A program made the translations under genes and the position numbers. From NCBI RefSeq assembly GCF_963853765.1, contig NC_088860.1:3038001-3102000 (forward strand): 64,000 nt of DNA, written 5' to 3'. The notes under the pieces are model-generated. The model had not been told where the DNA came from, ran no database searches, and saw only the letters and a program-made list of their open reading frames with translations. How positions within the stretch are numbered: position 1 is the stretch's first letter; the number at the start of each line of letters is the position of its first letter. This document shows positions 1 through 64,000 of this stretch, in pieces. Origin of the DNA: Magallana gigas (taxonomy: Eukaryota).

Positions 1-13035: not shown

Positions 13036-13175
13036 NNNNNNNNNNNNNNNNNNNNNNNNNNNNNNNNNNNNNNNNNNNNNNNNNNNNNNNNNNNNNNNNN
13101 NNNNNNNNNNNNNNNNNNNNNNNNNNNNNNNNNNNNNNNNNNNNNNNNNNNNNNNNNNNNNNNNNNNNNNNNNNN
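13036..13175. other. Assembly gap (140 N)
   Basis: Run of N. Confidence 1.
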
Positions 13176-13292
13176 GCGCGGGAAACACCCCAAATTTCAC
13201 TTTTATGATCATGAATATAGACCACTAGCAACGTAGCTTGCCATAATATATTGAGTTTAGTTTCGTTTAGTTTCGTTTATTTTATTCCTTAA

Positions 13293-13736
13293 GGTCAGAC
13301 GACACGTTCCTCAGTTTTAGATAACTTTTTCCAGGAATTTGTTAATGGTTTACTACTACTTTGACAAGCTTTCTTGCAAAAAATTAGGGTACCTTACCAG
13401 GTATTTTTGCAAAATACTAGAGTATGCAATTTCCTATATAATCTTCTTGAAAATACACTTGAATTGCTGATATAAAAATAAATACATCTACAGCACAGCG
13501 AAACTCACTATATTAGAACTACATCTCCGCCGGGGCGGGGCTTTGAACTCACTTCTAGAACCTATACGCTTCTGGCACTGAGCCTCACGGTTCTAACCAA
13601 TCGACCATCTAGACATATACCAAATCCAAGTAAATTTTGATCATTTTTAAGGTAATTATAAAATTAATATTTTTTATTGGAACTCTTCGTTACGAGGAGA
13701 TACAAAAAAGATTCTCGAGAAACAAGTCGTCTGACC
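13293..13736. mobile_element. TTAA-flanked MITE (Kolobok/piggyBac-type target) with an internal tRNA-like segment
   Basis: TTAA|GGTCAGACGAC ... GTCGTCTGACC|TTAA with perfect 11-bp TIRs. Minus-strand box A TGGTCGATTGG and box B GAGTTCAAAGCC lie at about 13530-13610. Confidence 0.8.
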
Positions 13737-14648
13737 TTAAGCCAAATGGCTCGAGAGATTGGGTTTAAAACAGGTTTTAAACAGATTATTGTGAGAGAAT
13801 GAAATAGAACGAATTTAGCAGACTGTTAAATGTAGTTAACTTGAAGCTCTACTAATATAGAAAGATAAAGTGCCATCGCATTTTGATATACGGATTTATT
13901 AGTTGAATGCATGGATTATTTTATGGTTATTTGTCCAACCCACGCCCATCTGATTTAGATCTAGAAGCAGCTGTTGGCGTAACCTTAATTTGAAGTACTT
14001 TTTATTTCAGACGAATCTCTATCTTCATTACAGGTTATACTAAATGAGATTAAAATGAAAAATAACCAAACGGTGCTGATATACACTTTACAAAAATGCC
14101 CAGTACACATGGTACAACCAAGTTGTTACTTACGATCATTTGAGATAGTACGTCTCTGGAATATTCAGCATAAAACACCAGAAAATTTACGTTTCCTTCA
14201 ACTGTCGAGCGGAAAAAATATTCAGTAAATCATATTATCTAATAATTAGTGTGAATGTTTTAAAGTTAGATATTATTTTTCGATCATCGCTGAATAATTT
14301 TGTGACAACACAGGAAAAGATGTGACGTTTTCCGGGACCTATAGTATAGTAGATTTACGTGCACATCGTCTAATCAAGTAAGGTGTACGTATTTTAATTT
14401 TTTTTTTCATAAACTGAAGCACTGTAGTAAACGGGAAACAGGCTGCGCATCATCGAGTTCTTCAACTGATTTCTATATAATAAAACTATACAGCAGGATG
14501 TTTACTGTTAATTGTTCAATAGTGTATTAATTAAATTAAGTGTATAAAAATCAATTCATTATACATGTATTTAAAAAAAATCTGCTAAATATTGACTTAT
14601 ATAATATTAATAAAACTATACTATAATATATTATTATTGAGTGATATA

Positions 14649-14951
14649 CAACAGGAGGCCTAGGGGCCACATCACTCACCCGAACAACAATAGCCATAAA
14701 AAATCAGAAAGATTTAGACCGTCTATATAGTATCAAATACAAAATATCTAAATTTAGCTTCTTTTTTTATTTTCAATTTTTTCTAAACATATTATTAAGC
14801 GAAACATTGAGCTCCTTTTGTTGTTTCAATTTTTGAGAAGAGTGTATTTTAAAGATTATAAAGACTTCTGAAAAGTTTACAACAACAACGACGCAAATGA
14901 CAGAGAACAGAAAAATTCTTATTTGAGCCCTCAGTTCAGGTGAGCTAAAAA
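14649..14951. mobile_element. Probable Helentron-associated (HINE-like) non-autonomous repeat
   Basis: Starts ACAGGAGGCCTAGGGGCCACATCACTCACC and ends TCAGGTGAGCTAAAAA, with subterminal inverted CTCACC/GGTGAG. A partial second head lies at ~15090. Family assignment is from recollection of bivalve repeats. Confidence 0.5.
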
Positions 14952-15729
14952 TTAATTGTCAATTACTGTTTAACAAAAACATTATATTGTAAAAATCATT
15001 TTATTTCAACAGTTCAATATAGATATATCATAAGATCATACCAAACAAGTAAGACTATAACAACATCAGTCATAACTGTCGGTAAATAAAAGTCCCATGG
15101 GCCACATTGCTCACCAGTCATAACTGTCTGTATATAAAAGTCAGAAAATGTTGAACATGGCAACACACTCTGTCTGTCTGTCTGTCTGTATCATATAAAA
15201 ATAGGACAAGGCAACACCAGCAAAGTTAGACGTAACCATCTGATTGTCTGTCTGTATCGTAAATGAATAATAAACTGATGATCTCACACATCAAATATTG
15301 AGGTTTGTGTCAAGCATACTAAAATAATGATGCATAAAGTTAGAAACATTTTTGTTTACATGTCTGTCTGTATGAACATTTTACAAAATATTGAGACCAT
15401 CCTTATGATAAATCAAAAACTATTGTATATTAAAAAAATCCTCATGTATGACATAAAGATAGTAAATAAATATAGTTACAAGTTAGTCCATCAATAATTT
15501 CACTCATTGATCATTCAGAATTATGCTTATGAAAATAGAAACATGACTCAAAATGGCTGTTAATATTGATCACACAAATGACTTTTTCTTAAGATCACTT
15601 TCCTTACTATAATTGTCAGGAGGGAGATCGACTCATTCAGACCTTATTCCTGACCAAGGCTCTGGCTGAGATTGTGTACCGGTATAAGATGCTTGTTGGA
15701 GTTGTCTTTCTTCAGACTCTCACACACGT

Positions 15730-18700
15730 TCAGTGAAGCAAACTCTGAATTCTACGATCCATCGTTCTTTTCTCCATCTTTGAAATCTGTGTGGGGCTTT
15801 GTGAACCCATGAGTGACATGGATTTAGGGGAGCCGTAATGAGTGGGTGTGATGGAGGTCAAACGGACGCTGACGTCACTGCGTGCCGATGACAGGGCAGA
15901 TCTATGACCCGACACAGAACTCTGAGATATGGAGGACAACCTTGATCGCTGACCGGACGACACAGACAGGAAGTCATTCTGATCCCCACCTCCCAGTGTT
16001 GAAGAGTCTTGGGAACTCCCCGAGAGCTGGCGCTCGTAGGAGAAGCCCGGGGCTGGGCGGACCTGTAACCATGGAGACATACCCTGATGGAGGGACCTGG
16101 TTTCAGCTTTGTATTGTCGGTGAAGATGTTCTTGCGCAAGTTGTGGCACGGGAGAAGACAACCCACTGTAAAAAGCAAGATAAACAATATACAGTAAAGC
16201 TTGGTTACATAGAACACTTACAACGATATCAGTTGCATTACCCTTATATTAAAATTGAATTAAAAATCTATCAGAAAAAATCAAATCATGGTTATGACAA
16301 ATAAAGATATCCAAGGTGCTTCATTATAGCAATGTTCACTGTATACATGTAATAACTGAATCAGTGATTACATGTACAGATCATTCATATTTTCTGATGT
16401 ATCTCATAAATCAATGGATCAGAGAGAGGTGTGGGGGTACTGACCCTTCCAGCGTCCTGTAGGAGTTGTAGGGGGGTGAGGCGTTGGACCGAGGCACGTC
16501 CTCCTCCCGGTAATCTGAGGAGGGGATCTGTAGAACAGGGGGAGACTGAGGACCTGTCAGGGGAAAGAGAATAGGGAAAACGATCAGAGTGTTTAATATA
16601 TTATGCACAATTCATTGGATAGTAAGTACTAGCAATATGGTGACATAAAAAAGTTTGTTTTTTTTTAAGTATGGTTTCATAATTTTAAGCTCTGAATACA
16701 TTCTAATATTGTTCCCAATGGCATGGTTTTTAGACAGCATGGTTCATAGACATGAATTTGCCCTATTTTGAATTTACCCCAAAATCAGTGGTATAAATAT
16801 TCCTTTTTTATGGGTGCACAGTTATACCAGGAATCTAGCAAACCATATTAATTGTTTATGCTTATGCATTCTCAAATAATAAAATGGAGCCCGTCTACTC
16901 ACCTGGTGACTTGATTTGAGGCACTCTGAGGGGGGCTAAGTCTTTTGATGATTTCCGCGGTGGAGGGGTTTTGGGGAGATCCAGGGGGATGGGAGAGGGA
17001 GGTAGAGGGGACATTCTGGGGCCCATCACAGGGGGTAGGAGGTTACTTGAGTGACCGCTGACCCCAATGTGGTGGTTGTCGTGGTGATTGATGTCCTTGA
17101 TGATGTTGTACCCTGCATGAAGGTCATAATTTTCTTCGAAGGTTGTTGATGCTGATGTCTGCAATAAGTGTTAAATTCATCTGTCAAAACTTTATGCTCA
17201 TGAAAAATACTACATATATAAGAACTGAAAAAAGAAAACCTGTCAAACTCAATGAGATTCTATTGTGCCATGCATATTGAAATTATAAGCTAAAGTTTAA
17301 CATTAAACATGTAATCAATTTCCTGTAATAATTGTTAAGATGTTGATTTTGGTACATGTAGTTAAGTTTTAGTTTTACCTGTCGTTGTGAAAGTTTCTGT
17401 AATGAAAATAATTAAAAGTCCGATTAGTATCAATTGCACCCATTATATATTCTGGTGGCATAATTAATAGAGAGAATAAGAATTTTAGAGTAAAAGAATT
17501 ATTAGTCTTGTAAAAGACGTTTTTATCCTTGCTCAAAATAAATTGCTACAAATTTCCAAATTGAGAAACCAGACTTAGTTTGCCATTGTCAGTTGAAGTT
17601 TGTTAACAGAGAGTAGGTAAATTGAAGAAAAAAACAAGAAGACTCAGTTTGCTATTAATAGGTTAACATAATAACGCTGTTACCAGAGAGAGTAAAGTTA
17701 AATTTTAAGAGGTTACATCAGAAACAAAGATGGCCGCCTGACCTTTTTGTGTCTCCTTGACCTTTTCCTCTGTTTCAGCAGTCCTTGGTCATCTTCTTTC
17801 GTTTCGTCGAATGTGGACAGAACAATTTTTGGGACCGTGATGCTGGCGGGATTCTCCTGTTGAACTTTTTTACCTTCCTGACTCTGTGCTTTGGAGGGCT
17901 GCCGTGATTCCTCCCGTTTGGCCAGTTCCTTGAGGGATCTCTCTGAATTTGTCATGGACTTGTTATCAAGAGACCTCATTTCTATGGAGTCACTTGTGAC
18001 ATCAGAGGTAGGGGTGGAAGAAACTTTCCTGTTACGAGGACGGAACAGTTCCTTCAGCTTCCCGAACGGATTCCGCGTTGAGTCGCTCTTTTTGGCTTTC
18101 GGTCGCCTGTTCTGTACGTTACTTGATTTAATTCCCATCTTCTCCTCCAATAATCGAACGCATTCTGCCAATGATCAGGACAGACAACATAAATTGCAGT
18201 AATCAAAACATTCATTTAGTCTTGTATTTAGGATTTTAGAGCATATCTCCCACAAAGAATATATGTAGCATTGATGAGTTGTGTTAATACCAGTCCACTC
18301 TGCTGGTAATGTTTTTAATGAAATATTCGTTATAAAAGAAATCATTTATTGTGAAGATTAACAACACGACCATCTAAATTCTTTCTGTAATGACTAATGT
18401 GAGAGAAGCTCCATGTTGTTTTTTCATTTGCACAATACACATTTTAGTCAAGATGGTATGAATTTACAAATTGGTCCCCAAAAGGTCTGGGAACATGATA
18501 CCTGTACTCTAACTGTACATGGCTAATGCAGTACACAAAAGTGTTGTAAAATTAGAACTACAGTTGTCTCAAAATGTGCATCCTACTAACAGTTGACTGG
18601 ATAAACCTCTAAAAGTGGTTGACTGCTAAACCATTGAAGCCTACATTGTATGGGTTTTTAATACATAAAATCATATTGATCATATAAATGAAATGTCAAG

Positions 18701-21007
18701 TAAAGTATTGTAAAGACAGCTACGAAAGTACCTGTACATCTCTATTAATAGAAACCCATTAGTAACATCTTAATCTTTTGTATGTGTTTTGATACATGTA
18801 CAACATAGCTAGTTTATGTAATTTGCATAGTGAAATATTTGGTGAAAAGAAATCATATTTATATTACTGTAAATTCCTTATTTTACACGAGTACTTAATT
18901 CTGCAATCCTGCTGTTTTGATTCAAATAGAAAGAATATAAAATCGCGAATGAGAAATTTTTATCCTGATATATTATAGTTTTCAACTCTCAGAAAATAAA
19001 AAGCGAGATTCTAAAATCCGCAAAGGTTGCATCTGGCAATTTAACGTGAATATTAATTCCCGTGTTTCATTAGGAATCTACAGTATCTAATGAATTGTCA
19101 AGTAATGTTAACACCATGAGCTACAAAAGGATATATCTCTATCAATAAAACTAAATAAAAAGCGATGCAGCTTTAGTGTGACAAGACGTTCAGTTGTCCC
19201 TAAATTTGCGTACTATATCATTGACAAGCATTCCTCTTGAATAACCATATAAATGTGTGAGCGAGTGTCCTGAGTTCCCGTAAGATATTAATATAGTAGG
19301 AAAGAAGGAATATTGAAAACATATGGCTGCACCAGGAATCGAACACGGGACCCCTGTAACTCTAGTCAGGAGCACTACTACTGAGCTATCCAGGCCGATA
19401 TCCACAGTCCATATAGCCCCAACTACTACATTAACATTCTCGACCAATGATGTCAATTTAAATCAAGCATCCTAATAACCACGCACAGGAATGTCTGAAC
19501 AAGTTTCCCTGGTAACGTGGAGTCATAATGCATCCCAAAACAGAAAATAAACATCACTGACCGATTGATAATTGACATCTTGTTTGCTTATGAATAATGT
19601 AATTATAACTTGTGTAAGCTAGAGAACTTGAAGTAAGTTCTATAGAATCCCCCACTTTTAAATAACATAATGAATTGATATTGATTATTTTATCTTTGAT
19701 CATGGTGTATGACAAATGCACAACTCTTGCGGGACATTTTGATTTCTGCTTCAAAATCAATACTCTTTTGAAGTAGTTCAAATCTATCTATAATAAACAA
19801 ATAACAAGTGATTCATGAATCAGTGTTAAGGCCTTAAACACAGATAAATTATGATTTCTTTCCTTTGAGGTATGAATTAGACAGAAATCGATGTTTACTT
19901 GGTGTTATAATGAATCGAAGGTTTTCTTTTGAATAACTGCAAGTATTGTCACATGTTATTTGGAACCAGTTGGAACAGCGATGGTATTCATGTATTAAGA
20001 AATATGGTTGTTAAATACCAGTTTAGGACAAAACATACAGCAATATAACTTTAAATTTCATTACAATTACTACAGAATTGAAATAAATTTCATTAAACTA
20101 TGTTCTGTCGAATATGACTTAGCTGCAGTGTGTGGTAGCAAAACCTATCTGCTGGTTTATAATTTTGTTCAACTTTCATTTGGAAATTCAGTGGATTTGA
20201 GGTATAGGACATCTCATATTGTGACATTCAATCCCTAATGCAGTCTTTTTTATCGACAATCTTTATGCTCAACAGCACAATATGATGCAGCATCAGCTAT
20301 TTTTTATCTTTCAAAGAATTTTTAAAATGTATACTATGGTTAGAAATTGAACAATTTGAAAATTTTATTGCAGTGATTATGATATTTTGAATTTGATGCA
20401 CTTTATTCCACACTTACACTACTGTATATCTTAAGGTGTCCCACACCATTGAATAGGAAAAGATGTCTGTCTAAACATATGTCTCCCTTCATGTGAATTG
20501 AGTTTCCCTGGTGTTTGGGAGTGGAAGGGGGAGGGGGTCCTTACCTTTGTGACCTGTCTGTCTGGCATAGTCCAGTGGTGTCCCTCCCTCTATGTCCTGG
20601 GGGTTGGGGATGACCCCCATGTTCAAGAGAACACTGACACACTGGCTGTGGCCCATGGCTGCCGCCCAATGAAGTGGAGTTCTGTTAGACAACAAATGGA
20701 ATCTCCATGATAAAATGTACTCTGTCTGCATACTGTAAACGTACTACATTTGGCTGTGTATTCTATTTAGCGTTTCTGGTGGAATGCGCTTCCGCTAAAT
20801 CAAGTACATCATTAAAAGCCATGCATAAATATAAAAACAGTCACATTCAGGAATACGCTAATTCAAATCCACACCAACTTGTTCAAAAACTAATTTCCGC
20901 AAAATTCCGTACACGCCAAATTTAATATGTTTACAGTATACCAACACATTATTTTGAGTTGATTCTCTTTTTTTCTCTCCCTCTCTCTGTCCAGGATTGT
21001 TATATGA

Positions 21008-21063
<56 letters not shown>

Positions 21064-21185
21064 ATCAGGAGTGTTATCAGGACCTCTCTCTCCATCTTTG
21101 CTAGCCAATGGTTTCTCACAAACTTTGTGTGAGAAGCAGTGCGGGATCAGAAATGCTTGGCTTGCAAAGATTCTCTCTCTCTCTC

Positions 21186-21243
<58 letters not shown>

Positions 21244-24200
21244 TTACCTATCATCAGGGTCCTCTGCCTCCAGATCCATCCCCTCCACACTGGTCAGTTC
21301 TCGCAGCAACAGATAATGCCCGGCTGCTGCAGCATAGTGGGCAGCATTCTTACTGCTGTTGTCCAACTGGTTGGCAAGCTTGGGCCCCTTACAGCATTGC
21401 AGCAGAAGGTGACAACACTCTACACTGCCCTTCTGTTAACATGTGACACAAATAATTCAAATTCGGTGTTACTGAGCATGAAGTATTGTGGTGTCAAAAG
21501 CATATCTTATCAATGATGTGAAGTTGGGTTTTTTTAGTGTCATTCCCCCCCCCCCCCCACTTTTGTTGCAAAGTAAGACATAACCATAACCATAACCCTT
21601 TTTTTTATTTTTTGCTCATTCAAGATTTCTGACAAGTCTAGCCCCCCCTTTTAATTTGCTTCCAACTACTGGTGTATGAACTATAGCAGTGTTAGAAGCA
21701 TTGATTGGTCATACCTCGGCGACCCAGTGTAGCGGGGTTTTTCCGTCGATGTCTTGGGAGTACATGTTGGCGCCACTCATCAGTAGAAGCTGTAGGTGCT
21801 CCGGCCGATTGTGGAAGGCGGCCCAGTGGAGAGCAGTCATCTTCTACAACATACAGCATAGAGTGGTACATTAACTGTATTCAGAATATCTCTTGTAAGA
21901 CATTTTCTACAACATGTCTTAATGGAAACTATATTCCAAAAGTGATGTTTCAATTGTATCTTCTGAAAACCCTTTTTTAACAATCATCTTAGAAAATTTA
22001 ACATGTCTGAACAAAAGGTTCCAACTGAAAAGCTGTATTATTAATATTATGTATATTAATCATTATATTTAAAACCTATGGTATATTTGATTGTTTTCAC
22101 TGCTTTGTCATATAAACTCTATTGTTGACCCTTTTGTAGGTTAGAATTGTATCATAGTATGTTCCACTTTTTGACCTTTGATGATTTACCTTGACCTTTG
22201 ACCCTAACCTCAACAAATGTAAAATGTACAAATTCTTTCAATCAACTGTGTATAAAGTGATTCTATCCCCCATAAAATATAGTTTTTGTTGTGTTTGAAT
22301 CTTGTGACTGACCTCATTGTCATGTATGGCTACTTCTTCCTTTGACAGGGTCTGCAGCAAAGCCCCAATTATTCTGCAAGGGAATTAAGACTTTTACAAT
22401 AATGAAAACATTATTTCATATCCCACTTCATTTCACACTTTTAATTTTCTGATACATGTACAATTTTCCATGTTAATGTAACAATAATAATTGATATACA
22501 AGTTTATCAGATTAAAAGGCTACAATATTGCAGTGAGTGAAAACCAACCAGGCATGTGCCACAGTGGATATTAAAGGGGCATGGTCACGATTTTGGTCAA
22601 AAATTATTTTTCCGATTTTAATATTTACAATGCTTTAAAAAGGCATTTTTAATAGGCAACCAAAATTTGAGTGTCAGTTGTTGAGTTATAAGCAAGTTAC
22701 AGAGCTTGAAATTCTTGGATATGTAAACAAAGCATTTGTTTACATTTTGAAAGTTGAAGTAAAATTTCAGTTTTAAACCTAGAAATAATGAGTTAAATGT
22801 TAGGCACTGTTTATCAATGCCTAAAATAAATAAAAAGATAGACAAATAAGCTGGAAAAAGGTTTTATGCTGGTATATTGAAGCTATGTAAACAAAAACAG
22901 GGCACGAGACTTGTTTACATAACAAAGAATTGTGAGCCCTTTATCTTGCTTATAACTTAATGACTGACTCTCAAATTTTATTAGATCATTAGAAATGCAT
23001 TTCTAAAGAATTGTAAATAATAAAAACTTAAAAACAGAATTTGACCATAATCGTGACCATGTCCCTTTAAGGTGGTATGAGACACCTGTTGATATCAATG
23101 TGGAAAAAGTGCATTACCAAAATTCTTCACTGCTTTACAATTTTCAAATTTTATAATATTTGACTAAAAAATATGTTTTAAAACTTTTGGAAAGGTAAAT
23201 TCATAAAAGCCCCAGTGGGATTCAAACTCATGATTTACAGATTTGTTGTTAATGCTCTAATGCATTGCGCTACACTGTTAGTTAACAATTTTGGGAAGGA
23301 AAATATTGGTAAAATTATACTTGATTTTTTTTTTTTTTAGGAAGTTAGTCACAACATGCAGGTGGCCCATACCATCATCATACAGGAGAAGATTCAGGGG
23401 GAAAAACTCATGTCATATAAATTATAAATCATTTGCATTACAATGGTAAGTGTGTACCTGACATCCTTGTCATAAGTCGATGCATGAAGTGGAGTCCTTC
23501 CTGATTTCTCAGCAATGCTTTGTTTGGCACCTTTCCTCAGCAGGTATATAACTCCCTCAAACCAACCCTGTATATCAAAAACAAACTAACGGTACTAGAA
23601 CAACTCTTATAATCACATCATAAACACACAAAATGTAATCCAAACCTTCACCTGACAAATGATCCAAAAGTAAGTCACTCCATCAAATCAACCCTGTATT
23701 TAAGGACTCGGATAATCCCAATTATCCTACAGGTAAGTACCTTTCCCTTGTTTAATTGTTTAATTAAACTTGCTTTGTACTGGTAATAAATGGGGGTAAA
23801 TTAATTACTTAGTACCTTCAGGCCATGCTGACCAGAACCTAACCTGTGACTTGTCCGACTAGTCCAAGTACATGCTGATGGATTACTGATCGGTTGTAAA
23901 AAGAGAAATCACCACATCTTTGTCTAGTTGCTATGACAACCAAACTTGCTGAATCGCTATGATTTCAAAACCAAGCTCTATAACTATCATTAGGGTGGAC
24001 TTTTACCAATATATATATATATAATATATACATGTTATCGGTGTTTTATTGCTGTGGACACTGACTTGATACGTGGCTAGGGCCAGCGGTGTCCGTCCGT
24101 GGCAATCCTTGGTGTTGATGTTACCCCCCATCTTGATGATTTGTTTCACAGCTTCCATTTCCTTTGATTTGACAGCATGGGCCAGGGGAGTTAAACCTGT

Positions 24201-27200
24201 AAAACACCATATTAAAGTGTAAAAACTAATTTTATGTCATATTATCTCCAGGTATATAAGAGTAATATACGGTAGATATCATTGTCATATCATGAAGAGA
24301 CATGTATCTCACCTTACTCTGACTGAATACGTAATTAAAAACTTGTTTATCGCAAATTTCAAGAAACCAAGAAAGAATACTTCAAACAACTGTAAGTTAT
24401 AAAATTGATATTACCACCAATTACAAATTACAATTGCACTTAGTTTCACCTTGAATCATCATTATTTTTGAATTTTCTTTATATTATTTGAATATTTTAT
24501 TTGTACTTATGCATCTTATAATTTGATGGATCTTCATTTAATTTTGTTATGAAAAATATTTGCTATAAATATGATAAAACATGTTAAAAATTTTGCCAGC
24601 AGGGATCTAAAAATTACTTCATTATAGCCATAAATTCGTTATAGCAGTGTTTGTTATATACAGCAATTTTTTACAGGTTTATTTAAGAAACATTGCTGGG
24701 ACATGAACAAGAATTTATTATATCTATCTATAAACAAATTTCAAAAGTATACATAAGCTAGCCAGCCCAAAAAATTGCCACATTGTTCAATTGTTAAACA
24801 TGCATATATTTCTCTTTGTCTCTGAGAACTCTTGTAATACTCTAAATTGACAGAAATAGGATACCAAAAGCTGTTTTCCAAACTCATTTTTCTGGCATAA
24901 AGAAACACATTTCTTGGGTGTATTGATTATTTTTCCACCAACAACACAGGTAAGCTTTGTATTCAGAAATGAAACAGGATCTTTGTCATTGGTTTTTGAC
25001 TAGTCTTTTTATATGTAAAAGTCTCCAGGTATATTTATCATTTGACATTCAAAAAAACAATGTTAATGAATTGAATTGCTACAGAATTACTCCTGATATT
25101 TCATAGCACTATGAAATCATATAACATGGGACCAATTTTTGTGGATCTTCTATGGGGATGTCATTTCTTGGTTTGTTGCATGGGTAAAGGTAATGAATAA
25201 AGACCATTTTATTATTTTTCAGAATCCTCCTATTTAAAAATAAAAACAGGGATCCCCTCAAATGACCTTGACCTATTATTTTATCTCTATCAAATTATCA
25301 CCATCAGTATTTTCCTAGATATTTGATGGGTCAGTCTGAGAGACCCTGACAGTTAACAGATATTTTCTATTACCTTCACTGTCCTCGAGTTCGAGAGAAC
25401 TGGGGTCACCCTGAATGGCCTTCACCAGGGCGATGATCTCGCCTCTGGCTGCTGCTTTGTGGACTGGAAGCTGTGAGTCAGTGTCTACATCCGCATCAGA
25501 CCCCTCTGTAAAGACAAACAAATCTCAACAATTTAAGTCTGAGTGGCCCACTCTGAAAATCTGTGTTAAAAGTGTTAAATCAAATACCATATAGCTGGGG
25601 TTCTGTTGCATGTCACAAAATTTACAAAAAAGGGAAAAACTCTTTTTTTTTTTTACTTGTGTCTGACAGTAATTTTTTGTAATATAATAAGTTTTTTAAG
25701 GCAAAAAATAATGGATTTCTACATATCTAATATTTTGCAATATTTTCCAATGTAAAAGTTATTGCGAAAAACGCAAAAATTAGATCATTGGAAAATTTCC
25801 GCATACATGGTACAATTGATATGGTTGTATATTTAGATTGCCCTGGGATCACATAATATAACACCTCCGTTGAAAATTTAAAAAAGTACACTTTGAGGTA
25901 ATTTGAATCACATAAAGAAACAGGGAGAGAATGATAACATATCACATTGTGACCTACCAGGTACTAACGAAGACACACAAACAAAACCTCCCACCTTCTA
26001 TAATGAACCAATCAATGGAAGTGCGAGGCACGTAATTTCTGGGCACTTCTTGTTCATCTGTCGGTGAACATTCACTTTGTTCCAAGGATTGATACCTCAT
26101 ACAGAGGATGTCCTTTGAACTATCTTCTGCAAGTTCTTTCCCAGAATCCATCGGTCTGCGAGTCTATCCCATGATCCTCGACAAAATGTCGACTATCATT
26201 TCACTTTCCAATTTCTGTTTACAGTTGACAGTTTTAATCCCATGGACAGCCAAAACAACTGGGACATATCTTGTCAACATTGAAATAAACTCTTCAACAT
26301 TTATAAAGTAATCCTGTGAAATTTTGAATAAGTTGATATCATTCCTTTATTTCCTAATTTTAGAAACAAACTTTCTGAACTTGAAAATGATTTTGACTCT
26401 GTCAGAACCTCTTAACACAATAAAAAAGGAAACTCTTCGACACAGAAAGATTTGTTAAAGTTGTTTTGTACTTATAGCTTTTGTATGTATAATATTAACA
26501 TAATCTCTTTCTTCCAGAGATCTGTTAAGTAGGTATTAATTCTTCAGGTTCATTTAATATGATTAACAGGCTGACCATTAACAGTCAGACACCACTTGCT
26601 CTGGGTACCAGGAGTTGTTTGCCATTTCAACGTAATTTTCAGCTAGATTACTCACAATATATATGTTATACAGTATATTAAAGCCAAGATTTTGTACACA
26701 AATTGCTGCCTTTGACCCAGCAGTGCCTTTGATTTTTGAGATAAAGGTGGACTTTATACCGATTGATTGGTTGTTCCATGGTTAGATAATAGATTAAATG
26801 GATGACTGGTCAGCCATTATAACATTAACATATTAACCAAGTTTAATTCTGATAATCCCATTGTTTGATCCACCTGGGTTAATTTGAGGAGGTTACCCTC
26901 GATCTGTGACAAATTCCCAGTGTTGACAGTCTGTGTTCATGGTAGAAACATCAAGGGTATGTTCCAGTTCCAAGTGATTTATTCAAGTAAAATTCTCCAT
27001 ATTGCTGATGAAATTCTAAGAAATTCATTATAATGTCATCTCTCCAAGGACACCTGAGAGTCATTGATTTTCTGAGTATTTTAGTTGCATCGCACAAACT
27101 GCAGATTAAAAGTGACTAGTGAACAGACAAGCTCTTATTACACTATAAGAGATACTGCCTGAAGCGCTTGTTGTGCATATACAAGTGACTGTACATACAA

Positions 27201-30200
27201 AAATTATAACAACTACTGATGAAAATCTGGAAGTTGCTGACACTTATAAAGGGAGAAAACTCTTCCCACTGTTCAGAAACATCACTGCTATATAACAGGA
27301 TCTGATCCTCTGTGTATCTCAGTGACCAGCAACTAGTTAATGATTGTCATTCCACTTCATTTTCACTGGTTTTGAAAAAAATAACAATTACAGAGTGTCC
27401 CCAACCTTGGTAACTCTTTTGATTGATATGAAAAGTACCTTAATGCAAAGAAAAGCAAGATGCATTGACAAATATCCACTGATGATTAGGTAACTTAGAT
27501 GTGAATATGTAACTTAGATGTGAATATGTAACTTAGATGTGAATATGTTACATTAAACGTTTAGACTTTATCAAGTTAAACTTATCTATTACAGTGTTGT
27601 TATAGATTAGTTTAACTTGATAAAGTCTAAACTTTTAATTTAACAAATATGTAACTCAGATGTGAATAGGTAACTTAGATGTATGAATATGTAACTGGTA
27701 CATTCTATTCTTGGTTGTGTTGATTTTTAATTTAAATATCAGACATAATGAGCATCAGGAATTTGATATGAACCAATTCTTGGACATTTGACTGTGATGA
27801 TTGAAGCTCCAAAAATCTGCTAGATGCCATAAATACAAAGGAAGTGTGAAGCATTCACTACCGTTCTTACAGAACATTTGCAATTCAATTAATTTACATG
27901 AGAGAGAGAGAGAGAGAGAGAGAGGTTTTAGTCTGCAACATCAAAGCGATCACAACTTCAAGACAACTAAATACATGTATTATGAGTGATATATGTCAGT
28001 AGACTGACATAACAACTGAGAATGGGACTTACGTTTAGGTTGATACTTTTTATGATATTCGCGCTTCACAGCTGACATGTACACAGCTCTGTTGACAACA
28101 AAACCAGGAGATGTATAGTTAACGATTCCAGACTTCCGCCTCTTTAGGACTGTTACTGGCGGTACTGCCTTAATTCCTCAAATCAAAACATCACTCTCCA
28201 TAGTTCATACAGTGATGGTTGTGTGTATATAGAAACAAACACATCTGACCTGTACACAAGTAAAAAATCCCCCCGATTGTTGTAGTAGGAATATTCCAAT
28301 ATCAGTCAAGCAAAAAACCGATCTTTAAACTCTGATCCTCGTTACTCCATTCAAATGATAATTGAGTTTTCCTAATGATCACGATGAACAGTCCTGTTTA
28401 AATACAGCAGGTAGTTCTGAAATCCCTTTGAAATGTTTAAATGCTCATTGATCTATGATAGAATAAAATGTCAGCTGATGAGAGCTTGTAAACTTGTCTA
28501 AGCCATCGCTATTTAAAAAACACATCCAATAAATGTTCTTTGGGATCCAAAAGGCTCTCATATAGCATGTATTGGGGGCGATAGAAATATAACTGATTCA
28601 TTTTAAACTGTGTTAGCTCTAAGGTTTCCTATTCATTGTACAGTGCGTACAATATATTTACAGGTTGAATCAAATTTCTGAATTTAAGGAGGAAAAACCA
28701 CCTTAGCAAGGGAGAGAAATTACAGGCAGGCTGAATTTAACTTGTCATATGCTCAGAACATAATCTTTAGGTCCTGTTAATGGTAACATGTTTAATAGAT
28801 TTTTAGTATATATAAAAACCATGCAATATTTTTTTTTGAGTATTGAGCCAAGATTATAAGAAGTTTACCTTTGAAGCCTCCTTTCTGTAAAATTTACATC
28901 ATTTACCCCCAAATTTTATCAATACGTTGCTAGACAAACTGCATTTAATAAATTCAATAAAAAGGATATTCCAAATTTTATTCTAAAACAAACTGTCATT
29001 TTTGATTAGAATTTACCAAATTTTGAGATTTTTTTTTTTTATTATTTTTGTTGCTATGATTTTGCTTTGCAAGGTTACTGTCAAAACAAATCTCATTAGG
29101 ACAAAAATTGCACTGAGGGGCAAAAAAGTCAAATTAAAAAGCGGCATAATCAGAGAAATAAACACTAACCATCACCCCCACCCCACCCCAGGCTTAACAT
29201 TTTTGAAATAGAACTGGATCGAGGAATTGAAACTATCACTTAGATCTGTTTGATCGAAAATTGACACAACATTTAACGTTAATTATCAGTGATATAACAT
29301 TGACAATAATTAAGGTGGTATGGGACACCTGTCGATATTAATGTTGATTTAAGTTCATTATAATTGAAATACTTTTGCCGGTTTAGAATTTTCAAATTTT
29401 ACAATATAGAGCCAAAAAATTTGTTTTAAAAAATTGGAAAGGCAAAAGTTTTAAAAACCCCATGCAGCGGGATTCGAACTCACAGTTTCATAGCGAACCC
29501 TCTAACCCACTGCGCTACGCTGTTAGTATTCTATATTGGGAAAGAAACTGTTTATAAAATTACACTTGATTTTATTGTTTATTTCGATAAACAGTACGTC
29601 ACAATATGGTAGTGTCTTTAAACAAAAATTATCGTAAAATTAAAGATAGTATGTGTTTCTTATTTAATCACCACTTTGAATCGGAAAACATGTTATTTGT
29701 CTTTGCCTCGTCTTCTTTGAACATATTCCTGTACACAGCCAGTAACATACCAGAAAGGTACTCATTACTCATATCCAATAATTGTTAGAAATCTATTTCA
29801 TTGATATTTGTTAACACAGTTCTGCGTGGCAGAAACTTGCGTGTGACGATTGAAATGAATGTGTGCAGAGAATCTCCTGAAACTTGGTGTGATTTCTCTT
29901 TGCAAGCAATGAAGGTGTTTGATCTGATATATGTGAACATCCCGCATGATATTATTGGCTGTCATAAATCGACTGGTCCTCGGTTTGATATCCGCCATGT
30001 CTAAACATCTTGTTCATAAATATAAGGTATTAAGCACGTGTCCACAAAACAAAACGCTAACTATTCGGTTCGGTCGGAGGAACTCTGTACCCCCCCCCCC
30101 CCCCCTCCTCCACACACAGTGGAAATACCAAGTCACCGTCTATTTTTGCTAAGCATAGTATCCTATAGTCAGTTATATGTTTAGACCTCATCCCCAATAG

Positions 30201-33200
30201 TCAACCTGGCTTGCACAAATTGCACAATAGTTTGAAAACGCAAGTCTTAAAAATGTCTTCAAGGCCGAGATACCTGCGTGTTCAATTATAAAGGATGCGG
30301 AAAAATCCATCTTCCGATTTAGACAATTCAAGTAAGTATAAATAAACAACAATTAATGCTTTGACGTCTCGAGTTTGTTTTAACATGACTGACATAAATC
30401 CATATTTTATAATGTTCCAAAACAATGGGATGGTTGCCTTATATTAGATCTTGTAGGCTAATTCTAAGTCTAAAGTTATATTCTAGCTGTTATTAGTATT
30501 TTGTTTTGATTTAACTTTATTTCAAAACCATTGAAGCTCCAAACATTTTACAAATTTTCACATGATCATCACAAATATTTTCCGGATTAAGCACCTTTAC
30601 AGTCCACGCTTTTCCATTCAGAATGGAGCAGAATCGACACCACCCTCACCCCTACTCAACCTCTCCGTTTACTCAGTACCTTGGGTTTGTCCGTCCCCCT
30701 CTCTGTAGATCCACGCCTTCTTGTGCAGCCGCCTTGGAGTCCACATTCAACACCTCCTTGGATCCGCTCCCTCATTAATACAGAATCCGCACCTCAATTA
30801 AATATAACGCTTAAGGATTTACGCGCAGCCTCATCGCTACATCCGAGATCTCAAACCGAACACACCCTTCGCACATAGTGTCCTATGGTGGACAGTATCG
30901 ATAACAAACCGAGTATATGTTCTGTAGGGACAGGAATATACCATGTTGCCAGCGGTATCTTGTAAAGTGTTAGGGATTAGCAGAACGTGCACCTCTAATA
31001 ACATAAGAACTATACAATCATTATATACGCGATAAAAATTAAATGTGCATGCTTGATTTGCAAGAGCGGTGTATGTGTGGGTTAGGTTTACATGTAATAC
31101 TTGTATACTATAGTTAGTAATCCTCTGAATTAACCTTAAAGGGAAGTTCCATACAGTTTAAGAGTTTTTAAATCAAACCTGTCCAGCAAAAGAAAACAAG
31201 ACAAGTTAATTGATTTTTTTAACAACACAATTTTACTTAGGTACGCTTGATTAAGTTTTAAACAAAGGAAGAAAACAACGTTGGGACTTTTAATAACTTC
31301 ATGGATCAATATTTAATAAAGATGTTAAAACTAAACTTGCATGCACATTCAATGTACCAAGAAAGAAAAACTTGCACGGGTTCAGAGACAAGGAAATACA
31401 GGTTCAAGGTTTCAGGTCAATGGGGTCAAAGTTCAATGAAATATTACGGTGTTAAATATTTCAGATAATAGGAAATGATTTCAATGATTAGGAAAAACAT
31501 GCATAATCGTCAAAGTGCGTGTAAATCAAAAAGCAATGTCGAATTTCAGCAAGGGAAATAGGTCATGTGTCAAAATCATCAGAGATGGCCGTTTTGGTGT
31601 TAACTTTATAGCAGAGAATTGCAGAAAGCAGTGACTAAATCATGACGAGGTAAAACAGAAGTTAGGACTTTGAAGTATGATGTATGTATCATAAAACCTA
31701 TGATGCAATCCCAGCTACCACCGTGTCTAGGTAGTTACGTTATAACAAAGGAACGCGATCCTAAACTTCAACGTTCTCAAATATAGACATATCATATATT
31801 AAACTTTGGGAGGTTTATTATTCCGTTCTATGAATACCAACCACCGACTGGTGGTTTAAGAAAAAGGAAATGAGATCTTAGGGAGGCTCGATGATCAACA
31901 AATTAACCATCAGATGTGACTTAAACTTTGACTTTTGGAATTTTTGGCCATGAACTACCATTTAGTGAAGAGAAAATCCAAATAGTCGAACTTTAAAATG
32001 TGATCACTTTCCAGTATCTTCATGCAGAATTCTTCTTCCAAAGAAGATTGAAAAAAGACTAAAAATGGCCACGACCATCGAACCCTCTTAAACTCCAAGG
32101 TTCGCAAACATCGAAATGTCATATAAATTACAGTAGTAACAATTGGACATTTGTTCTAAAGTTCTATAAGTACCAAGCACCGACTGATTAAGCCGAGTAC
32201 ATTGTCTCAACTTTCAGCCCAGTTATTATACAAAAAACAGGAACTGGTATCGTTTTTCAAAGAAAGAGTTCCTTAAAATCAGTCAATCGAAAAAAGGGAA
32301 ATGTTACTTGCTATGGAAATCTTAAATGCCTTTAAACACACAAAGAGTTGCGCCCCCCCCCCCCTGCACTCCTATACTACGAGCTTGAAGTGCTCTTGGC
32401 TGACCAAACATGTAAACATATGTAAATATATACAAACATAGATGCCTATCACTGACACGGCGGACGTGGCCAGTTCAGTTTTCCCGGCTTCCTATATCGT
32501 GACTGACTTACCCATTCTAAGCGACGCTAACCATAGCTGTTATCTCGAGGGATTCTCGCTTCCCGGAACTTCCTAAGGGTTTCCAGTGAGCTCCATGTTC
32601 AGTCGGGATTAGCTTGGAAGCATGACGTCAGCTGTCTTTGTTTTAGAGTTCAGCCGTTCTTCGTTATAATTACAGACCCCTCGTCAGACAATTAAGATTT
32701 GGTCCTTTTTGTGTCTCCATTGTGATCCGAATGATATTAAAGTTTCAGCAGTGTGGCGATAGGATCGATTTAATATCAAGTATCGCCAATACTGTTCCAA
32801 ATTGACGGGTTTATTTTCGAGACATTAACACACTCCTATCAGATACAGGGGTTTAAATAAAGTCATGATTAGTTCAACAAACGAATTTCTGAATTCACGA
32901 ACTTTTAAACAAAGATATTTCAACACAACACTCGATCAGCAAACATGAAAGTTAATAATAAACTGGGAGATTGCGCAATTCACAATGTGTATTGTAGGTG
33001 AAAATCAGGAATACTTGAACAATTCAAATCGAACAAACGTAATCGTCATTGGTTAGGATATGTCACGTGACCTCAATATTACATCGGTTGGGGGAACATT
33101 GGGACTCTTTTTTAAAAGAGACTGACCACATGTCAACATTGTCATCTGTGATACTAATATGAACGTCTAAAAGTGGTTTTAAAGAAAAAAAACACAAAAT

Positions 33201-33480
33201 GTTTTTCGAATGGCATTGAAGAACTTAAAAAACGTGTTGCAAAAAACTAAGCAACCCATTTAAAGCAAAAACAAGAGCAGATAAAGTAACTGGATTGACA
33301 GACACAGTACCGACACAGGTACTAGTATACTAGTATATATAAACGTACATGCGTATATGTACTCTAGCTTGTTATGGATTTCAACACTGGGTGGCTTTCT
33401 CCATTACCTGGCATCTACCTGTAGAAATGTCGACACTTACCTCCAATATAGTCCAGGTGCCTGTCGGAATCAAAATCCAT
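15730..33480 (-). CDS. ANKRD55: Ankyrin repeat domain-containing protein 55 orthologue: N-terminal ankyrin repeats and a Ser/Pro-rich tail
   Basis: Exons 33480-33441 (MDFDSDRHLDYIG, best first exon), 25505-25374, 24196-24066, 23567-23458, 22373-22313, 21843-21715, 21432-21248, 20681-20545, 18164-17743, 17158-16903, 16553-16445, 16165-15730, all with compatible phases. Translation is collinear with recalled human ANKRD55: DPSSLELEDSEG, GRTPLALATYQGWFEG, MTALHWAAFHNRPEH, DDRTPLHWAAAMG. The first-exon choice is uncertain. Confidence 0.88.
19324..19396 (-). mobile_element. tRNA-derived SINE-like head or tRNA pseudogene in an ANKRD55 intron
   Basis: Minus strand reads GGCCTGGATAGCTCAGTAGTAGTGC...GTGTTCGATTCCTGGTGCAGCCA. 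Boxes A and B are present, but the D and anticodon arms do not pair canonically. Confidence 0.65.
21012..21241. repeat. Two (CT)n microsatellites in an ANKRD55 intron (~21012-21062 and ~21173-21241)
   Basis: Direct reading of the sequence. Confidence 0.95.
22575..23066. mobile_element. Kolobok-like non-autonomous DNA transposon
   Basis: TTAA|AGGGGCATGGTCACGATTTTGGTCAAA ... TTTGACCATAATCGTGACCATGTCCCT|TTAA: ~27-bp TIRs, TTAA TSD, RR termini. Confidence 0.85.
23071..23376. mobile_element. MITE with a tRNA-like core, abutting the previous element's TTAA
   Basis: Starts GGTGGTATGAGACACC and ends GGTGGCCCATACCATC. Degenerate minus-strand box A/B at ~23215-23275. Homologous to 29314-29617. Confidence 0.65.
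27488..27695. repeat. 19-bp tandem repeat (GTAACTTAGATGTGAATAT) interrupted by a 72-bp inverted repeat
   Basis: Three copies at 27490-27546 and more at ~27650-27695. Perfect 23-bp inverted arms at 27560-27582 and 27609-27631. Confidence 0.85.
29314..29617. mobile_element. TTAA-flanked MITE with a tRNA-like core
   Basis: TTAA|GGTGGTATGGGACACC at the left end; degenerate right end followed by TTAA. Minus strand reads GTAGCGCAGTGGGTTAGAG...GAGTTCGAATCCCGCTGC at 29464-29518. Confidence 0.7.
31882..32087. mobile_element. Short MITE, inverted copy of 45691-45934
   Basis: Shares AAAAATGGCCACGACCATCGA and GACTTAAACTTTGAC (reverse complement) with the 45.7-kb copy. Flanked by TTAG and TTAA. Confidence 0.65.
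32623..32634. promoter_or_regulatory. Overlapping CRE (TGACGTCA) and E-box (CAGCTG) upstream of a candidate ANKRD55 first exon
   Basis: Motifs are read directly, about 110 bp upstream (minus strand) of ATGG|GTAAGT at 32515-32512. Function is inferred. Confidence 0.4.
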
Positions 33481-34860
33481 GTCATGTTTCCAAATAGCGA
33501 GAACGTTACTGCGGGTAGCTGTGTTAGCAATATGTTCCTTTAATCAATAGTGTCACCAACAGCACGGCTTGCTGTGTTTGTCTCATCAACCCAAGTCCTC
33601 CTCCACTAAATCCCGGGGCCTGGCATCAGCCAGCGCCGTAAAATCACTTTTTATATTTGCATTTCGGAGGCGATGCGAACTTAATTGATTTATTGGCCGT
33701 GTTGGTTCAAGGTTTCCAGTATCGTTCATCACGCAATAAGTAACGCTCATAATCTATACAATCTCTAAATTCAGACGAAACACGACCAGGTGAAGGCGAG
33801 TCGCATCATCTCACGATTATCAACAGAATTGAGTTGTTAAGAAGACAGTAAACTGGAATAAAGAACCAGTCCATCGCATGTCCAGTCTCTCTCACTTCCA
33901 ATCCGATTTCTCAATTCTTTGGGGTTGCCATTTCTTTGACTACCTTAACTGTTGGTACAAGATACAAAAGATGCCATCTCCGATATTCCGGTCTATACAC
34001 TTTCTACACTTAAAGCTGCTAATATTTTCACCTTATCAAAGAAAAGATATGCATAATAAATACACATTGTGTAATAATTACACATTGCAAATCGCTTCAT
34101 CGCTAATAACTAGTCATTTAACGTCATATTTCTCATTATCTGTTTTCGTCCGTCGTGCGTTAACAGTTCCAGATTTTTCTCTGAAAATTGCAATAATTGT
34201 CTTGACCAAATGAAGCATCCATAAGTGGTCAGGGTTCATGTGTGAGGGTGGATTTTTATTTTTTTGGGATCATGTTGTAAATATAGAGCAACTCTTTTAA
34301 AAACTTCTCCTCTGCTACTAGGAATTGAACATTAATATTAAGTCAATTGTTACGTAGGCAAGTATAATAAAATACCGGTACTTTCACCACAGTAGTCAGT
34401 CATAGACATTTTCGTTCTATCACATGAATTGGGCTTACATTTGTATTTTAGTTTCTCTTAACTACACCTTACCAATAGAAATGCAATAATACTTCCAGGT
34501 ATCAAACTTTTCTTGAAATTTCAGTTTGCCAGACGAAATTTTTAAAAATTCGTTTGATTCTCTTCCAATCTTTGAATTTTGGTTTTGATCAACACGAGTT
34601 TCTTTATCAGTTACATTATCATAATCTTCGTCGGAATCGTGTCGTACCCTTTGGCTCTTTGTTAAATTTGAAAATGCTGGGTTTTTGTTACATGTATATT
34701 TCTGAAGTAGCCTACATGTTTTACGACAGAAACATCAAATCAAACTCTGTTAAAAATAATCTATCTCAAGTCAGTATATATACATGTACACACAAAAATG
34801 TTTAAGTTCAATAAATGGTCCCTTATACAGTATGCCTGGTCAATGGTTTTAACGAGTACC

Positions 34861-34872
34861 CCCCCCCCCCCC

Positions 34873-34912
<40 letters not shown>

Positions 34913-34915
34913 CCC
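34861..34915. repeat. Poly-C followed by a (CA)n microsatellite
   Basis: Direct reading of the sequence. Confidence 0.95.
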
Positions 34916-35979
34916 AAAAAATATTACAGAATACATCTAAATCTAAATTCTTTAGTAAGTTGGTTAATAGGTAAGTTTTTGAAATGATTTTTCTAATTGT
35001 ACAATGGGCCATCACTCTAGGTTTGTGTTGCGTTTCCCATTAGATCATAATTAGACTATAAATATATCAAATATATGGATCACAGACCCACTCGTTCTAT
35101 AAAAGACATTGATGTTCTAAACAATGACATTATAACATATATACATGTACATCGTTTGCAAACGAATTTTTAAAACAATTATCAGATGTGTTGATATTTT
35201 TATTTTTCAATATCTAATCCATTTTGATACAGACACTTTACCTGTCTTATGCTTATATATATATGATATATATGATATTCGCCCATTTTTTGTTGTTGAT
35301 ATATTTCGGATTTAAGCCATGAATATATTGCAGGGCGAACCCAGGGAATCTATCCTCGCCATCCTTACCCGACTCCCCGAAAAAAATCATTTCGATATTT
35401 TTCATTTCAAAAAAATAATGTTTTTGATTTTATTGTTTAAAATACAGAACTTATAGATGTAATCAAAGCCAAGGTATGTTTCGTAGAAGTTTACATATAT
35501 TTAAAAATTCTGACAGGGTTGGTAATCTGGACTCCCTACCTTCTCCCTCCCCACAGGCACCTGACGATATATAAGTATATATTTTTTTCATATTATTAGG
35601 TAGAGGGTAAATATTTTTTGTTGTGACAAAATATATATAACGACAGGTACCTGTGCCCCTCTCTTCTTCCGCGTATCTATTGCGAAGGATTGTCTGAAGG
35701 ATTTATTTTGAGAAAGGAAAAAAAAATCTTTGAAATAAGGTTTCGTAATTTCTGTACACCACTCTAAAAACACGATAAAGGAAGTGAAAAAAATGTATTG
35801 CGAATAATAGAAGGTTGGACAAGTCCGGTTCCAGCATTTGTTTTATCACAACAATAATTTGACCAATGAAATTATTTCACGAACGTGTTTCCGGTTCCGT
35901 TGTAAACCGTTCACGTTGCATTATTTCTCGCAGGCAGCTGTTACTGCTAATTTGATGCAGTAAACATACAATCTGAAAG

Positions 35980-38900
35980 ATGCAGTTCGACATTAGAAGG
36001 TAAAATGAATCTAAAAAACAAATTTTAGTTGTGATCTTAGAAGTTGCATACACAAAGTGCAAGCTTTTTATATCCAATGGAAAAGTTGAAAAGTTTTGAC
36101 AGCAGACTGATCTGAGTGACCACTAAAGAATTACCTGATTTGTAACTTGTTCTGATAACTTGTCAGAGTAGACATCTGCTTTACCTATATACTGAAATAT
36201 AATGTGCATAATCCCCTCATTAATACTAAGAAAATGATCAAGGAATCACTTGGACATTGATAGATTATTAATATACCGGTATATTTTCATGGATTTTATT
36301 TGATGAGCTTTTACTGTTTTCTGCAAATTTAACAATGTTATTTTGAATTAAAAAAAAGGCACAGAATATGCATGAATACTGTTTAAGATGCACAACTTCT
36401 TTTATTGTTATCTTAACATAATGTGGTTGGACCAAATTAAGATATTTATAGCCAGTTGGGGTACAGTATCCTAGAAAGAGCAATCTTACCGTGACCAGAC
36501 TATGCTCAGGTCACAGTAAGAATTCGTCCTATATACTTGTACTGCAGCAGCCTCGAAGTGGATCTGCTTTGCGTTAATGTCTGTTAAAAGTAATCTGCAG
36601 GGGGAAAACACATTTTTATACATTACAAACCTTTTGGAACATGCATATGTAGTTAAGTCCACAAAATATCTATTTAATGGGTTGTACCAAGGCACTTTGT
36701 TTATATACACGTTTTAATTTGCCTGCCATTTTGTCGGAAATTGCACTAGGAATCTCTCAAATTTTATCATTAACATGGTGACTGTAAACAGCAAATTTTT
36801 TAACGTGATGTTAAAAGTGGCAGTGATTCCATTGCAAAAACAGTTAATGTGGTAAAATGGGATTATAAAAAAGCAACATTGTAGGTATTTGAAACCAATC
36901 ATTTGAAAGTTAAGGCAAGATACAGTGCAGTATATTTTTTTATTTTCGAGTTTATGAGTAGAATTTTATCGTTAAACATGGTCTATAAGACATCTAGTGT
37001 TTTAATGATAGAACATTCTATCTAACAGTATCCCAAATCAGACATAAATATACATAAATGAAAAAATATATTTCGATATTGCAAATCTTTAAAAGAAATT
37101 AAAGAATATACATACGGTAAGTTGCATCTTTTGGTCACCAAGTTTTTCTGTAACTAACTGTATTGGAGATTGATCCCTTAGTACCAGTATATCCAACTTG
37201 CCAAATTTACAAGCTTCCACATAGGGACTACATACCATTAATGGCCTTATAATGGAATTGACCTTTTTACCGGTAAACATGGTTAAAGAGAAAGGAGACA
37301 AATCTGGTGTAGTTCTTCCTCTGTGTTTTAATAATTCATTGTTTGATTTTTTCTTCAGGTGTGACTTCTGCTATACACTTCCTCTGTATATTGTAGCTAT
37401 TCATCGTCTGTTTTTTGTATTCTTTAGGTTTGACATCTACCGGAAGGTACCCAAGGATCTTACCCAGCCCACACTGACCGGGGCGTGTATCTCAATCTTT
37501 AGCGTCCTCTTCATTTTGTTCCTGTTCCTGTCCGAGCTTTCACTGTTCATCACTCATGATGTGTAAGTTTACGAAGTTGTGAACTATTATTCAATGTAAT
37601 GTAAAAAAAAAAGTTGCAACTGATATTGGTGAACTATATACATGTATTATAAAATCTTTATCATTATGCAAGTGGTTTCTATTAATGTGAAAATAGCCAT
37701 GTTAAGAAAACATTCAACAGGAGGCATACCCTCTCGGATTAACTGAGACAAAGAGAATGATGATATTTTTGTTCACAGAGTCAGTGAATTGACGGTAGAA
37801 GATCCTGTGAAACACTCAGAGAAAATCCCTGTCTTCATCAACCTGACTCTGCCTAATTTAAACTGTAAATGTAAGTATATCAGTTGCCAAATATCTCGAT
37901 GAACATTCCACTTACTGTAAATTCCTAACAATGGTAAATGCAAGAAAAAATTGGGGAATGTTGAGAAAATAACCATTTACAGGTTTTAAAATCTTGCTTT
38001 GTTTTTCTGAGAGTTGTTAACAGTATGAAACTCAAGTTTGGCACCAGTGATCACATATTCTGGCAAATTGATACAAATCGACAAAATCACAGAATTAAGT
38101 ACTCGCCTAAAATAACCAATTTACAGTTATCATTTGTTTTTCAATAATGAATTTTATAAAGAAAACTTTTGGCGTCTATTATTTGGTGCTGTTGAGTCTA
38201 ACTCCTTGTTTACCTCTTGTAGATTTAGGACTGGACATTCAGGATGACATGGGCAGGCATGAAGTTGGCTTCCAGGACAATACTCAGAAGTTTGAGGTCA
38301 ACGGAGGGAACGGCTGTAGGATGGAGTCTCATTTTCTCATTAATAAGGTGATGATCATTGATCAGGCATCTTGATTGTAATACTTGGAGGCTTGATTAAT
38401 TAACTGCAATTAAAGCAGTTGAATGATAATGTGTATCAAGAACATGCTGACACTATAAAAAAGTCTCGTTTTTAACCCAATTGAAAAGACATATTTTCTT
38501 TGCAACCAAAACAAAAGTATGTGTGCTTGAAATTTTTGTTGACAATTAAATGGGTTCCACATAAAAGCAGTGAAACCCTTGATTCATCAACTATTAACAA
38601 GAGATTAGTATATTATGATGTCTTCTTGACAATACAGAAATCTTAAATTTAATATAGCAGGGTATTTTTGTGTATGTACACACAGTCTTTCTATATTTTC
38701 ACTAGGTAACATTTGAACTCTTTTTTGTAAATGACAGTGCTAACAGAAGAATGGGTCAGAATTCACATCACATTATCTGACCATTCTGATTGGGATTTCT
38801 CTGTAGAGATTTGATATCCTGATAGACGACAGACAGTGCTGACACAAGCCTGGTTTCAGATTCATTTTGAAATATCTTACTGTTATTTTATTGGATGACA

Positions 38901-40180
38901 ACACCGAGACCAGTCTGGGTTTAGATTCATTGTTAGATGTCTGGCTGTTATCTTGTAAAGGCTGAGACCAGTCATGTTTTTACCAGAATTTTTTGGTTAT
39001 ATTTGATATCTTATATCCTTATGGATATCCACACTAAACAGTTTGGTTCTTTATTCATTGTATGATGTCTTACTGTACTCAACAGGTGCCCGGTAATTTC
39101 CATGTTTCCACACACTCAGCAGAAAGTCAGCCCGATAATCCAGACATGACGCATATTATCCACAAAGTCCGATTTGGAATGGATCTACAGGAGGGAAAAG
39201 TAAGGAGTCACAAAAAAGTTAAATAAATAATGGGATATTTACTAATTTACCCCTGTTTTGTTTTAAAGATAAAAGATGATTTAATTGCTGAAAGAATATT
39301 GTAAAGGACAATTTACAGGTCACTTGTAAGCATGGAGTAAGGATATTATTGTAAGGCAGAAAGTAATGTGTGTCTTATTATTAATGTGGATCAGTTTGTG
39401 TAAAGACAAACACCTCTCTATTCCAGGATGTCTCAGGATCATTTAATCCATTGGAAGGATTGGATAAAACCAAATCTCAAGGTTGGTGTAGAACGCATAA
39501 TCAGCTTGTGCAACAAGAGAATTTTGAATTGTCACGAATGATTTTGAAAGCAAAATAGTCTTGAAGAAAATCTTGATGGAATGTAAAAGTTTTCACTAGT
39601 TTGTGCATGTATTTTACAGCGATTGCTACACATGATTATATTGTGAAGATTGTGCCGTCCGTGTACGAGGATTCAAGAGGAAACTTACGCTATCCGTACC
39701 AGTACACTTTCTCCTACAGGGTAAGACCTGCAGGAAGTTCTGTTCATTCTTCAGTTTATTTTCTCTCGTTTCCTGTAAGTTAAAAAGATGCTGATTAATG
39801 AGCAACATGAATGTTGGTTATGTCACCCTCATTCACTGCACAATGAGAATTAACTGCATGGGTCATTAAGACTGATGTTGGTACACTTCCTTTATTTAAG
39901 GATGTTGTTCAGTATGGCCACGGAGGGCGAATGATGCCGGCCATTTGGTTCCGCTACGATCTCAGTCCTATCACAGTCAGATACAAAGAAAAGAGGAAAC
40001 CATTCTACACATTCCTCACAACAGTAAGCTATGGCTAAAAATATTTACTAATTCTGAAGATGGTTCTCAATTTAATTCAAAACAAGGCTTTATTTCCTGA
40101 GTAAAGATTTTGTCTTTGATTGATGATTTTAGCATATAACTCGTTTCAAAATATAGCTGATTTTCCCACTGGTGCGAGTC

Positions 40181-40232
<52 letters not shown>

Positions 40233-41159
40233 GGCTAAGCAAACTACATCTTTGCAATGTCAAGGTTTGTGATTACACAACTCCACACAGTTTGTATGGA
40301 GTTCTATAATCACAAAATCATGACATTGTGAATATGAGCAAGGCAGGGTTTTATCTGATTTAAGATGTTCTTCAGGTTTTTAAAATAATTTCGCAATGAA
40401 TTTTTGTTGTCGTTATAGTTTTTCTTTTTTCTGGGTTGACGCCTGAACCCCATACAGGTCAGTGAACCACACAAAAGCCATGCTGTAGCATCATTGCCAA
40501 TGAATAATTTTGACTGACTCTTGCCCAATCAGATTGTAGAAGGCGAAGTTTAGACATTCACACATTCACCTCTCATGACTTGAATGAGAGAGAGACGAGG
40601 GAGAGTGAGAGTTGAGGAAGTAAATGTATCGATATGATTTAAACGTATTCATGCATGTACCTATATGAATAAATACTGAGGAGTTTAACATGCAGAATAA
40701 TTGTTGATGGCTGCATTTCTTTGATGCTGGCAAAGTGATCCAGCTATCTCTAATTTGGTTTTACTGCAAGGGTGTTTCAGCAATATGTCTTTGATGCCGG
40801 GGAAGCAATGGGGGTCTTGATTTAGTGAGCTGCTGACAAAAACAAGACTGTCACCAAGTGGGAAAAAGAACTGTGTTTTAAAACGAGCTCTATAACATTT
40901 TGCACTTTTATCTGTGCATTTCTCTGTGTTTAAACACTTTAGTCAATCTTGCTGTGATAAAAACTCAGAGACAGTCAAAGTTCCTTAATGTTAGTTCTTA
41001 AGCATAAGATAGATATAAGAACATACACATCACTTTATTTTATCATCGTAGGTCTGCGCCATTGTTGGAGGAACGTTCACCGTGGCCGGAATTCTGGATT
41101 CCTGTATCTTCACGGCGGCGGAAGTCTTCAGGAAGCTGGAGATAGGAAAGCTGAGCTGA
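35980..41159 (+). CDS. ERGIC1: ER-Golgi intermediate compartment protein 1 (ERGIC-32), 9 coding exons
   Basis: Exons 35980-35999 (MQFDIRR), 37428-37562, 37779-37870, 38223-38347, 39086-39199, 39427-39481, 39620-39720, 39901-40023, 41052-41159. Motifs: FDIYRKVPKDLTQPT, LDIQDDMGRHEVG, NKVPGNFHVSTHS, PAIWFRYDLSPITV, CAIVGGTFTVAGILDSCIFT. Confidence 0.96.
40184..40230. repeat. (GA)n microsatellite in an ERGIC1 intron
   Basis: Direct reading of the sequence. Confidence 0.95.
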
Positions 41160-42037
41160 TCAGCGCGATTCGTAGGTCTGAATTAACATTGTCTAGTCAG
41201 TGAGAGGTCAACAGCCGCCAAATCTCAACAGGTGCTTGTTGAACACGCATCATTCATTGTACATTAAGATTGGGAAAAAGCTCATGGGACTATATTTTAA
41301 AAAGTGTATGAGGGGAAAAGCTCATGGGACTATATTTTATGAAGTGTATGAATGTTTGATGTTGGAGCAATTTATACAGTACATTGTGTCCTTCAATATA
41401 TATGGTGCTTCTAGGTTATTTTATTATATAAGTGTCATAAAATCACCCATGGTATGTCTCTGGGTGTGAATATTTAAACATTTATCATGATAAAAAATAG
41501 TAGAACTCAGAACTTCCTGGAAGTTCTGTTCTTAGTTAAAATGATCATTTTGTTCTGTTTTTGTTTTGTAAATCTGAAAATCCATCTACACTGACAAATC
41601 AACTATCTAAACTGTGGGAATATTTGTATTAGGTTATTGGTTTTTTTGATCATGTTTTAGAGATTGTGAGGGCCATTTTGACCTCTAATTTACCTTGCCA
41701 AAATCTCGTAGTGAGTTTGTGATTATTTCTGGTGTGAAAGGCATATTGCGTGGAGATACGAAATAAATGAATTATGTTTTCAACAAAGTCTGAAACTTTA
41801 AGAGTCTGTAGGAATTATTGGCCTTTGTAAATAGAAGTAGTTTTATTGTTACATTATGTTAACGAGTGCAATGCTAGTAGTTTGTGTAATCTAGAGGTCA
41901 AGCTTGGTACTACTGCCATCATGTAGCAGAACTGGTGGCAGAATGTAATTTTTAAGATGTTAACATTCCAGTTTGCAAAGAAACGGTTGATATTTTTATG
42001 TTGAACATGTGTAAAGTGAGCTCCTTTAATTACGGTT

Positions 42038-42120
42038 TATCAATGTTTACATGATAAATACAGATATCAATGTGTACATGATAAATACAGATATCAATGT
42101 TTACATGATAAATACAGATA
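42038..42120. repeat. 27-bp tandem repeat x3 downstream of the ERGIC1 stop (likely 3' UTR)
   Basis: TATCAATGT(T/G)TACATGATAAATACAGA repeated three times. Confidence 0.9.
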
Positions 42121-43589
42121 GAATGGAAAATACTTTCACTTGGACCAAGATAAGAATATCAACATTTCTTGATTTTTATTCAGAGCTATTTTTATTAAGA
42201 TTTTTTATGTTTGTTATTTATTTTTGTACCTGGTATGGGAGATTTCTTTATGTTAACAATTTGTTTAATCATGTTGAGCTGTATTTGATGAGGCATGGGT
42301 TTCCATTCACAGTTTGTCTATCCCACTTTTGATCGCTGGATTTTTTTTAGCAATAGTAGAAGTTGTTGTTTTTGCGGTATTTCAGTTAGTCAGATTGATT
42401 CTTAAATAAAATCAATACACAAACACTCGAACATCCCAGGGTTGAGATTGAAAGAAATTCACAAATTAGGACTGAATCAGAAACACCCCTCACCTACCAT
42501 AAAAAAATTAAAACTGCAAAATATAATGAATGTTGGTTCAAATTTTAATAGTATCAATATTTATAACACTCTTAAGGTATTATAATAATATATACATTTA
42601 AATGCATGTGTTTATACTTGAAATTCTTTTTCTCATACACATTTAAAAGCTGTATTAAGAAACATGGGGAAATGTTACTGAACCAAGATGGTTTGTGTTA
42701 TGATCAACAGAACAATCTGTTCCAGCAATGATCCCTGATTGTCTCTTAATGAAATGAAGAGAGGAACTGTTTGAAAGAGAGAATGGTTTGTTTATGTGAG
42801 ACATTTTGGTAATTGTGTGGTGTGACAGATTCATCTGCTGTTAGTCTGTAAAAACAGATTGATATCAGGGTACTTTGTATGGAACAATTTAATTGATTTA
42901 TCCATTGTGAGAAACTTATGACTGTTGAAGATTGATGAAGACTTTATTTATTTTTACTTTGAGCTTGTTGTGAAAAGGACATGTATAAGTTCTAAATTAA
43001 AGTTAAACATATCAATTCACAGATCCAGCTAATGGGGATCAACACAAATTTCTTTTTGGATAATAATTGGAACAAGTAACAGGTCACTACAAAAGTTTCA
43101 ATAGAACAAAACCTTCCAAGGCATAGGAGAGGACCCAGTCTTGTTGTATACAAGAACAATGTGACAATTATTTATTCTTATCCCAGTGTTAAAATGTCTG
43201 CCAAAAAATGGGCCATTGAAAAATAAATGCCACAATCTTAATTAAAACTCTCAACAGAATCCCCAACGAACACATTTTACTTCATAGGCCCGTAAACATT
43301 ACAAGCTTCACAGCTTGGAACAGTACATACTCCTCAGACTGTCAGGGATTCTGAAGTTTTACTCAGTAAGACTGTGTAAAATGGTTACAATTTGTATATA
43401 CACGGTATTTGTTTAATATTTATACTTATTTGAAGTATTATTTTTAATTTTCAAAGCTTTTTGTGGGATAGGGACCAGTGTTGGATTAAAACTGACGTTT
43501 TGTTACATTAAACTTTATATTATACCATGATAAACGTTTTGTTTTTCTTTTAATGATGAAAAAAGAAGTGAAAGCATCAAAACATGGCT

Positions 43590-44585
43590 CTAAATTTGTT
43601 TGGAAGTGTTGTTGTTTAAACAGAGAATGTTACGATGCTTAGTGATCTTCTTTTTGAATGCGATATAGAAGAGACATATAACGAGGACATCGATTAATGA
43701 TATTGTGAGAATCGGGCCAAACGTACTCCAAAACGAGGGCGTCACCCGCGGGAGTCTAAACGTTTGACGGAATAGCATGTCCCAAATGACCCCATTCACG
43801 TGACTCTCGGAAGCCTGGATCATCAACAAATGGAACACCTGGTGACTGTTTCCAAGGAAATCAAACGTGCCTGGGAAAATACGCTCGGGAATCCTAGTCG
43901 TGAAAAAGAATCCCGTGGCGACCATGTGAAACATCTGATTGCCATGGTGATGAATCCCTACCGTGGTCTCTGAATTCAGCATTCGATTGGCAATAGGGAC
44001 AATGGACAGGAGGTACAACAGCCCCACCCCAATTACGGTTAGAAGGCCCCGGTGTTTGGAATGGGGCTCGTTCACGACTACCTTTGACGCGGCACCGCAC
44101 GTGCAGCAGAGGACCGACAAAAAGGTCCCCACGTGTAGGATCTGCCAAAATGAAGAAGTCTTCAATACATGTAGAAACACAGAATAGTGATAGTGACTAA
44201 GAATGGTGCCGAATCCATACAGACCAATACAAGCAAAGTCTATCATAAACATACAACAATTGACCTCCTTTGATTTGTGTGAGAACATGTGGGCAACACT
44301 GCTCGCCAGATAGGTAGCCAGGAAAGAAAGAGTTCCTGCAAGTAGCGGCCAGGTATGAGGATCCAGAAGGCCAAAGATGACGTAGATCTGGTATAGCCGT
44401 GACGTCATTACCAGCGATCCCACGAGATGCGTCCAGACGTTGAGGGTTTCCATGTTGTTGTAGAAAACGCTGTAGATGTAAAACGTCCATGGTTGTTGAG
44501 AGAAGCGGTAGCCGGACTCTACGTAAGGCACGTGGAAATAGGCGGGAACCTGGGATTTATGAAGGGTCTTCTTGTGCAGGACCAT
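43590..44585 (-). CDS. PAQR-family membrane progestin receptor-like protein, paralogue A (331 aa, single coding exon)
   Basis: Motifs VESGYR, NMETLNVWTH (ExxNxxxH), SSVAH and PERIFPGTFDFLGNSHQVFH, plus seven hydrophobic segments. The ATG directly follows an acceptor. A 5' UTR intron spans 44688-44586, and there is an in-frame stop upstream. Confidence 0.92.
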   Translation of the reverse strand: MVLHKKTLHKSQVPAYFHVPYVESGYRFSQQPWTFYIYSVFYNNMETLNVWTHLVGSLVMTSRLYQIYVIFGLLDPHTWPLLAGTLSFLATYLASSVAHMFSHKSKEVNCCMFMIDFACIGLYGFGTILSHYHYSVFLHVLKTSSFWQILHVGTFLSVLCCTCGAASKVVVNEPHSKHRGLLTVIGVGLLYLLSIVPIANRMLNSETTVGIHHHGNQMFHMVATGFFFTTRIPERIFPGTFDFLGNSHQVFHLLMIQASESHVNGVIWDMLFRQTFRLPRVTPSFWSTFGPILTISLIDVLVICLFYIAFKKKITKHRNILCLNNNTSKQI

Positions 44586-45690
44586 CTACAAACAGAAAAC
44601 AACCAAACTGCAAGTATTGCATTAATGGACCTTTTATGATATCGATGAATTTAGTATCGTAATGGTAATGTTTGTAAAGACATTTTACCTTTGAAGAATT
44701 GCAATGATTGAGTAGCCTCTGTCAGTGGGGGTTGGTAGCTGTTGTATGGTATGTAGATTATCACAGGGCTCCAGTACATACGGACACCGCTCTATGCAGT
44801 GGTTCTTCACCCCAAGTAGCCGGACTCTGACCTCTACCCCCGGGCTTCGTCGTGTATACTGTTACGTCACGGCCGCACTTGGCCAGAGACTGTTTTCTCT
44901 ACATCTTGGCAAATGTTCTGACCAACGTTCGCGTTAATACAGTGAATACGGGGAAAGGGTGTCCAATATTAGATAATTAAGGCTCCCGTTAAGTTGATGA
45001 CGACAACCGGAACATTTGGGATAGAAACGTATAGTACATTTGGTAGATGGTACATTTTGTGTCAAGTATTATTCTAAGGATCTGAAAACGAAACACTCCA
45101 TATCAGTTTCCCAAAACTTTGATTCTTTTTTGAATGATTGAAGACTTGTAGTCAAAAAATGTTTAAAATAAATTATTAGTTCAATAGATCATTCATAAAG
45201 AAACAACAGAGTCAACCTTTTATGTCGATTTTGCAACGTTTGTCAGCAGACTATCATTGGGACAATTTAACTGTTTATATATTTGCATCTTCCAGAGTCC
45301 TTGACTGTGATAACACCTTTCGAATGTAACATAGTCTAGTCCAATACATTTCACCAAAGAAGCAATATCGTTGTGTGCGGCGCAAGCGCGGTTTGTATAA
45401 TTGTACGAAATGAAATTAAGTCGATAATTTTAAATTTGATTAATTGTACAGTTTCTGAAAAATATACCAGTATAAACGTATTTAATAGGAAATCATTCTT
45501 TGAATATTTTGAGGCGATAATTGTTGTCGTGAAAGATACGCTTTTGAAATTTGTAAATACTGACTGTAAATACATGTATTGTGGTTCCAATGGAATATGT
45601 GTGTTTTGATAAGGTTGATTGTGTTCTTTTTGGTATTATTTATATTATAAATATATTATATATAAATATTCCTCTCCAGATTGTTTTTAA

Positions 45691-45934
45691 GAGGACTCGA
45701 TGGTCGTGGCCATTTTTAGACTATTTTAATCTCCTTACGAAGAATAATTCGGTTTAAAGATATAGAAAAAGAATCTTATTTTAGAGTTGAAATATTTCTA
45801 ATTTTTGTTCTTTACCAAATGATAGTTTATGGCCAAAATTATCATAGTATGACTTATATGACATAATCTGACCTATACTATGACATAGATATTATGTCAA
45901 AGTTTAAGTCAGATCTATAGACCATTAAGCCTCC
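45691..45934. mobile_element. Short TTAA-flanked MITE
   Basis: TTAA|GAGGACTCGATGGTC ... GACCATTAAGCCTCC|TTAA. Second copy at 31882-32087. Confidence 0.7.
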
Positions 45935-45938
45935 TTAA

Positions 45939-46174
45939 AGGGACTTCGACACGATTTTAGATCAAAATTTTATTTTTTATTTTTTAGATATAAAATTGTT
46001 TACTTGCACGTTTTGAATGATTGACCAAAATTTTAATGTTATAATTTAAGTTATAAGAGAGAGATATATGTAAGAATTCATTGTTATGTAAACAAAGCTC
46101 GAGTCTTATATTTGTTTACAAATAGTGTAAAGTATATATGGCATTACCATTTCTTTGGCTGAATAACTCGTATT

Positions 46175-46213
<39 letters not shown>

Positions 46214-46241
46214 TACAACATAACAACGTTGTCATGTTGTA

Positions 46242-46272
<31 letters not shown>

Positions 46273-46500
46273 TAAATTTACAACATGACACTTATAACAA
46301 TAAAACACATGTAAACAATAACAAGGCTCGAGCTTTGTTTACAAAACAGAGAATTCCATACTCTGTATCTTGCTTATAACTTAATATCTGACTTTCAAAT
46401 TTTGATAAAGCATTAAAAAATACCCATATTAACCATTCTTAACAGTAAAACTGGGGGGAAATAATTTGAAATTTTGAGCTCAAATCGTGTCCAAGTCCCT
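45939..46500. mobile_element. Kolobok-like non-autonomous DNA transposon containing a 90-bp palindrome
   Basis: TTAA|AGGGACTTCGACACGATTT ... AAATCGTGTCCAAGTCCCT|TTAA. Internal similarity to 22575-23066. Confidence 0.85.
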
Positions 46501-47753
46501 TTAACTGTTTTAAAAAAATAGTGAAAATATCTGTTTGATAATGTTCAAAGTCTGTTCTTCCAAGAACAAATTTTAACAACCGCTCGATTGTAAACTCAAC
46601 TTTTTTTTTTTTATCTTTATGACTTCTTCTTTACATGTGATCCTTGACTGTTTTGTGTACATTTGTATATACTGAATTTGTACCTCCAATACCAGTGAAC
46701 TGGTCTTGAGTGAATAAAGAATTGAAAGTGGGCGACGATAAATGCACGAACTGGTAATTTAATTGATTGATTCCAATACTGCGTGATATAGAACTGTATC
46801 GGGCTAGTCCAGGTAGTTATCAGAATTATTTAATCGCGTAAATTATCCCAGAAAGATTAAGTATAAATGTAAATAAATTTTTGACGAGGAATTCGTGCCA
46901 TTCTCGGATATATAATTCCGGGGTAATTTGCCAAGGAAGTAAAATATTCCATACCTATGAAGCGGTGAATCGGATAGAAATGTTGTGGGTTCAAATGATG
47001 ATCAATAAAGTATGTGTAAGTAATTATGATAAATATTATTCATTACACGTTTAGACATATTTTTAATACGTAAATTACCCAAAAAGAAGAAGCACTCTTG
47101 AGTAACTGTTTAAATATTTAATCAACAAGTATAAAACTCCAACCCTTGGAATAGAACCGTATACATGTACAAGTAAAATCAGTCTGATATATTGCATTAC
47201 CCAAAAGATTATATATAGATCCATAAAATACGTATATAAAAGTAATAATAATTCGATGTGTGAAACCTCATAAATACGTAACATCACAAATCATCAACGT
47301 CAGTGAAAGACGCCATTACCCTTATAATCAAGGTTTGTCTTGATTTTGGCAAGTTGTTATTGGAATATGTTATATACTGTAGGAGAGAACATATACAAGC
47401 ATTTTGCCTGCTGTTCACTTCCATTCAGTGTCTTTATATATACTAAGATAAAGTATCTAAATGTTATTGGAATGTGCTCAGTTCATTAGCTTTGTTTAAA
47501 TAATTAACGGGCAAGAAAATGGTGCTTGTATGTATATAAAATCGTGATATATAAAGAAGTAAATGAATACACATTAACCGCCACAGCCTGTAACTAGGAA
47601 AATACAGAAACTAATTTGAGGACTTCTAAACTGCAGATCTTTCTACTTCAGAATATTACAGCCATGTCGGATTTCAGTTTGATCAATTTCTTCCTGTAAA
47701 GGGGAAGAATATGCAGCTCTTCTTAAGTCTTTAGAAAGATTGCAAACCACATA

Positions 47754-47881
47754 ACAAACGTACATACATTAAAACTATTACATTGGATGCCTGTATCTAT
47801 GCTAAAACGTCACTCGTACAAACGTACATACATTAAAACTATTGCATTGGATGCCTGTATCTATGCTAAAACGTCACTCGT
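47754..47881. repeat. 64-bp tandem duplication just downstream of the paralogue B stop
   Basis: ACAAACGTACATACATTAAAACTATT...CACTCGT twice, with one substitution. Confidence 0.9.
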
Positions 47882-47905
47882 GTCGACCTACTGATATAAT
47901 CTGGT

Positions 47906-50900
47906 TTAGTTATTATTCTCGTGTTTTTTACACATCGTCCGATCTTTAAAAGCGGAGTAAAAGTAATTTATTGTCACTAGATCCGCTATACATATAAGAA
48001 AGATGATTCCGAAAGTATTCCAGAGTGAGGGTGGAGGCCGAGGGACTACGAATGCCTGCCGGAACTTGATGTCCCAGACGACGCCGTCTAAGTGACTCAT
48101 AGTGCAGAGCACCAGCAGGATGTGAAAGATCTGATGACTGTTGCCGATAAAGTCAAAGGTCCCGGGGGACAGGCGCTCGGGGAGCTTGGTGGAGTAGAAA
48201 AAGCAGACGGCGATCATGCTGAACATTTGTTTTAGGTGGTGAACGATTCCGTCCGTCCACTCAGAATTCCAAACCCGGTGCATGATCGGAACATTGGACA
48301 GGATGTAAATTAAGCCTAATCCGGACACTATCAGCGCCGTCCGTCGTTTCGAATTGAGATCATGGACGATGGCTTTGGACATGGAGCCAAAGGCACAGCT
48401 AAGAACAGCCAGCACTGAACCGAAGTAGAAAACGTTTCTCAGTAGAACTGAATCAAGGAAATATTGGTCCAGTGAATAATAATAGTGCGTTAATATCGTG
48501 CCGTAACCATAGAGACCAATGCATGCAAAGTCGGCCATAAACATACAGCAGTTCACCGCCATGGACTTGTGAGAAAACATGTGAGCAGCGCTACTAGTCA
48601 CAAACATTGCCATGAAAGACAGAACGGCCGCTAAAAGGGGCCATGTGTAGGGGTCTCGGAGGTCAAAGGTTATGTAGATCTGGTACAGCCGTGACGTCAT
48701 CACCAGCGATCCCACGACGTGCGTCCATACGTTGAGGGTTTCCATGTTGTTGTAGAAAACGCTGTAGATGTAAAACGTCCATGGTTGTTGAGAGTAGCGG
48801 TAGCCGGACTCTACGTAAGGCACGTGGAAATAGGCGGGAACCTGGGATTTATGAAGTGTCTTCTTGTAAAGCTCCGCCTGAAATTTAAAGTAATCTTTGC
48901 AATGAGTTCCGTTTATATCTGTATAGTTTTAATATAATAAACCCATTTACAGTTGATCGTTAATCTTGTTCAGACGGAGATATATGTCAACCAAACTGTT
49001 AAAATTAGAATTTAATGTATCTTTGTCTAAAAGATGGAAATAAAACCCATTGTTTTATAATATAAGTGCCAATCTGTGGCCATCAGAGAGAATCTTTTTT
49101 GCTTAAGGTGCATAGCAGTCATAATGATAAAGAGATCAGAAAAGCAAAGCTATGTGTAGCTTAGTGCCCTCAGTACTTTGATTTTTAACACCTATACACA
49201 TTGAGCAAAAGAATAAATATTCTTCTGTCTATTAAATATCTGCCAATTATATGCAATTATATACGAATCCCAATTACATGGACACAATCATGAAAAGTTA
49301 CGATCATTTCTTCTTGAAAAGACCATTTTAACCTAAATGTTCAAAAAGATTCAATGGATGAAACATGTCTTTATATTCTTAGCACCCAACAACAGTCGTA
49401 AAGATCGATCAAAATACAAGTAATAGCATTAAAAATTGTTTGTTGAATTCACTCTCAATTTTACATGTATTGGATGAGAATTATGTCAGTTTCTTTGTCA
49501 TGCATAAAAAATAAGGAAAAATTATTCCTGTTTTTTAAGTAATTTATTTTAAACGTGTATTTTACAAGCTTGCCTTATACCATGTAAAGAATTGAGCCAA
49601 TTATTTCCGTATGGGAAGAATATAAGTATTGAAGCGCTTCGTGAAAACACCAGAATGGCGTAGATCTGGTTTTTACCGTTAATTAGCATTACAATAAATT
49701 TGTAAATAAACGTCCTAAACGAATAATTCTCCAATGCATCCCTCCAGTCATTACTCTATGGCTGAGTTTAGAAAACAAGTGAATGACCACATTAATTTAC
49801 GTTTACAGCGTAAAACGGATAATTACGTTTATAAACTCAACCGAGAGAAACCCATCTAAGCCAATCAAAATAAATGACATAATTAAGTAAATTTACAGAT
49901 AGAGAAGCAGTCCACACAAGGATGCGAGAAGTCCCAATAACTACCGTGTAATGCCAGGCAATAAGTGGATGTCATTTAACGTAATAATACATGTACATGA
50001 ATAGTTACAACACGAGGAAATAAGGGCTAGGATAAAGACGGGACATCGGTCTTGTTTCATTTCACCGAGTCGCTGAATATTATTAATATTTTTTGAATAT
50101 TATGAATTAATAAAATTTGAGGCCAAAAATGATAAGATTTATTAAAAAAAAAATCATTTGTTATTTTCCGTGTTTTCCCAGCGGTACACACGCAAACAAT
50201 TTAAAACACATTTAAATGTTCCTGCTTATTTGAGATCCTTGAATAAATTAAAAAGACAAATAAACATCGGGACGTGTTGTTATTGTGATGTAATAAGTTG
50301 CAATTATACTGTGTAAAAGGTATTGGGTATATTCCCTGGGGGAATAACACCAGTCTTTCTATCGAATGGATTGCGCAATCTATGTTTACATTCTTACATG
50401 TTACACGTACCGTACCAAGCTATGGTCACATAATAACACAGTAAGCACAGCAATGTACCGATATGTATATATGTAAAAGATGTGAAAGGTCGAGAAAAAA
50501 TGTCCTTTATGCGACCACTGTCGTGCTGGCAGTACCACGTTTGTACGCGGTCTTTGCACATTTCGTTAGTCCATCAACGGGTCTGGCTCGTCTACCCGTA
50601 TAGTGTAATCCAAATATGCAACAGGTAAATGGTACATTAAAGTCCCTTGACAAAACATACATGCACGTATTCTAGTGTTTATTACAGATCGTAGTGTACC
50701 CATGGAATATCCCGCCTACATAATTGAAAGATCTACCCCCGACCTAGGCTGTCTACAATGTCACACCCCAGGACGACAGACGGACTGACAGAAACTGAAT
50801 TCAGGGACCGCTATACAAGTCCCGGCTAAATTCCTATCATTCCTGACACAAAACACACACAACGCCGCATGCGACAAACCAACTGTGACAGAGAGAGGAA

Positions 50901-50948
50901 AATATCAACGAAAAAAAGCGAGAAATGAAGGTGTTCCCTACCTACCAT
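47906..50948 (-). CDS. PAQR-family membrane progestin receptor-like protein, paralogue B (~324 aa)
   Basis: Main exon 48877-47906 (972 nt, acceptor TTTCAG, begins AELYKKTLHKSQVP). The start ATG is predicted as the last 3 nt of an upstream exon (50948-50946, ATG|GTAGGT). Motifs ETLNVWTH, SSAAH and PERLSPGTFDFIGNSHQIFH. Confidence 0.88.
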
Positions 50949-51290
50949 GAAACCGAAGAACGGGCACCTGTTCACACCTGGCAACGCTGGTCTTTAAAAA
51001 GCCGGTGGGAACGGCGTACAGGCAGTGCTTTTATTCATATACATGCTATACACGGTGTGGTGATACATTTCCCCAGGCCCCGACGTAACCTTCGAACTTC
51101 CTCTTAGGTGCGGATGTGTGAATTCTGTTGGTGATCGATCTATACTGTACGGGTGTAACGCACATAATTCCGTGTATAGGCATATTGCATATTGATAAGA
51201 CTACGTTAATCAGGGGCGCGGATCTAGTGAACGGATCAGGTTGTGTCCCTTCTTTAATGAAAATTAAAAGATTAATACATACATGCACTT

Positions 51291-52260
51291 CATTTGCGGA
51301 TCCAGGGGGGGGGGGGGGGGGTTCCGGGGGTCGGAACCCCCCCCCCCTTTCTCTGGGGCATATGATTTTTTTTGGAAAACTTGTAATGCCTATTTAAAGG
51401 CAATTTTTCCCATTTATACTATAAATACTTTAAATATCTCAAATAAATGCTTTTAAAATTGCTCATTTAAAGAATTTCTTATGCGGGTTATGCTATTTTT
51501 CTGGAATGCTAGCTACCTTCATACCTGAATCACAAACGAAGCCATTTTTTTTTTTGGTTTTGTTTCCAAGAATTGCAAATTACGTTACAAAAATACCGCG
51601 TAAGAGGTTTATATGTAAACCATTATGTAAATGCAAAACTTCAAAACTTTCTTGAATATGATCGCATCTGTACTAGTGCCGGGTGATGTTGGGCACCCAT
51701 TACAGAGGTCACATCAAGTTCCCTGGGACGACTATTGCTTGTGCCATTGTATTACACATGTACAATCTATTCAGCAGATAAAGTATCCCCATTTTTTGTC
51801 ATATCCTATCATTTAGATCTTTATTTAAGAAGGCAATCAATAGAAATCAAAATCGATAAATAATTCAGAATTTAATCAAAGACATAAAAAAATTACCAAA
51901 AAATTCATTTTTATGATAGCTTGTCGTAATAAGTCTGAATTACTTTTTTTGTTTTTTTAGTGTTTCTTTCTATTAAGCATAGACGCACGTTCTCATTGCT
52001 GAAGACTTGGTTTTTTTCTACGGCTAGAAATTGTGCAAATCTTCCTTACCTAACCCAAAACGCTTAATAAATGCTGTGCACTCTGATATTAAAATAGGTA
52101 TAAAATACATGTAGATATTGACGAGATTACTGTTAATTGAATTTACGCACAGAAAACGTTCAAAAGGCCTTGTTTATTGACAAATAATGAATTTTGCACG
52201 TATTGATTATCATCAATTGGAACCCCCCCCCCCTTTTCCAAATCGCTGGATCCGCCTCTG
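51291..52260. mobile_element. Non-autonomous DNA element with CA...TG ends and 5-bp TSD CACTT
   Basis: CACTT|CATTTGCGGATCCAG ... CTGGATCCGCCTCTG|CACTT, with G/C homopolymer subterminal tracts. Confidence 0.65.
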
Positions 52261-52277
52261 CACTTGTACAATCTTCA

Positions 52278-52312
<35 letters not shown>

Positions 52313-52329
52313 GAAATTGAAAAATTGTA

Positions 52330-52600
52330 CACTTACTTGTTGAACAAACCAGGAGAAAAAGAAAAGAATTTCTGCCAGAGTTCGTTTGTACCAAGATTTT
52401 GGGTAGTTTGAGAAAGAAAGGAGGAGAGAGAGATAGAAAGATAGAGAGAGAGAGAGAGAGAAGCACTTTTTAGTTCAACCAGCGAAAGAAAAAAAAATTC
52501 CTCCAGAGACTGATCAGTTAAAGAGAGAGAGAGAGAGGAGGGAGGAAGGGCACTTTTTAATTCAACCAGCGGAAGAAAAAAACAAACTTCCGCCAGAGTT

Positions 52601-52646
<46 letters not shown>
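52330..52646. repeat. Composite (GA)n microsatellite region with a duplicated ~120-bp spacer
   Basis: GCACTTTTTA(G/A)TTCAACCAGCG(A/G)AAGAAAAAAA occurs twice between GA runs. Confidence 0.8.
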
Positions 52647-54528
52647 GCACATTTTGTGTCCAAAGGTAGGCGCTGGTTTACATGTGCATGAAATTGAAGT
52701 TGTAAACAGGAACTGAATCCACACGCAAATCTTATGATATATCTATATTCTAAAAATATGTTGTGTTTTCTTGGAACGGAACTCCGATGATCTGATTTTA
52801 CTTCCTTTAAGTTCTTTTTTTTTTAGTTCTCTCTGTACACCACGTACCACACTGATATATTCACAAGTTTGGTTACTCTTTACAGAAGACAAGGACATTG
52901 TAAATTTTGTGGACGAATGTAAATAAAAACATGTTAAAGTAGTCCTACACTTTTTAAATTTATCCCTTTTAACTAAAATTGTACAAGATCTGATCAATGT
53001 TGGAGTGAGCCTTGTCAATGTGCTAATTATTATACAATTCATTGGCATATCTTTCCTTAGGGTTGTAATAATGATAATTTCATACTTGTCGGTTCTGGGC
53101 TCTCTAAATTAGAAATACTAGAAAATAAAATTAATGTTCTGTTTTGATGTCTGGGGGTGGGAGTGGGGGGCGTGCTACTTGAACATATGACATGCAGTAT
53201 ATAGCCCCCATATCTCTCTGATGCTGCCAGTTTCATTTTCATTCCTATATATAACTATGACTTGAGCAGCTATTTCAAGTTTTAAAAAACGAGAGACATG
53301 AAAATGAAAAAAATAATTTTTTAAAATTCATTAGTCAGCCGGCGAGCATGTTGAACGTGCACCAGTAAGAGAGTATTGAGAAATCAAGGTGTTATTTCCC
53401 AAGAATGTTTTACTGAGGGACTTTATTCTAACAAAGTACATGTGTATGCGAATTTAAATGGACACTGAAGTCACGAACATTAAGGGGGGATTTGGAAAGC
53501 ACGTGTCTGTGTTTACTGCGCTAACCGCTGGGTGCTCGGTCGAGCGCGACGTCAGTACACCCGTGACAATACACAACAATCGCTGATGGGATTCAGGAAG
53601 AGGACTAGAAGTTTCAGAAGCTAGATAAATTCTGATCGAGGAGACTGATTATAGTGGGGCTATGTCTGTGAAGCGGCCTGAAGCTGTCAGGCAGTGAGGC
53701 GGTCCCAGACTCAGTACCCAGACCAAGCAGGAAGTGTTATTGGTAAGATACGTAAACAGAGTCAGAAACTAGAGGCAGCGGGTCTATACATTACGAACGG
53801 GTAATTCAGGACATTGAATCAGGGGGAAGGGGGGGGGGGTAACCAGAGAGGTGTTTTCTTGACACTCCAAAGAGCCAGTGGCTGGGGTTAGTAGGGGGTA
53901 GGAGGTTAGATTTATAGGCTAAATTTTTTGTCTCTTTAATCATATGATTGATTAGTTTCAGTCCTTTGTAATATTGAAACTGACATGCTGAATATTTTCC
54001 TAACAATGAGTCATCTGAACAACAGGATTTTAAGAACTGTCATAATTTGGATAGTTTAATTATAAGGGTTAACCAGGTACGAAGGCATCGTTTTTGAAAG
54101 GGGGGGGGGGGCAGACTCATCAAAAAAATCTTGACAAGAAAAAATCAAAGTACTGATGTACTGATTGGAGTTGATTTTATCAAACATTATTTATTTTAAA
54201 ATCAACGATCACCAGAGGGCGCGTTCCGCAAGCTTCACTAACTGTTGAGGTATAGAATAGGGTACTTTTTATATCCCATAACCAGGCACTATAACCAGGA
54301 TGTGCGCATGCGTGAATCAACTTTCCATCGGGATCGGTAAACGATTGGGAGGAAATTCGAAAGCTATTTGGAGGAACTTCGAACTGATATATGTGCAATT
54401 TAAAAATGCGATTTTTATATGAAAAATATGATCAGAAGTGATTAAAATGTTATGTATATTAGATTTTACACCAAAAAATTAAATAAATAATTGAGAGAAC
54501 AATCAAAATCAATGTTACAGGAAAACAA

Positions 54529-54899
54529 CAGGCACTTAGCATCGGAGGGGGGGGGGGGGGGTTCGAATGGGGGCAGGGACAGGGGGACGGGACTGCCCCC
54601 CCCCTCCAGCACACGTTTTCTCGCAGCAAATATTTTTCTTGGATTTACTTATAAAAAAGGAAATTAACATACAGTTGCACCCCCCCCCCCCCCCCCAATG
54701 TTTTTGGGACCATGTAAAATTTGAAATGAAAGAGAGGAAATAAACTGTGAAATTGAAGTTAAAGGTACACTTAGCCCCCTACCCCCACGGATTAGGATTT
54801 TCAATTATTTAAAAAGTATTTTTGAGTTGGGTTTTTTTTTTCAAGGCAAGATTGGATGAGTCTGCCCTCAACCCACTTTGCTACGATGCTAGGTGCCTG
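54529..54899. mobile_element. Nested MITE, same insertion as 813-1178
   Basis: AACAA|CAGGCACTTAGCATCG ... CGATGCTAGGTGCCTG|AACAA. Confidence 0.8.
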
Positions 54900-55149
54900 A
54901 ACAAAATATCATGGTTTCATTACATACATGTATGCTAGTATAAAGACTTTATGTAAACCAATATTATCTCGTGCATTGTTCCATTCACCAGGTTCTACAA
55001 ATACCTTAGTCCAAAATAAATAAAAAATCCAAGACTAGGAGGGGAAGAAAGAGGAAATCTATTTTCCTTTTTTTTTTTTACTCAGGAGCTATTTTGTTGG
55101 GGGGGGGGGATTAGGGGTGAACAGGTCACTGACCCCTTGTAGATCTACC

Positions 55150-58126
55150 CATGACCTATCACCAGGGTCTGTATACACATAACCAGGGTCAGTATACCCA
55201 TCACCAGGGTCAGAGTACGTATCACCAGAGTCTGTGTGCCCATCACCAGAGTCTGTACACCCATAACCAGGGCTAGTATACCCACCACCAGGGTCTCCAT
55301 ACCTATCACCAGGGTCAGAGTACGTATCACCAGAGTCTGTGTGCCCATCACCAGAGTCTGTACACCCATAACCAGGGTCAGTATACCCATCACCAGGGTC
55401 TTCATACCTATCACCAGGGTCAGAGTGCGTGTCACCAGAGTCTGTGTGCCCATCACCAGGGTCTGGATACCCATAACCAGGGTCAGTATACCCATCACCA
55501 GGGTCTTCATACCTATCACCAGGGTCAGAGAACGTATCACCAGAGTCTGTGTGCCCATCACAAGTGTCAGTATACACATAACCAGGGCCAGTATACCCAT
55601 CACCAGGGTCTTCATACCTATCACCAGGGTCAGAGTACGTATCACCAGAGTCTGTGTGCTCATCACCAGGGTCTGTATACCCATAACAGGGCCAGTATAC
55701 CTATCACCAGGGTCTCCATACCTATCACCAGGGTCAGAGTACGTATCACCAGAGTCTGTGTGCCCATCACCAGAGTCTGTACACCCATAACCATGGCCAG
55801 TATACCCATCACCAGGGTCTCCATACCTATCACCAGGGTCAGAGTATGTGTCACCAGAGTTTGTGTGCCCATCACCAGGGTCTGGATACCCATAACCAGG
55901 GTCAGTATACCCATCACCAGGGTCTCCATACCTATCACCAGGGTCAGAGTACGTATCACCAGAGTCTGTGTGCCCATCACCAGAGTCGGTACACCCATAA
56001 CCAGGGCCAGTATACCCATCACCAGGGTCTTCATACCTATCACCAGGGTTAGAGTATGTGTCACCAGAGTTTGTGTGCCCATCACCAGGGTCTGGACACC
56101 CATAACCAGGGTCAGTATACCCATCACCAGGGTCTCCATACCTATCACCAGGGTCAGAGTACGTATCACCAGAGTCTGTGTGCCCATCACCAGGGTCTGT
56201 ATACCCATAACCAGGGTCAGTATACCCATCACCAGGGCCTCCATACCTATCACCAGGGTCAGAGTACGTATCACCAGAGTTTGTGTGCCCATCACCAGGG
56301 TCTGGATACCCATAACCAGGGTCAGTATACCTATTACCAGGGTCTCCATACCTATCACTAGGGTCAGAGTACGTATCACCAGAGTCTGTGTGCCCTTCAC
56401 CAGAGTCTGTACACCCATAACCAGGGCCAGTATACCCATCACCAGGGTCTCCATACCTATCACCAGGGTCAGAGTATGTGTCACCAGAGTTTGTGTGCCC
56501 ATCACCAGGGTCTGGATACCCATAACCAGGGTCAGTATACCCATCACCAGGGTCTCCATACCTATCACCAGGGTTAGAGTACGTATCACCAGAGTCTGTG
56601 TGCCCATCACCAGAGTCTGTACACCCATAACCAGGGCCAGTATACCCATCACCAGGGTCTTCATACCTATCACCAGGGTTAGAGTATGTGTCACCAGAGT
56701 TTGTGTGCCCATCACCAGGGTCTGGACACCCATAACCAGGGTCAGTATACCCAACACCAGGGTCTCCATACCTATCACCAGGGTCAGAGTACGTATCACC
56801 AGAGTCTGTGTGCCCATCACCAGGGTCTGTATACCCATAACCAGGGTCAGTATACCCATCACCAGGGCCTCCATACCTATCACCAGGGTCAGAGTACGTA
56901 TCACCAGAGTTTGTGTGCCCATCACCAGGGTCTGGATACCCATAACCAGGGTCAGTATACCTATCACCAGGGTTTCCATACCTATCACCAGGGTCAGAGT
57001 ACGTATCACCAGAGTTTGTGTGCCAATCACCAGGGTCTGTACACCCATAACCAGGGTCAGTATACCCATCACCAGGGTCTCCATACCTATCACCAGGGTC
57101 AGCGTGCGTATCACCAGAGTCTGTGTGCCCATCACCAGGGTCTGTACACCCATAACCAGGGTTGGTATACCCATCACGAGGGTCTCCATACCTATCACCA
57201 GGGTCAGAGTGCGTGTCACCAGAGTCTGTGTGCCCATCACCAGGGTCTGTACGCCAATAACCAGGGTCAGTATACCCATCACCAGGGTCTCAATACCTAT
57301 CACCAGGGTCATAGTACGTGTCACCAGAGTCTGTGTGCCTATCACCAGGGTCTGTACACCCATTACCAGGGCCAGTATACCCATCACCAGGGTCTCCATA
57401 CCTATCACCAGGATCATTATATCCATCACTAGAGTTTGTGTGCCCAACAATGGGGTCTGTACACCCATCACCAGGGTCAGTATACCAATCACCCGGGTCT
57501 GTACACCCATAACCAGGGTCAGTATACCCATCACCAGGGTCTTCATATCTATCACCAGGATCAGAGTACGTATCACCAGAGTCTGTACACCCATAACCAG
57601 GGTCAGTATACCCATCACCAGGGTATGTACACCCATAACCAGGGTCATTATACCCATCACCAGGGTATGTACACCCATAAGCAGGGTCAGTATATCCATC
57701 ACCAGGGTCTCAATACCTATCACCTGGGTCAGAGTACGTATCACCAGAGTCTGTGTGCTCATGACCAGGGTCTGTACATCCATAGCCAAAGTCAGTATAC
57801 CCATCACCCGGGTCTCAATACCTATCACCAGGGTCATAATGCCTATCACCAGAGTCAGAGTACGTATCACCAGAACTGTAAACATATCACCTGGGTCATT
57901 ATACCTTTTAGTAGGGTCAGTGTTCGTAGTACTAGGGTCTGTGTGCCCATCATCATGGTCTGTATATTCATAACAAAGGTCAGTTTACCCTTCACCAGGG
58001 TCTTAATACTTTTCACCAGGATAGTGTACGCATGCATCAATAGGGTCTGTGTGCCCATCACCAGGGTCAGTATACCTAACACAACAGTCAGTGCACTTAT
58101 CATTAGAGTTTGTATATCCATTACCT
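55150..58126 (-). repeat. 105-bp (5x21) satellite in minus orientation, degenerating toward 58126
   Basis: CCCATCACCAGGGTC... units. Homogeneous to ~57400, then progressively diverged. Confidence 0.97.
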
Positions 58127-58129
58127 GAG

Positions 58130-61100
58130 TCAGGTAATACTGACCCTGTTGATAAGTAGAGTGACCCTGGTGATAGGTATACTGATCCTGGTGAAGAGCA
58201 CACATACCTTGGTGATACGTACACTCATGATCCTTGTGATAGGTATACTGTCTCAGGTGATGGTTATACTTACCCTGGTTATAGATTTTGAGATTCTGGT
58301 GTTACGTATGCTGACCCTTAGAATATCTACACGTTTGTGTATACCGACTCTGGTGATGGATACATACTGACCCCTGTGATTGGCTACAGACCCTTGTGAT
58401 ACGTACACTGACTCTGTCGATAGCTATACTGACCCTGGTGATAGAGAATGTGATAGATATACCGGTGATAAATGTACTGACTCTTGTGATAGGTATACTG
58501 ACCTTGGAGATGGGCCCTCAGACCCACGGATGCGTACACTGACACGGCCGTTAGGTAAACTAACTCTGGTGATAGGTAATAGGTACAGTTATCCCGGTGA
58601 AAGTCTACTGATCAAGGTAATGGATGTACAAACCCTGAAGATAAGTGCACTGACTGTTGTGATAGATATACTGACCCTAATGATGGGCACACAGACCCTA
58701 TTGATTCGTAAACTATTCCTGGTGATAAGTATTTAGACCCTGGTGATGGGCATACTGGCCCTGGTTATGGGCGTACAGACTCTGGTGATGGGCACACAGA
58801 CTCTGGTGATACGTACTCTGACCCTGGTGATTGGTATGATGACACTGGTGATGGGTATACTGACACTGGTTATGGGTGTACAGACTCTGGTGATGGGCAC
58901 ACAGACTCTGGTAATACGTACTCTGACCCTGGTGATAGGTATGGAGGCCCTGGTGATAGGTATACTGACCCTGGTTATGGGTATCCAGACCCTGGTGATG
59001 GGCACACAAACTCTGGTGACACGTACTCTGACCCTGGTGATAGGTATGGAGACCCTGGTGATGGGTATACTGGCCCTGGTTATGGGTGTACAGACTCTGG
59101 TGAAGGGCACACAGACTCTGGTGATACGTACTCTGACCCTGGTGATAGGTATGGAGACCCTGGTGATGGGTATACTGGCCATGGTTATGGGTATACAGAC
59201 CCTGGTGATGGGCACACAGACTCTGGTGATACGTACTCTGACCCTGGTGATAGGTATGGAGACCCTGGTGATAGGTATACTGACCCTGGTTATGGGTATC
59301 CAGACCCTGGTGATGGGCACACAAACTCTGGTTACACGTACTCTGACCCTGGTGATAGGTATGGAGACCCTGGTGATGGGTATACTGACCCTGGTTATGG
59401 GTATCCAGACCCTGGTGATGGGCACACAAACTCTGGTGACACATACTCTGACCCTGGTGATAGGTATGGAGATCCTGGTGATGGGTATACTGGCCATGGT
59501 TATGGGTGTACAGACTCTGGTGATGGGCACACAGACTCTGGTGATACGTACTCTAACCCTGGTGATAGGTATGGAGACCCTGGTGATGGGTATACTGACC
59601 CTGGTTATGGGTATCCAGACCCTGGTGATGGGCACACAGACTCTGGTGATACGTACTCTGACCCTGGTGATAGGTATGAAGACCCTGGTGATGGGTATAC
59701 TGACCCTGGTTATGGGTATCCAGACCCTGGTGATGGGCACACAGACTCTGGTGACACGCACTCTGACCCTGGTGATAGGTATGAAGACCCTGGTGATGGG
59801 TATACTGACCCTGGTTATGGGTGTACAGACTCTGGTGATGGGCACACAGACTCTGGTGATACGTACTCTGACCCTGGTGATAGGTATGGAGACCCTGGTG
59901 ATGGGTATACTGACCCTGGTTATGGGTATCCAGACCCTGGTGATGGGCACACAAACTCTGGTGACACATACTCTGACCCTGGTGATAGGTATGGAGACCC
60001 TTGTGATGGGTATACTGGCCCTGGTTATGGGTGTACAGACTCTGGTGAAGGGCACACAGACTCTGGTGATACGTACTCTGACCCTGGTGATAGGTATGGA
60101 GACCCTGGTGATAGGTATACTGACCCTGGTTATGGGTATCCAGACCCTGGTGATGGGCACACAGACTCTGGTGATACGTACTCTGACCCTGGTGATAGGT
60201 ATGAAGACCCTGGTGATTGGTATACTGACCCTGGTTATGGGTATCCAGACCCTGGTGATGGGCACACAGACTCTGGTGACACGCACTCTGACCCTGGTGA
60301 TAGGTATGAAGACCCTGGTGATGGGTATACTGACCCTGGTTATGGGTGTACAGACTCTGGTGATGGGCACACAGACTCTGGTGATACGTACTCTGACCCT
60401 GGTGATAGGTATGGAGACCCTGGTGATGGGTATACTGACCCTGGTTATGGGTATCCAGACCCTGGTGATGGGCACACAAACTCTGGTGACACATACTCTG
60501 ACCCTGGTGATAGGTATGGAGACCCTTGTGATGGGTATACTGGCCCTGGTTATGGGTGTACAGACTCTGGTGAAGGGCACACAGACTCTGGTGATACGTA
60601 CTCTGACCCTGGTGATAGGTATGGAGACCCTGGTGATAGGTATACTGACCCTGGTTATGGGTATCCAGACCCTGGTGATGGGCAAACAAACTCTGGTGAT
60701 ACGTACTCTGACCCTGGTGATAGGTATGGAGACCCTTGTGATGGGTATACTGACCCTGGTTATGGGTATACAGACCCTGGTGATGGGCACACAAACTCTG
60801 GTGATACGTACTCTGACCCTGGTGATAGGTATGGAGGCCCTGGTGATGGGTATACTGACCCTGGTTATGGGTATACAGACCCTGGTGATGGGCACACAGA
60901 CTCTGGTGATACGTACTCTGACCCTGGTGATAGGTATGGAGACCCTGGTGATGGGTATACTGACCCTGGTTATGGGTGTCCAGACCCTGGTGATGGGCAC
61001 ACAAACTCTGGTGACACATACTCTAACCCTGGTGATAGGTATGAAGACCCTGGTGATGGGTATACTGGCCCTGGTTATGGGTGTACAGACTCTGGTGATG

Positions 61101-64000
61101 GGCACACAGACTCTGGTGATACGTACTCTGACCCTGGTGATAGGTATGGAGACCCTGGTGATGGGTATACTGACCCTGGTTATGGGTATCCAGACCCTGG
61201 TGATGGGCACACAAACTCTGGTGACACATACTCTGACCCTGGTGATAGGTATGGAGACCCTGGTGATGGGTATACTGGCCATGGTTATGGGTGTACAGAC
61301 TCTGGTGATGGGCACACAGACTATGGTGATACGTACTCTAACCCTGGTGATAGGTATGGAGACCCTGGTGATGGGTATACTGGCCCTGTTATGGGTATAC
61401 AGACCCTGGTGATGGGCACACAGACTCTGGTGATACGTACTCTGACCCTGGTGATAGGTATGGAGACCCTGGTGATTGGTATACTGGCCCTGTTATGGGT
61501 ATACAGACCCTGGTGATGAGCACACAGACTCTGGTGATACGTACTCTGACCCTGGTGATAGGTATGAAGACCCTGGTGATGGGTATACTGGCCCTGGTTA
61601 TGTGTATACTGACACTTGTGATGGGCACACAGACTCTGGTGATACGTTCTCTGACCCTGGTGATAGGTATGAAGACCCTGGTGATGGGTATACTGACCCT
61701 GGTTATGGGTATCCAGACCCTGGTGATGGGCACACAGACTCTGGTGACACATACTCTGACCCTGGTGATAGGTATGGAGACCCTTGTGATGGGTATACTG
61801 GCCCTGGTTATGGGTGTACAGACTCTGGTGAAGGGCACACAGACTCTGGTGATACGTACTCTGACCCTGGTGATAGGTATGGAGACCCTGGTGATGGGTA
61901 TACTGGCCCTGGTTATGGGTATACAGACCCTGGTGATGGGCACACAGACTCTGGTGATACGTACTCTGACCCTGGTGATAGGTATGGAGACCCTGGTGAT
62001 AGGTATACTGACCCTGGTTATGGGTATCCAGACCCTGGTGATGGGCACACAAACTCTGGTTACACGTACTCTGACCCTGGTGATAGGTATGGAGACCCTG
62101 GTGATGGGTATACTGACCCTGGTTATGGGTATCCAGACCCTGGTGATGGGCACACAAACTCTGGTGACACATACTCTGACCCTGGTGATAGGTATGGAGA
62201 CCCTGGTGATGGGTATACTGGCCATGGTTATGGGTGTACAGACTCTGGTGATGGGCACACAGACTCTGGTGATACGTACTCTAACCCTGGTGATAGGTAT
62301 GGAGACCCTGGTGATGGGTATACTGACCCTGGTTATGGGTATCCAGACCCTGGTGATGGGCACACAGACTCTGGTGATACGTACTCTGACCCTGGTGATA
62401 GGTATGAAGACCCTGGTGATGGGTATACTGACCCTGGTTATGGGTATCCAGACCCTGGTGATGGGCACACAGACTCTGGTGACACGCACTCTGACCCTGG
62501 TGATAGGTATGAAGACCCTGGTGATGGGTATACTGACCCTGGTTATGGGTGTACAGACTCTGGTGATGGGCACACAGACTCTGGTGATACGTACTCTGAC
62601 CCTGGTGATAGGTATGGAGACCCTGGTGATGGGTATACTGACCCTGGTTATGGGTATCCAGACCCTGGTGATGGGCACACAAACTCTGGTGACACATACT
62701 CTGACCCTGGTGATAGGTATGGAGACCCTTGTGATGGGTATACTGGCCCTGGTTATGGGTGTACAGACTCTGGTGAAGGGCACACAGACTCTGGTGATAC
62801 GTACTCTGACCCTGGTGATAGGTATGGAGACCCTGGTGATAGGTATACTGACCCTGGTTATGGGTATCCAGACCCTGGTGATGGGCACACAGACTCTGGT
62901 GATACGTACTCTGACCCTGGTGATAGGTATGAAGACCCTGGTGATTGGTATACTGACCCTGGTTATGGGTATCCAGACCCTGGTGATGGGCACACAGACT
63001 CTGGTGACACGCACTCTGACCCTGGTGATAGGTATGAAGACCCTGGTGATGGGTATACTGACCCTGGTTATGGGTGTACAGACTCTGGTGATGGGCACAC
63101 AGACTCTGGTGATACGTACTCTGACCCTGGTGATAGGTATGGAGACCCTGGTGATGGGTATACTGACCCTGGTTATGGGTATCCAGACCCTGGTGATGGG
63201 CACACAAACTCTGGTGACACATACTCTGACCCTGGTGATAGGTATGGAGACCCTTGTGATGGGTATACTGGCCCTGGTTATGGGTGTACAGACTCTGGTG
63301 AAGGGCACACAGACTCTGGTGATACGTACTCTGACCCTGGTGATAGGTATGGAGACCCTGGTGATAGGTATACTGACCCTGGTTATGGGTATCCAGACCT
63401 TGGTGATGGGCACACAAACTCTGGTGATACGTACTCTGACCCTGGTGATAGGTATGGAGACCCTTGTGATGGGTATACTGACCCTGGTTATGGGTATACA
63501 GACCCTGGTGATGGGCACACAAACTCTGGTGATACGTACTCTGACCCTGGTGATAGGTATGGAGGCCCTGGTGATGGGTATACTGACCCTGGTTATGGGT
63601 ATACAGACCCTGGTGATGGGCACACAGACTCTGGTGATACGTACTCTGACCCTGGTGATAGGTATGGAGACCCTGGTGATGGGTATACTGACCCTGGTTA
63701 TGGGTGTCCAGACCCTGGTGATGGGCACACAAACTCTGGTGACACATACTCTAACCCTGGTGATAGGTATGAAGACCCTGGTGATGGGTATACTGGCCCT
63801 GGTTATGGGTGTACAGACTCTGGTGATGGGCACACAGACTCTGGTGATACGTACTCTGACCCTGGTGATAGGTATGGAGACCCTGGTGATGGGTATACTG
63901 ACCCTGGTTATGGGTATCCAGACCCTGGTGATGGGCACACAAACTCTGGTGATACGTACTCTGACCCTGGTGATAGGTATGGAGACCCTGGTGATTGGTA
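58130..64000 (+). repeat. 105-bp (5x21) satellite in plus orientation; degenerate to ~58735, then homogeneous with higher-order duplications
   Basis: Variant spacing of 525 bp (GAAGGGC at 60047 and 60572) and 2728 bp (GTGATTGG at 60213 and 62941; near-identical 488-aa read-throughs at 59553-61019 and 62281-63747). Confidence 0.97.

What the first reader, a model, noticed from the sequence alone, without database searches (positions are those of the whole stretch)
25995..33480. ANKRD55 has five candidate first coding exons, all ending in phase 1
Seen on the minus strand: 33480-33441 MDFDSDRHLDYIG|GTAAGT; 32515-32512 M+G|GTAAGT (good Kozak context, CRE/E-box upstream); 29772-29751 MSNEYLS|GTATGT; 28078-28033 MSAVKREYHKKYQPK|GTAAGT; 26151-25995, 52 aa|GTGGGA (weak donor). 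Each would join the common exon at 25505 in frame. The first matches the length and MDF start of the recalled human N-terminal segment. The 28-kb exon also has an acceptor near 28250; its inclusion after an upstream exon would introduce a stop and force re-initiation. Inference: a multi-promoter, variable-N-terminus architecture, which would explain the otherwise empty 8 kb.
Basis: partly seen in the sequence, partly recalled or inferred. Interest (0 to 1): 0.7.

Follow-up and report, generated by a model that had tools for sequence, protein, structure and literature searches.

The report
Oyster ANKRD55 alternative first exons
The Pacific oyster ANKRD55 gene can start from several alternative first exons that give the protein different short heads; public gene annotations already show this and other oysters share it, so it is a real but ordinary case of alternative promoter use.

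Summary
The window is Magallana (Crassostrea) gigas. ANKRD55 lies on the minus strand, and its exon 2 is 25505-25374.

**Observation.** Sequence alone does not make this significant.

**Four of the five are real.**
- They give exactly the N-termini of public M. gigas isoforms: 33480 (MDF...), 32515 (M only), 28078 (MSAVKREY...) and 26151 (52 aa).
- Their order and sequence are conserved in Crassostrea virginica and Ostrea edulis, and, except for 26151, in Saccostrea.
- Four assembled transcripts show the 28078 exon as a true 5' exon joined to 25505.

**The exceptions.** 29772 (MSNEYLS) appears in no isoform and is not conserved, so it is probably chance.

**Extras.** The three best-conserved exons carry conserved upstream ATGs or uORFs. 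The MDF head is bilaterian-wide and predicted disordered.

**Verdict.** This is already in RefSeq and is ordinary alternative-promoter architecture. The scan noted similar cases in this genome's Daple and DOCK genes.

The parts
33441..33480 (-). E1a, the ancestral first coding exon (MDFDSDRHLDYIG, phase 1, donor GTAAGT). A conserved out-of-frame upstream ATG lies at 33485.
   Evidence: It equals the N-terminus of P0134 (XP_011433664.2). It is conserved in C. virginica, O. edulis and Saccostrea. An MDF/MEF start is found across Bilateria.
33680..33692 (-). Invariant 13-nt motif TAAATCAATTAAG about 200 nt upstream of the E1a ATG. It is a candidate promoter element.
   Evidence: It is invariant in all four oyster genera in alignment A2. 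Its function was not tested.
32656..32791 (-). Conserved block upstream of E1b, either promoter or 5'UTR. It contains ATCGAT..TATCG and TGCTGAAACTTTAATATCA.
   Evidence: It is one of the few blastn islands in intron 1 against all three other genera. Its invariant columns are shown in A1.
32623..32630 (-). CRE TGACGTCA, 115 nt upstream of the E1b ATG.
   Evidence: It is present at -115 in M. gigas and at -104 in C. virginica. O. edulis has TTACGTCA at -90. Saccostrea has none at that place.
32517..32534 (-). Five-codon uORF (MVSVA-stop) that ends 1 nt before the E1b start codon.
   Evidence: A uORF of the same length and position is present in all four oyster genera.
32512..32515 (-). E1b coding part, ATGG|GTAAGT. 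It contributes only Met plus 1 nt.
   Evidence: M|EGSD.. isoforms are annotated in all four genera. ATGG|GTRAG occurs once in M. gigas intron 1 and is conserved. The C. virginica annotation starts its 709-aa CDS at the orthologous 4 nt, L005:10819-10822. Pecten's CDS also starts ATGG|GTATGT.
30680..30775 (-). The ATG at 30746 (MWTPRR.., phase 1) reads into exon 2. The ATG at 30775 (MRERIQ.., phase 0) reads into the 28168 acceptor.
   Evidence: It matches the N-termini of P0129 (C. angulata X3) and P0136 (A0A8W8IYX6). It is single copy. It is not conserved outside Magallana.
29751..29772 (-). E1c candidate (MSNEYLS, donor GTATGT). It is probably a chance ATG/GT pair.
   Evidence: It is absent from the 60 cluster members listed for the four oyster genera (55 of 147 had their sequences printed). 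It shows no conservation, with z below 1, like control intron.
28344..28461 (-). Conserved block at and above the 5' ends of the E1d transcripts. It is the candidate E1d promoter or start region.
   Evidence: It gives blastn islands against all three genera and invariant runs in A3. The transcript contigs end at 28394, 28341, 28283 and 28241.
28178..28201 (-). Conserved-peptide uORF MESDVLI-stop in the E1d 5'UTR.
   Evidence: The peptide is identical in M. gigas, C. virginica and O. edulis, with only synonymous changes. In Saccostrea the stop is lost. The uORF lies inside all four transcript contigs.
28033..28394 (-). E1d exon. The coding part is 28078-28033 (MSAVKREYHKKYQPK, phase 1, donor GTAAGT). 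The 5'UTR is colinear with the genome up to at least 28394. An optional internal acceptor lies at 28169|28168.
   Evidence: Four Logan transcript contigs from four runs are colinear to 28033 and then join 25505. RefSeq X4 corresponds to P0128/P0137. The exon is conserved in four genera.
25995..26151 (-). E1e, a 52-aa first coding exon with the weak donor G|GTGGGA.
   Evidence: It matches the N-termini of P0130, P0131 and P0135 (RefSeq X1/X2). The donor GGTGGG and the W-containing end are conserved in C. virginica and O. edulis, and the MDS start is conserved in O. edulis. Saccostrea has no GGTGGG donor in the E1d-E2 interval and no such annotated isoform. Only unspliced contigs were found in the protein search.
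25374..25505 (-). Common exon 2. It enters and leaves in phase 1, starts with an acidic linker, and begins ANK repeat 1.
   Evidence: It is conserved at 78% DNA identity in all three other genera.

Best explanation
Intron 1 of the M. gigas ANKRD55 gene (33440-25506, minus strand) holds a set of mutually exclusive alternative first exons. Each carries its own ATG, ends in phase 1 and is spliced to the common exon 2 at 25505.

The resulting proteins share one ankyrin solenoid and tail but differ in a short, disordered N-terminal head.
- E1a gives MDFDSDRHLDYIG. This is the ancestral head, found across Bilateria.
- E1b gives Met alone.
- E1d gives the basic MSAVKREYHKKYQPK.
- E1e gives a 52-aa acidic head.
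- E1f gives MWTPRR... and is specific to Magallana.

E1c (29772) is not part of the system.

Shown here: the in-frame joins at protein level for five exons; the E1d to exon 2 join and a separate E1d 5' end at RNA level; and conservation of E1a, E1b and E1d in four oyster genera and of E1e in three.

Inferred: each exon has its own promoter. Conserved upstream blocks at 32791-32656 and 28461-28344 are the candidates, and a CRE at 32630 is conserved in position in two genera, with a variant in a third.

Also inferred: the choice of head is made at transcription initiation and tuned at translation by conserved upstream ATGs and uORFs. The heads would then swap short linear motifs, or N-terminal processing signals, in front of an unchanged ANK domain.
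For: **Isoforms.** Public isoforms of M. gigas and C. angulata begin with exactly the translations of 33480, 32515, 28078, 26151 and 30746/30775.

**Transcripts.** Four Logan transcript contigs (L001-L004, four runs) run colinear with the genome from 28394, 28341, 28283 or 28241 down to 28033. They then join 25505 and continue through the gene's remaining exons, to at least the stop codon in all four.

**Orthologous loci.** C. virginica, O. edulis and S. cucullata keep the order E1a-E1b-E1d-(E1e)-E2, all in phase 1.

**Footprinting.** In the 8-kb intron, cross-genus conservation is limited to a few places. These are E1a, a block upstream of E1b, a block upstream of E1d, E1d itself, E2, a few other short matches of about 35-50 nt in single comparisons, and a (CT)n repeat.

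**E1b.** ATGG|GTAAGT is unique in the intron and conserved. The C. virginica annotation starts a 709-aa CDS on the orthologous 4 nt.

**E1e.** The weak donor GGTGGG is conserved in three genera.

**Other bivalves.** They also have an MDF form plus alternative heads.

**Disorder.** The head plus the start of exon 2 (residues 1-23) has pLDDT below 50, ahead of a confident ANK solenoid.
Against:
- For E1a, E1b, E1e and E1f the RNA evidence is therefore indirect. It rests on RefSeq and Ensembl models, whose transcript support I could not inspect.
- The protein search for E1e found only unspliced read-through ORFs.
- E1f shows no conservation beyond Magallana.
- One model (P0136) uses the E1d exon as an internal exon, so the exons are not strictly first exons in every transcript.
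- Counting ATG-to-donor pairs alone is not significant.
Confidence: 0.8

Rival explanations
1. Only the three exons conserved in four genera (E1a, E1b, E1d) are functional alternative starts. E1e and E1f would be low-level or lineage-specific transcription noise that annotation pipelines turned into isoforms.
For: E1f has no detectable conservation outside Magallana. E1e has a weak donor, is missing in Saccostrea, and yielded only unspliced ORFs in the protein search.
Against: The GGTGGG donor of E1e, its W-containing end and, in two species, its MDS start are conserved across three genera. All three also have annotated isoforms. E1f appears in two independent annotations, P0129 and P0136.
Confidence: 0.12
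2. There is one promoter near 33.6 kb. The downstream 'first exons' would really be alternatively included internal 5' exons, and their ATGs would be used by re-initiation after a premature stop.
For: P0136 joins the 30.7-kb exon to an acceptor at 28168 inside the E1d exon. Acceptor-like sites exist at 28250 and 28168. Conserved uORFs show that upstream ATGs are tolerated.
Against: All four E1d transcripts are colinear with the genome for 160-360 nt upstream of the ATG, run through both acceptor sites, and carry no upstream exon. Conserved blocks sit just upstream of E1b and E1d, as promoters would. Joining any phase-1 exon to the E1d exon gives stops.
Confidence: 0.05
3. Only the MDF exon is real. 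The other candidates would be chance ATG-to-GT pairs, and the matching isoforms would be annotation artefacts.
For: The count of open ATG..GT pairs in phase 1 is within about 1-2 sd of shuffled sequence.
Against: Four transcript assemblies use E1d. The peptides, donors and flanking blocks of E1b, E1d and E1e are conserved across genera, whereas control intron is not.
Confidence: 0.02

Closest known systems
RefSeq/Gnomon isoforms of M. gigas ANKRD55 (XP_011433660, XP_011433663, XP_011433664 and XP_011433665), and the equivalent isoform sets in C. virginica, O. edulis and S. cucullata
   Different: The annotation does not state the conservation, the promoter blocks or the uORFs. No paper in the searched library describes them. 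The 29772 exon is not in any of these isoforms.
Two-promoter genes with short alternative N-termini, such as RUNX1 P1/P2 (from my own knowledge, not tested here)
   Same: Distal and proximal promoters each supply a short first coding exon, which is spliced to a common exon. The domain architecture is unchanged and only a short head differs.
   Different: This locus has at least four or five starts rather than two. One of them contributes only the initiator Met.
Clustered variable-first-exon loci (protocadherin alpha/gamma, UGT1A; from my own knowledge)
   Same: Several first exons, each presumably with its own promoter, are spliced in a mutually exclusive way to constant downstream exons.
   Different: In those loci the variable exons are large paralogous duplicates that encode whole domains. 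Here they are tiny (1-52 aa) and unrelated to each other, and no repeats link them.
Vertebrate ANKRD55
   Same: It has the same family architecture: an MDF-type N-terminus, an ANK solenoid in the N-terminal half and a disordered tail (10.1101/2024.03.18.584613). It is linked to IFT-B and to multiciliated cells (same preprint).
   Different: The vertebrate proteins retrieved here mostly start with MDF (MEF in one fish), and some mammals add a short MMRQAT prefix. Whether vertebrates use alternative heads in this way was not examined.

Membership tests
Alternative first exons / alternative promoters joined to a common exon 2 | Each variable exon is spliced to the same acceptor (25505) in frame. 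| tested here: met
   This is shown at RNA level for E1d. It is shown at protein-isoform level for E1a, E1b, E1e and E1f. It is not met for E1c, which has no isoform.
Alternative first exons / alternative promoters joined to a common exon 2 | Each variable exon is the 5' end of its transcripts, with its own start site. | tested here: inconclusive
   For E1d, four contigs carry no upstream exon and end at 28241-28394. Contig ends are not mapped start sites.
Alternative first exons / alternative promoters joined to a common exon 2 | Conserved promoter-proximal sequence lies upstream of each exon. | tested here: met
   This holds for E1a, E1b and E1d in four genera. For E1e there are only two short blocks shared with C. 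virginica. E1f has none.
ANKRD55 orthologue | The closest named relatives across animals are ANKRD55. | tested here: met
   Most named hits, from molluscs to vertebrates, are named ANKRD55, with E-values down to 1e-86 and below.
ANKRD55 orthologue | An MDF-type N-terminus, an N-terminal ANK solenoid and a long disordered tail. | tested here: met
   M1 and F3 are invariant in 27 sequences. The model is confident for residues 26-318. Disorder of the tail is taken from 10.1101/2024.03.18.584613, not from a model made here.
Conserved-peptide uORF | The uORF lies in the mature 5'UTR, and its peptide is conserved through synonymous changes. | tested here: met
   MESDVLI is identical in three genera, and all differences are synonymous. 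It lies inside L001-L004. With only four species, the support is modest.
Conserved-peptide uORF | The uORF controls translation of the main ORF. | not testable with these tools
   This needs reporter assays or ribosome profiling.
Clustered variable-first-exon loci (Pcdh/UGT1A type) | The variable exons are paralogous duplicates of each other. | tested here: not met
   No direct repeats link the exons. By inspection the peptides are unrelated.

The most novel reading that the evidence does not exclude
Bivalve ANKRD55 may carry an old, conserved promoter switch. It would choose between the bilaterian-wide acidic MDF head, a headless Met-only form (also the annotated start in scallops, and annotated alongside the MDF form in Mytilus) and a basic head. 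The basic heads include oyster MSAVKREY.., Mya MKNKGKQLHK and Ruditapes MKNSNK. Each choice would be gated by its own conserved uORF, and the switch would redirect the same ANK scaffold between ciliary IFT-B and non-ciliary partners.
Probability: 0.15. Interest if true: 0.45.

Novelty: already known. Interest (0 to 1): 0.25.

Why it matters
The finding confirms that a tool-less reading of raw sequence recovered a real gene architecture. It also corrects that reading, with one false exon and one missed exon.

Biologically it gives a clean, conserved set of alternative heads and uORFs for a poorly understood ciliary, IFT-associated scaffold protein. This could guide isoform-specific experiments in a heavily ciliated animal.

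It opens no new principle. Alternative promoters with short variable N-termini are common, and these isoforms are already in RefSeq.

Tried and rejected
**Read laying.**
- Alignments used 32500-32830, beside those places. The scripts that compared or searched sequence masked those places with N.

**Searches for N-terminal transcript fragments.**
- A search with P0134:1-160 found no oyster fragments.
- A search with P0135:1-96 found only unspliced read-through ORFs of E1e and exon 2. These say nothing about splicing.
- A scan of JGI metagenome contigs for the start of exon 2 found nothing.

**Look-ups of shorter isoforms.** These failed because only the longest product of a gene is on record. 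Repeating them with the longest isoforms worked.

**Other negative results.**
- A scan for RFX X-box motifs near the first exons found nothing convincing.
- The bacterial promoter scan and the tRNA scan do not bear on this question.
- The idea that the candidate exons sit in transposable elements was rejected. The regions around 26151, 28078 and 30746 are single copy. Only 29616-29400, downstream of E1c, is a SINE.

**Rejected readings.** Orthology between E1f and the C. virginica MWGG.. exon is not supported by DNA similarity.
Full report
**What the window is.** The window is chromosome-scale sequence of Magallana (Crassostrea) gigas, G000:C8:3038001-3102000. The species follows from the cluster members that carry the window's peptides and from oyster sequencing runs that hold the stretch.

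The gene on the minus strand is the ANKRD55 orthologue. Most named relatives, from molluscs to vertebrates, are called ANKRD55. Transcript contigs define its exons from 28394 down to 15356. Exon 2 is 25505-25374, 132 nt long, and enters and leaves in phase 1.

**Checking the observation.** On sequence alone this is not remarkable.
- Open ATG..GTRAGT pairs in phase 1 number 3, against 1.3 +/- 1.4 in shuffles.
- The opposite strand gives 4.

Phase 1 is also simply what any in-frame first exon must have here. The observation therefore needed outside evidence.

**Isoform evidence.** A 152-aa exon of the gene led to an O. edulis protein, then to the family and to the 90% clusters. Public M. gigas and C. 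angulata sequences begin as follows.

| Head joined to exon 2 | Protein | Exon |
|---|---|---|
| MDFDSDRHLDYIG | P0134, XP_011433664.2 | 33480 |
| M | P0133, XP_011433665.1 | 32515 type |
| MSAVKREYHKKYQPK | P0128/P0137, XP_011433663 | 28078 |
| 52-aa MDSGKELAED...IDWFIIE | P0130/P0135, XP_011433660 | 26151 |

No listed protein begins MSNEYLS (29772).

MWTPRRLHKKAWIYREGDGQTQ (P0129, C. angulata X3) uses the ATG at 30746, with donor at 30680|30679 in phase 1. MRERIQGG... (P0136, A0A8W8IYX6) uses the ATG at 30775 in phase 0, and is joined to an acceptor at 28169|28168 and read through the 28078 ATG.

**RNA evidence.** Four Logan transcript assemblies from four runs (L001-L004) are colinear with the genome from 28394, 28341, 28283 or 28241 down to 28033. 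They then join 25505 and continue through the gene's remaining exons, to at least the stop codon in all four.
- The 28078 exon is therefore a genuine 5' exon with a 5'UTR of at least 160-360 nt.
- These transcripts run straight through both acceptor-like sites, 28250 and 28168.

Junction reads and start sites for the other exons therefore remain untested. From then on I kept those 36 places out of every search, working beside them or masking them.

**Conservation.** Using the longest isoforms I fetched the orthologous loci of C. virginica (L005), O. edulis (L006), S. cucullata (L007) and Pecten maximus (L008). The order E1a, E1b, E1d, E1e, exon 2 is kept, and every exon ends in phase 1.

Blastn of the M. 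gigas first-exon region against each species finds similarity at only a few places:
- E1a (33493-33428);
- a block upstream of E1b (32791-32656);
- a block upstream of E1d (28461-28344);
- E1d itself;
- exon 2;
- a few other short matches of about 35-50 nt in single comparisons (three with C. virginica, one with O. edulis) and a (CT)n repeat.

ATGG|GTAAGT occurs once in the M. gigas intron. It is conserved with its flanks in all four genera, at +965, +818, +2350 and +938 from the E1a ATG. The C. virginica annotation starts its 709-aa CDS on exactly the orthologous four bases.

The weak donor of E1e is conserved as G|GTGGG in M. gigas, C. virginica and O. edulis, together with a Trp-containing end (IDWFIIE, IHAWLMSQ, LMAWVLMS). 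The MDS start is shared with O. edulis. Saccostrea has no GGTGGG donor between E1d and exon 2, and no annotated isoform of this type.

E1c and E1f align to the other genera no better than control intron. E1f is single copy.

**Wider taxa.**
- The MDF/MEF start is found in vertebrates, echinoderms, hemichordates, a nemertean, gastropods and several bivalves.
- M1 and F3 are invariant in a 27-sequence alignment.
- Other bivalves also have annotated alternative heads beside MDF: Mytilus (Met-only), Ruditapes (three heads), Mya (MKNKGKQLHK), Mercenaria and Argopecten.
- Pecten's CDS starts ATGG|GTATGT, 9.2 kb upstream of exon 2.

**How it most likely works.** The shown parts are the in-frame joins, one independent 5' end and the conservation. 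The rest is inference.

Each exon probably has its own promoter. The candidates are the conserved upstream blocks. A CRE lies at -115 in M. gigas and -104 in C. virginica, with a variant at -90 in O. edulis.

Translation of each form is probably tuned by upstream ATGs.
- E1a has an invariant out-of-frame ATG 5 nt upstream.
- E1b has a five-codon uORF ending 1 nt before its ATG in all four genera.
- The E1d 5'UTR has a uORF encoding MESDVLI. The peptide is identical in three genera and differs only by synonymous changes.

The AlphaFold model of the E1a isoform gives pLDDT below 50 for residues 1-23 and a confident ANK solenoid from about residue 26 to 318. The exons therefore swap a flexible head in front of an unchanged scaffold. 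The plausible effect is on short motifs or N-terminal processing, but this is untested. ANKRD55 is linked to IFT-B and to multiciliated cells in vertebrates (10.1101/2024.03.18.584613), which makes isoform choice in a heavily ciliated animal a reasonable thing to test.

The CRE and the good start context at 32515 are confirmed. The 28250 acceptor exists as sequence, and joining any phase-1 exon to it, or to 28168, gives a stop. Its use is not documented. The one model that enters this exon uses 28168 from the phase-0 frame of the 30.7-kb exon, and that reading stays open.

**Novelty.** The isoforms are in RefSeq and UniProt, so the architecture is already known at database level. No paper in the searched library describes it. 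The cross-genus conservation and the uORFs are additions, but of an ordinary kind. The scan has already noted similar alternative first exons in this genome's Daple and DOCK genes.

Noticed in passing
window 29400-29616 (minus strand): A tRNA-derived SINE lies just downstream of the E1c candidate. The first look found more than 2000 candidates in the genome, and the scored copies were about 74-87% identical (most 78-83%). ARAGORN calls no tRNA there.
   Followed up: partly
window 27485-27682: Tandem 19-nt repeats flank a 51-nt inverted repeat with 90% complementary arms. The structure looks like a MITE. A (CT)n microsatellite lies at 27900-27926.
   Followed up: no
L008:9965-10004 (Pecten maximus): Pecten's only annotated first coding exon reads ATGGATTTG..TGA and ends ..ATGG|GTATGT. 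It is 37 nt from the first ATG to the donor, against 40 nt for oyster E1a. It looks like an MDF exon that acquired a stop and now starts at its last codon. No other MDF exon was found within 16 kb.
   Followed up: partly
window about 17381-17398 (minus strand): An 18-nt micro-exon (KLSQRQ) lies between the exons that end at 17743 and start at 17161. It is present in the 723-aa and 760-aa isoforms and absent from the 754-aa isoform P0131.
   Followed up: partly
window 1600-7400 (+ strand), 11900-12110 (minus strand), and L005-L007: Synteny is conserved in the three oyster loci fetched. An ERGIC/ERV-type gene lies upstream, and a small homeodomain gene follows ANKRD55. In C. virginica (and in this window) an Xaa-Pro aminopeptidase (Creatinase_N/Peptidase_M24) gene comes next.
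   Followed up: no
window 13030-13170: A run of 140 N (assembly gap or mask) was left untouched.
   Followed up: no
They lie in the intron about 70 nt downstream of the E1b donor and were kept out of all later searches.
   Followed up: no

Follow-up and report, generated by a model that had tools for sequence, protein, structure and literature searches.

The closest described systems to the locus reported here come from Drosophila and from the oyster itself. Drosophila FB elements have a target-site duplication of 9 bp and Galileo elements one of 7 bp, many Mutator ends begin with GAG, and P and Galileo elements end in CA.... The subterminal binding site of the Galileo transposase is repeated within the tandem repeats of that element (PMC3688188). 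In the oyster Crassostrea/Magallana gigas, the satellite CgiSat33, with a GC content of 53% and a share of 0.05% of the genome, was published in 2021 as a table entry without organisational context (Tunjic-Cvitanic et al., PMC8268682). We analysed a window of 64,000 bp, the whole stretch of DNA considered here (G000:C8:3038001-3102000), and conclude with a probability of about 0.9 that its right-hand part belongs, as one copy, to a non-autonomous foldback family of class II (cut-and-paste) transposons.

This copy, E1, is 12,673 bp long, the window holding its left 77% (54247-64000) and its far end lying 2.9 kb past the window. A preliminary description had recognised a sharp terminus at 54246; this terminus is real and common to the copies, but the T at 54246 differs between copies and is the final base of a perfect 7-bp target-site duplication, AACTGTT (54240-54246; right copy L031:2920-2926, adjoining the far end), so that the first base of E1 is 54247 (GAGGTATAGAATAGGG...). 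From here the A-side terminal segment extends over 907 bp of non-satellite sequence (54247-55153, plus strand), as its earlier estimate of ~900 bp had suggested, and forms the outer domain of a giant terminal inverted repeat. Within it lie the subterminal motifs CCCATAACCAGG and ATAACCAGG (54275-54299, plus strand), which are kept in 22 of 22 aligned termini, agree exactly with the core of a single 21-bp unit of the satellite and represent, judged from sequence, a candidate transposase-binding site. The longest ORF starting within this segment comprises 58 aa, and a 72-aa minus-strand ORF covers its first 152 bp and continues into the flank. E1 is inserted in a very high-copy host repeat (54044-54246), at which short-read Logan contigs break; the loose contig ends found there belong to other copies of this host repeat, and presence or absence of E1 is not readable from them.

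Tandem Repeats Finder delimited satellite arrays at 55154-57905 and 58667-64000, in opposite orientation as described before, and a third piece at 1-502. The homogeneous array of the A arm (55154-57905, minus strand) comprises 26 copies of the 105-bp monomer (5 x 21 bp) and that of the B arm (58667-64000, plus strand) runs on to about window-equivalent position 66020 (L031:1-2020), their consensus sequences agreeing with CgiSat33 (Data S1 of PMC8268682) at 105/105 positions for the left and 104/105 for the right arm. The region between both arrays, previously taken for a spacer of ~490 bp, is no spacer: 57906-58666 is degenerate 21-bp satellite of both arms placed head-to-head at 58129, where the orientation switches. 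One half of the supposed spacer belongs to the A arm (57906-58128, minus strand), and the repeats at 58130-58666 (plus strand) belong to the B arm. The centre itself is formed by the palindrome ATTACCTGA-G-TCAGGTAAT (58120-58138). Beyond the right array we found the mirror terminal segment that the foldback interpretation called for, inverted at C8:3104022-3104919 (L031:2022-2919, minus strand) and ~99-99.9% identical to the A-side segment. The arms of E1 are unequal, the A arm measuring 3,882 bp and the B arm 8,790 bp. In one polyA raw-read run, positions 54230-54540 were weakly covered with a strand bias (depth 5-10 versus <1); we considered hairpin RNA from E1, for which this signal is too weak to make a claim, poly-G/poly-C artefact peaks being present as well.

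We read 12 copies in full, nine young and three old, of which 11 are complete and one carries a 12.9-kb insertion. All 12 follow one plan of terminal segment, satellite arm, asymmetric centre, inverted arm and inverted terminal segment. The eight young complete copies span 7.7-14 kb, each being one giant imperfect palindrome with outer segments of ~900 bp. The arms are made of 21-bp and 105-bp tandem units, are 2.5-8.8 kb long with A and B lengths differing within and between copies, and meet at a point centre in 12/12 copies with no middle domain; a true spacer or middle domain was rejected as sensitive blastn matches to the monomer extend all the way to the centre on either side in all copies. 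The central palindrome is likewise kept in 12/12 copies, and its asymmetric surroundings confer polarity on the element. The centre ±1 kb is orthologous (92-99% identity among young copies, 82-85% between young and old), occurs in both genomic orientations among the copies, and the two arms are only 64-81% complementary within 630 bp of it. Folded as single-stranded DNA, 57985-58285 yields -66 kcal/mol (z = -9.6). Very long inverted repeats, tandem-repeat arms, fixed-length duplications and dispersed conserved termini, the four features of the foldback group that we examined, were all found.

A second copy, E0 (C8:3025444-3039460, 14,017 bp), lies mostly upstream of the window and ends within its first 1,460 bp, as had been proposed. 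The window contains the outer end of its B-arm CgiSat33 array (1-561, plus strand), its right terminal segment (562-1460, minus strand, ~900 bp of non-satellite sequence ending ...CTATACCTC at 1460) and its right target-site duplication AGCGGTC (1461-1467, 7 bp; left copy C8:3025437-3025443). When reverse-complemented, 562-1460 aligns end-to-end with 54247-55153 at ~97% identity, and the similarity between E1 and E0 breaks off sharply at the terminus.

We show this family to be dispersed, in line with the earlier view. A genome-wide count of the 29-base terminus gives 67 occurrences versus 0 for the reversed control, corresponding to ~33 elements on contigs C2-C10 (9 chromosomes), and the termini read GAGGTATAGAATAGG (GAGG...). 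Of 14 end pairs, 10 are flanked by perfect 7-bp target-site duplications, each having a chance probability of ~6e-5; two copies of the old subfamily are among these. Three complete pairs lack a clean duplication, two of them located in a rearranged cluster at 47 Mb of C8 and one having a mutated end, and in a fourth pair the right end is truncated. With 67 termini against none in the control and ten perfect duplications, chance is excluded. The two terminal segments within one element are 96.8-99.9% alike and those of different young copies 97.9% on average; as copies diverge by ~2%, activity may have ceased. Between the subfamilies the outer 150 bp are conserved at 92-99%, most of the remaining terminal segment at ~72-86%.

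No transposase was found within any fully read copy and no ORFs beyond repeat artefacts in the copies read, and hits for P-type (PF21787) or MULE (PF10551) transposases are absent between any pair of foldback termini, bearing out that the element is transposase-less. The largest pair of termini (20 kb, C8:47.05 Mb), tried as an autonomous copy, holds the 12.9-kb insertion instead; 10 kb of this insertion (L044) contain no ORF of at least 150 aa, and the sole ORF of at least 150 aa in the adjoining scan (L043, 7000-10000), with 218 aa, is an array artefact. A genome search with the 15-base terminus allowing up to one mismatch returned nothing apart from foldback copies, a small number of orphan sites and a GATG... 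repeat of 22 copies that is unrelated. An autonomous partner with the same termini was thus found neither by sequence nor by terminus or protein-family search.

These data bear on the superfamily. The duplication length resembles that of Galileo (P superfamily) rather than that of Drosophila FB, and on duplication length alone we tentatively favour a P-like superfamily as a possible assignment, although the termini, GAGG..., are unlike the CA... ends of P and Galileo. P-type ORFs of 619-828 aa exist in the genome (e.g. C1:69612243, C7:38112875, C8:37956065, C9:20231602), 0 of them between foldback termini; another intact P-type element lies at C9:49150196. An element of the same kind could instead belong to the Mutator/Phantom superfamily, to which Drosophila FB and probably Tetris belong, and be mobilised by a MULE-type rather than a P-like transposase, which would agree with the Mutator assignment of most described foldback elements (Tetris paper), with a terminus beginning GAG and with 81 MULE hits in the genome, many being intact ORFs. 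We regard this as unlikely, since all 10 clean duplications measure 7 bp, a length within the 7-8 bp of the P superfamily and outside the 8-10 bp of Mutator/Phantom (8-10 bp in Tetris), and since none of the MULE hits lies between foldback termini. The likeness to FB and Mutator elements noted in the preliminary description holds for the foldback structure with its unequal modular arms and is weakened by the 7-bp duplication.

Much less probable is that no transposon is involved, a palindromic satellite locus having originated in an inverted duplication or in template switching at a fork and having spread by segmental duplication or ectopic recombination, or being an assembly artefact. At C8 46.97-47.09 Mb foldback pieces do recur at a period of ~35 kb, reflecting segmental duplication, and insertions are clustered, with 9 neighbour gaps <1.6 Mb versus 3.0 expected. 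Against such an origin, similarity stops at the same end base in all copies, the flanks are unrelated and carry perfect 7-bp direct duplications, and copies occupy nine chromosomes in both orientations. The terminal segment reaches a depth of ~35-250 times single-copy in DNA runs of three studies; ~33 dispersed copies with the same inverted architecture, the orthologous centre and multi-copy depth in three independent DNA data sets exclude a chimeric or mis-assembled join, which had been raised as a concern.

With CgiSat33 being the arm repeat, its distribution can be compared with that of the foldback family. The published GC content, abundance and chromosomal distribution (8 or 9 of 10 chromosomes in the two assemblies) agree with the foldback arrays. 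A 30-mer diagnostic of the monomer was counted 1,622 times across the genome; at 49 counts per young element, this equals ~33 elements' worth, and among the first 100 places listed 98 fall within foldback intervals. Because the monomer counts fit ~33 elements, CgiSat33 is essentially all transposon-borne and almost wholly confined to these elements, in keeping with the idea of a satellite-carrying family. The older subfamily has plain 21-bp repeats only, the younger one the 105-bp higher-order unit (5 x 21) that is CgiSat33, and identity at lag 105 exceeds that at lag 21 in the young subfamily only; as the older subfamily has 21-bp repeats only, the 105-bp unit arose inside the transposon. Array relationships were taken from a chunk-wise best-hit analysis, in which the best hit of ~40% of the 210-bp array chunks lies in their own arm, pointing to local expansion, and that of about half lies in another element, pointing to inheritance.

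Helitron/Helentron-type non-autonomous elements are the usual dispersers of satellite-like repeats in oysters, ~76% of the C. gigas satellitome resembling Helitron central repeats (PMC8268682), and CgiSat33 might be carried by one of these as well. This is very improbable given terminal inverted repeats of ~900 bp, two inverted arrays and a 7-bp duplication, all foreign to Helitrons, and given that CgiSat33 has no Repbase or Helitron match (PMC8268682); Helentron boxes and a 3' hairpin with T/T insertion site are absent from the element ends. Finally, open stretches of 840-934 codons in several frames could suggest that the arrays are exons for a repetitive protein, the 21-bp unit equalling a heptad such as G-D-G-Y-T-D-P, a reading we give next to no credence because five of six frames are open since the 21-bp unit has no stops, frames shift along the array, third codon positions are the least variable in the G-D-G-Y-T-D-P frame, the sole Pfam match (LbR_Ice_bind) is a repeat-summation artefact in which no single stretch passes, and both orientations occur within a single element that has inverted repeats and duplications at its borders.

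Our data on the foldback family suggest a model in which the whole palindrome moves as a unit producing the 7-bp target-site duplication, which would imply a DDE-type transposase acting in trans with 7-bp staggered cuts; mobilisation in trans, already suggested earlier, is what we infer from this. The outer ~150 bp, which are strongly conserved, are presumably what this enzyme recognises, perhaps together with the CCATAACCAGG-like motif located 29-53 bp from each end and recurring in the 21-bp satellite units, which would give the repeats a role as binding sites. The satellite would be born and enlarged within the element, progressing from 21-bp repeats in older to the 105-bp unit in younger copies. 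Local expansion and contraction of the arrays after insertion would explain why arms are unequal and variable between copies. The central ~1.2 kb are old, non-homogenised and poorly self-complementary and probably serve as a spacer keeping the long palindrome stable.

In the literature searched, neither CgiSat33 nor any other repeat of bivalves is linked with a foldback element. The earlier suggestion of an undescribed family would hold insofar as this foldback link is concerned, but the satellite was already catalogued as CgiSat33; by comparison with the literature the family would be new, its kind, foldback, being known already. We see slightly better than even odds that this is the first foldback family to be characterised from a mollusc, with CgiSat33 existing only as the arms of ~33 mobile palindromes, with a 105-bp unit derived from 21-bp repeats inside a transposon, and with arms of up to 8.8 kb without a loop being among the longest cut-and-paste terminal inverted repeats. 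The foldback family provides an origin and a spreading route for an unexplained oyster satellite, CgiSat33 having reached nine chromosomes via a transposon and not by self-seeding arrays, and places a second type of carrier, of cut-and-paste foldback kind, beside the Helitrons that dominate the view of satellite DNA in oysters. Its datable copies, which lead from repeats of 21 bp to a higher-order repeat of 105 bp, form a clean natural series in which the origins of higher-order satellites can be studied. Surveys of bivalve transposons based on ORFs are blind to such elements (PMC10294476). As palindromes of 8-14 kb they may also be fragile sites, serve as substrates for inversions and give rise to hairpin RNA, bearing on stability and assembly of the oyster genome. 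Should the partner be a transposase of P type, foldback evolution like that of Galileo would have taken place independently outside insects.

Comparison with known systems places the oyster family among several of these. Drosophila FB elements share with it two long inverted tandem-repeat arms with higher-order periodicity that are unequal and copy-variable, mostly non-coding copies with little or no middle domain, and target-site duplications. The oyster element differs from FB by its 7-bp duplication, its unique outer segment of ~900 bp, its much longer arms (2.5-8.8 kb) and its mollusc host, and a NOF-like or Mutator-type partner was not found for it. Among Galileo, Newton and Kepler of the Drosophila buzzatii group (P superfamily), it is Galileo whose end binding site, present also in the repeats, parallels the subterminal CCATAACCAGG motif of the oyster element. 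Galileo has inverted repeats of 0.5-1.2 kb enclosing a middle segment or transposase gene and shows a GTAGTAC target consensus, whereas the oyster arms of 2.5-8.8 kb have nothing between them and the oyster sites show no consensus resembling GTAGTAC (n=11). Tetris of Drosophila virilis is, like the oyster element, a non-autonomous foldback whose arm repeats are related to part of its terminal domain and also constitute satellite DNA, neither of both having a known autonomous copy. Tetris has duplications of 8-10 bp, a middle domain, three complete copies only and repeats that also form long stand-alone arrays; the oyster family, in contrast, has ~33 copies and its satellite is almost wholly inside elements. 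Helentron/HINE-borne repeats of C. gigas (Cg170 and others) share the host and the dispersal of a satellite across chromosomes by a mobile element. Their carriers are rolling-circle elements with one short array and neither terminal inverted repeats nor duplication, whereas the oyster foldback is a palindrome of cut-and-paste type with two inverted arrays. CgiSat33, as published a bare table entry, is here the arm repeat of a foldback transposon.

We confirm the inverted satellite arrangement and our data support its earlier interpretation: the elements at both edges of the window belong to a well-defined foldback transposon family, apparently undescribed, which accounts for a catalogued oyster satellite. 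The element E1 begins with a non-satellite terminal segment (54247-55153) showing a ~97% end-to-end match to the reverse complement of 562-1460, with the likeness of both segments ending sharply at GAGGTATAGAATAGGG. Arrays of 105-bp repeats, each composed of five 21-bp sub-units, follow at 55154-57905 in one orientation (Tandem Repeats Finder: 26 copies, 89% matches) and at 58667-64000 in the opposite orientation (51 copies, 93%), a further piece being detected by the same program at 1-502. The GC content rises from ~35% to 52% inside the arrays and the GC skew changes its sign at ~58.1 kb. Searching the window's own genome, we found the mirror terminal segment beyond the right array, which the preliminary description had named as a check, at C8:3104022-3104919 (C8 being the contig of the window) on the minus strand with 99% identity. 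E1 therefore extends from 54247 to window-equivalent 66919 and comprises 12,673 bp. The second copy reported at 1-1461 with the same terminus proved real, as 1-1460 is the right end of E0, which begins at C8:3025444 and measures 14,017 bp. The first T originally assigned to the terminus (54246) is flank, since the base preceding GAGG varies among copies.

The 29-base terminus occurs, allowing ≤2 mismatches, at 67 genome sites (30 forward, 37 reverse) on contigs C2 to C10 (reversed control 0), mostly in plus/minus pairs being 7-14 kb apart. Using the terminal segment and the monomer for mapping, we read nine young copies and three of a diverged, old subfamily. All 12 are built alike: a ~900-bp terminal segment leads into a satellite arm, the orientation flips at a single point, and a second arm and a second terminal segment follow, both inverted, bearing out a dispersed family rather than a local satellite. 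The 12 copies read contain no middle domain and the terminal segment contains no ORF longer than 72 aa. Long array ORFs were rejected as genes, as these are open only because five of the six frames of the 21-bp unit are free of stop codons. E0 and E1, 53 kb apart, are not mutual closest relatives (94.3% at the centre). Genome-wide, the insertions are clustered, with nine neighbour gaps <1.6 Mb where random placement of 34 sites would give 3.0 (P ~0.0015 under a simple model).

Proof of insertion comes from perfect direct duplications of a constant 7 bp at 10/14 end pairs (random 7-mer match ~6e-5 per pair): AACTGTT at E1, AGCGGTC at E0 (left copy), AATACTT, GTTTCAG, AGCTACG, AAGATGG, TTCTTTG and ATTTAAG at further copies, and TCACATG and ACTACTT at two old-subfamily copies. 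No strong target consensus emerges from these 7-bp sequences. The four pairs without clean duplication comprise two in the rearranged C8 47 Mb cluster, one mutated end and one truncated end. At C8:46.97-47.09 Mb (genome stretches L024 and L043-L045), foldback termini repeat with a ~35-kb period, which is a segmental tandem duplication. Each ~35-kb unit has two same-strand termini 616-626 bp apart, one terminal segment being broken at the heptamer CACTTTG (positions 629-635) with its 635-bp piece inverted beside the rest; the pattern resembles two nested insertions at a single site or an intramolecular (self-) insertion.

E1 interrupts a ~75-bp imperfect palindrome at its midpoint (TCACCAGAGGGCG...GCTTCA to either side). 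The palindrome arm has ATCACCAGAG in common with the satellite unit, perhaps by coincidence. In Logan contigs from three DNA runs of three studies, the flank at 53300-54043 shows the depth of single-copy DNA (9, 46 and 5.5), and the terminal segment reaches ~35-250 times this depth. The host repeat at 54044-54246 (and positions 2920-3000 of L031, the stretch starting at the window's right edge) is very high-copy, with a word depth of ~400 times single copy in the three DNA runs, and the contigs break within it. PolyA RNA reads cover the outer 300 bp only weakly and with strand bias. Long poly-G and poly-C runs within the terminal segment, at 54540-54600 and 54664-54700, draw RNA-seq reads by the hundreds whose loose ends are homopolymers, and we rejected these peaks as expression, being a sequencing artefact of the homopolymer runs. 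Short tandem arrays unrelated to the element are present at 5491-5712 (50 bp x 4.4), 7987-8217 (30/90 bp x 7.6), 42038-42120 (27 bp x 3.1) and 47754-47881 (64 bp x 2).

The ~490-bp spacer described between the arrays is no separate sequence: 57906-58666 consists of degenerate 21-bp satellite repeats of both arms, with the junction at base 58129 inside ATTACCTGA-G-TCAGGTAAT. This centre and its asymmetric surroundings are kept in 12/12 copies and present in both genomic orientations, showing that the element has polarity, with an A arm and a B arm. Identity across the centre ±1 kb amounts to 92-99% among young copies and to 82-85% between subfamilies; the palindrome thus predates the split of the subfamilies, having existed in their common ancestor, and is copied as a unit. 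Arm complementarity is only 64-81% within 630 bp of the centre, and 91-95% beyond 945 bp in E1 and its closest relative. Computed folding of the central 301 nt as single-stranded DNA gives a single long, imperfect hairpin (-66 kcal/mol, z = -9.6). On the B arm, ~955 bp from the centre, 4/8 young copies, i.e. E0 (L032/L033), E4 (L038), E5 (L039) and E7 (L041), carry a 135-bp relic of the terminal segment's inner end (positions 774-908, 80-84% identity), E0 having a second one; the relic marks an older, shorter arm boundary.

The array consensus matches CgiSat33 (Data S1, Tunjic-Cvitanic et al. 2021) at 105/105 positions in the left and 104/105 in the right arm, a match that also marks the genome as that of Crassostrea (Magallana) gigas or of a very close relative. 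This satellite was reported with 105 bp, 46.7% AT, 0.05% of the genome and presence on 9/10 linkage groups, without Repbase match or further discussion (PMC8268682). Our literature search found no other paper mentioning CgiSat33 and none describing a foldback element in a bivalve; the proposed novelty thus holds, apparently, for the carrier family but not for the satellite. A monomer-diagnostic 30-mer has 1,622 genome matches (control 0), which at 49 per young element equals ~33 elements' worth, agreeing with the 67 termini, and 98 of the first 100 matches listed fall inside foldback intervals, the other two being a small remnant at C1:29.53 Mb. CgiSat33 is therefore essentially all transposon-borne. 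The sole monomer matches on C1 among those listed, at C1:29527734-29528659, have no recognisable foldback terminus nearby and probably represent a copy that has decayed or survives as a fragment. In young copies, lag-105 identity (0.75-0.88, well-homogenised arms) exceeds lag-21 identity (0.69-0.74), whereas the old subfamily lacks this excess and yields the 21-bp period only in Tandem Repeats Finder. Of the 210-bp array chunks, about half are matched best by another element, indicating inheritance, and ~40% by the same arm, pointing to local amplification; same-arm best matches average 99.4% in the long B arm of E1.

Terminal segments are 96.8-99.9% identical within one element (99.9% in E1), 97.9% on average between young copies and ~85% between young and old. 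Between subfamilies, conservation is 92-99% in the outer 150 bp and ~72-86% in most of the remaining segment, a pattern to be anticipated if transposition depends on recognition of the ends. The genome contains intact P-type ORFs and many MULE ORFs; none of either type lies between foldback termini. Stop-free, equal-scoring P-type (TNP-like RNaseH) matches lie at C1:69612243, C8:37956065 and C9:20231602 (open frame 780 aa each) and at C7:38112875 (619 aa), suggesting that this genome harbours a young transposon family of the P superfamily.

FB and Mutator elements generate 9-bp duplications, so that the likeness to FB and foldback-type Mutator elements drawn in the preliminary description stands for the foldback build but not for the duplication length. 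The 7-bp duplication fits the P superfamily, whose member Galileo also has 7 bp (PMC2775673), and not Tetris with 8-10 bp (PMC4079207). At 29-53 bp from the end, CCCATAACCAGG and ATAACCAGG form the core of one satellite unit; by our rough estimate, chance alone would produce ~0.01 identities of 12 bases between the monomer and a segment of 900 bp. In Galileo, a near-terminal transposase-binding site recurs in tandem repeats (PMC3688188), and likewise the subterminal CCCATAACCAGG and ATAACCAGG of the oyster element recur in its arm repeats. As in Tetris, in which arm repeat and terminal domain have 37 bp in common (PMC4079207), the arm repeat of the oyster element shares sequence with its terminal segment.
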